Made by a program: the position numbers and the translations under genes. Positions 1-64,000 of a stretch of DNA of 64,000 nt are shown piece after piece. Location: positions 22,940,001-23,004,000 of the forward strand of contig OZ059896.1 of NCBI GenBank assembly GCA_964057225.1, read 5' to 3'. The notes beneath the pieces were generated by a model. It was not told the origin of the DNA. It searched no databases and worked only from the letters and a program-made list of their open reading frames with translations. This stretch comes from Auanema rhodensis. Its lineage: Eukaryota; Animalia; Nematoda. Every line of letters begins with the position of its first letter. Position 1 is the stretch's first letter.

Positions 1-3000
1 TGGTTCATGGTAACCATGTCTTTGAAATTTACGTGAACTTTAATTTATGCTAATTAAATGTACACGTGATGTGCACTTGGTATGTAACTCGCTTCACGTG
101 AAAGATAAAGAGATGCGGTTTTCAAAATTAGATTCCCCATGTCCATATTAGTCTAAAAACAAATTTTTATTAATATTGGTTCATGGTAACCATGTCTTTG
201 AAATTTACGTGAACTTTAATTTATGCTAATTAAATGTACACGTGATGTGCACTTGGTATGTAACTCGCTTCACGTGAAAGATAAAAAGATGCGGTTTTCA
301 AAAAATTAGATTCCCCATGTCCATATTAGTATAAAAACAAATTTTTATTAATATTGGTTCATGGTAACCATGTCTTTGAAATTTACGTGAACTTTAATTT
401 ATGCTAATTAAATGTACACGTGATGTGCACTTGGTATGTAACTCGCTTCACGTGAAAGATAAAGAGATGCGGTTTTCAAAATTAGATTCCCCATGTCCAT
501 ATTAGTCTAAAAACAAATTTTTATTAATATTGGTTCATGGTAACCATGTCTTTGAAATTTACGTGAACTTTAATTTATGCTAATTAAATGTACACGTGAT
601 GTGCTCTTGGTATGTAACTCGCTTCACGTGAAAGATAAAGAGATGCGGTTTTCAAAATTAGATTCCCCATGTCCATATTAGTCTAAAAACAAATTTTTAT
701 TAATATTGGTTCATGGTAACCATGTCTTTGAAATTTACGTGAACTTTAATTTATGCTAATTAAATGTACACGTGATGTGCACTTGGTATGTAACTCGCTT
801 CACGTGAAAGATAAAAAGATGCGGTTTTCAAAAAATTAGATTCCCCATGTCCATATTAGTATAAAAACAAATTTTTATTAATATTGGTTCATGGTAACCA
901 TGTCTTTGAAATTTACGTGAACTTTAATTTATGCTAATTAAATGTACACGTGATGTGCACTTGGTATGTAACTCGCTTCACGTGAAAGATAAAAAGATGC
1001 GGTTTTCAAAAAATTAGATTCCCCATGTCCATATTAGTATAAAAACAAATTTTTATTAATATTGGTTCATGGTAACCATGTCTTTGAAATTTACGTGAAC
1101 TTTAATTTATGCTAATTAAATGTACACGTGATGTGCACTTGGTATGTAACTCGCTTCACGTGAAAGATAAAGAGATGCGGTTTTCAAAATTAGATTCCCC
1201 ATGTCCATATTAGTCTAAAAACAAATTTTTATTAATATTGGTTCATGGTAACCATGTCTTTGAAATTTACGTGAACTTTAATTTATGCTAATTAAATGTA
1301 CACGTGATGTGCACTTGGTATGTAACTCGCTTCACGTGAAAGATAAAGAGATGCGGTTTTCAAAATTAGATTCCCCATGTCCATATTAGTCTAAAAACAA
1401 ATTTTTAATGATATTGGTTCATGGTAACCATGACTTTGAAATTTACGTGAACTTTAATTTATGCTAATTAAATGTACACGTGATGTGCACTTGGTATGTA
1501 ACTCGCTTCACGTGAAAGATAAAGAGATGCGGTTTTCAAAATTAGATTCCCCATGTCCATACTAGTATAAAAACAAATTTTTATTAATATTGGTTCATGG
1601 TAACCATGTCTTTGAAATTTACGTGAACTTTAATTTATGTTAATTAAATGTACACGTGATGTGCACTTGGTATGTAACTCGCTTCACGTGAAAGATAAAG
1701 AGATGCGGTTTTCAAAATTAGATTCCCCATGTCCATATTAGTCTAAAAACAAATTTTTAATGATATTGGTTCATGGTAACAATGACTTTGAAATTTACGT
1801 GAACTTTAATTTATGCTAATTAAATGTACACGTGATGTGCACTTGGTATGTAACTCGCTTCACGTGAAAGATAAAGAGATGCGGTTTTCAAAATTAGATT
1901 CCCCATGTCCATATTAGTCTAAAAACAAATTTTTATTAATATTGGTTCATGGTAACCATGTCTTTGAAATTTACGTGAACTTTAATTTATGCTAATTAAA
2001 TGTACACGTGATGTGCACTTGGTATGTAACTCGCTTCACGTGAAAGATAAAGAGATGCGGTTTTCAAAATTAGATTCCCCATGCCCATATTAGTCTAAAA
2101 ACAAATTTTTATTGATATTGGTTCATGGTAACCATGACTTTGAAATTTACGTGAACTTTAATTTATGCTAATTAAATGTACACGTGATGTGCACTTGGTA
2201 TGTAACTCGCTTCACGTGAAAGATAAAGAGATGCGGTTTTCAAAATTAGATTCCCCATGTCCATATTAGTCTAAAAACAAATTTTTATTGATATTGGTTC
2301 ATGGTAACCATGACTTTGAAATTTACGTGAACTTTAATTTATGCTAATTAAATGTACACGTGATGTGCACTTGGTATGTAACTCGCTTCACGTGAAAGAT
2401 AAAGAGATGCGGTTTTCAAAATTAGATTCCCCATGTCCATATTAGTCTAAAAACAAATTTTTATTAATATTGGTTCATGGTAACCATGTCTTTGAAATTT
2501 ACGTGAACTTTAATTTATGCTAATTAAATGTACACGTGATGTGCACTTGGTATGTAACTCGCTTCACGTGAAAGATAAAGAGATGCGGTTTTCAAAATTA
2601 GATTCCCCATGTCCATATTAGTCTAAAAACAAATTTTTATTTATATTGGTTCATGGTAACCATGTCTTTGAAATTTACGTGAACTTTAATTTATGCTAAT
2701 TAAATGTACACGTGATGTGCACTTGGTATGTAACTCGCTTCACGTGAAAGATAAAGAGATGCGGTTTTCAAAATTAGATTCCCCATGTCCATATTAGTCT
2801 AAAAACAAATTTTTATTGATATTGGTTCATGGTAACCATGACTTTGAAATTTACGTGAACTTTAATTTATGCTAATTAAATGTACACGTGATGTGCACTT
2901 GGTATGTAACTCGCTTCACGTGAAAGATAAAGAGATGCGGTTTTCAAAATTAGATTCCCCATGTCCATATTAGTCTAAAAACAAATTTTTATTGATATTG

Positions 3001-6000
3001 GTTCATGGTAACCATGACTTTGAAATTTACGTGAACTTTAATTTATGCTAATTAAATGTACACGTGATGTGCACTTGGTATGTAACTCGCTTCACGTGAA
3101 AGATAAAGAGATGCGGTTTTCAAAATTAGATTCCCCATGTCCATATTAGTCTAAAAACAAATTTTTATTGATATTGGTTCATGGTAACCATGACTTTGAA
3201 ATTTACGTGAACTTTAATTTATGCTAATTAAATGTACACGTGATGTGCACTTGGTATGTAACTCGCTTCACGTGAAAGATAAAGAGATGCGGTTTTCAAA
3301 ATTAGATTCCCCATGTCCATATTAGTCTAAAAACAAATTTTTATTGATATTGGTTCATGGTAACCATGACTTTGAAATTTACGTGAACTTTAATTTATGC
3401 TAATTAAATGTACACGTGATGTGCACTTGGTATGTAACTCGCTTCACGTGAAAGATAAAGAGATGCGGTTTTCAAAATTAGATTCCCCATGTCCATATTA
3501 GTCTAAAAACAAATTTTCATTAATATTGGTTTATGGTAACCATGTCTTTGAAATTTACGTGAACTTTAATTTATGCTAATTAAATGTACACGTGATGTGC
3601 ACTTGGTATGTAACTCGCTTCACGTGAAAGATAAAGAGATGCGGTTTTCAAAATTAGATTCCCCATGTCCATATTAGTCTAAAAACAAATTTTTATTAAT
3701 ATTGGTTCATGGTAACCATGTCTTTGAAATTTACGTGAACTTTAATTTATGCTAATTAAATGTACACGTGATGTGCACTTGGTATGTAACTCGCTTCACG
3801 TGAAAGATAAAGAGATGCGGTTTTCAAAATTAGATTCCCCATGTCCATATTAGTCTAAAAACAAATTTTTATTAATATTGGTTCATGGTAACCATGTCTT
3901 TGAAATTTACGTGAAATTTAATTTATGCTAATTAAATGTACACGTGATGTGCACTTGGTATGTAACTCGCTTCACGTGAAAGATAAAGAGATGCAGTTTT
4001 CAAAATTAGATTCCCCATGTCCATATTAGTCTAAAAACAAATTTTTATTAATATTGGTTCATGGTAACCATGTCTTTGAAATTTACGTGAAATTTAATTT
4101 ATGCTAATTAAATGTACACGTGATGTGCACTTGGTATGTAACTCGCTTCACGTGAAAGATAAAGAGATGCGGTTTTCAAAATTAGATTCCCCATGTCCAT
4201 ATTAGTCTAAAAACAAATTTTTATTAATATTGGTTCATGGTAACCATGTCTTTGAAATTTACGTGAACTTTAATTTATGCTAATTAAATGTACACGTGAT
4301 GTGCACTTGGTATGTAACTCGCTTCACGTGAAAGATAAAGAGATGCGGTTTTCAAAATTAGATTTCCCATGTCCATATTAGTCTAAAAACAAATTTTTAT
4401 TAATATTGGTTCATGGTAACCATGTCTTTGAAATTTACGTGAAATTTAATTTATGCTAATTAAATGTACACGTGATGTGCACTTGGTATGTAACTCGCTT
4501 CACGTGAAAGATAAAGAGATGCGGTTTTCAAAATTAGATTCCCCATGTCCATATTAGTCTAAAAACAAATTTTTATTAATATTGGTTCATGGTAACCATG
4601 TCTTTGAAATTTACGTGAACTTTAATTTATGCTAATTAAATGTACACGTGATGTGCACTTGGTATGTAACTCGCTTCACGTGAAAGATAAAGAGATGCGG
4701 TTTTCAAAATTAGATTCCCCATGTCCATATTAGTCTAAAAACAAATTTTTATTAATATTGGTTCATGGTAACCATGTCTTTGAAATTTACGTGAAATTTA
4801 ATTTATGCTAATTAAATGTACACGTGATGTGCACTTGGTATGTAACTCGCTTCACGTGAAAGATAAAGAGATGCGGTTTTCAAAATTAGATTCCCCATGT
4901 CCATATTAGTCTAAAAACAAATTTTTATTAATATTGGTTCATGGTAACCATGTCTTTGAAATTTACGTGAACTTTAATTTATGCTAATTAAATGTACACG
5001 TGATGTGCACTTGGTATGTAACTCGCTTCACGTGAAAGATAAAGAGATGCGGTTTTCAAAATTAGATTCCCCATGTCCATATTAGTCTAAAAACAAATTT
5101 TTATTAATATTGGTTCATGGTAACCATGTCTTTGAAATTTACGTGAAATTTAATTTATGCTAATTAAATGTACACGTGATGTGCACTTGGTATGTAACTC
5201 GCTTCACGTGAAAGATAAAGAGATGCTGTTTTCAAAATTAGATTCCCCATGTCCATATTAGTCTAAAAACAAATTTTTATTGATATTGGTTCATGGTAAC
5301 CATGACTTTGAAATTTACGTGAACTTTAATTTATGCTAATTAAATGTACACGTGATGTGCACTTGGTATGTAACTCGCTTCACGTGAAAGATAAAGAGAT
5401 GCGGTTTTCAAAATTAGATTCCCCATGTCCATATTAGTCTAAAAACAAATTTTCATTAATATTGGTTTATGGTAACCATATCTTTGAAATTTACGTGAAC
5501 TTTAATTTATGCTAATTAAATGTACACGTGATGTGCACTTGGTATGTAACTCGCTTCACGTGAAAGATAAAGAGATGCGGTTTTCAAAATTAGATTCCCC
5601 ATGTCCATATTAGTCTAAAAACAAATTTTTATTAATATTGGTTCATGGTAACCATGTCTTTGAAATTTACGTGAAATTTAATTTATGCTAATTAAATGTA
5701 CACGTGATGTGCACTTGGTATGTAACTCGCTTCACGTGAAAGATAAAGAGATGCGGTTTTCAAAATTAGATTCCCCATGTCCATATTAGTCTAAAAACAA
5801 ATTTTTATTAATATTGGTTCATGGTAACCATGTCTTTGAAATTTACGTGAACTTTAATTTATGCTAATTAAATGTACACGTGATGTGCACTTGGTATGTA
5901 ACTCGCTTCACGTGAAAGATAAAGAGATGCGGTTTTCAAAATTAGATTCCCCATGTCCATATTAGTCTAAAAACAAATTTTTATTAATATTGGTTCATGG

Positions 6001-9000
6001 TAACCATGTCTTTGAAATTTACGTGAAATTTAATTTATGCTAATTAAATGTACACGTGATGTGCACTTGGTATGTAACTCGCTTCACGTGAAAGATAAAG
6101 AGATGCGGTTTTCAAAATTAGATTCCCCATGTCCATATTAGTCTAAAAACAAATTTTTATTAATATTGGTTCATGGTAACCATGTCTTTGAAATTTACGT
6201 GAACTTTAATTTATGCTAATTAAATGTACACGTGATGTGCACTTGGTATGTAACTCGCTTCACGTGAAAGATAAAGAGATGCGGTTTTCAAAATTAGATT
6301 CCCCATGTCCATATTAGTCTAAAAACAAATTTTTATTAATATTGGTTCATGGTAACCATGTCTTTGAAATTTACGTGAAATTTAATTTATGCTAATTAAA
6401 TGTACACGTGATGTGCACTTGGTATGTAACTCGCTTCACGTGAAAGATAAAGAGATGCTGTTTTCAAAATTAGATTCCCCATGTCCATATTAGTCTAAAA
6501 ACAAATTTTTATTGATATTGGTTCATGGTAACCATGACTTTGAAATTTACGTGAACTTTAATTTATGCTAATTAAATGTACACGTGATGTGCACTTGGTA
6601 TGTAACTCGCTTCACGTAAAAGATAAAGAGATGCGGTTTTCAAAATTAGATTCCCCATGTCCATATTAGTCTAAAAACAAATTTTCATTAATATTGGTTT
6701 ATGGTAACCATATCTTTGAAATTTACGTGAACTTTAATTTATGCTAATTAAATGTACACGTGATGTGCACTTGGTATGTAACTCGCTTCACGTGAAAGAT
6801 AAAGAGATGCGGTTTTCAAAATTAGATTCCCCATGTCCATATTAGTCTAAAAACAAATTTTTATTGATATTGTTTCATGGTAACCATGACTTTGAAATTT
6901 ACGTGAACTTTAATTTATGCTAATTAAATGTACACGTGATGTGCACTTGGTATGTAACTCGCTTCACGTGAAAGATAAAGAGATGCGGTTTTCAAAATTA
7001 GATTCCCCATGTCCATATTAGTCTAAAAACAAATTTTCATTAATATTGGTTTATGGTAACCATGTCTTTGAAATTTACGTGAACTTTAATTTATGCTAAT
7101 TAAATGTACACGTGATGTGCACTTGGTATGTAACTCGCTTCACGTGAAAGATAAAGAGATGCGGTTTTCAAAATTAGATTCCCCATGTCCATATTAGTCT
7201 AAAAACAAATTTTTATTAATATTGGTTCATGGTAACCATGTCTTTGAAATTTACGTGAACTTTAATTTATGCTAATTAAATGTACACGTGATGTGCACTT
7301 GGTATGTAACTCGCTTCACGTGAAAGATAAAGAGATGCGGTTTTCAAAATTAGATTCCCCATGTCCATATTAGTCTAAAAACAAATTTTTATTAATATTG
7401 GTTCATGGTAACCATGTCTTTGAAATTTACGTGAAATTTAATTTATGCTAATTAAATGTACACGTGATGTGCACTTGGTATGTAACTCGCTTCACGTGAA
7501 AGATAAAGAGATGCGGTTTTCAAAATTAGATTCCCCATGTCCATATTAGTCTAAAAACAAATTTTTATTAATATTGGTTCATGGTAACCATGTCTTTGAA
7601 ATTTACGTGAACTTTAATTTATGCTAATTAAATGTACACGTGATGTGCACTTGGTATGTAACTCGCTTCACGTGAAAGATAAAGAGATGCGGTTTTCAAA
7701 ATTAGATTCCCCATGTCCATATTAGTCTAAAAACAAATTTTTATTAATATTGGTTCATGGTAACCATGTCTTTGAAATTTACGTGAAATTTAATTTATGC
7801 TAATTAAATGTACACGTGATGTGCACTTGGTATGTAACTCGCTTCACGTGAAAGATAAAGAGATGCGGTTTTCAAAATTAGATTCCCCATGTCCATATTA
7901 GTCTAAAAACAAATTTTTATTAATATTGGTTCATGGTAACCATGTCTTTGAAATTTACGTGAACTTTAATTTATGCTAATTAAATGTACACGTGATGTGC
8001 ACTTGGTATGTAACTCGCTTCACGTGAAAGATAAAGAGATGCGGTTTTCAAAATTAGATTCCCCATGTCCATATTAGTCTAAAAACAAATTTTTATTAAT
8101 ATTGGTTCATGGTAACCATGTCTTTGAAATTTACGTGAACTTTAATTTATGCTAATTGAATGTACACGTGATGTGCACTTGGTATGTAACTCGCTTCACG
8201 TGAAAGATAAAGAGATGCGGTTTTCAAAATTAGATTCCCCATGTCCATATTAGTCTAAAAACAAATTTTTATTGATATTGGTTCATGGTAACCATGACTT
8301 TGAAATTTACGTGAACTTTAATTTATGCTAATTAAATGTACACGTGATGTGCTCTTGGTATGTAACTCGCTTCACGTGAAAGATAAAGAGATGCGGTTTT
8401 CAAAATTGGATTCCCCATGTCCATATTAGTCTAAAAACAAATTTTTATTAATATTGGTTCATGGTAACCATGTCTTTGAAATTTACGTGAACTTTAATTT
8501 ATGCTAATTAAATGTACACGTGATGTGCACTTGGTATGTAACTCGCTTCACGTGAAAGATAAAGAGATGCTGTTTTCAAAATTAGATTCCCCATGCCCAT
8601 ATTAGTCTAAAAACAAATTTTTATTGATATTGGTTCATGGTAACCATGACTTTGAAATTTACGTGAACTTTAATTTATGCTAATTAAATGTACACGTGAT
8701 GTGCACTTGGTATGTAACTCGCTTCACGTGAAAGATAAAGAGATGCGGTTTTCAAAATTAGATTCCCCATGTCCATATTAGTCTAAAAACAAATTTTTAT
8801 TGATATTGGTTCATGGTAACCATGACTTTGAAATTTACGTGAACTTTAATTTATGCTAATTAAATGTACTCGTGATGTGCACTTGGTATGTAACTCGCTT
8901 CACTTGAAAGATAAAGAGATGCGGTTTTCAAAATTAGATTCCCCATGTCCATATTAGTATAAAAATAAATTTTTATTAATATTGGTTCATGGTAACCATG

Positions 9001-12000
9001 TCTTTGAAATTTACGTGAACTTTAATTTATGCTAATTAAATGTACACGTGATGTGCACTTGGTATGTAACTCGCTTCACGTGAAAGATAAAGAGATGCGG
9101 TTTTCAAAATTAGATTCCCCATGTCCATATTAGTCTAAAAACAAATTTTTATTGATATTGGTTCATGGTAACCATGACTTTGAAATTTACGTGAACTTTA
9201 ATTTATGCTAATTAAATGTACACGTGATGTGCACTTGGTATGTAACTCGCTTCACGTGAAAGATAAAGAGATGCGGTTTTCAAAATTAGATTCCCCATGT
9301 CCATATTAGTCTAAAAACAAATTTTTATTGATATTGGTTCATGGTAACCATGACTTTGAAATTTACGTGAACTTTAATTTATGCTAATTAAATGTACACG
9401 TGATGTGCACTTGGTATGTAACTCGCTTCACGTGAAAGATAAAGAGATGCGGTTTTCAAAATTAGATTCCCCATGTCCATATTAGTCTAAAAACAAATTT
9501 TCATTAATATTGGTTTATGGTAACCATGTCTTTGAAATTTACGTGAACTTTAATTTATGCTAATTAAATGTACACGTGATGTGCACTTGGTATGTAACTC
9601 GCTTCACGTGAAAGATAAAGAGATGCGGTTTTCAAAATTAGATTCCCCATGTCCATATTAGTCTAAAAACAAATTTTTATTGATATTGGTTCATGGTAAC
9701 CATGACTTTGAAATTTACGTGAACTTTAATTTATGCTAATTAAATGTACACGTGATGTGCACTTGGTATGTAACTCGCTTCACGTGAAAGATAAAGAGAT
9801 GCGGTTTTCAAAATTAGATTCCCCATGTCCATATTAGTCTAAAAACAAATTTTCATTAATATTGGTTTATGGTAACCATGTCTTTGAAATTTACGTGAAC
9901 TTTAATTTATGCTAATTAAATGTACACGTGATGTGCACTTGGTATGTAACTCGCTTCACGTGAAAGATAAAGAGATGCGGTTTTCAAAATTAGATTCCCC
10001 ATGTCCATATTAGTCTAAAAACAAATTTTTATTAATATTGGTTCATGGTAACCATGTCTTTGAAATTTACGTGAACTTTAATTTATGCTAATTAAATGTA
10101 CACGTGATGTGCACTTGGTATGTAACTCGCTTCACGTGAAAGATAAAGAGATGCAGTTTTCAAAATTAGATTCCCCATGTCCATATTAGTCTAAAAACAA
10201 ATTTTTATTAATATTGGTTCATGGTAACCATGTCTTTGAAATTTACGTGAAATTTAATTTATGCTAATTAAATGTACACGTGATGTGCACTTGGTATGTA
10301 ACTCGCTTCACGTGAAAGATAAAGAGATGCGGTTTTCAAAATTAGATTCCCCATGTCCATATTAGTCTAAAAACAAATTTTTATTAATATTGGTTCATGG
10401 TAACCATGTCTTTGAAATTTACGTGAACTTTAATTTATGCTAATTAAATGTACACGTGATGTGCACTTGGTATGTAACTCGCTTCACGTGAAAGATAAAG
10501 AGATGCGGTTTTCAAAATTAGATTCCCCATGTCCATATTAGTCTAAAAACAAATTTTTATTAATATTGGTTCATGGTAACCATGTCTTTGAAATTTACGT
10601 GAACTTTAATTTATGCTAATTGAATGTACACGTGATGTGCACTTGGTATGTAACTCGCTTCACGTGAAAGATAAAGAGATGCGGTTTTCAAAATTAGATT
10701 CCCCATGTCCATATTAGTCTAAAAACAAATTTTTATTGATATTGGTTCATGGTAACCATGACTTTGAAATTTACGTGAACTTTAATTTATGCTAATTAAA
10801 TGTACACGTGATGTGCTCTTGGTATGTAACTCGCTTCACGTGAAAGATAAAGAGATGCGGTTTTCAAAATTAGATTCCCCATGTCCATATTAGTCTAAAA
10901 ACAAATTTTTATTGATATTGGTTCATGGTAACCATGACTTTGAAATTTACGTGAACTTTAATTTATGCTAATTAAATGTACACGTGATGTGCTCTTGGTA
11001 TGTAACTCGCTTCACTTGAAAGATAAAGAGATGCGGTTTTCAAAATTAGATTCCCCATGTCCATATTAGTCTAAAAACAAATTTTTATTAATATTGGTTC
11101 ATGGTAACCATGTCTTTGAAATTTACGTGAACTTTAATTTATGCTAATTAAATGTACACGTGATGTGCACTTGGTATGTAACTCGCTTCACGTGAAAGAT
11201 AAAGAGATGCGGTTTTCAAAATTAGATTCCCCATGTCCATATTAGTCTAAAAACAAATTTTTATTAATATTGGTTCATGGTAACCATGTCTTTGAAATTT
11301 ACGTGAACTTTAATTTATGCTAATTAAATGTACACGTGATGTGCTCTTGGTATGTAACTCGCTTCACGTGAAAGATAAAGAGATGCGGTTTTCAAAATTA
11401 GATTCCCCATGTCCATATTAGTCTAAAAACAAATTTTTATTAATATTGGTTCATGGTAACCATGTCTTTGAAATTTACGTGAACTTTAATTTATGCTAAT
11501 TAAATGTACACGTGATGTGCACTTGGTATGTAACTCGCTTCACGTGAAAGATAAAGAGATGCGGTTTTCAAAATTAGATTCCCCATGTCCATATTAGTCT
11601 AAAAACAAATTTTTATTGATATTGGTTCATGGTAACCATGACTTTGAAATTTACGTGAACTTTAATTTATGCTAATTAAATGTACACGTGATGTGCTCTT
11701 GGTATGTAACTCGCTTCACGTGAAAGATAAAGAGATGCGGTTTTCAAAATTAGATTCCCCATGTCCATATTAGTATAAAAACAAATTTTTATTAATATTG
11801 GTTCATGGTAACCATGTCTTTGAAATTTACGTGTACTTTAATTTATGCTAATTAAATGTACACGTGATGTGCACTTGGTATGTAACTCGCTTCACGTGAA
11901 AGATAAAGAGATGCGGTTTTCAAAATTAGATTCCCCATGTCCATATTAGTCTAAAAACAAATTTTTATTGATATTGGTTCATGGTAACCATGACTTTGAA

Positions 12001-15000
12001 ATTTACGTGAACTTTAATTTATGCTAATTAAATGTACACGTGATGTGCACTTGGTATGTAACTCGCTTCACGTGAAAGATAAAGAGATGCGGTTTTCAAA
12101 ATTAGATTCCCCATGTCCATATTAGTCTAAAAACAAATTTTTATTGATATTGGTTCATGGTAACCATGACTTTGAAATTTACGTGAACTTTAATTTATGC
12201 TAATTAAATGTACACGTGATGTGCACTTGGTATGTAACTCGCTTCACGTGAAAGATAAAGAGATGCGGTTTTCAAAATTAGATTCCCCATGTCCATATTA
12301 GTCTAAAAACAAATTTTTATTAATATTGGTTCATGGTAACCATGTCTTTGAAATTTACGTGAACTTTAATTTATGCTAATTAAATGTACACGTGATGTGC
12401 ACTTGGTATGTAACTCGCTTCACGTGAAAGATAAAAAGATGCGGTTTTCAAAATTAGATTCCCCATGTCCATATTAGTATAAAAACAAATTTTTATTAAT
12501 ATTGGTTCATGGTAACCATGTCTTTGAAATTTACGTGAACTTTAATTTATGCTAATTAAATGTACACTTGATGTGCACTTGGTATGTAACTCGCTTCACG
12601 TGAAAGATAAAGAGATGCGGTTTTCAAAATTAGATTCCCCATGTCCATATTAGTCTAAAAACAAATTTTTATTGATATTGGTTCATGGTAACCATGACTT
12701 TGAAATTTACGTGAACTTTAATTTATGCTAATTAAATGTACACGTGATGTGCACTTGGTATGTAACTCGCTTCACGTGAAAGATAAAGAGATGCGGTTTT
12801 CAAAATTAGATTCCCCATGTCCATATTAGTCTAAAAACAAATTTTTATTGATATTGGTTCATGGTAACCATGACTTTGAAATTTACGTGAACTTTAATTT
12901 ATGCTAATTAAATGTACACGTGATGTGCACTTGGTATGTAACTCGCTTCACGTGAAAGATAAAGAGATGCGGTTTTCAAAATTAGATTCCCCATGTCCAT
13001 ATTAGTCTAAAAACAAATTTTTATTAATATTGGTTCATGGTAACCATGTCTTTGAAATTTACGTGAACTTTAATTTATGCTAATTAAATGTACACGTGAT
13101 GTGCACTTGGTATGTAACTCGCTTCACGTGAAAGATAAAGAGATGCGGTTTTCAAAATTAGATTCCCCATGTCCATATTAGTCTAAAAACAAATTTTCAT
13201 TAATATTGGTTTATGGTAACCATGTCTTTGAAATTTACGTGAACTTTAATTTATGCTAATTAAATGTACACGTGATGTGCACTTGGTATGTAACTCGCTT
13301 CACGTGAAAGATAAAGAGATGCGGTTTTCAAAATTAGATTCCCCATGTCCATATTAGTCTAAAAACAAATTTTTATTGATATTGGTTCATGGTAACCATG
13401 ACTTTGAAATTTACGTGAACTTTAATTTATGCTAATTAAATGTACACGTGATGTGCACTTGGTATGTAACTCGCTTCACGTGAAAGATAAAGAGATGCGG
13501 TTTTCAAAATTAGATTCCCCATGTTCATATTAGTCTAAAAACAAATTTTTATTAATAGTGGTTCATGGTAACCATGTCTTTGAAATTTACGTGAACTTTA
13601 ATTTATGCTAATTAAATGTACACGTGATGTGCACTTGGTATGTAACTCGCTTCACGTGAAAGATAAAGAGATGCGGTTTTCAAAATTAGATTCCCCATGT
13701 CCATATTAGTCTAAAAACAAATTTTTATTGATATTGGTTCATGGTAACCATGACTTTGAAATTTACGTGAACTTTAATTTATGCTAATTAAATGTACACG
13801 TGATGTGCACTTGGTATGTAACTCGCTTCACGTGAAAGATAAAGAGATGCGGTTTTCAAAATTAGATTATCCATGTCCATATTAGTCTAAAAACAAATTT
13901 TTATTAATATTGGTTCATGGTAACCATGTCTTTGAAATTTACGTGAACTTTAATTTATGCTAATTAAATGTACACGTGATGTGCACTTGGTATGTAACTC
14001 GCTTCACGTGAAAGATAAAGAGATGCGGTTTTCAAAATTAGATTCCCCATGTCCATATTAGTCTAAAAACAAATTTTTATTAATATTGGTTCATGGTAAC
14101 CATGTCTTTGAAATTTACGTGAAATTTAATTTATGCTAATTAAATGTACACGTGATGTGCACTTGGTATGTAACTCGCTTCACGTGAAAGATAAAGAGAT
14201 GCGGTTTTCTAAATTAGATTCCCCATGTCCATATTAGTCTAAAAACAAATTTTTATTAATATTGGTTCATGGTAACCATGTCTTTGAAATTTACGTGAAC
14301 TTTAATTTATGCTAATTAAATGTACACGTGATGTGCACTTGGTATGTAACTCGCTTCACGTGAAAGATAAAGAGATGCGGTTTTCAAAATTAGATTCCCC
14401 ATGTCCATATTAGTCTAAAAACAAATTTTTATTAATATTGGTTCATGGTAACCATGTCTTTGAAATTTACGTGAACTTTAATTTATGCTAATTGAATGTA
14501 CACGTGATGTGCACTTGGTATGTAACTCGCTTCACGTGAAAGATAAAGAGATGCGGTTTTCAAAATTAGATTCCCCATGTCCATATTAGTCTAAAAACAA
14601 ATTTTTATTGATATTGGTTCATGGTAACCATGACTTTGAAATTTACGTGAACTTTAATTTATGCTAATTAAATGTACACGTGATGTGCTCTTGGTATGTA
14701 ACTCGCTTCACGTGAAAGATAAAGAGATGCGGTTTTCAAAATTAGATTCCCCATGTCCATATTAGTCTAAAAACAAATTTTTATTGATATTGGTTCATGG
14801 TAACCATGACTTTGAAATTTACGTGAACTTTAATTTATGCTAATTAAATGTACACGTGATGTGCACTTGGTATGTAACTCGCTTCACGTGAAAGATAAAG
14901 AGATGCGGTTTTCAAAATTAGATTCCCCATGTCCATATTAGTCTAAAAACAAATTTTTATTAATATTGGTTCATGGTAACCATGTCTTTGAAATTTACGT

Positions 15001-18000
15001 GAACTTTAATTTATGCTAATTAAATGTACACGTGATGTGCACTTGGTATGTAACTCGCTTCACGTGAAAGATAAAGAGATGCGGTTTTCAAAATTAGATT
15101 CCCCATGTCCATATTAGTCTAAAAACAAATTTTCATTAATATTGGTTTATGGTAACCATGTCTTTGAAATTTACGTGAACTTTAATTTATGCTAATTAAA
15201 TGTACACGTGATGTGCACTTGGTATGTAACTCGCTTCACGTGAAAGATAAAGAGATGCGGTTTTCAAAATTAGATTCCCCATGTCCATATTAGTCTAAAA
15301 ACAAATTTTTATTGATATTGGTTCATGGTAACCATGACTTTGAAATTTACGTGAACTTTAATTTATGCTAATTAAATGTACACGTGATGTGCACTTGGTA
15401 TGTAACTCGCTTCACGTGAAAGATAAAGAGATGCGGTTTTCAAAATTAGATTCCCCATGTTCATATTAGTCTAAAAACAAATTTTTATTAATAGTGGTTC
15501 ATGGTAACCATGTCTTTGAAATTTACGTGAACTTTAATTTATGCTAATTAAATGTACACGTGATGTGCACTTGGTATGTAACTCGCTTCACGTGAAAGAT
15601 AAAGAGATGCGGTTTTCAAAATTAGATTCCCCATGTCCATATTAGTCTAAAAACAAATTTTTATTGATATTGGTTCATGGTAACCATGACTTTGAAATTT
15701 ACGTGAACTTTAATTTATGCTAATTAAATGTACACGTGATGTGCACTTGGTATGTAACTCGCTTCACGTGAAAGATAAAGAGATGCGGTTTTCAAAATTA
15801 GATTATCCATGTCCATATTAGTCTAAAAACAAATTTTTATTAATATTGGTTCATGGTAACCATGTCTTTGAAATTTACGTGAACTTTAATTAATGCTAAT
15901 TAAATGTACACGTGATGTGCACTTGGTATGTAACTCGCTTCACGTGAAAGATAAAGAGATGCGGTTTTCAAAATTAGATTCCCCATGTCCATATTAGTCT
16001 AAAAACAAATTTTTATTGATATTGGTTCATGGTAACCATGACTTTGAAATTTACGTGAACTTTAATTTATGCTAATTAAATGTACACGTGATGTGCACTT
16101 GGTATGTAACTCGCTTCACGTAAAAGATAAAGAGATGCGGTTTTCAAAATTAGATTCCCCATGTCCATATTAGTCTAAAAACAAATTTTTATTAATATTG
16201 GTTCATGGTAACCATGTCTTTGAAATTTACGTGAACTTTAATTTATGCTAATTAAATGTACACGGGATGTGCACTTGGTATGTAACTCGCTTCACGTGAA
16301 AGATAAAGAGATGCGGTTTTCAAAATTAGATTCCCCATGTCCATATTAGTCTAAAAACAAATTTTTATTAATATTGGTTCATGGTAACCATGTCTTTGAA
16401 ATTTACGTGAACTTTAATTTATGCTAATTAAATGTACACGTGATGTGCACTTGGTATGTAACTCGCTTCACGTGAAAGATAAAGAGATGCGGTTTTCAAA
16501 ATTAGATTCCCCATGTCCATATTAGTCTAAAAACAAATTTTCATTAATATTGGTTTATGGTAACCATGTCTTTGAAATTTACGTGAACTTTAATTTATGC
16601 TAATTAAATGTACACGTGATGTGCACTTGGTATGTAACTCGCTTCACGTGAAAGATAAAGAGATGCGGTTTTCAAAATTAGATTCCCCATGTCCATATTA
16701 GTCTAAAAACAAATTTTTATTAATATTGGTTCATGGTAACCATGTCTTTGAAATTTACGTGAACTTTAATTTATGCTAATTAAATGTACACGTGATGTGC
16801 ACTTGGTATGTAACTCGCTTCACGTGAAAGATAAAGAGATGCGGTTTTCAAAATTAGATTATCCATGTCCATATTAGTCTAAAAACAAATTTTTATTAAT
16901 ATTGGTTCATGGTAACCATGTCTTTGAAATTTACGTGAAATTTAATTTATGCTAATTAAATGTACACGTGATGTGCACTTGGTATGTAACTCGCTTCACG
17001 TGAAAGATAAAGAGATGCGGTTTTCTAAATTAGATTCCCCATGTCCATATTAGTCTAAAAACAAATTTTTATTAATATTGGTTCATGGTAACCATGTCTT
17101 TGAAATTTACGTGAACTTTAATTTATGCTAATTAAATGTACACGTGATGTGCACTTGGTATGTAACTCGCTTCACGTGAAAGATAAAGAGATGCGGTTTT
17201 CAAAATTAGATTCCCCATGTCCATATTAGTCTAAAAACAAATTTTTATTAATATTGGTTCATGGTAACCATGTCTTTGAAATTTACGTGAACTTTAATTT
17301 ATGCTAATTGAATGTACACGTGATGTGCACTTGGTATGTAACTCGCTTCACGTGAAAGATAAAGAGATGCGGTTTTCAAAATTAGATTCCCCATGTCCAT
17401 ATTAGTCTAAAAACAAATTTTTATTGATATTGGTTCATGGTAACCATGACTTTGAAATTTACGTGAACTTTAATTTATGCTAATTAAATGTACACGTGAT
17501 GTGCTCTTGGTATGTAACTCGCTTCACGTGAAAGATAAAGAGATGCGGTTTTCAAAATTAGATTCCCCATGTCCATATTAGTCTAAAAACAAATTTTTAT
17601 TGATATTGGTTCATGGTAACCATGACTTTGAAATTTACGTGAACTTTAATTTATGCTAATTAAATGTACACGTGATGTGCTCTTGGTATGTAACTCGCTT
17701 CACTTGAAAGATAAAGAGATGCGGTTTTCAAAATTAGATTCCCCATGTCCATATTAGTCTAAAAACAAATTTTTATTGATATTGGTTCATGGTAACCATG
17801 ACTTTGAAATTTACGTGAACTTTAATTTATGCTAATTAAATGTACACGTGATGTGCTCTTGGTATGTAACTCGCTTCACGTGAAAGATAAAGAGATGCGG
17901 TTTTCAAAATTAGATTCCCCATGTCCATATTAGTCTAAAAACAAATTTTTATTAATATTGGTTCATGGTAACCATGTCTTTGAAATTTACGTGAACTTTA

Positions 18001-21000
18001 ATTTATGCTAATTAAATGTACACGTGATGTGCACTTGGTATGTAACTCGCTTCACGTGAAAGATAAAGAGATGCGGTTTTCAAAATTAGATTCCCCATGC
18101 CCATATTAGTCTAAAAACAAATTTTTATTGATATTGCTTCATGGTAACCATGACTTTGAAATTTACGTGAACTTTAATTTATGCTAATTAAATGTACACG
18201 TGATGTGCACTTGGTATGTAACTCGCTTCACGTGAAAGATAAAGAGATGCGGTTTTCAAAATTAGATTCCCCATGTCCATATTAGTCTAAAAACAAATTT
18301 TTATTAATATTGGTTCATGGTAACCATGTCTTTGAAATTTACGTGAACTTTAATTTATGCTAATTAAATGTACACGTGATGTGCACTTGGTATGTAACTC
18401 GCTTCACGTGAAAGATAAAGAGATGCGGTTTTCAAAATTAGATTCCCCATGTCCATATTAGTCTAAAAACAAATTTTTATTAATATTGGTTCATGGTAAC
18501 CATGTCTTTGAAATTTACGTGAACTTTAATTTATGCTAATTAAATGTACACGTGATGTGCTCTTGGTATGTAACTCGCTTCACGTGAAAGATAAAGAGAT
18601 GCGGTTTTCAAAATTAGATTCCCCATGTCCATATTAGTCTAAAAACAAATTTTTATTAATATTGGTTCATGGTAACCATGTCTTTGAAATTTACGTGAAC
18701 TTTAATTTATGCTAATTAAATGTACACGTGATGTGCACTTGGTATGTAACTCGCTTCACGTGAAAGATAAAAAGATGCGGTTTTCAAAATTAGATTCCCC
18801 ATGTCCATATTAGTATAAAAACAAATTTTTATTAATATTGGTTCATGGTAACCATGTCTTTGAAATTTACGTGAACTTTAATTTATGCTAATTAAATGTA
18901 CACTTGATGTGCACTTGGTATGTAACTCGCTTCATGTGAAAGATAAAGAGATGCGGTTTTCAAAATTAGATTCCCCATGTCCATATTAGTCTAAAAACAA
19001 ATTTTTATTGATATTGGTTCATGGTAACCATGACTTTGAAATTTACGTGAACTTTAATTTATGCTAATTAAATGTACACGTGATGTGCACTTGGTATGTA
19101 ACTCGCTTCACGTGAAAGATAAAGAGATGCGGTTTTCAAAATTAGATTCCCCATGTCCATATTAGTCTAAAAACAAATTTTTATTGATATTGGTTCATGG
19201 TAACCATGACTTTGAAATTTACGTGAACTTTAATTTATGCTAATTAAATGTACACGTGATGTGCACTTGGTATGTAACTCGCTTCACGTGAAAGATAAAG
19301 AGATGCGGTTTTCAAAATTAGATTCCCCATGTCCATATTAGTCTAAAAACAAATTTTTATTAATATTGGTTCATGGTAACCATGTCTTTGAAATTTACGT
19401 GAACTTTAATTTATGCTAATTAAATGTACACGTGATGTGCACTTGGTATGTAACTCGCTTCACGTGAAAGATAAAGAGATGCGGTTTTCAAAATTAGATT
19501 CCCCATGTCCATATTAGTCTAAAAACAAATTTTCATTAATATTGGTTTATGGTAACCATGTCTTTGAAATTTACGTGAACTTTAATTTATGCTAATTAAA
19601 TGTACACGTGATGTGCACTTGGTATGTAACTCGCTTCACGTGAAAGATAAAGAGATGCGGTTTTCAAAATTAGATTCCCCATGTCCATATTAGTCTAAAA
19701 ACAAATTTTTATTAATATTGGTTCATGGTAACCATGTCTTTGAAATTTACGTGAACTTTAATTTATGCTAATTAAATGTACACGTGATGTGCACTTGGTA
19801 TGTAACTCGCTTCACGTGAAAGATAAAGAGATGAGGTTTTCAAAATTAGATTCCCCATGTCCATATTAGTCTAAAAACAAATTTTTATTAATATTGGTTC
19901 ATGGTAACCATGTCTTTGAAATTTACGTGAACTTTAATTTATGCTAATTAAATGTACACGTGATGTGCACTTGGTATGTAACTCGCTTCACGTGAAAGAT
20001 AAAGAGATGCGGTTTTCAAAATTAGATTCCCCATGTCCATATTAGTCTAAAAACAAATTTTTATTAATATTGGTTCATGGTAACCATGTCTTTGAAATTT
20101 ACGTGAACTTTAATTTATGCTAATTGAATGTACACGTGATGTGCACTTGGTATGTAACTCGCTTCACGTGAAAGATAAAGAGATGCGGTTTTCAAAATTA
20201 GATTCCCCATGTCCATATTAGTCTAAAAACAAATTTTTATTGATATTGGTTCATGGTAACCATGACTTTGAAATTTACGTGAACTTTAATTTATGCTAAT
20301 TAAATGTACACGTGATGTGCTCTTGGTATGTAACTCGCTTCACGTGAAAGATAAAGAGATGCGGTTTTCAAAATTAGATTCCCCATGTCCATATTAGTCT
20401 AAAAACAAATTTTTATTGATATTGGTTCATGGTAACCATGACTTTGAAATTTACGTGAACTTTAATTTATGCTAATTAAATGTACACGTGATGTGCTCTT
20501 GGTATGTAACTCGCTTCACTTGAAAGATAAAGAGATGCGGTTTTCAAAATTAGATTCCCCATGTCCATATTAGTCTAAAAACAAATTTTTATTGATATTG
20601 GTTCATGGTAACCATGACTTTGAAATTTACGTGAACTTTAATTTATGCTAATTAAATGTACACGTGATGTGCTCTTGGTATGTAACTCGCTTCACGTGAA
20701 AGATAAAGAGATGCGGTTTTCAAAATTAGATTCCCCATGTCCATATTAGTCTAAAAACAAATTTTTATTAATATTGGTTCATGGTAACCATGTCTTTGAA
20801 ATTTACGTGAACTTTAATTTATGCTAATTAAATGTACACGTGATGTGCACTTGGTATGTAACTCGCTTCACGTGAAAGATAAAGAGATGCGGTTTTCAAA
20901 ATTAGATTCCCCATGCCCATATTAGTCTAAAAACAAATTTTTATTGATATTGCTTCATGGTAACCATGACTTTGAAATTTACGTGAACTTTAATTTATGC

Positions 21001-24000
21001 TAATTAAATGTACACGTGATGTGCACTTGGTATGTAACTCGCTTCACGTGAAAGATAAAGAGATGCGGTTTTCAAAATTAGATTCCCCATGTCCATATTA
21101 GTCTAAAAACAAATTTTTATTAATATTGGTTCATGGTAACCATGTCTTTGAAATTTACGTGAACTTTAATTTATGCTAATTAAATGTACACGTGATGTGC
21201 ACTTGGTATGTAACTCGCTTCACGTGAAAGATAAAGAGATGCGGTTTTCAAAATTAGATTCCCCATGTCCATATTAGTCTAAAAACAAATTTTTATTAAT
21301 ATTGGTTCATGGTAACCATGTCTTTGAAATTTACGTGAACTTTAATTTATGCTAATTAAATGTACACGTGATGTGCTCTTGGTATGTAACTCGCTTCACG
21401 TGAAAGATAAAGAGATGCGGTTTTCAAAATTAGATTCCCCATGTCCATATTAGTCTAAAAACAAATTTTTATTAATATTGGTTCATGGTAACCATGTCTT
21501 TGAAATTTACGTGAACTTTAATTTATGCTAATTAAATGTACACGTGATGTGCACTTGGTATGTAACTCGCTTCACGTGAAAGATAAAAAGATGCGGTTTT
21601 CAAAATTAGATTCCCCATGTCCATATTAGTATAAAAACAAATTTTTATTAATATTGGTTCATGGTAACCATGTCTTTGAAATTTACGTGAACTTTAATTA
21701 ATGCTAATTAAATGTACACTTGATGTGCACTTGGTATGTAACTCGCTTCACGTGAAAGATAAAGAGATGCGGTTTTCAAAATTAGATTCCCCATGTCCAT
21801 ATTAGTCTAAAAACAAATTTTTATTGATATTGGTTCATGGTAACCATGACTTTGAAATTTACGTGAACTTTAATTTATGCTAATTAAATGTACACGTGAT
21901 GTGCACTTGGTATGTAACTCGCTTCACGTGAAAGATAAAGAGATGCGGTTTTCAAAATTAGATTCCCCATGTCCATATTAGTCTAAAAACAAATTTTTAT
22001 TGATATTGGTTCATGGTAACCATGACTTTGAAATTTACGTGAACTTTAATTTATGCTAATTAAATGTACACGTGATGTGCACTTGGTATGTAACTCGCTT
22101 CACGTGAAAGATAAAGAGATGCGGTTTTCAAAATTAGATTCCCCATGTCCATATTAGTCTAAAAACAAATTTTTATTAATATTGGTTCATGGTAACCATG
22201 TCTTTGAAATTTACGTGAACTTTAATTTATGCTAATTAAATGTACACGTGATGTGCACTTGGTATGTAACTCGCTTCACGTGAAAGATAAAGAGATGCGG
22301 TTTTCAAAATTAGATTCCCCATGTCCATATTAGTCTAAAAACAAATTTTCATTAATATTGGTTTATGGTAACCATGTCTTTGAAATTTACGTGAACTTTA
22401 ATTTATGCTAATTAAATGTACACGTGATGTGCACTTGGTATGTAACTCGCTTCACGTGAAAGATAAAGAGATGCGGTTTTCAAAATTAGATTCCCCATGT
22501 CCATATTAGTCTAAAAACAAATTTTTATTAATATTGGTTCATGGTAACCATGTCTTTGAAATTTACGTGAACTTTAATTTATGCTAATTAAATGTACACG
22601 TGATGTGCACTTGGTATGTAACTCGCTTCACGTGAAAGATAAAGAGATGCGGTTTTCAAAATTAGATTCCCCATGTCCATATTAGTCTAAAAACAAATTT
22701 TCATTAATATTGGTTTATGGTAACCATGTCTTTGAAATTTACGTGAACTTTAATTTATGCTAATTAAATGTACACGTGATGTGCACTTGGTATGTAACTC
22801 GCTTCACGTGAAAGATAAAGAGATGCGGTTTTCAAAATTAGATTCCCCATAACCATATTAGTCTAAAAACAAATTTTTATTAATATTGGTTCATGGTAAC
22901 CATGTCTTTGAAATTTACGTGAACTTTAATTTATGCTAATTAAATGTACACGTGATGTGCACTTGGTATGTAACTCGCTTCACGTGAAAGATAAAGAGAT
23001 GCGGTTTTCAAAATTAGATTCCCCATGTCCATATTAGTCTAAAAACAAATTTTTATTAATATTGGTTCATGGTAACCATGTCTTTGAAATTTACGTGAAA
23101 TTTAATTTATGCTAATTAAATGTACACGTGATGTGCACTTGGTATGTAACTCGCTTCACGTGAAAGATAAAGAGATGCGGTTTTCTAAATTAGATTCCCC
23201 ATGTCCATATTAGTCTAAAAACAAATTTTTATTAATATTGGTTCATGGTAACCATGTCTTTGAAATTTACGTGAACTTTAATTTATGCTAATTAAATGTA
23301 CACGTGATGTGCACTTGGTATGTAACTCGTTTCACGTGAAAGATAAAGAGATGCGGTTTTCAAAATTAGATTCCCCATGTCCATATTAGTCTAAAAACAA
23401 ATTTTTATTAATATTGGTTCATGGTAACCATGTCTTTGAAATTTACGTGAACTTTAATTTATGCTAATTAAATGTACACGTGATGTGCACTTGGTATGTA
23501 ACTCGCTTCACGTGAAAGATAAAGAGATGCGGTTTTCAAAATTAGATTCCCCATGTCCATATTAGTCTAAAAACAAATTTTTATTAATATTGGTTCATGG
23601 TAACCATGTCTTTGAAATTTACGTGAAATTTAATTTATGCTAATTAAATGTACACGTGATGTGCACTTGGTATGTAACTCGCTTCACGTGAAAGATAAAG
23701 AGATGCGGTTTTCTAAATTAGATTCCCCATGTCCATATTAGTCTAAAAACAAATTTTTATTAATATTGGTTCATGGTAACCATGTCTTTGAAATTTACGT
23801 GAACTTTAATTTATGCTAATTAAATGTACACGTGATGTGCACTTGGTATGTAACTCGCTTCACGTGAAAGATAAAGAGATGCGGTTTTCAAAATTAGATT
23901 CCCCATGTCCATATTAGTCTAAAAACAAATTTTTATTAATATTGGTTCATGGTAACCATGTCTTTGAAATTTACGTGAACTTTAATTTATGCTAATTGAA

Positions 24001-27000
24001 TGTACACGTGATGTGCACTTGGTATGTAACTCGCTTCACGTGAAAGATAAAGAGATGCGGTTTTCAAAATTAGATTCCCCATGTCCATATTAGTCTAAAA
24101 ACAAATTTTTATTGATATTGGTTCATGGTAACCATGACTTTGAAACTTACGTGAACTTTAATTTATGCTAATTAAATGTACACGTGATGTGCTCTTGGTA
24201 TGTAACTCGCTTCACGTGAAAGATAAAGAGATGCGGTTTTCAAAATTAGATTCCACATGTCCATATTAGTCTAAAAACAAATTTTTATTGATATTGGTTC
24301 ATGGTAACCATGACTTTGAAATTTACGTGAACTTTAATTTATGCTAATTAAATGTACACGTGATGTGCTCTTGGTATGTAACTCGCTTCACTTGAAAGAT
24401 AAAGAGATGCGGTTTTCAAAATTAGATTCCCCATGTCCATATTAGTCTAAAAACAAATTTTTATTGATATTGGTTCATGGTAACCATGACTTTGAAATTT
24501 ACGTGAACTTTAATTTATGCTAATTAAATGTACACGTGATGTGCTCTTGGTATGTAACTCGCTTCACGTGAAAGATAAAGAGATGCGGTTTTCAAAATTA
24601 GATTTACCATGTCCATATTAGTCTAAAAACAGATTTTTATTAATATTGGTTCATGGTAACCATGTCTTTGAAATTTACGTGAACTTTAATTTATGCTAAT
24701 TAAATGTACACGTGATGTGCACTTGGTATGTAACTCGCTTCACGTGAAAGATAAAGAGATGCGGTTTTCAAAATTAGATTCCCCATGCCCATATTAGTCT
24801 AAAAACAAATTTTTATTGATATTGCTTCATGGTAACCATGACTTTGAAATTTACGTGAACTTTAATTTATGCTAATTAAATGTACACGTGATGTGCACTT
24901 GGTATGTAACTCGCTTCACGTGAAAGATAAAGAGATGCGGTTTTCAAAATTAGATTCCCCATGTCCATATTAGTCTAAAAACAAATTTTTATTAATATTG
25001 GTTCATGGTAACCATGTCTTTGAAATTTACGTGAACTTTAATTTATGCTAATTAAATGTACACGTGATGTGCACTTGGTATGTAACTCGCTTCACGTGAA
25101 AGATAAAGAGATGCGGTTTTCAAAATTAGATTCCCCATGTCCATATTAGTCTAAAAACAAATTTTTATTAATATTGGTTCATGGTAACCATGTCTTTGAA
25201 ATTTACGTGAACTTTAATTTATGCTAATTAAATGTACACGTGATGTGCTCTTGGTATGTAACTCGCTTCACGTGAAAGATAAAGAGATGCGGTTTTCAAA
25301 ATTAGATTCCCCATGTCCATATTAGTCTAAAAACAAATTTTTATTAATATTGGTTCATGGTAACCATGTCTTTGAAATTTACGTGAACTTTAATTTATGC
25401 TAATTAAATGTACACGTGATGTGCACTTGGTATGTAACTCGCTTCACGTGAAAGATAAAGAGATGCGGTTCTCAAAATTAGATTCCCCATGTCCATATTA
25501 GTCTAAAAACAAATTTTTATTGATATTGGTTCATGGTAACCATGACTTTGAAATTTACGTGAACTTTAATTTATGCTAATTAAATGTACACGTGATGTGC
25601 TCTTGGTATGTAACTCGCTTCACGTGAAAGATAAAGAGATGCGGTTTTCAAAATTAGATTCCCCATGTCCATATTAGTATAAAAACAAATTTTTATTAAT
25701 ATTGGTTCATGGTAACCATGTCTTTGAAATTTACGTGTACTTTAATTTATGCTAATTAAATGTACACGTGATGTGCACTTGGTATGTAACTCGCTTCACG
25801 TGAAAGATAAAGAGATGCGGTTTTCAAAATTAGATTCCCCATGTCCATATTAGTCTAAAAACAAATTTTTATTGATATTGGTTCATGGTAACCATGACTT
25901 TGAAATTTACGTGAACTTTAATTTATGCTAATTAAATGTACACGTGATGTGCACTTGGTATGTAACTCGCTTCACGTGAAAGATAAAGAGATGCGGTTTT
26001 CAAAATTAGATTCCCCATGTCCATATTAGTCTAAAAACAAATTTTTATTGATATTGGTTCATGGTAACCATGACTTTGAAATTTACGTGAACTTTAATTT
26101 ATGCTAATTAAATGTACACGTGATGTGCACTTGGTATGTAACTCGCTTCACGTGAAAGATAAAGAGATGCGGTTTTCAAAATTAGATTCCCCATGTCCAT
26201 ATTAGTCTAAAAACAAATTTTTATTAATATTGGTTCATGGTAACCATGTCTTTGAAATTTACGTGAACTTTAATTTATGCTAATTAAATGTACACGTGAT
26301 GTGCACTTGGTATGTAACTCGCTTCACGTGAAAGATAAAAAGATGCGGTTTTCAAAATTAGATTCCCCATGTCCATATTAGTATAAAAACAAATTTTTAT
26401 TAATATTGGTTCATGGTAACCATGTCTTTGAAATTTACGTGAACTTTAATTTATGCTAATTAAATGTACACTTGATGTGCACTTGGTATGTAACTCGCTT
26501 CACGTGAAAGATAAAGAGATGCGGTTTTCAAAATTAGATTCCCCATGTCCATATTAGTCTAAAAACAAATTTTTATTGATATTGGTTCATGGTAACCATG
26601 ACTTTGAAATTTACGTGAACTTTAATTTATGCTAATTAAATGTACACGTGATGTGCACTTGGTATGTAACTCGCTTCACGTGAAAGATAAAGAGATGCGG
26701 TTTTCAAAATTAGATTCCCCATGTCCATATTAGTCTAAAAACAAATTTTTATTGATATTGGTTCATGGTAACCATGACTTTGAAATTTACGTGAACTTTA
26801 ATTTATGCTAATTAAATGTACACGTGATGTGCACTTGGTATGTAACTCGCTTCACGTGAAAGATAAAGAGATGCGGTTTTCAAAATTAGATTCCCCATGT
26901 CCATATTAGTCTAAACACAAATTTTTATTAATATTGGTTCATGGTAACCATGTCTTTGAAATTTACGTGAAATTTAATTTATGCTAATTAAATGTACACG

Positions 27001-30000
27001 TGATGTGCACTTGGTATGTAACTCGCTTCACGTGAAAGATAAAGAGATGCGGTTTTCAAAATTAGATTCCCCATGTCCATATTAGTCTAAAAACAAATTT
27101 TTATTAATATTGGTTCATGGTAACCATGTCTTTGAAATTTACGTGAACTTCAATTTATGCTAATTAAATGTACACGTGATGTGCACTTGGTATGTAACTC
27201 GCTTCACGTCAAAGATAAAGAGATGCGGTTTTCAAAATTAGATTCCTCATGTCCATATTAGTCTAAAAACAAATTTTTATTAATATTGGTTCATGGTAAC
27301 CATGTCTTTGAAATTTACGTGAACTTTAATTTATGCTAATTAAATGTACACGTGATGTGCACTTGGTATGTAACTCGCTTCACGTGAAAGATAAAGAGAT
27401 GCGGTTTTCAAAATTAGTTCCCCATGTCCATATTAGTCTAAAAACAAATTTTTATTGATATTGGTTCATGGTAACCATGACTTTGAAATTTACGTGAACT
27501 TTAATTTATGCTAATTAAATGTACACGTGATGTGCACTTGGTATGTAACTCGCTTCACGTGAAAGATAAAGAGATGCGGTTTTCAAAATTAGATTCCCCA
27601 TGTCCATATTAGTCTAAAAACAAATTTTTATTGATATTGGTTCATGGTAACCATGACTTTGAAATTTACGTGAACTTTAATTTATGCTAATTAAATGTAC
27701 ACGTGATGTGCACTTGGTATGTAACTCGCTTCACGTGAAAGATGAAGAGATGCGGTTTTCAAAATTAGATTCCCCATGTCCATATTAGTCTAAAAACAAA
27801 TTTTTATTGATATTGGTGCATGGTAACCATGACTTTGAAATTTACGTGAACTTTAATTTATGCTAATTAAATGTACACGTGATGTGCACTTGGTATGTAA
27901 CTCGCTTCACGTGAAAGATAAAGAGATGCGGTTTTCAAAATTAGATTCCCCATGTCCATATTAGTCTAAAAACAAATTTTTATTGATATTGGTGCATGGT
28001 AACCTTGACTTTGAAATTTACGTGAACTTTAATTTATGCTAATTAAATGTACACGTGATGTGCACTTGGTATGTAACTCGCTTCACGTGAAAGATAAAGA
28101 GATGCGGTTTTCAAAATTAGATTCCCCATGTCCATATTAGTCTAAAAACAAATTTTTATTGATATTGGTGCATGGTAACCATGACTTTGAAATTTACGTG
28201 AACTTTAATTTATGCTAATTAAATGTACACGTGATGTGCACTTGGTATGTAACTCGCTTCACGTGAAAGATGAAGAGATGCGGTTTTCAAAATTAGATTC
28301 CCCATGTCCATATTAGTCTAAAAACAAATTTTTATTAATATTGGTTCATGGTAACCATGTCTTTGAAATTTACGTGAACTTCAATTTATGCTAATTAAAT
28401 GTACACGTGATGTGCACTTGGTATGTAACTCGCTTCACGTCAAAGATAAAGAGATGCGGTTTTCAAAATTAGATTCCTCATGTCCATATTAGTCTAAAAA
28501 CAAATTTTTATTAATATTGGTTCATGGTAACCATGTCTTTGAAATTTACGTGAACTTTAATTTATGCTAATTAAATGTACACGTGATGTGCACTTGGTAT
28601 GTAACTCGCTTCACGTGAAAGATAAAGAGATGCGGTTTTCAAAATTAGATTCCACATGTCCATATTAGTCTAAAAACAAATTTTTATTAATATTGGTTCA
28701 TGGTAACCATGTCTTTGAAATTTACGTGAACTTTAATTTATGCTAATTAAATGTACACGTGATGTGCTCTTGGTATGTAACTCGCTTCACATGAAAGATA
28801 AAGAGATGCAGTTCTCAAAATTAGATTCCCCATGTCCATATTAGTCTAAAAACAAATTTTTATTAATATTGGTTCATGGTAACCATGTCTTTGAAATTTA
28901 CGTGAACTTTAATTTATGCTAATTAAATGTACACGTGATGTGCACTTGGTATGTAACTCGCTTCACGTGAAAGATAAAGAGATGCGGTTTTCAAAATTAG
29001 ATTCCCCATGTCCATATTAGTCTAAAAACAAATTTTTATTGATATTGGTTCATGGTAACCATGACTTTGAAATTTACGTGAACTTTAATTTATGCTAATT
29101 AAATGTACACGTGATGTGCACTTGGTATGTAACTCGCTTCACGTGAAAGATAAAGAGATGCGGTTTTCAAAATTAGATTCCCCATGTCCATATTAGTCTA
29201 AAAACAAATTTTTATTAATATTGGTTCATGGTAACCATGATTTTGAAATTTACGTGAACTTTAATTTATGCTAATTAAATGTACACGTGATGTGCACTTG
29301 GTATGTAACTCGCTTCACGTGAAAGATAAAGAAATGCGGTTTTCAAAATTAGATTCCCCATGTCCATTTTAGTCTAAAAACAAATTTTTATTGATATTGG
29401 TTCATGGTAACCATGACTTTGAAATTTACGTGAACTTTAATTTATGCAAATTAAATGTACACGTGATGTGCACTTGGTATGTAACTCGCTTCACGTGAAA
29501 GATAAAGAGATGCGGTTTTCAAAATTAGATTCCCCATGTCCATATTAGTCTAAAAACAAATTTTTATTAATATTGGTTCATGGTAACCATGTCTTTGAAA
29601 TTTACGCGAACTTTAATTTATGCTAATTAAATGTACACGTGATGTGCTCTTGGTATGTAACTCGCTTCACGTGAAAGATAAAGAGATGCGGTTTTCAAAA
29701 TTAGATTCTCCATGTCCATATTAGTCTAAAAACAAATTTTTATTGATATTGGTTCATGGTAACCATGACTTTGAAATTTACGTGAACTTTAATTTATGCT
29801 AATTAAATGTACACGTGATGTGCACTTGGTATGTAACTCGCTTCACGTGAAAGATAAAGAGTTGCGGTTTTTGAAATTAGATTCCCCATGTCCATATTAG
29901 TCTAAAAACAAATTTTTATTAATATTGGTTCATGGTAACCATGTCTTTGAAATTTACGTGAACTTTAATTTATGCTAATTAAATGTACACGTGATGTGCA

Positions 30001-33000
30001 CTTGGTATGTAACTCGCTTCACGTGAAAGATAAAGAGATGCGGTTTTCAAAATTAGATTCCCCATGTCCATATTAGTCTAAAAACAAATTTTTATTAATA
30101 TTGGTTCATGGTAACCATGTCTTTGAAATTTACGCGAACTTTAATTTATGCTAATTAAATGTACACGTGATGTGCTCTTGGTATGTAACTCGCTTCACGT
30201 GAAAGATAAAGAGATGCGGTTTTCAAAATTAGATTCCCCATGTCCATATTAGTCTAAAAACAAATTTTTATTGATATTGGTTCATGGTAACCATGACTTT
30301 GAAATTTACGTGAACTTTAATTTATGCTAATGAAATGTACACGTGATGTGCACTTGGTATGTAACTCGCTTCACGTGAAAGATAAAGAGATGCGGTTTTC
30401 GAAATTAGATTCCCCATGTCCATATTAGTCTAAAAACAAATTTTTATTAATATTGGTTCATGGTAACCATGTCTTTGAAATTTACGTGAACTTTAATTTA
30501 TGCTAATTAAATGTACACGTGATGTGCTCTTGGTATGTAACTCGCTTCACGTGAAAGATAAAGAGATGCGGTTTTCAAAATTAGATTCCCCATGTCCATA
30601 TTAGTATAAAAACAAATTTTTATTAATATTGGTTCATGGTAACCATGTCTTTGAAATTTACGTGAACTTTAATTTATGCTAATTAAATGTACACGTGATG
30701 TGCACTTGGTATGTAACTCGCTTCACGTGAAAGATAAAGAGATGCGGTTTTCAAAATTAGATTCCCCATGTCCATATTAGTCTAAAAACAAATTTTTATT
30801 AATATTGGTTCATGGTAACCATGTCTTTGAAATTTACGTGAACTTCAATTTATGCTAATTAAATGTACACGTGATGTGCACTTGGTATGTAACTCGCTTC
30901 ACGTGAAAGATAAAGAGATGCGGTTTTCAAAATTAGATTCCTCATGTCCATATTAGTCTAAAAACAAATTTTTATTAATATTGGTTCATGGTAACCATGT
31001 CTTTGAAATTTACGTGAACTTTAATTTATGCTAATTAAATGTACACGTGATGTGCACTTGGTATGTAACTCGCTTCACGTGAAAGATAAAGAGATGCGGT
31101 TTTCAAAATTAGATTCCCCATGTCCATATTAGTCTAAAAACAAATTTTTATTAATATTGGTTCATGGTAACCATGTCTTTGAAATTTACGTGAACTTTAA
31201 TTTATGCTAATTAAATGTACACGTGATGTGCTCTTGGTATGTAACTCGCTTCACATGAAAGATAAAGAGATGCAGTTCTCAAAATTAGATTCCCCATGTC
31301 CATATTAGTCTAAAAACAAATTTTTATTAATATTGGTTCATGGTAACCATGTCTTTGAAATTTACGTGAACTTTAATTTATGCTAATTAAATGTACACGT
31401 GATGTGCACTTGGTATGTAACTCGCTTCACGTGAAAGATAAAGAGATGCGGTTTTCAAAATTAGATTCCCCATGTCCATGTTAGTCTAAAAACAAATTTT
31501 TATTGATATTGGTTCATGGTAACCATGACTTTGAAATTTACGTGAACTTTAATTTATGCTAATTAAATGTACACGTGATGTGCACTTGGTATGTAACTCG
31601 CTTCACGTGAAAGATAAAGAGATGCGGTTTTCAAAATTAGATTCCCCATTTCCATATTAGTCTAAAAACAAATTTTTATTAATATTGGTTCATGGTAACC
31701 ATGTCTTTGAAATTTACGTGAACTTTAATTTATGCTAATTAAATGTACACGTGATGTGCACTTGGTATGTAACTCGCTTCACGTGAAAGATAAAGAGATG
31801 CGGTTTTCAAAATTAGATTCCCCATGTCCATATTAGTCTAAAAACAAATTTTTATTGATATTGGTTCATGGTAACCATGATTTTGAAATTTACGTGAACT
31901 TTAATTTATGCTAATTAAATGTACACGTGATGTGCACTTGGTATGTAACTCGCTTCACGTGAAAGATAAAGAAATGCGGTTTTCAAAATTAGATTTCCCA
32001 TGTCCATGTTAGTCTAAAAACAAATTTTTATTGATATTGGTTCATGGTAACCATGACTTTGAAATTTACGTGAACTTTAATTTATGCTAATTAAATGTAC
32101 ACGTGATGTGCACTTGGTATGTAACTCGCTTCACGTGAAAGATAAAGAGATGCGGTTTTCAAAATTAGATTCCCCATGTCCATATTAGTCTAAAAACAAA
32201 TTTTTATTAATATTGGTTCATGGTAACCATGTCTTTGAAATTTACGCGAACTTTAATTTATGCTAATTAAATGTACACGTGATGTGCTCTTGGTATGTAA
32301 CTCGCTTCACGTGAAAGATAAAGAGATGCGGTTTTCAAAATTAGATTCCCCATGTCCATATTAGTCTAAAAACAAATTTTTATTGATATTGGTTCATGGT
32401 AACCATGACTTTGAAATTTACGTGAACTTTAATTTATGCTAATTAAATGTACACGTGATGTGCACTTGGTATGTAACTCGCTTCACGTGAAAGATAAAGA
32501 GATGCGGTTTTCGAAATTAGATTCCCCATGTCCATATTAGTCTAAAAACAAATTTTTATTAATATTGGTTCATGGTAACCATGTCTTTGAAATTTACGTG
32601 AACTTTAATTTATGCTAATTAAATGTACACGTGATGTGCACTTGGTATGTAACTCGCTTCACGTGAAAGATAAAGAGATGCGGTTTTCAAAATTAGATTC
32701 CCCATGTCCATATTAGACTAAAAACAAATTTTTATTAATATTGGTTTATGGTAACCATGTCTTTGAAATTTACGCGAACTTTAATTTATGCTAATTAAAT
32801 GTACACGTGATGTGCTCTTGGTATGTAACTCGCTTCACGTGAAAGATAAAGAGATGCGGTTTTCAAAATTAGATTCCCCATGTCCATATTAGTCTAAAAA
32901 CAAATTTTTATTGATATTGGTTCATGGTAACCATGACTTTGAAATTTACGTGAACTTTAATTTATGCTAATTAAATGTACACGTGATGTGCACTTGGTAT

Positions 33001-36000
33001 GTAACTCGCTTCACGTGAAAGATAAAGAGATGCGGTTTTCGAAATTAGATTCCCCATGTCCATATTAGTCTAAAAACAGATTTTTATTAATATTGGTTCA
33101 TGGTAACCATGTCTTTGAAATTTACGTGAACTTTAATTTATGCTAATTAAATGTACACGTGATGTGCACTTGGTATGTAACTCGCTTCACGTGAAAGATA
33201 AAGAGATGCGGTTTTCAAAATTAGATTCCCCATGTCCATATTAGTCTAAAAACAAATTTTTATTAATATTGGTTCATGGTAACCATGTCTTTGAAATTTA
33301 CGCGAACTTTAATTTATGCTAATTAAATGTACACGTGATGTGCTCTTGGTATGTAACTCGCTTCACGTGAAAGATAAAGAGATGCGGTTTTCAAAATTAG
33401 ATTCCCCATGTCCATATTAGTCTAAAAACAAATTTTTATTGATATTGGTTCATGGTAACCATGACTTTGAAATTTACGTGAACTTTAATTTATGCTAATT
33501 AAATGTACACGTGATGTGCACTTGGTATGTAACTCGCTTCACGTGAAAGATAAAGAGATGCGGTTTTCGAAATTAGATTCCCCATGTCCATATTAGTCTA
33601 AAAACAGATTTTTATTAATATTGGTTCATGGTAACCATGTCTTTGAAATTTACGTGAACTTTAATTTATGCTAATTAAATGTACACGTGATGTGCACTTG
33701 GTATGTAACTCGCTTCACGTGAAAGATAAAGAGATGCGGTTTTCAAAATTAGATTTCCCATGTCCATATTAGTCTAAAAACAAATTTTTATTGATATTCG
33801 TTCATGGTAACCATGACTTTGAAATTTACGTGAACTTTAATTTATGCTAATTAAATGTACACGTGATGTGCACTTGGTATGTAACTCGCTTCACGTGAAA
33901 GATAAAGAGATGCGGTTTTCAAAATTAGATTCCCCATGTCCATATTAGTATAAAAACAAATTTTTATTGATATTGGTTCATGGTAACCATGTCTTTGAAA
34001 TTTACGTGAACTTTAATTTATGCTAATTAAATGTACACGTGATGTGCTCTTGGTATGTAACTCGCTTCACGTGAAAGATAAAGAGATGCGGTTTTCAAAA
34101 TTAGATTCCCCATGTCCATATTAGTCTAAAAACAAATTTTTATTAATATTGGTTCATGGTAACCATGTCTTTGAAATTTACGTGAACTTTAATTTATGCT
34201 AATTAAATGTACACGTGATGTGCACTTGGTATGTAACTCGCTTCACGTGAAAGATAAAGAGATGCGGTTTTCAAAATTAGATTCCCCATGTCCATATTAG
34301 TCTAAAAACAAATTTTTATTGATATTGGTTCATGGTAACCATGACTTTGAAATTTACGTGAACTTTAATTTATGCTAATTAAATGTACACGTGATGTGCT
34401 CTTGGTATGTAACTCGCTTCACGTGAAAGATAAAGAGATGCGGTTTTCAAAATTAGATTCCCCATGTCCATATTAGTATAAAAACAAATTTTTATTAATA
34501 TTGGTTCATGGTAACCATGTCTTTGAAATTTACGTGTACTTTAATTTATGCTAATTAAATGTACACGTGATGTGCACTTGGTATGTAACTCGCTTCACGT
34601 GAAAGATAAAGAGATGCGGTTTTCAAAATTAGATTCCCCATGTCCATATTAGTCTAAAAACAAATTTTTATTGATATTGGTTCATGGTAACCATGACTTT
34701 GAAATTTACGTGAACTTTAATTTATGCTAATTAAATGTACACGTGATGTGCACTTGGTATGTAACTCGCTTCACGTGAAAGATAAAGAGATGCGGTTTTC
34801 AAAATTAGATTCCCCATGTCCATATTAGTCTAAAAACAAATTTTTATTGATATTGGTTCATGGTAACCATGACTTTGAAATTTACGTGAACTTTAATTTA
34901 TGCTAATTAAATGTACACGTGATGTGCACTTGGTATGTAACTCGCTTCACGTGAAAGATAAAGAGATGCGGTTTTCAAAATTAGATTCCCCATGTCCATA
35001 TTAGTCTAAAAACAAATTTTTATTAATATTGGTTCATGGTAACCATGTCTTTGAAATTTACGTGAACTTTAATTTATGCTAATTAAATGTACACGTGATG
35101 TGCACTTGGTATGTAACTCGCTTCACGTGAAAGATAAAAAGATGCGGTTTTCAAAATTAGATTCCCCATGTCCATATTAGTATAAAAACAAATTTTTATT
35201 AATATTGGTTCATGGTAACCATGTCTTTGAAATTTACGTGAACTTTAATTTATGCTAATTAAATGTACACTTGATGTGCACTTGGTATGTAACTCGCTTC
35301 ACGTGAAAGATAAAGAGATGCGGTTTTCAAAATTAGATTCCCCATGTCCATATTAGTCTAAAAACAAATTTTTATTGATATTGGTTCATGGTAACCATGA
35401 CTTTGAAATTTACGTGAACTTTAATTTATGCTAATTAAATGTACACGTGATGTGCACTTGGTATGTAACTCGCTTCACGTGAAAGATAAAGAGATGCGGT
35501 TTTCAAAATTAGATTCCCCATGTCCATATTAGTCTAAAAACAAATTTTTATTGATATTGGTTTATGGTAACCATGACTTTGAAATTTACGTGAACTTTAA
35601 TTTATGCTAATTAAATGTACACGTGATGTGCACTTGGTATGTAACTCGCTTCACGTGAAAGATAAAGAGATGCGGTTTTCAAAATTAGATTCCCCATGTC
35701 CATATTAGTCTAAACACAAATTTTTATTAATATTGGTTCATGGTAACCATGTCTTTGAAATTTACGTGAACTTTAATTTATGCTAATTAAATGTACACGT
35801 GATGTGCACTTGGTATGTAACTCGCTTCACGTGAAAGATAAAGAGATGCGGTTTTCAAAATTAGATTCCCCATGTCCATATTAGTCTAAAAACAAATTTT
35901 TATTAATATTGGTTCATGGTAACCATGTCTTTGAAATTTACGTGAAATTTAATTTATGCTAATTAAATGTACACGTGATGTGCACTTGGTATGTAACTCG

Positions 36001-39000
36001 CTTCACGTGAAAGATAAAGAGATGCGGTTTTCAAAATTAGATTCCCCATGTCCATATTAGTCTAAAAACAAATTTTTATTAATATTGGTTCATGGTAACC
36101 ATGTCTTTGAAATTTACGTGAACTTCAATTTATGCTAATTAAATGTACACGTGATGTGCACTTGGTATGTAACTCGCTTCACGTCAAAGATAAAGAGATG
36201 CGGTTTTCAAAATTAGATTCCCCATGTCCATATTAGTCTAAAAACAAATTTTTATTGATATTGGTTCATGGTAACCATGACTTTGAAATTTACGTGAACT
36301 TTAATTTATGCTAATTAAATGTACACGTGATGTGCACTTGGTATGTAACTCGCTTCACGTGAAAGATAAAGAGATGCGGTTTTCAAAATTAGATTCCCCA
36401 TGTCCATATTAGTCTAAAAACAAATTTTTATTAATATTGGTTCATGGTAACCATGTCTTTGAAATTTACGTGAACTTTAATTTATGCTAATTAAATGTAC
36501 ACGTGATGTGCACTTGGTATGTAACTCGCTTCACGTGAAAGATAAAGAGATGCGGTTTTCAAAATTAGATTCCCCATGTCCATATTAGTCTAAAAACAAA
36601 TTTTTATTGATATTGGTTCATGGTAACCATGACTTTGAAATTTACGTGAACTTTAATTTATGCTAATTAAATGTACACGTGATGTGCACTTGGTATGTAA
36701 CTCGCTTCACGTGAAAGATAAAGAGATGCGGTTTTCAAAATTAGATTCCCCATGTCCATATTAGTCTAAAAACAAATTTTTATTGATATTGGTTCATGGT
36801 AACCATGACTTTGAAATTTACGTGAACTTTAATTTAAGCTAATTAAATGTACACGTGATGTGCACTTGGTATGTAACTCGCTTCACGTGAAAGATAAAGA
36901 GATGCGGTTTTCAAAATTAGATTCCCCATGTCCATATTAGTCTAAACACAAATTTTTATTAATATTGGTTCATGGTAACCATGTCTTTGAAATTTACGTG
37001 AACTTTAATTTATGCTAATTAAATGTACACGTGATGTGCACTTGGTATGTAACTCGCTTCACGTGAAAGATAAAGAGATGCGGTTTTCAAAATTAGATTC
37101 CCCATGTCCATATTAGTCTAAAAACAAATTTTTATTAATATTGGTTCATGGTAACCATGTCTTTGAAATTTACGTGAAATTTAATTTATGCTAATTAAAT
37201 GTACACGTGATGTGCACTTGGTATGTAACTCGCTTCACGTGAAAGATAAAGAGATGCGGTTTTCAAAATTAGATTCCCCATGTCCATATTAGTCTAAAAA
37301 CAAATTTTTATTAATATTGGTTCATGGTAACCATGTCTTTGAAATTTACGTGAACTTCAATTTATGCTAATTAAATGTACACGTGATGTGCACTTGGTAT
37401 GTAACTCGCTTCACGTCAAAGATAAAGAGATGCGGTTTTCAAAATTAGATTCCTCATGTCCATATTAGTCTAAAAACAAATTTTTATTAATATTGGTTCA
37501 TGGTAACCATGTCTTTGAAATTTACGTGAACTTTAATTTATGCTAATTAAATGTACACGTGATGTGCACTTGGTATGTAACTCGCTTCACGTGAAAGATA
37601 AAGAGATGCGGTTTTCAAAATTAGTTCCCCATGTCCATATTAGTCTAAAAACAAATTTTTATTGATATTGGTTCATGGTAACCATGACTTTGAAATTTAC
37701 GTGAACTTTAATTTATGCTAATTAAATGTACACGTGATGTGCACTTGGTATGTAACTCGCTTCACGTGAAAGATAAAGAGATGCGGTTTTCAAAATTAGA
37801 TTCCCCATGTCCATATTAGTCTAAAAACAAATTTTTATTGATATTGGTTCATGGTAACCATGACTTTGAAATTTACGTGAACTTTAATTTATGCTAATTA
37901 AATGTACACGTGATGTGCACTTGGTATGTAACTCGCTTCACGTGAAAGATGAAGAGATGCGGTTTTCAAAATTAGATTCCCCATGTCCATATTAGTCTAA
38001 AAACAAATTTTTATTGATATTGGTGCATGGTAACCATGACTTTGAAATTTACGTGAACTTTAATTTATGCTAATTAAATGTACACGTGATGTGCACTTGG
38101 TATGTAACTCGCTTCACGTGAAAGATAAAGAGATGCGGTTTTCAAAATTAGATTCCCCATGTCCATATTAGTCTAAAAACAAATTTTTATTGATATTGGT
38201 GCATGGTAACCATGACTTTGAAATTTACGTGAACTTTAATTTATGCTAATTAAATGTACACGTGATGTGCACTTGGTATGTAACTCGCTTCACGTGAAAG
38301 ATAAAGAGATGCGGTTTTCAAAATTAGATTCCCCATGTCCATATTAGTCTAAAAACAAATTTTTATTGATATTGGTGCATGGTAACCATGACTTTGAAAT
38401 TTACGTGAACTTTAATTTATGCTAATTAAATGTACACGTGATGTGCACTTGGTATGTAACTCGCTTCACGTGAAAGATGAAGAGATGCGGTTTTCAAAAT
38501 TAGATTCCCCATGTCCATATTAGTCTAAAAACAAATTTTTATTAATATTGGTTCATGGTAACCATGTCTTTGAAATTTACGTGAACTTCAATTTATGCTA
38601 ATTAAATGTACACGTGATGTGCACTTGGTATGTAACTCGCTTCACGTCAAAGATAAAGAGATGCGGTTTTCAAAATTAGATTCCTCATGTCCATATTAGT
38701 CTAAAAACAAATTTTTATTAATATTGGTTCATGGTAACCATGTCTTTGAAATTTACGTGAACTTTAATTTATGCTAATTAAATGTACACGTGATGTGCAC
38801 TTGGTATGTAACTCGCTTCACGTGAAAGATAAAGAGATGCGGTTTTCAAAATTAGATTCCACATGTCCATATTAGTCTAAAAACAAATTTTTATTAATAT
38901 TGGTTCATGGTAACCATGTCTTTGAAATTTACGTGAACTTTAATTTATGCTAATTAAATGTACACGTGATGTGCACTTGGTATGTAACTCGCTTCACGTC

Positions 39001-42000
39001 AAAGATAAAGAGATGCGGTTTTCAAAATTAGATTCCTCATGTCCATATTAGTCTAAAAACAAATTTTTATTAATATTGGTTCATGGTAACCATGTCTTTG
39101 AAATTTACGTGAACTTTAATTTATGCTAATTAAATGTACACGTGATGTGCACTTGGTATGTAACTCGCTTCACGTGAAAGATAAAGAGATGCGGTTTTCA
39201 AAATTAGATTCCACATGTCCATATTAGTCTAAAAACAAATTTTTATTAATATTGGTTCATGGTAACCATGTCTTTGAAATTTACGTGAACTTTAATTTAT
39301 GCTAATTAAATGTACACGTGATGTGCTCTTGGTATGTAACTCGCTTCACATGAAAGATAAAGAGATGCAGTTCTCAAAATTAGATTCCCCATGTCCATAT
39401 TAGTCTAAAAACAAATTTTTATTAATATTGGTTCATGGTAACCATGTCTTTGAAATTTACGTGAACTTTAATTTATGCTAATTAAATGTACACGTGATGT
39501 GCACTTGGTATGTAACTCGCTTCACGTGAAAGATAAAGAGATGCGGTTTTCAAAATTAGATTCCCCATGTCCATATTAGTCTAAAAACAAATTTTTATTG
39601 ATATTGGTTCATGGTAACCATGACTTTGAAATTTACGTGAACTTTAATTTATGCTAATTAAATGTACACGTGATGTGCACTTGGTATGTAACTCGCTTCA
39701 CGTGAAAGATAAAGAGATGCGGTTTTCAAAATTAGATTCCCCATGTCCATATTAGTCTAAAAACAAATTTTTATTAATATTGGTTCATGGTAACCATGAT
39801 TTTGAAATTTACGTGAACTTTAATTTATGCTAATTAAATGTACACGTGATGTGCACTTGGTATGTAACTCGCTTCACGTGAAAGATAAAGAAATGCGGTT
39901 TTCAAAATTAGATTCCCCATGTCCATTTTAGTCTAAAAACAAATTTTTATTGATATTGGTTCATGGTAACCATGACTTTGAAATTTACGTGAACTTTAAT
40001 TTATGCTAATTAAATGTACACGTGATGTGCACTTGGTATGTAACTCGCTTCACGTGAAAGATAAAGAGATGCGGTTTTCAAAATTAGATTCCCCATGTCC
40101 ATATTAGTCTAAAAACAAATTTTTATTAATATTGGTTCATGGTAACCATGTCTTTGAAATTTACGCGAACTTTAATTTATGCTAATTAAATGTACACGTG
40201 ATGTGCTCTTGGTATGTAACTCGCTTCACGTGAAAGATAAAGAGATGCGGTTTTCAAAATTAGATTCTCCATGTCCATATTAGTCTAAAAACAAATTTTT
40301 ATTGATATTGGTTCATGGTAACCATGACTTTGAAATTTACGTGAACTTTAATTTATGCTAATTAAATGTACACGTGATGTGCACTTGGTATGTAACTCGC
40401 TTCACGTGAAAGATAAAGAGTTGCGGTTTTTGAAATTAGATTCCCCATGTCCATATTAGTCTAAAAACAAATTTTTATTAATATTGGTTCATGGTAACCA
40501 TGTCTTTGAAATTTACGTGAACTTTAATTTATGCTAATTAAATGTACACGTGATGTGCACTTGGTATGTAACTCGCTTCACGTGAAAGATAAAGAGATGC
40601 GGTTTTCAAAATTAGATTCCCCATGTCCATATTAGTCTAAAAACAAATTTTTATTAATATTGGTTCATGGTAACCATGTCTTTGAAATTTACGCGAACTT
40701 TAATTTATGCTAATTAAATGTACACGTGATGTGCTCTTGGTATGTAACTCGCTTCACGTGAAAGATAAAGAGATGCGGTTTTCAAAATTAGATTCCCCAT
40801 GTCCATATTAGTCTAAAAACAAATTTTTATTGATATTGGTTCATGGTAACCATGACTTTGAAATTTACGTGAACTTTAATTTATGCTAATGAAATGTACA
40901 CGTGATGTGCACTTGGTATGTAACTCGCTTCACGTGAAAGATAAAGAGATGCGGTTTTCGAAATTAGATTCCCCATGTCCATATTAGTCTAAAAACAAAT
41001 TTTTATTAATATTGGTTCATGGTAACCATGTCTTTGAAATTTACGTGAACTTTAATTTATGCTAATTAAATGTACACGTGATGTGCTCTTGGTATGTAAC
41101 TCGCTTCACGTGAAAGATAAAGAGATGCGGTTTTCAAAATTAGATTCCCCATGTCCATATTAGTATAAAAACAAATTTTTATTAATATTGGTTCATGGTA
41201 ACCATGTCTTTGAAATTTACGTGAACTTTAATTTATGCTAATTAAATGTACACGTGATGTGCACTTGGTATGTAACTCGCTTCACGTGAAAGATAAAGAG
41301 ATGCGGTTTTCAAAATTAGATTCCCCATGTCCATATTAGTATAAAAACAAATTTTTATTAATATTGGTTCATGGTAACCATGTCTTTGAAATTTACGTGA
41401 ACTTTAATTTATGCTAATTAAATGTACACGTGATGTGCACTTGGTATGTAACTCGCTTCACGTGAAAGATAAAGAGATGCGGTTTTCAAAATTAGATTCC
41501 TCATGTCCATATTAGTCTAAAAACAAATTTTTATTAATATTGGTTCATGGTAACCATGTCTTTGAAATTTACGTGAACTTTAATTTATGCTAATTAAATG
41601 TACACGTGATGTGCACTTGGTATGTAACTCGCTTCACGTGAAAGATAAAGAGATGCGGTTTTCAAAATTAGATTCCCCATGTCCATATTAGTCTAAAAAC
41701 AAATTTTTATTAATATTGGTTCATGGTAACCATGTCTTTGAAATTTACGTGAACTTTAATTTATGCTAATTAAATGTACACGTGATGTGCTCTTGGTATG
41801 TAACTCGCTTCACATGAAAGATAAAGAGATGCAGTTCTCAAAATTAGATTCCCCATGTCCATATTAGTCTAAAAACAAATTTTTATTAATATTGGTTCAT
41901 GGTAACCATGTCTTTGAAATTTACGTGAACTTTAATTTATGCTAATTAAATGTACACGTGATGTGCACTTGGTATGTAACTCGCTTCACGTGAAAGATAA

Positions 42001-45000
42001 AGAGATGCGGTTTTCAAAATTAGATTCCCCATGTCCATGTTAGTCTAAAAACAAATTTTTATTGATATTGGTTCATGGTAACCATGACTTTGAAATTTAC
42101 GTGAACTTTAATTTATGCTAATTAAATGTACACGTGATGTGCACTTGGTATGTAACTCGCTTCACGTGAAAGATAAAGAGATGCGGTTTTCAAAATTAGA
42201 TTCCCCATTTCCATATTAGTCTAAAAACAAATTTTTATTAATATTGGTTCATGGTAACCATGTCTTTGAAATTTACGTGAACTTTAATTTATGCTAATTA
42301 AATGTACACGTGATGTGCACTTGGTATGTAACTCGCTTCACGTGAAAGATAAAGAGATGCGGTTTTCAAAATTAGATTCCCCATGTCCATATTAGTCTAA
42401 AAACAAATTTTTATTGATATTGGTTCATGGTAACCATGATTTTGAAATTTACGTGAACTTTAATTTATGCTAATTAAATGTACACGTGATGTGCACTTGG
42501 TATGTAACTCGCTTCACGTGAAAGATAAAGAAATGCGGTTTTCAAAATTAGATTTCCCATGTCCATTTTAGTCTAAAAACAAATTTTTATTGATATTGGT
42601 TCATGGTAACCATGACTTTGAAATTTACGTGAACTTTAATTTATGCTAATTAAATGTACACGTGATGTGCACTTGGTATGTAACTCGCTTCACGTGAAAG
42701 ATAAAGAGATGCGGTTTTCAAAATTAGATTCCCCATGTCCATATTAGTCTAAAAACAAATTTTTATTAATATTGGTTCATGGTAACCATGTCTTTGAAAT
42801 TTACGCGAACTTTAATTTATGCTAATTAAATGTACACGTGATGTGCTCTTGGTATGTAACTCGCTTCACGTGAAAGATAAAGAGATGCGGTTTTCAAAAT
42901 TAGATTCCCCATGTCCATATTAGTCTAAAAACAAATTTTTATTAATATTGGTTCATGGTAACCATGTCTTTGAAATTTACGTGAACTTTAATTTATGCTA
43001 ATTAAATGTACACGTGATGTGCACTTGGTATGTAACTCGCTTCACGTGAAAGATAAAGAGATGCGGTTTTCAAAATTAGATTCCCCATGTCCATATTAGA
43101 CTAAAAACAAATTTTTATTAATATTGGTTTATGGTAACCATGTCTTTGAAATTTACGCGAACTTTAATTTATGCTAATTAAATGTACACGTGATGTGCTC
43201 TTGGTATGTAACTCGCTTCACGTGAAAGATAAAGAGATGCGGTTTTCAAAATTAGATTCCCCATGTCCATATTAGTCTAAAAACAAATTTTTATTGATAT
43301 TGGTTCATGGTAACCATGACTTTGAAATTTACGTGAACTTTAATTTATGCTAATTAAATGTACACGTGATGTGCACTTGGTATGTAACTCGCTTCACGTG
43401 AAAGATAAAGAGATGCGGTTTTCGAAATTAGATTCCCCATGTCCATATTAGTCTAAAAACAGATTTTTATTAATATTGGTTCATGGTAACCATGTCTTTG
43501 AAATTTACGTGAACTTTAATTTATGCTAATTAAATGTACACGTGATGTGCACTTGGTATGTAACTCGCTTCACGTGAAAGATAAAGAGATGCGGTTTTCA
43601 AAATTAGATTTCCCATGTCCATATTAGTCTAAAAACAAATTTTTATTGATATTCGTTCATGGTAACCATGACTTTGAAATTTACGTGAACTTTAATTTAT
43701 GCTAATTAAATGTACACGTGATGTGCACTTGGTATGTAACTCGCTTCACGTGAAAGATAAAGAGATGCGGTTTTCAAAATTAGATTCCCCATGTCCATAT
43801 TAGTCTAAAAACAAATTTTTATTGATATTGGTTCATGGTAACCATGACTTTGAAATTTACGTGAACTTTAATTTATGCTAATTAAATGTACACGTGATGT
43901 GCACTTGGTATGTAACTCGCTTCACGTGAAAGATAAAGAGATGCGGTTTTCAAAATTAGATTCCCCATGTCCATATTAGTCTAAAAACAAATTTTTATTA
44001 ATATTGGTTCATGGTAACCATGTCTTTGAAATTTACGTGAACTTTAATTTATGCTAATTAAATGTACACGTGATGTGCACTTGGTATGTAACTCGCTTCA
44101 CGTGAAAGATAAAGAAATGCGGTTTTCAAAATTAGATTCCCCATGTCCATATTAGTCTAAAAACAAATTTTTATTAATATTGGTTCATGGTAACCATGTC
44201 TTTGAAATTTACGTGAACTTTAATTTATGCTAATCAAATGTACACGTGATGTGCACTTGGTATGTAACTCGCTTCACGTGAAAGATAAAGAGATGCGGTT
44301 TTCACAATTAGATTCCCCATGTCCATATTAGTCTAAAAACAAATTTTTATTAATATTGGTTCATGGTAACCATGTCTTTGAAATTTACGTGAACTTTAAT
44401 TTATGCTAATTAAATGTACACGTGATGTGCACTTGGTATGTAACTCGCTTCACGTGAAAGATAAAGAGATGCGGTTTTCAAAATTAGATTCCCCATGTCC
44501 ATATTAGTCTAAAAACAAATTTTTATTAATATTGGTTCATGGTAACCATGTCTTTGAAATTTACGTGAACTTTAATTTATGCTAATTAAATGTACACGTG
44601 ATGTGCACTTGGTATGTAACTCGCTTCACGTGAAAGATAAAGAGATGCGGTTTTCAAAATTAGATTCCCCATGTCCATATTAGTCTAAAAACAAATTTTT
44701 ATTAATATTGGTTCCTGGTAACCATGTCTTTGAAATTTACGTGAACTTTAATTTATGCTAATTAAATGTACACGTGATGTGCACTTGGTATGTAACTCGC
44801 TTCACGTGAAAGATAAAGAGATGCGGTTTTCAAAATTAGATTCCCCATGTCCATATTAGTCTAAAAACAAATTTTTATTAATATTGGTTCATGGTAACCA
44901 TGTCTTTGAAATTTACGTGAACTTTAATTTATGCTAATTAAATGTACACGTGATGTGCACTTGGTATGTAACTCGCTTCACGTGAAAGATAAAGAGATGC

Positions 45001-48000
45001 GGTTTTCAAAATTAGATTCCCCATGTCCATATTAGTCTAAAAACAAATTTTTATTAATATTGGTTCATGGTAACCATGTCTTTGAAATTTACGTGAACTT
45101 TAATTTATGCTAATTAAATGTACACGTGATGTGCACTTGGTATGTAACTCGCTTCACGTGAAAGATAAAGAGATGCGGTTTTCAAAATTAGATTCCCCAT
45201 GTCCATATTAGTCTAAAAACAAATTTTTATTAATATTGGTTCATGGTAACCATGTCTTTGAAATTTACGTGAACTTTAATTTATGCTAATTAAATGTACA
45301 CGTGATGTGCACTTGGTATGTAACTCGCTTCACGTGAAAGATAAAGAGATGCGGTTTTCAAAATTAGATTCCCCATGTCCATATTAGTCTAAAAACAAAT
45401 TTTTATTAATATTGGTTCATGGTAACCATGTCTTTGAAATTTACGTGAACTTTAATTTATGCTAATTAAATGTACACGTGATGTGCACTTGGTATGTAAC
45501 TCGCTTCACGTGAAAGATAAAGAGATGCGGTTTTCAAAATTAGATTCCCCATGTCCATATTAGTCTAAAAACAAATTTTTATTAATATTGGTTCATGGTA
45601 ACCATGTCTTTGAAATTTACGTGAACTTTAATTTATGCTAATTAAATGTACACGTGATGTGCACTTGGTATGTAACTCGCTTCACGTGAAAGATAAAGAG
45701 ATGCGGTTTTCAAAATTAGATTCCCCATGTCCATATTAGTCTATAAACAAATTTTTATTGATATTGGTTCATGGTAACCATGACTTTGAAATTTACGTGA
45801 ACTTTAATTTATGCTAATTAAATGTACACGTGATGTGCTCTTGGTATGTAACTCGCTTCACGTGAAAGATAAAGAGATGCGGTTTTCAAAATTAGATTCC
45901 CCATGTCCATATTAGTCTAAAAACAAATTTTTATTAATATTGGTTCATGGTAACCATGTCTTTGAAATTTACGTGAAATTTAATTTATGCTAATTAAATG
46001 TACACGTGATGTGCACTTGGTATGTAACTCGCTTCACGTGAAAGATAAAGAGATGCGGTTTTCAAAATTAGATTCCCCATGTCCATATTAGTCTAAAAAC
46101 AATATTTTATTAATATTGGTTCATGGTAACCATGTATTTGAAATTTACGTGAACTTTAATTTATGCTAATTAAATGTACACGTGATGTGCTCTTGGTATG
46201 TAACTCGCTTCACGTGAAAGATAAAGAGATGCGGTTTTCAAAATTAGATTCCCCATGTCCATATTAGTCTAAAAACAAATTTTTATTAATATTGGTTCAT
46301 GGTAACCATGTCTTTGAAATTTACGTGAACTTTAATTTATGCTAATTAAATGTACACGTGATGTGCACTTGGTATGTAACTCGCTTCACGTGAAAGATAA
46401 AGAGATGCGGTTTTCAAAATTAGATTCCCCATGTCCATATTAGTCTAAAAACAAATTTTTATTGATATTGGTTCATGCTAACCATGACTTTGAAATTTAC
46501 GTGAACTTTAATTTATGCTAATTAAATGTACACGTGATGTGCACTTGGTATGTAACTCGCTTCACGTGAAAGATAAAGAGATGCGGTTTTCAAAATTAGA
46601 TTCCCCATGTCCATATTAGTCTAAAAACAAATTTTTATTGATATTGGTTCATGGTAACCATGACTTTGAAATTTACGTGAACTTTAATTTATGCTAATTA
46701 AATGTACACGTGATGTGCACTTGGTATGTAACTCGCTTCACGTGAAAGATAAAGAGATGCGGTTTTCAAAATTAGATTCCCCATGTCCATATTAGTCTAA
46801 AAACAAATTTTTATTAATATTGGTTCATGGTAACCATGACTTTGAAATTTACGTGAACTTTAATTTATGCTAATTAAATGTACACGTGATGTGCACTTGG
46901 TATGTAACTCGCTTCACGTGAAAGATAAAGAGATGCGGTTTTCAAAATTAGATTCCCCATGTCCATATTAGTCTAAAAACAAATTTTTATTAATATTGGT
47001 TCATGGTAACCATGTCTTTGAAATTTACGTGAACTTTAATTTATGCTAATTAAATGTACACGTGATGTGCACTTGGTATGTAACTCGCTTCACGTGAAAG
47101 ATAAAGAGATGCGGTTTTCAAAATTAGATTCCCCATGTCCATATTAGTCTAAAAACAATATTTTATTAATATTGGTTCATGGTAACCATGTCTTTGAAAT
47201 TTACGTGAACTTTAATTTATGCTAATTAAATGTACACGTGATGTGCACTTGGTATGTAACTCGCTTCACGTGAAAGATAAAGAGATGCGGTTTTCAAAAT
47301 TAGATTCCCCATGTCCATATTAGTCTAAAAACAAATTTTTATTAATATTGGTTCATGGTAACCATGTCTTTGAAATTTACGTGAACTTTAATTTATGCTA
47401 ATTAAATGTACACGTGATGTGCACTTGGTATGTAACTCGCTTCACGTGAAAGATAAAGAGATGCGGTTTTCAAAATTAGATTCCCCATGTCCATATTAGT
47501 CTAAAAACAAATTTTTATTAATATTGGTTCATGGTAACCATGTCTTTGAAATTTACGTGAACTTTAATTTATGCTAATTAAATGTACACGTGATGTGCAC
47601 TTGGTATGTAACTCGCTTCACGTGGAAGATAAAGAGATGCGGTTTTCAAAATTAGATTCCCCATGTCCATATTAGTCTAAAAACAAATTTTTATTAATAT
47701 TGGTTCATGGTAACCATGTCTTTGAAATTTACGTGAACTTTAATTTATGCTAATTAAATGTACACGTGATGTGCACTTGGTATGTAACTCGCTTCACGTG
47801 AAAGATAAAGAGATGCGGTTTTCAAAATTAGATTCCCCATGTCCATATTAGTCTAAAAACAAATTTTTATTAATATTGGTTCATGGTAACCATGTCTTTG
47901 AAATTTACGTGACCTTTAATTTATGCTAATTAAATGTACACGTGATGTGCACTTGGTATGTAACTCGCTTCACGTGAAAGAGAAAGAGATGCGGTTTTCA

Positions 48001-51000
48001 AAATTAGATTCCCCATGTCCATATTAGTCTAAAAACAAATTTTTATTAATATTGGTTCATGGTAACCATGTCTTTGAAATTTACGTGAACTTTAATTTAT
48101 GCTAATTAAATGTACACGTGATGTGCTCTTGGTATGTAACTCGCTTCACGTGAAAGATAAAGAGATGCGGTTTTCAAAATTAGATTCCCCATGTCCATAT
48201 TAGTCTAAAAACAAATTTTTATTAATATTGGTTCATGGTAACCATGTCTTTGAAATTTACGTGAACTTTAATTTATGCTAATTAAATGTACACGTGATGT
48301 GCACTTGGTATGTAACTCGCTTCACGTGAAAGATAAAGAGATGCGGTTTTCAAAATTAGATTCCCCATGTCCATATTAGTCTAAAAACAAATTTTTATTG
48401 ATATTGGTTCATGGTAACCATGACTTTGAAATTTACGTGAACTTTAATTTATGCTAATTAAATGTACACGTGATGTGCACTTGGTATGTAACTCGCTTCA
48501 CGTGAAAGATAAAGAGATGCGGTTTTCAAAATTAGATTCCCCATTTCCATATTAGTCTAAAAACAAATTTTTATTAATATTGGTTCATGGTAACCATGTC
48601 TTTGAAATTTACGTGAACTTTAATTTATGCTAATTAAATGTACACGTGATGTGCACTTGGTATGTAACTCGCTTCACGTGAAAGATAAAGAGATGCGGTT
48701 TTCAAAATTAGATTCCCCATGTCCATATTAGTCTAAAAACAAATTTTTATTGATATTGGTTCATGGTAACCATGTCTTTGAAATTTACGTAAACTTTAAT
48801 TTATGCTAATTAAATGTACACGTGATGTGCACTTGGTATGTAACTCGCTTCACGTGAAAGATAAAGAGATGCGGTTTTCAAAATTAGATTCCCCATGTCC
48901 ATTTTAGTCTAAAAACAAATTTTTATTGATATTGGTTCATGGTAACCATGACTTTGAAATTTACGTGAACTTTAATTTATGCTAATTAAATGTACACGTG
49001 ATGTGCACTTGGTATGTAACTCGCTTCACGTGAAAGATAAAGAGATGCGGTTTTCAAAATTAGATTCCCCATTTCCATATTAGTCTAAAAACAAATTTTT
49101 ATTAATATTGGTTCATGGTAACCATGTCTTTGAAATTTACGTGAACTTTAATTTATGCTAATTAAATGTACACGTGATGTTCACTTGGTATGTAACTCGC
49201 TTCACGTGAAAGATAAAGAGATGCGGTTTTCAAAATTAGATTCCCCATGTCCATATTAGTCTAAAAACAAATTTTTATTGAAATTGGTTCATGGTAACCA
49301 TGATTTTGAAATTTACGTGAACTTTAATTTATGCTAATTAAATGTACACGTGATGTGCATTTGGTATGTAACTCGCTTCACGTGAAAGATAAAGAAATGC
49401 GGTTTTCAAAATTAGATTCCCCATGTCCATTTTAGTCTAAAAACAAATTTTTATTGATATTGGTTCATGGTAACCATGACTTTGAAATTTACGTGAACTT
49501 TAATTTATGCTAATTAAATGTACACGTGATGTGCACTTGGTATGTAACTCGCTTCACGTGAAAGATAAAGAGATGCGGTTTTCAAAATTAGATTCCCCAT
49601 GTCCATATTAGTCTAAAAACAAATTTTTATTAATATTGGTTCATGGTAACCATGTCTTTGAAATTTACGTGAACTTTAATTTATGCTAATTAAATGTACA
49701 CGTGATGTGCTCTTGGTATGTAACTCGCTTCACGTGAAAGATAAAGAGATGCGGTTTTCAAAATTAGATTCCCCATGTCCATATTAGTCTAAAAACAAAT
49801 TTTTATTAATATTGGTTCATGGTAACCATGTCTTTGAAATTTACGTGAACTTTAATTTATGCTAATTAAATGTACACGTGATGTGCACTTGGTATGTAAC
49901 TCGCTTCACGTGAAAGATAAAGAGATGCGGTTTTCAAAATTAGATTCCCCATGTCCATATTAGTCTAAAAACAAATTTTTATTGATATTGGTTCATGGTA
50001 ACCATGACTTTGAAATTTACGTGAACTTTAATTTATGCTAATTAAATGTACACGTGATGTGCACTTGGTATGTAACTCGCTTCACGTGAAAGATAAAGAG
50101 ATGCGGTTTTCAAAATTAGATTCCCCATTTCCATATTAGTCTAAAAACAAATTTTTATTAATATTGGTTCATGGTAACCATGTCTTTGAAATTTACGTGA
50201 ACTTTAATTTATGCTAATTAAATGTACACGTGATGTTCACTTGGTATGTAACTCGCTTCACGTGAAAGATAAAGAGATGCGGTTTTCAAAATTAGATTCC
50301 CCATGTCCATATTAGTCTAAAAACAAATTTTTATTGATATTGGTTCATGGTAACCATGATTTTGAAATTTACGTGAACTTTAATTTATGCTAATTAAATG
50401 TACACGTGATGTGCTCTTGGTATGTAACTCGCTTCACTTGAAAGATAAAGAGATGCGGTTTTCAAAATTAGATTCCCCATGTCCATATTAGTCTAAAAAC
50501 AAATTTTTATTGATATTGGTTCATGGTAACCATGACTTTGAAATTTACGTGAACTTTAATTTATGCTAATTAAATGTACACGTGATGTGCACTTGGTATG
50601 TAACTCGCTTCACGTGAAAGATAAAGAGATGCGGTTTTCAAAATTAGATTCCCCATGTCCATATTAGTCTAAAAACAAATTTTTATTGATATTGGTTCAT
50701 GGTAACCATGACTTTGAAATTTACGTGAACTTTAATTTATGCTAATTAAATGTACACGTGATGTGCACTTGGTATGTAACTCGCTTCACGTGAAAGATAA
50801 AGAGATGCGGTTTTCAAAATTAGATTCCCCATGTCCATATTAGTCTAAAAACAAATTTTTATTGATATTGGTGCATGGTAACCATGACTTTGAAATTTAC
50901 GTGAACTTTAATTTATGCTAATTAAATGTACACGTGATGTGCACTTGGTATGTAACTCGCTTCACGTAAAAGATAAAGAGATGCGGTTTTCAAAATTAGA

Positions 51001-54000
51001 TTCCCCATGTCCATATTAGTCTAAAAACAAATTTTTATTGATATTGGTTCATGGTAACCATGACTTTGAAATTTACGTGAACTTTAATTTATGCTAATTA
51101 AATGTACACGTGATGTGCACTTGGTATGTAACTCGCTTCACGTAAAAGATAAAGAGATGCGGTTTTCAAAATTAGATTCCCCATGTCCATATTAGTCTAA
51201 AAACAAATTTTTATTAATATTGGTTCATGGTAACCATGACTTTGAAATTTACGTGAACTTTAATTTATGCTAATTAAATGTACACGTGATGTTCACTTGG
51301 TATGTAACTCGCTTCACGTGAAAGATAAAGAGATGCGGTTTTCAAAATTAGATTCCCCATGTCCATATTAGTCTAAAAACAAATTTTTATTGATATTGGT
51401 TCATGGTAACCATGATTTTGAAATTTACGTGAACTTTAATTTATGCTAATTAAATGTACACGTGATGTGCATTTGGTATGTAACTCGCTTCACGTGAAAG
51501 ATAAAGAAATGCGGTTTTCAAAATTAGATTCCCCATGTCCATTTTAGTCTAAAAACAAATTTTTATTGATATTGGTTCATGGTAACCATGACTTTGAAAT
51601 TTACGTGAACTTTAATTTATGCTAATTAAATGTACACGTGATGTGCACTTGGTATGTAACTCGCTTCACGTGAAAGATAAAGAGATGCGGTTTTCAAAAT
51701 TAGATTCCCCATGTCCATTTTAGTCTAAAAACAAATTTTTATTGATATTGGTTCATGGTAACCATGACTTTGAAATTTACGTGAACTTTAATTTATGCTA
51801 ATTAAATGTACACGTGATGTGCACTTGGTATGTAACTCGCTTCACGTGAAAGATAAAGAGATGCGGTTTTCAAAATTAGATTCCCCATTTCCATATTAGT
51901 CTAAAAACAAATTTTTATTAATATTGGTTCATGGTAACCATGTCTTTGAAATTTACGTGAACTTTAATTTATGCTAATTAAATGTACACGTGATGTGCAC
52001 TTGGTATGTAACTCGCTTCACGTGAAAGATAAAGAGATGCGGTTTTCAAAATTAGATTCCCCATGTCCATATTAGTCTAAAAACAAATTTTTATTGATAT
52101 TGGTTCATGGTAACCATGTCTTTGAAATTTACGTAAACTTTAATTTATGCTAATTAAATGTACACGTGATGTGCACTTGGTATGTAACTCGCTTCACGTG
52201 AAAGATAAAGAGATGCGGTTTTCAAAATTAGATTCCCCATGTCCATTTTAGTCTAAAAACAAATTTTTATTGATATTGGTTCATGGTAACCATGACTTTG
52301 AAATTTACGTGAACTTTAATTTATGCTAATTAAATGTACACGTGATGTGCACTTGGTATGTAACTCGCTTCACGTGAAAGATAAAGAGATGCGGTTTTCA
52401 AAATTAGATTCCCCATTTCCATATTAGTCTAAAAACAAATTTTTATTAATATTGGTTCATGGTAACCATGTCTTTGAAATTTACGTGAACTTTAATTTAT
52501 GCTAATTAAATGTACACGTGATGTTCACTTGGTATGTAACTCGCTTCACGTGAAAGATAAAGAGATGCGGTTTTCAAAATTAGATTCCCCATGTCCATAT
52601 TAGTCTAAAAACAAATTTTTATTGATATTGGTTCATGGTAACCATGATTTTGAAATTTACGTGAACTTTAATTTATGCTAATTAAATGTACACGTGATGT
52701 GCATTTGGTATGTAACTCGCTTCACGTGAAAGATAAAGAAATGCGGTTTTCAAAATTAGATTCCCCATGTCCATTTTAGTCTAAAAACAAATTTTTATTG
52801 ATATTGGTTCATGGTAACCATGACTTTGAAATTTACGTGAACTTTAATTTATGCTAATTAAATGTACACGTGATGTGCACTTGGTATGTAACTCGCTTCA
52901 CGTGAAAGATAAAGAGATGCGGTTTTCAAAATTAGATTCCCCATGTCCATATTAGTCTAAAAACAAATTTTTATTGATATTGGTTCATGGTAACCATGAC
53001 TTTGAAATTTACGTGAACTTTAATTTATGCTAATTAAATGTACACGTGATGTGCACTTGGTATGTAACTCGCTTCACGTGAAAGATAAAGAGATGCGGTT
53101 TTCAAAATTAGATTCCCCATGTCCATATTAGTCTAAAAACAAATTTTTATTGATATTGGTTCATGGTAACCATGACTTTGAAATTTACGTGAACTTTAAT
53201 TTATGCTAATTAAATGTACACGTGATGTGCACTTGGTATGTAACTCGCTTCACGTAAAAGATAAAGAGATGCGGTTTTTAAAATTAGATTCCCCATGTCC
53301 ATATTAGTCTAAAAACAAATTTTTATTAATATTGGTTCATGGTAACCATGTCTTTGAAATTTACGTGAACTTTAATTTATGCTAATTAAATGTACACGTA
53401 ATGTGCACTTGGTATGTAACTCGCTTCACGTGAAAGATAAAGAGATGCGGTTTTCAAAATTAGATTCCCCATGTCCATATTAGTCTAAAAACAAATTTTT
53501 ATTGATATTGGTTCATGGTAACCATGACTTTGAAATTTACGTGAACTTTAATTTATGCTAATTAAATGTACACGTGATGTGCACTTGGTATGTAACTCGC
53601 TTCACGTAAAAGATAAAGAGATGCGGTTTTCAAAATTAGATTCCCCATGTCCATATTAGTCTAAAAACAAATTTTTATTAATATTGGTTCATGGTAACCA
53701 TGTCTTTGAAATTTACGTGAACTTTAATTTATGCTAATTAAATGTACACGTGATGTTCACTTGGTATGTAACTCGCTTCACGTGAAAGATAAAGAGATGC
53801 GGTTTTCAAAATTAGATTCCCCATGTCCATATTAGTCTAAAAACAAATTTTTATTGATATTGGTTCATGGTAACCATGATTTTGAAATTTACGTGAACTT
53901 TAATTTATGCTAATTAAATGTACACGTGATGTGCATTTGGTATGTAACTCGCTTCACGTGAAAGATAAAGAAATGCGGTTTTCAAAATTAGATTCCCCAT

Positions 54001-57000
54001 GTCCATTTTAGTCTAAAAACAAATTTTTATTGATATTGGTTCATGGTAACCATGACTTTGAAATTTACGTGAACTTTAATTTATGCTAATTAAATGTACA
54101 CGTGATGTGCACTTGGTATGTAACTCGCTTCACGTGAAAGATAAAGAGATGCGGTTTTCAAAATTAGATTCCCCATGTCCATATTAGTCTAAAAACAAAT
54201 TTTTATTGATATTGGTTCATGGTAACCATGATTTTGAAATTTACGTGAACTTTAATTTATGCTAATTAAATGTACACGTGATGTGCATTTGGTATGTAAC
54301 TCGCTTCACGTGAAAGATAAAGAAATGCGGTTTTCAAAATTAGATTCCCCATGTCCATATTAGTCTAAAAACAAATTTTTATTAATATTGGTTCATGGTA
54401 ACCATGTCTTTGAAATTTACGTGAACTTTAATTTATGCTAATTAAATGTACACGTGATGTTCACTTGGTATGTAACTCGCTTCACGTGAAAGATAAAGAG
54501 ATGCGGTTTTCAAAATTAGATTCCCCATGTCCATATTAGTCTAAAAACAAATTTTTATTGATATTGGTTCATGGTAACCATGATTTTGAAATTTACGTGA
54601 ACTTTAATTTATGCTAATTAAATGTACACGTGATGTGCATTTGGTATGTAACTCGCTTCACGTGAAAGATAAAGAAATGCGGTTTTCAAAATTAGATTCC
54701 CCATGTCCATTTTAGTCTAAAAACAAATTTTTATTGATATTGGTTCATGGTAACCATGACTTTGAAATTTACGTGAACTTTAATTTATGCTAATTAAATG
54801 TACACGTGATGTGCACTTGGTATGTAACTCGCTTCACGTGAAAGATAAAGAGATGCGGTTTTCAAAATTAGATTCCCCATGTCCATATTAGTCTAAAAAC
54901 AAATTTTTATTGATATTGGTTCATGGTAACCATGACTTTGAAATTTACGTGAACTTTAATTTATGCTAATTAAATGTACACGTGATGTGCACTTGGTATG
55001 TAACTCGCTTCACGTGAAAGATAAAGAGATGCGGTTTTCAAAATTAGATTCCCCATGTCCATATTAGTCTAAAAACAAATTTTTATTGATATTGGTTCAT
55101 GGTAACCATGACTTTGAAATTTACGTGAACTTTAATTTATGCTAATTAAATGTACACGTGATGTGCACTTGGTATGTAACTCGCTTCACGTAAAAGATAA
55201 AGAGATGCGGTTTTCAAAATTAGATTCCCCATGTCCATATTAGTCTAAAAACAAATTTTTATTAATATTGGTTCATGGTAACCATGTCTTTGAAATTTAC
55301 GTGAACTTTAATTTATGCTAATTAAATGTACACGTGATGTGCACTTGGTATGTAACTCGCTTCACGTGAAAGATAAAGAGATGCGGTTTTCAAAATTAGA
55401 TTCCCCATGTCCATATTAGTCTAAAAACAAATTTTTATTGATATTGGTTCATGGTAACCATGACTTTGAAATTTACGTGAACTTTAATTTATGCTAATTA
55501 AATGTACACGTGATGTGCACTTGGTATGTAACTCGCTTCACGTAAAAGATAAAGAGATGCGGTTTTCAAAATTAGATTCCCCATGTCCATATTAGTCTAA
55601 AAACAAATTTTTATTAATATTGGTTCATGGTAACCATGTCTTTGAAATTTACGTGAACTTTAATTTATGCTAATTAAATGTACACGGGATGTGCACTTGG
55701 TATGTAACTCGCTTCACGTGAAAGATAAAGAGATGCGGTTTTCAAAATTAGATTCCCCATGTCCATATTAGTCTAAAAACAAATTTTTATTAATATTGGT
55801 TCATGGTAACCATGTCTTTGAAATTTACGTGAACTTTAATTTATGCTAATTAAATGTACACGTGATGTGCACTTGGTATGTAACTCGCTTCACGTGAAAG
55901 ATAAAGAGATGCGGTTTTCAAAATTAGATTCCCCATGTCCATATTAGTCTAAAAACAAATTTTTATTAATATTGGTTCATGGTAACCATGACTTTGAAAT
56001 TTACGTGAACTTTAATTTATGCTAATTAAATGTACACGTGATGTGCACTTGGTATGTAACTCGCTTCACGTGAAAGATAAAGAGATGCGGTTTTCAAAAT
56101 TAGATTCCCCATGTCCATATTAGTCTAAAAACAAATTTTTATTAATATTGGTTCATGGTAACCATGTCTTTGAAATTTACGTGAACTTTAATTTATGCTA
56201 ATTAAATGTACACGTGATGTGCACTTGGTATGTAACTCGCTTCACGTAAAAGATAAAAAGATGCGGTTTTCAAAATTAGATTCCCCATGTCCATATTAGT
56301 CTAAAAACAAATTTTTATTGATATTGGTTCATGGTAACCATGATTTTGAAATTTACGTGAACTTTAATTTATGCTAATTAAATGTACACGTGATGTGCAC
56401 TTGATATGTAACTCGCTTCACGTGAAAGATAAAGAAATGCGGTTTTCAAAATTAGATTCCCCATGTCCATTTTAGTCTAAAAACAAATTTTTATTGATAT
56501 TGGTTCATGGTAACCATGACTTTGAAATTTACGTGAACTTTAATTTATGCTAATTAAATGTACACGTGATGTGCACTTGGTATGTAACTCGCTTCACGTG
56601 AAAGATAAAGAGATGCGGTTTTCAAAATTAGATTCCCCATGTCCATATTAGTCTAAAAACAAATTTTTATTAATATTGGTTCATGGTAACCATGTCTTTG
56701 AAATTTACGTGAACTTTAATTTATGCTAATTAAATGTACACGTGATGTGCACTTGGTATGTAACTCGCTTCACGTGAAAGATAAAGAGATGCGGTTTTCA
56801 AAATTAGATTCCCCATGTCCATATTAGTCTAAAAACAAATTTTTATTGATATTGGTTCATGGTAAGCATGTCTTTGAAATTTACGTGAACTTTAATTTAT
56901 GCTAATTAAATGTACACGTGATGTGCACTTGGTATGTAACTCGCTTCACGTGAAAGATAAAGAGATGCGGTTTTCAAAATTAGATTCCCCATGTCCATAT

Positions 57001-57623
57001 TAGTCTAAAAACAAATTTTTATTAATATTGGTTCATGGTAACCATGTCTTTGAAATTTACGTGAACTTTAATTTATGCTAATTAAATGTACACGTGATGT
57101 GCACTTGGTATGTAACTCGCTTCACGTGAAAGATAAAGAGATGCGGTTTTCAAAATTAGATTTTCCATGTCCATATTAGTCTAAAAACAAATTTTTATTA
57201 ATATTGGTTCATGGTAACCATGTCTTTGAAATTTACGTGAACTTTAATTTATGCTAATTAAATGTACACGTGATGTGCACTTGGTATGTAACTCGCTTCA
57301 CGTGAAAGATAAAGAGATGCGGTTTTCAAAATTAGGTTCCCCATGTCCATATTAGTCTAAAAACAAATTTTTATTGATATTGGTTCATGGTAACCATGAC
57401 TTTGAAATTTACGTGAACTTTAATTTATGCTAATTAAATGTACACGTGATGTGCACTTGGTATGTAACTCGCTTCACGTGAAAGATAAAGAGATGCGGTT
57501 TTCAAAATTAGATTTCCCATGTTCATATTAGTCTAAAAACAAATTTTTATTAATATTGGTTCATGGTAACCATGTCTTTGAAATTTACGTGAACTTTAAT
57601 TTATGCTAATTAAATGTACACGT
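1..57623 (+). repeat. 176-bp tandem satellite array, left arm (327 full monomers + 67 bp)
   Basis: The monomer TGGTTCATGGTAACCATG...TTTTTATTAATAT starts at 1, 177, 355, 531, 707... The period is 176 except three 178-bp units (177, 707, 885) and two 175-bp units (1-bp deletion near 27417 and 37624). Most monomers differ from consensus by only a few substitutions. Confidence 0.99.
57621..57623 (+). repeat. Possible 3-bp target-site duplication CGT (second copy 62717-62719)
   Basis: Left junction TGTACA-CGT|TTAATG; right junction CACGG|CGT-GATGTG. The CG of the right copy also fits the element's repeat, so it may be microhomology. Confidence 0.5.
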
Positions 57624-58110
57624 TTAATGTTTATTGTTCAATATCACAGGTTAAGACAGTAGCTGTTAAGTCATGGAGTGAAAAAATCAAGAACCATTCA
57701 ATAAGAACATAAAAAAGGACTTTTAATATTGTAAGTTCGATAAGAGCTCGCTTATCTATGATCAATAGTGAACAGTCTGCCAAATAAAATTCTTGCTGTA
57801 TGCTTGGGGTTTGTTCAGCACAATGGCTGACCTCACTAATGTGGTTGTTAGGTACGGTGGTACTCGTGATGTGAGGCAAGCCCGTTCTAGCAATTTGGAG
57901 GTAACTAGCGTCCGATCCGTATGACTAATGTCTATAGGAATAGTGACGAAGTAACAATTATTGAGAAGGGACAAAGAAAAATAGATGGTAGACTGTTGCC
58001 ATGTGGTCATAGAGAAGTGTGAAAAAATACGAACTACAAATAAAAAGGAGCCTGATAAAAGAAAAAAAATAGTTTTTCGAGAGGTGAGAACATTAATTAC
58101 AATGGATGGT
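57624..58110 (-). other. LINE 3' UTR (~487 bp)
   Basis: Lies between the ORF2 stop and the satellite junction. The sense strand ends ...GAACAATAAACATTAA. Confidence 0.85.
57630..57635 (-). promoter_or_regulatory. Polyadenylation-type signal AATAAA at the element 3' end
   Basis: Plus-strand TTTATT lies 6 bp from the 3' junction. Confidence 0.6.
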
Positions 58111-61100
58111 TTACAAATCAATTGGAGCAGAGAGCAGGTGTTTTTTAAAATTATGAACATTAGTAAGGTTGATAAGGTTTTCAGGTAGATCGTTCCATGT
58201 TTTGATGCTTCTGTACTCAATACCATTTCTTGTCGCCTTTTTCCGAAGCTCGGGATAGTCGATATTCCATTGGTGTCTGCGAAGAGAGTGGGTGAAATGT
58301 TTAATTTGAAAAATTCTTAAAATACTGTCCGTTGATACGTCTTTAATTTGAGAGAAATAGAAACCTAGATCAGTTACCTGTCTCCTGGTTGATAGTTCTT
58401 GAGCATTCAAAAAAGTGAGCTGACTTTTGTAGTCGGAAAAAATTCCTGCTCTTGAGAAGACTGCTCGCAAGAATTTTTTTTGAACCATCTCAATACGAGA
58501 TATTTTTTTAGATACTTGGGGAGACCATATCACGGATGCATATTCAAGGATTGGTCGAACGTAGCTGCAAAAAAGGTTGAACATAAATGAAGGTGATCTA
58601 GAGTAGAAGCAACGTAGAAGGATGCGACATTTGAGAGCTGCGGCGCAAGAGATGGCGTTTATGTGACAATCAAATGTTAGATTGTTATCAGTTAAGACTC
58701 CAAGGTCTTTATAATGAGGTACAAAGTCTAAAGGAAACTCACCAAAGGTAAATGGCTCGGTGGGGTTGAGGGTTGAGCTATTATTGCACACAATCATAAT
58801 TTTGGATTTGGTGGTGTTGACCATCATTCCATTATTTTTGCACCAGGCGTTGATTGTGTTTAAGGCAATCTGTAGACTTACCGGATTAGTACTGTATAGT
58901 TTGAGATCATCGGCAAAAAGTGTAGGATGAACGTCTTCAGGGAGAGAAGACGTAATGTCATTAATGTAGAAAAGGAATAGAAGAGGACCGAGAACAGTGC
59001 CTTGTGGGACACCACAAGATAAGTTTACAGAAGTAGAAAGAGAACCATTGACAAGAACTGAGTAAGATCTGTCAGTGATGAAGTTTTTGAGAAAAGTTTG
59101 AAGAGAACCGCAGATACCAATGGTTTTAAATTTGTGGAAAAGAACCGAGTGATCAATTAGATCAAAAGCTTTAGAGAAGTCTATAAAAGCAGTATAGACT
59201 GGAATGTTTTTATCTAAACATGATCTCCAGGCAATATGATTGTTAATGATTGCTGATATGGTATTACGTTTAGGAAGAAAAGCGTGCTGGTGAGCAGATA
59301 TAGATCCAGTAGAAATGCCAAAGTGGAGGAGCGGGGGTGAAATGAGTCGCTCAAAAACTTTGGAAAGACTTGGTGTTAATGATATAGGGCGATAGTTTGA
59401 AGGATTAGAGCGATTTCCGGATTTGAAAACAGGACGGATCCAAGCTTTCTTCCAGTCCGGAGGGCATGAAGAAGAAACGAGTAAATTGTGAGAAATGAAG
59501 GCAAGTGGGTAGCAAAGAGTAGAGGCGCACTGATTAAGAAAGTAGTAGGGAATGCCATCAGAAGAAGTAGAAACTCTGAGAGGAAGATGAGAAAGAACTT
59601 TATAGACTTTTTCGGGAGAAATGTCTATAAAATCAATGATAGAAGAAGGGCGAGAGGAGCTGTTGATTAAATCCGATGAAATACTTGGTTTGACAGAAAA
59701 AGAGCTTGCAAAAATGGAAGCTTTTTCTGTGTCTGTCGAGTATATTTCTTCACCAAGTCTAATCGTGGGGATATCTGAAGAGCAACCACCGAGACGAGTT
59801 CTACAGAAGCGATAAAAAAGTTTGGGGTTATTGGTTGAAGCAATGTGTTCTTTTTCCAAAATAGACTTTTGTTTAATAAGTCTATCTAGTTTTATAGTTA
59901 GTTTTTTGCGGAGAAGCTCGTCACGGTGGCAAATAGATGAACTGAGCCTTTTGATGTAACAGTAGAGATCCGCAATATTGCGGTCAACTTTTTTTCTACG
60001 CCTAGGTTGTTTGTGAGGAACGAATACAGAGATTATGGATTGTAGGATGTTGATGAATTTGGAGTAAGAGTCAAGAGGGGAAAGACCAGATAATACCAAA
60101 GAAAAGTCGATGCTGACAAGATGGCGATTGATGGCATTGAAGTCGGCTCGATAGAAATTGAGTTGAGAAAAGTTGGAAAGTGAGGAGGTATTGAAGAGTG
60201 TATTGGAAGAGAAAGGAAGGGTATCCAGAGGGGATACAGGGGTGTTGATGATGATGGAGAATGTAACCGAGAAGTGATCGGAGTTACCCAATGGAGGGGA
60301 GCGTGATATATTAGATATGATTGAAGGATTGTTTGTGATAAGGTAGTCTAAAATGTTGTTACCACGTGTAGGAAAATTGACAAGTTGATCAGAGTGACTA
60401 CTTTGGAGAAATTGAATAATTGATTTACTAGAAGGAGATGAGAGTGAGGACTGAAGAAGATCCCAATTGATATTAGGAAAGTTCAGGTCACCCGTAATAA
60501 AGAAAGAGCGGTTAGAAATATGACCATTGAGATCAGAAAGATAAGAACAAAAATCAGAGTGAGAAGCAGTAGGGGAACGATAACAAACGGAGAAAACCGA
60601 GTTGTTAGAGGTTAGAAGGATGGTAACATATTGAACCGATGAAGAGAGGGGTGAGGAGGAGAGTAAAATTGAGTTAATTTGTTTTTTTAAGAACAAAAGA
60701 GTACCACCGCCGCGTGAAGAATGCTTGTCTGCTCTGAATATGTTGTAATGATCATTTAGAGGAAGATGATCAGAAGAAAAATCAGAAAACAGCCAAGATT
60801 CCGATATGGCGATGATATCAGGGGATGAGATAGAATGAATGATTGTGAGGAAATGAAGTTTATTGAGAATAGAACGTGCATTGTAACAGTGGACTGATAG
60901 TTTAACAGGGACATGAGAAGAAAGCAAGCATGGTGAAGAAGCGGTTTTAACGAAAGGACATGTTGTTACAGGACCGAGATAAAGATGTTGTATCGGATCC
61001 GCTTCTTGATCTAGTAGGAAGTTCGGCAGTAGGCTTAACAGAGCGTGGTGGATTCTTTCTTCTTCTTGGGCTAATAGAAGATTTTTTCTCCAGAGAAAGA

Positions 61101-61194
61101 ATTTTTGACCTGCCAGTTGAGCGACTATTCCTACTAGATTTAGAAGGGGGGCTAGATATAACACCAGTATCAATATTGGACGGACATTGGACAT
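58111..61194 (-). CDS. LINE ORF2: apurinic-like endonuclease + reverse transcriptase (1027 aa)
   Basis: APE motifs YNARS, ISESW, RGGG, YRSP, GDLN, PTRGNNILD, SDH (60274-60282). RT motifs NYRPISL, QHAF, DFSKAFD, GVPQG, LGPLLFLFYIND, FADD (58906-58917), YKDLGV. CR1-type C-terminus YVRPILEYA..W.P / IE.VQK.F / WNDLP. No evident RNase H or CCHC knuckle. The true start is uncertain. Confidence 0.96.
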   Translation of the reverse strand: MSNVRPILILVLYLAPLLNLVGIVAQLAGQKFFLWRKNLLLAQEEERIHHALLSLLPNFLLDQEADPIQHLYLGPVTTCPFVKTASSPCLLSSHVPVKLSVHCYNARSILNKLHFLTIIHSISSPDIIAISESWLFSDFSSDHLPLNDHYNIFRADKHSSRGGGTLLFLKKQINSILLSSSPLSSSVQYVTILLTSNNSVFSVCYRSPTASHSDFCSYLSDLNGHISNRSFFITGDLNFPNINWDLLQSSLSSPSSKSIIQFLQSSHSDQLVNFPTRGNNILDYLITNNPSIISNISRSPPLGNSDHFSVTFSIIINTPVSPLDTLPFSSNTLFNTSSLSNFSQLNFYRADFNAINRHLVSIDFSLVLSGLSPLDSYSKFINILQSIISVFVPHKQPRRRKKVDRNIADLYCYIKRLSSSICHRDELLRKKLTIKLDRLIKQKSILEKEHIASTNNPKLFYRFCRTRLGGCSSDIPTIRLGEEIYSTDTEKASIFASSFSVKPSISSDLINSSSRPSSIIDFIDISPEKVYKVLSHLPLRVSTSSDGIPYYFLNQCASTLCYPLAFISHNLLVSSSCPPDWKKAWIRPVFKSGNRSNPSNYRPISLTPSLSKVFERLISPPLLHFGISTGSISAHQHAFLPKRNTISAIINNHIAWRSCLDKNIPVYTAFIDFSKAFDLIDHSVLFHKFKTIGICGSLQTFLKNFITDRSYSVLVNGSLSTSVNLSCGVPQGTVLGPLLFLFYINDITSSLPEDVHPTLFADDLKLYSTNPVSLQIALNTINAWCKNNGMMVNTTKSKIMIVCNNSSTLNPTEPFTFGEFPLDFVPHYKDLGVLTDNNLTFDCHINAISCAAALKCRILLRCFYSRSPSFMFNLFCSYVRPILEYASVIWSPQVSKKISRIEMVQKKFLRAVFSRAGIFSDYKSQLTFLNAQELSTRRQVTDLGFYFSQIKDVSTDSILRIFQIKHFTHSLRRHQWNIDYPELRKKATRNGIEYRSIKTWNDLPENLINLTNVHNFKKHLLSAPIDL

Positions 61195-61987
61195 TTGAAT
61201 TGGACTTAGAAACAGTAGAAGTATTTAGAGAAACTTGTGGAGTAGAAGTGGTTGAACGGGCAGTTGGTTTACGTGGAATCTTTATAAGTTTGAGATCGCG
61301 TACAATGAAAAGTGAGTCACTATTATCCAAATTTTTCGCTTTTGCTTCTTCGCGCAGTTTTTTTTCAAGATCTACCTCGAAGGGAAGATAATCGCGACGA
61401 ATAAACGTTTTAGACAAGCTTTCAAAACATATGGCTTTGTTTGTCCTAATGGTTTCAATGATTTTGTCACGTAAATCAACTGTTGAACATGAAATAATGA
61501 GAGGGCCTGGAGAATTAGATTTGAGAGTTGAGCGAGTAATGGTTATTTGGTTGCTGTTAATCAAAGAAATCAAGGTGTCATCATTAGACTTTCCAGCTAT
61601 AAGTTTGAGAAGGGCGGTAGGGTCCGAGGGAAACTCAGATGAATCGTGAGGAACCCTAAACCAAACCGCTCTTTTCAAGCGATAAGAATACCTTGATTCC
61701 TCAGATCGAACTTTTTGAACATGACACATAATACTGGTAGAAGTGGTTTGAGAAGGAGAAGAGGCATTGAAAGTTGGAACATTTAGGAGTTGTTGCTCTA
61801 AAGTATCGATACGTGATTTGAGGTTTGTTTCGATAGTTTTGATACGAGCTTCATTAGCTGCTACATTGATTTTAATACTGTTGAGTTCGTTTTTGATGTC
61901 AGATGAAAGTTGAGAGAAAGATTCTCGGAAAGATTTGGAAAGAGACTCAAGAGCATCAGTAAAGAAATCTTTTGTAACAGCTGTCAT
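60947..61987 (-). CDS. LINE ORF1, putative RNA-binding/chaperone protein (346 aa)
   Basis: Lies upstream of ORF2. N-terminal heptad coiled coil (about aa 10-70). Motifs KRAVWFRVP, PGPLIIS and FIRRDY..E...EKKLR resemble the RRM+CTD type of ORF1 in CR1/L1 elements. Ser/Thr/Arg/Lys-rich C-tail. Confidence 0.85.
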   Translation of the reverse strand: MTAVTKDFFTDALESLSKSFRESFSQLSSDIKNELNSIKINVAANEARIKTIETNLKSRIDTLEQQLLNVPTFNASSPSQTTSTSIMCHVQKVRSEESRYSYRLKRAVWFRVPHDSSEFPSDPTALLKLIAGKSNDDTLISLINSNQITITRSTLKSNSPGPLIISCSTVDLRDKIIETIRTNKAICFESLSKTFIRRDYLPFEVDLEKKLREEAKAKNLDNSDSLFIVRDLKLIKIPRKPTARSTTSTPQVSLNTSTVSKSNSNVQCPSNIDTGVISSPPSKSSRNSRSTGRSKILSLEKKSSISPRRRKNPPRSVKPTAELPTRSRSGSDTTSLSRSCNNMSFR

Positions 61988-62211
61988 ATTGAGAAAAAAG
62001 ATAAGATTAAGAAACAGAAAAATAAGAAAAAAGAATGTAAAGACAGTGGTATAAAGAAGTGAAAGACAATAAATAACAATGTAAAAGACAGAAAGGACAG
62101 AGAGAATTGGAAAAGAGAGAGAGTAATAAAATAGAAGAGATAAAAGAAAAAGAACAAGAAAAAAAAAATGAAAGAATTAAGAAAGCGTACCTTTAAGAAC
62201 CAGTCCGACGA
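61988..62211 (-). other. Unique part of LINE 5' UTR, strongly pyrimidine-rich on the sense strand
   Basis: The plus strand is mostly A/G, and no upstream ATG was seen on the sense strand. Confidence 0.8.
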
Positions 62212-62718
62212 AATGAGGTCACGGCGCGGAATGAGGTCACGGCGCGGAATGAGGTCACGGCGCGGAATGAGGTCACGGCGCGGAATGAGGTCACGGCGCG
62301 GAATGAGGTCACGGCGCGGAATGAGAATGAGGTCACGGCGATGAGAATGAGGTCACGGCGCGGAATGAGGTCACGGCGCGGAATGAGGTCACGGCGCGGA
62401 ATGAGGTCACGGCGCGGAATGAGAATGAGGTCACGGCGATGAGAATGAGGTCACGGCAATGAGAATGAGGTCACGGCGATGAGAATGAGGTCACGGCGAT
62501 GAGAATGAGGTCACGGCGATGAGAATGAGGTCACGGCGATGAGAATGAGGTCACGGCGATGAGAATGAGGTCACGGCGATGAGAATGAGGTCACGGCGAT
62601 GAGAATGAGGTCACGGCGATGAGAATGAGGTCACGGCGATGAGAATGAGGTCACGGCGATGAGAATGAGGTCACGGCGATGAGAATGAGGTCACGGCGAT
62701 GAGAATGAGGTCACGGCG
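62212..62718 (-). repeat. GC-rich minisatellite at the LINE 5' end: 26 copies of core AATGAGGTCACGGCG (plus strand)
   Basis: Unit lengths from 62212: 18x5, 24, 20, 18x3, 24, 20x14, then a final core at 62704-62718. Linkers are CGG, CGGAATGAG or ATGAG. One substitution (62458 G>A). Confidence 0.98.
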
Positions 62719-64000
62719 TGATGTGCACTTGGTATGTAACTCGCTTCACGTGAAAGATAAAGAGATGCGGTTTCCAAAATTAGATTCCCCATTTCCATAT
62801 TAGTCTAAAAACAAATTTTTATTAATATTGGTTCATGGTAACCATGTCTTTGAAATTTACGTGAACTTTAATTTATGCTAATTAAATGTACACGTGATGT
62901 GCACTTGGTATGTAACTCGCTTCACGTGAAAGATAAAGAAATGCGTTTTTCAAAATTAGATTCCCCATGTCCATTTTAGTCTAAAAACAAATTTTTATTG
63001 ATATTGGTTCATGGTAACCATGACTTTGAAATTTACGTGAACTTTAATTTATGCTAATTAAATGTACACGTGATGTGCACTTGGTATGTAACTCGCTTCA
63101 CGTGAAAGATAAAGAGATGCGGTTTTCAAAATTAGATTCTCCATGTCCATATTAGTCTAAAAACAAATTTTTATTAATATTGGTTCATGGTAACCATGTC
63201 TTTGAAATTTACGTGAACTTTAATTTATGCTAATTAAATGTACACGTGATGTGCACTTGGTATGTAACTCGCTTCACGTGAAAGATAAAGAGATGCGGTT
63301 TTCAAAATTAGATTCCCCATGTCCATATTAGTCTAAAAACAAATTTTTATTGATATTGGTTCATGGTAACCATGACTTTGAAATTTACGTGAACTTTAAT
63401 TTATGCTAATTAAATGTACACGTGATGTGCACTTGGTATGTAACTCGCTTCACGTGAAAGATAAAGAGATGCGGTTTTCAAAATTAGATTCCCCATGTCC
63501 ATATTAGTCTAAAAACAAATATTCATTAATATTGGTTCATGGTAACCATGTCTTTGAAATTTACGTGAACTTTAATTTATGCTAATTAAATGTACACGTG
63601 ATGTGCACTTGGTATGTAACTCGCTTCACGTGAAAGATAAAGAGATGCGGTTTTCAAAATTAGATTCCCCATGTCCATATTAGTATAAAAACAAATTTTT
63701 ATTAATATTGGTTCATGGTAACCATGTCTTTGAAATTTACGTGAACTTTAATTTATGCTAATTAAATGTACACGTGATGTGCACTTGGTATGTAACTCGC
63801 TCCACGTGAAAGATAAAGAGATGCGGTTTTCAAAATTAGATTCCCCATGTCCATATTAGTCTAAAAACAAATTTTTATTGATATTGCTTCATGGTAACCA
63901 TGACTTTGAAATTTACGTGAACTTTAATTTATGCTAATTAAATGTACACGTGATGTGCACTTGGTATGTAACTCGCTTCACGTGAAAGATAAAGAGATGT
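62717..64000 (+). repeat. 176-bp tandem satellite array, right arm (~7 monomers, runs off window)
   Basis: Resumes at CGTGATGTGCAC (monomer position 65) in the same orientation, continuing the monomer broken at 57623 (position 67). Confidence 0.99.

Follow-up and report, generated by a model that had tools for sequence, protein, structure and literature searches.

Among the described systems, the closest to the locus studied here are the 5' monomers of mouse and rat L1 elements (A, Tf and Gf types). In these elements tandem units of about 200 or about 650 bp sit at the extreme 5' end, upstream of a unique tether and ORF1, their number varies between copies, and the loss of units at each cycle must be compensated. 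Both stepwise 5' addition during second-strand priming (PMC6454616) and unequal crossing-over have been proposed (PMC6454616, PMC5381506), but how the lost units are replaced has been open since the mouse L1 monomers were described. Second, target-specific non-LTR retrotransposons (R1, R2, TRAS/SART and the Tx1-group) insert at an invariant bottom-strand site and in a fixed orientation into a multicopy repeat, which is an RNA gene, a telomere repeat or a microsatellite. None of them is known to carry a short-unit 5' array. The 5' junctions of R1 and R2 are variable, with microhomology, extra bases and upstream-target duplications (PMC2718515). Third, the 3'-tail repeats of stringent LINEs (for example UnaL2, or the octamer repeats of CR1) and telomerase both involve reiterated copying of a short terminal template by re-alignment of the nascent strand. 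Finally, SLACS/CZAR of trypanosomes and the TRE5-A modules of Dictyostelium belong to site-specific LINEs with repeated or modular 5' regions, in which the repeat units are far longer and no evidence of polar regrowth is known.

Here, we analysed a window of 64,000 nucleotides of Auanema rhodensis DNA (contig OZ059896.1 of GCA_964057225.1, positions 22,940,001 to 23,004,000), in which an intact 5.1-kb APE and RT LINE on the minus strand (57624-62718) interrupts a 176-bp satellite and begins with an array of short tandem units (Table 1). Tandem Repeats Finder (TRF) reported a period-20 array at 62212-62718 (25.8 copies, 94% matches, score 767), and parsing on the sense strand gave 25 full and 2 partial units of 18, 24 and 20 nt. 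The preliminary description of the array was confirmed in every detail, including the unit sequences, the 6-nt duplication that turns the 18-mer into the 24-mer, the 4-nt deletion that turns the 24-mer into the 20-mer, and the two 98-bp blocks, which are identical. TCATTC and TGACCTCA are present in every unit. Compared with the L1 monomers, the units are much shorter (16-24 nt across the families examined), so that the array is an analogue rather than a member of that type. The units also show no sequence relation to the L1 monomers, the element group and host phylum are different, and the element is target-site specific. It also differs from 3'-tail slippage in that the reiteration is at the 5' end of the element, which is the end of cDNA synthesis or the start of second-strand synthesis, and in that the units are much longer than typical 3' microsatellite tails. 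Literature searches found no description of short-unit 5' arrays on LINEs or of these elements. A paper on the 180.9-Mb HiFi/Hi-C germline assembly of Auanema rhodense, in which about 61% of the genome, mostly tandem repeats of 167-504 nt, is eliminated from somatic cells, does not mention them either (bioRxiv 10.64898/2026.08.27.747507).

Table 1. Features of the LINE, its 5' array and the flanking satellite, in window coordinates.
Feature	Coordinates	Strand	Description
Outermost partial unit	62710-62718	-	CGCCGTGAC; the last 2 nt (62717-62718) could equally belong to the satellite (microhomology)
Distal block	62430-62709	-	14 x 20-mer; the unit at 62450-62469 carries C>T; this 20-mer exists nowhere else in the genome
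Middle part	62308-62429	-	24-mer, 3 x 18-mer, 20-mer, 24-mer (order from the outer end); part of the exact 98-bp duplication 62248-62345 / 62346-62443
Proximal block	62218-62307	-	5 x canonical 18-mer (CTCATTCCGCGCCGTGAC); the same unit is found in all copies of subfamilies A and B
Innermost partial unit	62212-62217	-	CTCATT fused to the unique 5' UTR
5' UTR block	62185-62211	-	TCGTCGGACTGG...AAGGTACGC; conserved in families A, B and D
Rest of the unique 5' UTR	61988-62184	-	T-rich
ORF1	60947-61987	-	346 aa, no Pfam match
ORF2	58111-61194	-	1027 aa; APE endonuclease (Exo_endo_phos) and reverse transcriptase (RVT_1) domains; no RNase H domain found
3' UTR	57624-58110	-	Ends in ...CATTAA without an A-tail; joins the satellite at the same nucleotide as all 10 other A/B copies that lie in the satellite
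Satellite, 3' side of the element	1-57623		176-bp satellite (98% homogeneous), the target of the element; 57621-57623 are the 1-3-bp target-site duplication
Satellite, 5' side of the element	62717-64000		Resumes in phase

A search of the assembly (180,911,798 bases, G000 below, with C numbers for its contigs and L numbers for the loci examined) recovered 11 further copies in two subfamilies, of which subfamily A is 98.5-100% identical to the window copy and subfamily B is about 70% identical at the DNA level. Ten of the eleven, like the window copy, lie in the satellite in the same orientation, and all of these are joined at the same 3' junction, ...TAA|ACGTGTAC, whereas one further copy, on C8, lies outside the satellite. 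Most 5' junctions lie just after CATCACGTG, with target duplications ranging from 1-3 bp in the window to about 70 bp, and they show microhomologies, extra bases and one 23-nt duplication of upstream target, as described for R1 and R2 (PMC2718515). The target, however, is a non-coding satellite. Family D, examined at its 5' ends, enters the same satellite in the opposite orientation, and its 5' junctions (L013-L018 and L026) cluster at ...TTTACGTGAACTTTAA, about 20-25 bp from the A/B site, so that related families use two different spots of one monomer. The APE and RT ORF2 without an RNase H domain and the 3' ends without an A-tail (...CATTAA or ...CCAATAA) fit a CR1-clade LINE, but the best outside hits are only 26-30% identical and carry no clade names, and the CR1 assignment made in the preliminary description remains presumptive. 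In the window copy ORF1 and ORF2 overlap by 248 nt (60947-61194) in different frames, and ORF2 expression needs frameshifting or re-initiation. A scan of 57500-62900 against Rfam found no HDV-like or other ribozyme, as would mark a 5' ribozyme-processed LINE of the R2 type, nor any other known RNA, up to E = 1.

The array belongs to the LINE and is not an independent host minisatellite. A dimer of the 18-mer, allowing 2 mismatches, occurs at 9 genome places and the reversed control at none. Eight of these places are 5' ends of full-length A or B copies, and the ninth is the B copy outside the satellite (L068, G000:C8:26443829-26443930), whose array begins at CATTCC of a unit and is fused directly to about codon 43 of ORF1, so that the leader and the ORF1 start are deleted. 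Subfamilies A and B differ by 30% along the body but share the identical 18-mer, with 2-25 full units per array. Homologous arrays also head two more distant families. Family D (57-59% ORF2 identity) starts with 18-23-nt units around a canonical 19-mer in about 2 to 31 copies, and family C (about 60% ORF2 identity) has 18-mers in about 7 and about 66 copies, plus one 16-mer variant; families with ORF1 at 34-46% identity are not included in this comparison. In a search with the TGACCTC array pattern, all nine distinct array loci among the 100 matches examined (of 265) lie 170-250 nt upstream of a LINE ORF1. In contrast, three outside contigs with ORF2 at 26-30% identity (L072, L073 and L074) show no tandem repeat upstream of ORF1, although they may be 5'-incomplete. 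Three outcomes that had been named beforehand as refuting the preliminary interpretation were not observed, since every full-length copy has an array, the array is found only at LINE 5' ends, and arrays differ in number and composition between copies.

When the unit types were aligned, TGACCTC (GAGGTCA on the other strand) was invariant in families that share only 57-68% ORF2 identity, while the rest of the unit and most of the 5' UTR have changed. The AGGTCA-type core pointed out in the preliminary description is the one block conserved across unit types of four families. The only other conserved piece of the 5' region is the 27-nt block at the start of the unique leader (CGYCGGACTGG ... AAGGTRCGC), which has counterparts in L064-L067, L013-L018 and L026, and within which AAG|GTRCGC resembles a splice donor. 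The conservation of TGACCTC argues against the array being a functionless by-product of a reverse transcriptase, or second-strand polymerase, that stutters at the template end, because a by-product would not keep the core identical while neighbouring bases drift. Stuttering is also seen at 3' junctions, and unit number ranges from about 2 to about 66 with no visible optimum, but we consider this reading very unlikely. The proposal that the units are initiators is weakly supported at best. The TCAKTY-like motif is present in the A/B unit, in one family-C unit type and in family D (as TCAGTT), but it is absent from the other family-C unit type. Five or six of the nine A/B copies begin within CATT/TTCC of the unit, often with one extra T, which fits a start at the A of TCATTC, whereas the window copy starts elsewhere in the unit and family D starts are scattered over the unit. 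The element was not found in the three small sequencing runs listed for the species, and no reads aligned to 60900-62330, which is not evidence of silence.

Arrays change fast compared with the body of the element. L061, L062 and L063 differ by 1-3 substitutions in 4590 nt, but their arrays are 20 full pure 18-mers; two full 19-mers plus a partial one, then two 18-mers; and six T>C variant units plus five 18-mers, respectively. Derived units are private to one insertion, as the 20-mer occurs only in the window and the 19-mer only at C7. The whole pattern cannot be explained by 5' truncation of one master array, because the copies diverge after 2, 5 and 5 proximal units. The change is also polar. 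In seven arrays (window, L062, L063, L014, L018, L016/17 and L026) a multi-unit block of derived units sits at the outer end with canonical units next to the body, and none shows the reverse, although two arrays have single substituted units near the body. Where several derived forms occur, the ancestor is proximal and the descendant distal, in the order 18, 24, 20 in the window and 19, 21, 23, 18 in L014. In the array at C4:448307 the TGACCTC pattern also fails to match only within the outer 140 bp. Two other roles can be rejected: the array is not coding, since units of 19-21 nt break any frame, and it does not help 5' joining through homology with the target, since only 2-5 nt are shared and the junctions do not use them.

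An alternative explanation is that the array is part of the LINE but varies by ordinary minisatellite instability after insertion, through replication slippage, unequal sister exchange or polar gene conversion driven by a flanking break hotspot, while retrotransposition only copies or truncates it. Arrays do change in place. L016 and L017, duplicates of one insertion with identical flanks and bodies 99.84% identical, differ by three internal indels of 6, 2 and 1 units, the exact 98-bp duplication in the window is a typical unequal-exchange product, and human minisatellites can mutate in a polar way without any RT. The window array also needs at least two different join phases (24-mer, then 20-mer), and no intermediate copy is present in the assembly. 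However, the in-situ differences are internal, with the outer block kept in L016 and L017, and L022 and L023 (99.79% identical) have identical arrays. Insertions only 0.02-0.07% diverged have wholly different outer blocks, while duplicates 0.16-0.21% diverged keep theirs. In-place change is thus internal and slow compared with the differences between fresh insertions, and we regard this alternative as doubtful.

To examine the direction of growth further, we compared the phase of the scar with that of the terminus. If units are added by running to an end and jumping back, the scar of a mis-registered jump should lie at the phase where the array finally stops. For each of the seven arrays, we marked the position or ambiguity range of the change that defines the derived unit and the phase of the outer terminus, allowing for microhomology. 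The circular distances were 0, 2, 1, 2, 0, 0 and 0, and their sum of 5 compares with a null mean of 24.6 when the terminus phase is random (exact P = 0.0014). The exact test on the summed distance was used because a naive product of per-array probabilities was misleading, and since the sites were annotated by hand and n is 7, the result is support rather than proof. In the window, for example, the 20-mer is the 24-mer minus four bases between CTCAT and CGCC, and the array ends at CGCC. Exchange between internal units does not predict this pattern.

Taken together, we propose, with a probability of roughly 0.55, that the array is an integral, functionally constrained 5' module of a group of LINE families that insert site- and orientation-specifically into the satellite. 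In this view the RNA starts inside the array, so that the array is carried to new sites, and its outer part is rebuilt during or with each retrotransposition by repeated re-copying of the terminal unit(s), with mis-registered re-alignments creating new unit lengths that are then reiterated. The most likely job of the monomers would be to act as redundant promoter or transcription-factor sites, as a short-unit analogue of mouse L1 monomers, and tip growth would offset 5' loss. The sequences themselves establish that the array is integral, conserved, variable, polar and private to each copy and that scar and terminus phases match, whereas the link to retrotransposition, the polymerase step, the transcription start and the promoter role are our inferences. 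The preliminary interpretation is supported only in part, notably for addition at the outer end, which rests on the polarity of derived units in seven arrays and on the match between scar and terminus phases. The window array, with its two join phases and a 98-nt re-copy, took several events, and its body stands about 20 substitutions apart from the L061-L063 group, which leaves room for several generations. Since the array travels to new sites, it must lie inside the transcript, and it is also possible, though unlikely, that the monomers act at the RNA level as repeated binding sites (UGACCUC) for the ORF1 or ORF2 protein, needed for packaging or for second-strand steps, as with the 5' RNA segment that R2 protein binds. 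The invariant part is indeed a 7-mer and not the initiator-like motif, but this putative binding is inferred from conservation alone, no structure or Rfam family was found, and GAGGTCA is equally a nuclear-receptor half-site, a family that is very large in nematodes. Tip growth may apply in this case as well.

The data favour re-copying of the terminal unit(s) at or with insertion over symmetric in-situ slippage, and two routes fit such re-copying. The first, suggested in the preliminary description, is telomerase-like, in which the element's own reverse transcriptase, on reaching the 5' end of its RNA inside the array, repeatedly slips back and re-copies the terminal unit(s). The second is slippage just after second-strand priming on the cDNA end, as proposed for mouse L1 monomers (PMC6454616), and it gives the same pattern of outer-end polarity and scar phase. 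The first route is possible but less likely than not, and if true, every insertion would regrow its own 5' promoter or binding module, which would be a telomerase-like end-maintenance cycle at the 5' end of a LINE and a general answer to how monomer-headed LINEs survive 5' erosion. Because the units are so short, each addition leaves a readable scar, and the direction and register of growth can be read at single-nucleotide resolution from the sequence alone. The elements are young, few in number and, apart from the C8 copy, sit in one satellite of a culturable nematode, which makes a direct test feasible, and the conserved GAGGTCA core points to a specific factor that could be identified. Re-alignment of the polymerase at template ends is also suggested by three 3' junctions that carry reiterated tail and target pieces (L063, L069 and L070).

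At L063 (G000:C6:21562516-21571414), two subfamily-A copies lie head to head, in which a copy truncated at about element position 1003 is inverted and abuts, through a run of T, the outer end of the array of a full-length copy, with both 3' ends facing the satellite. This could be a twin-priming-like double event or a LINE-into-LINE insertion. In addition, identical 3' fragments of the LINE recur at spacings of about 3.26-3.5 kb at G000:C3:10703833-10714935 and of alternately about 1.35 and 1.7 kb at G000:C4:2668352-2673225, and pieces of the element seem to have been amplified there as part of higher-order tandem repeats.
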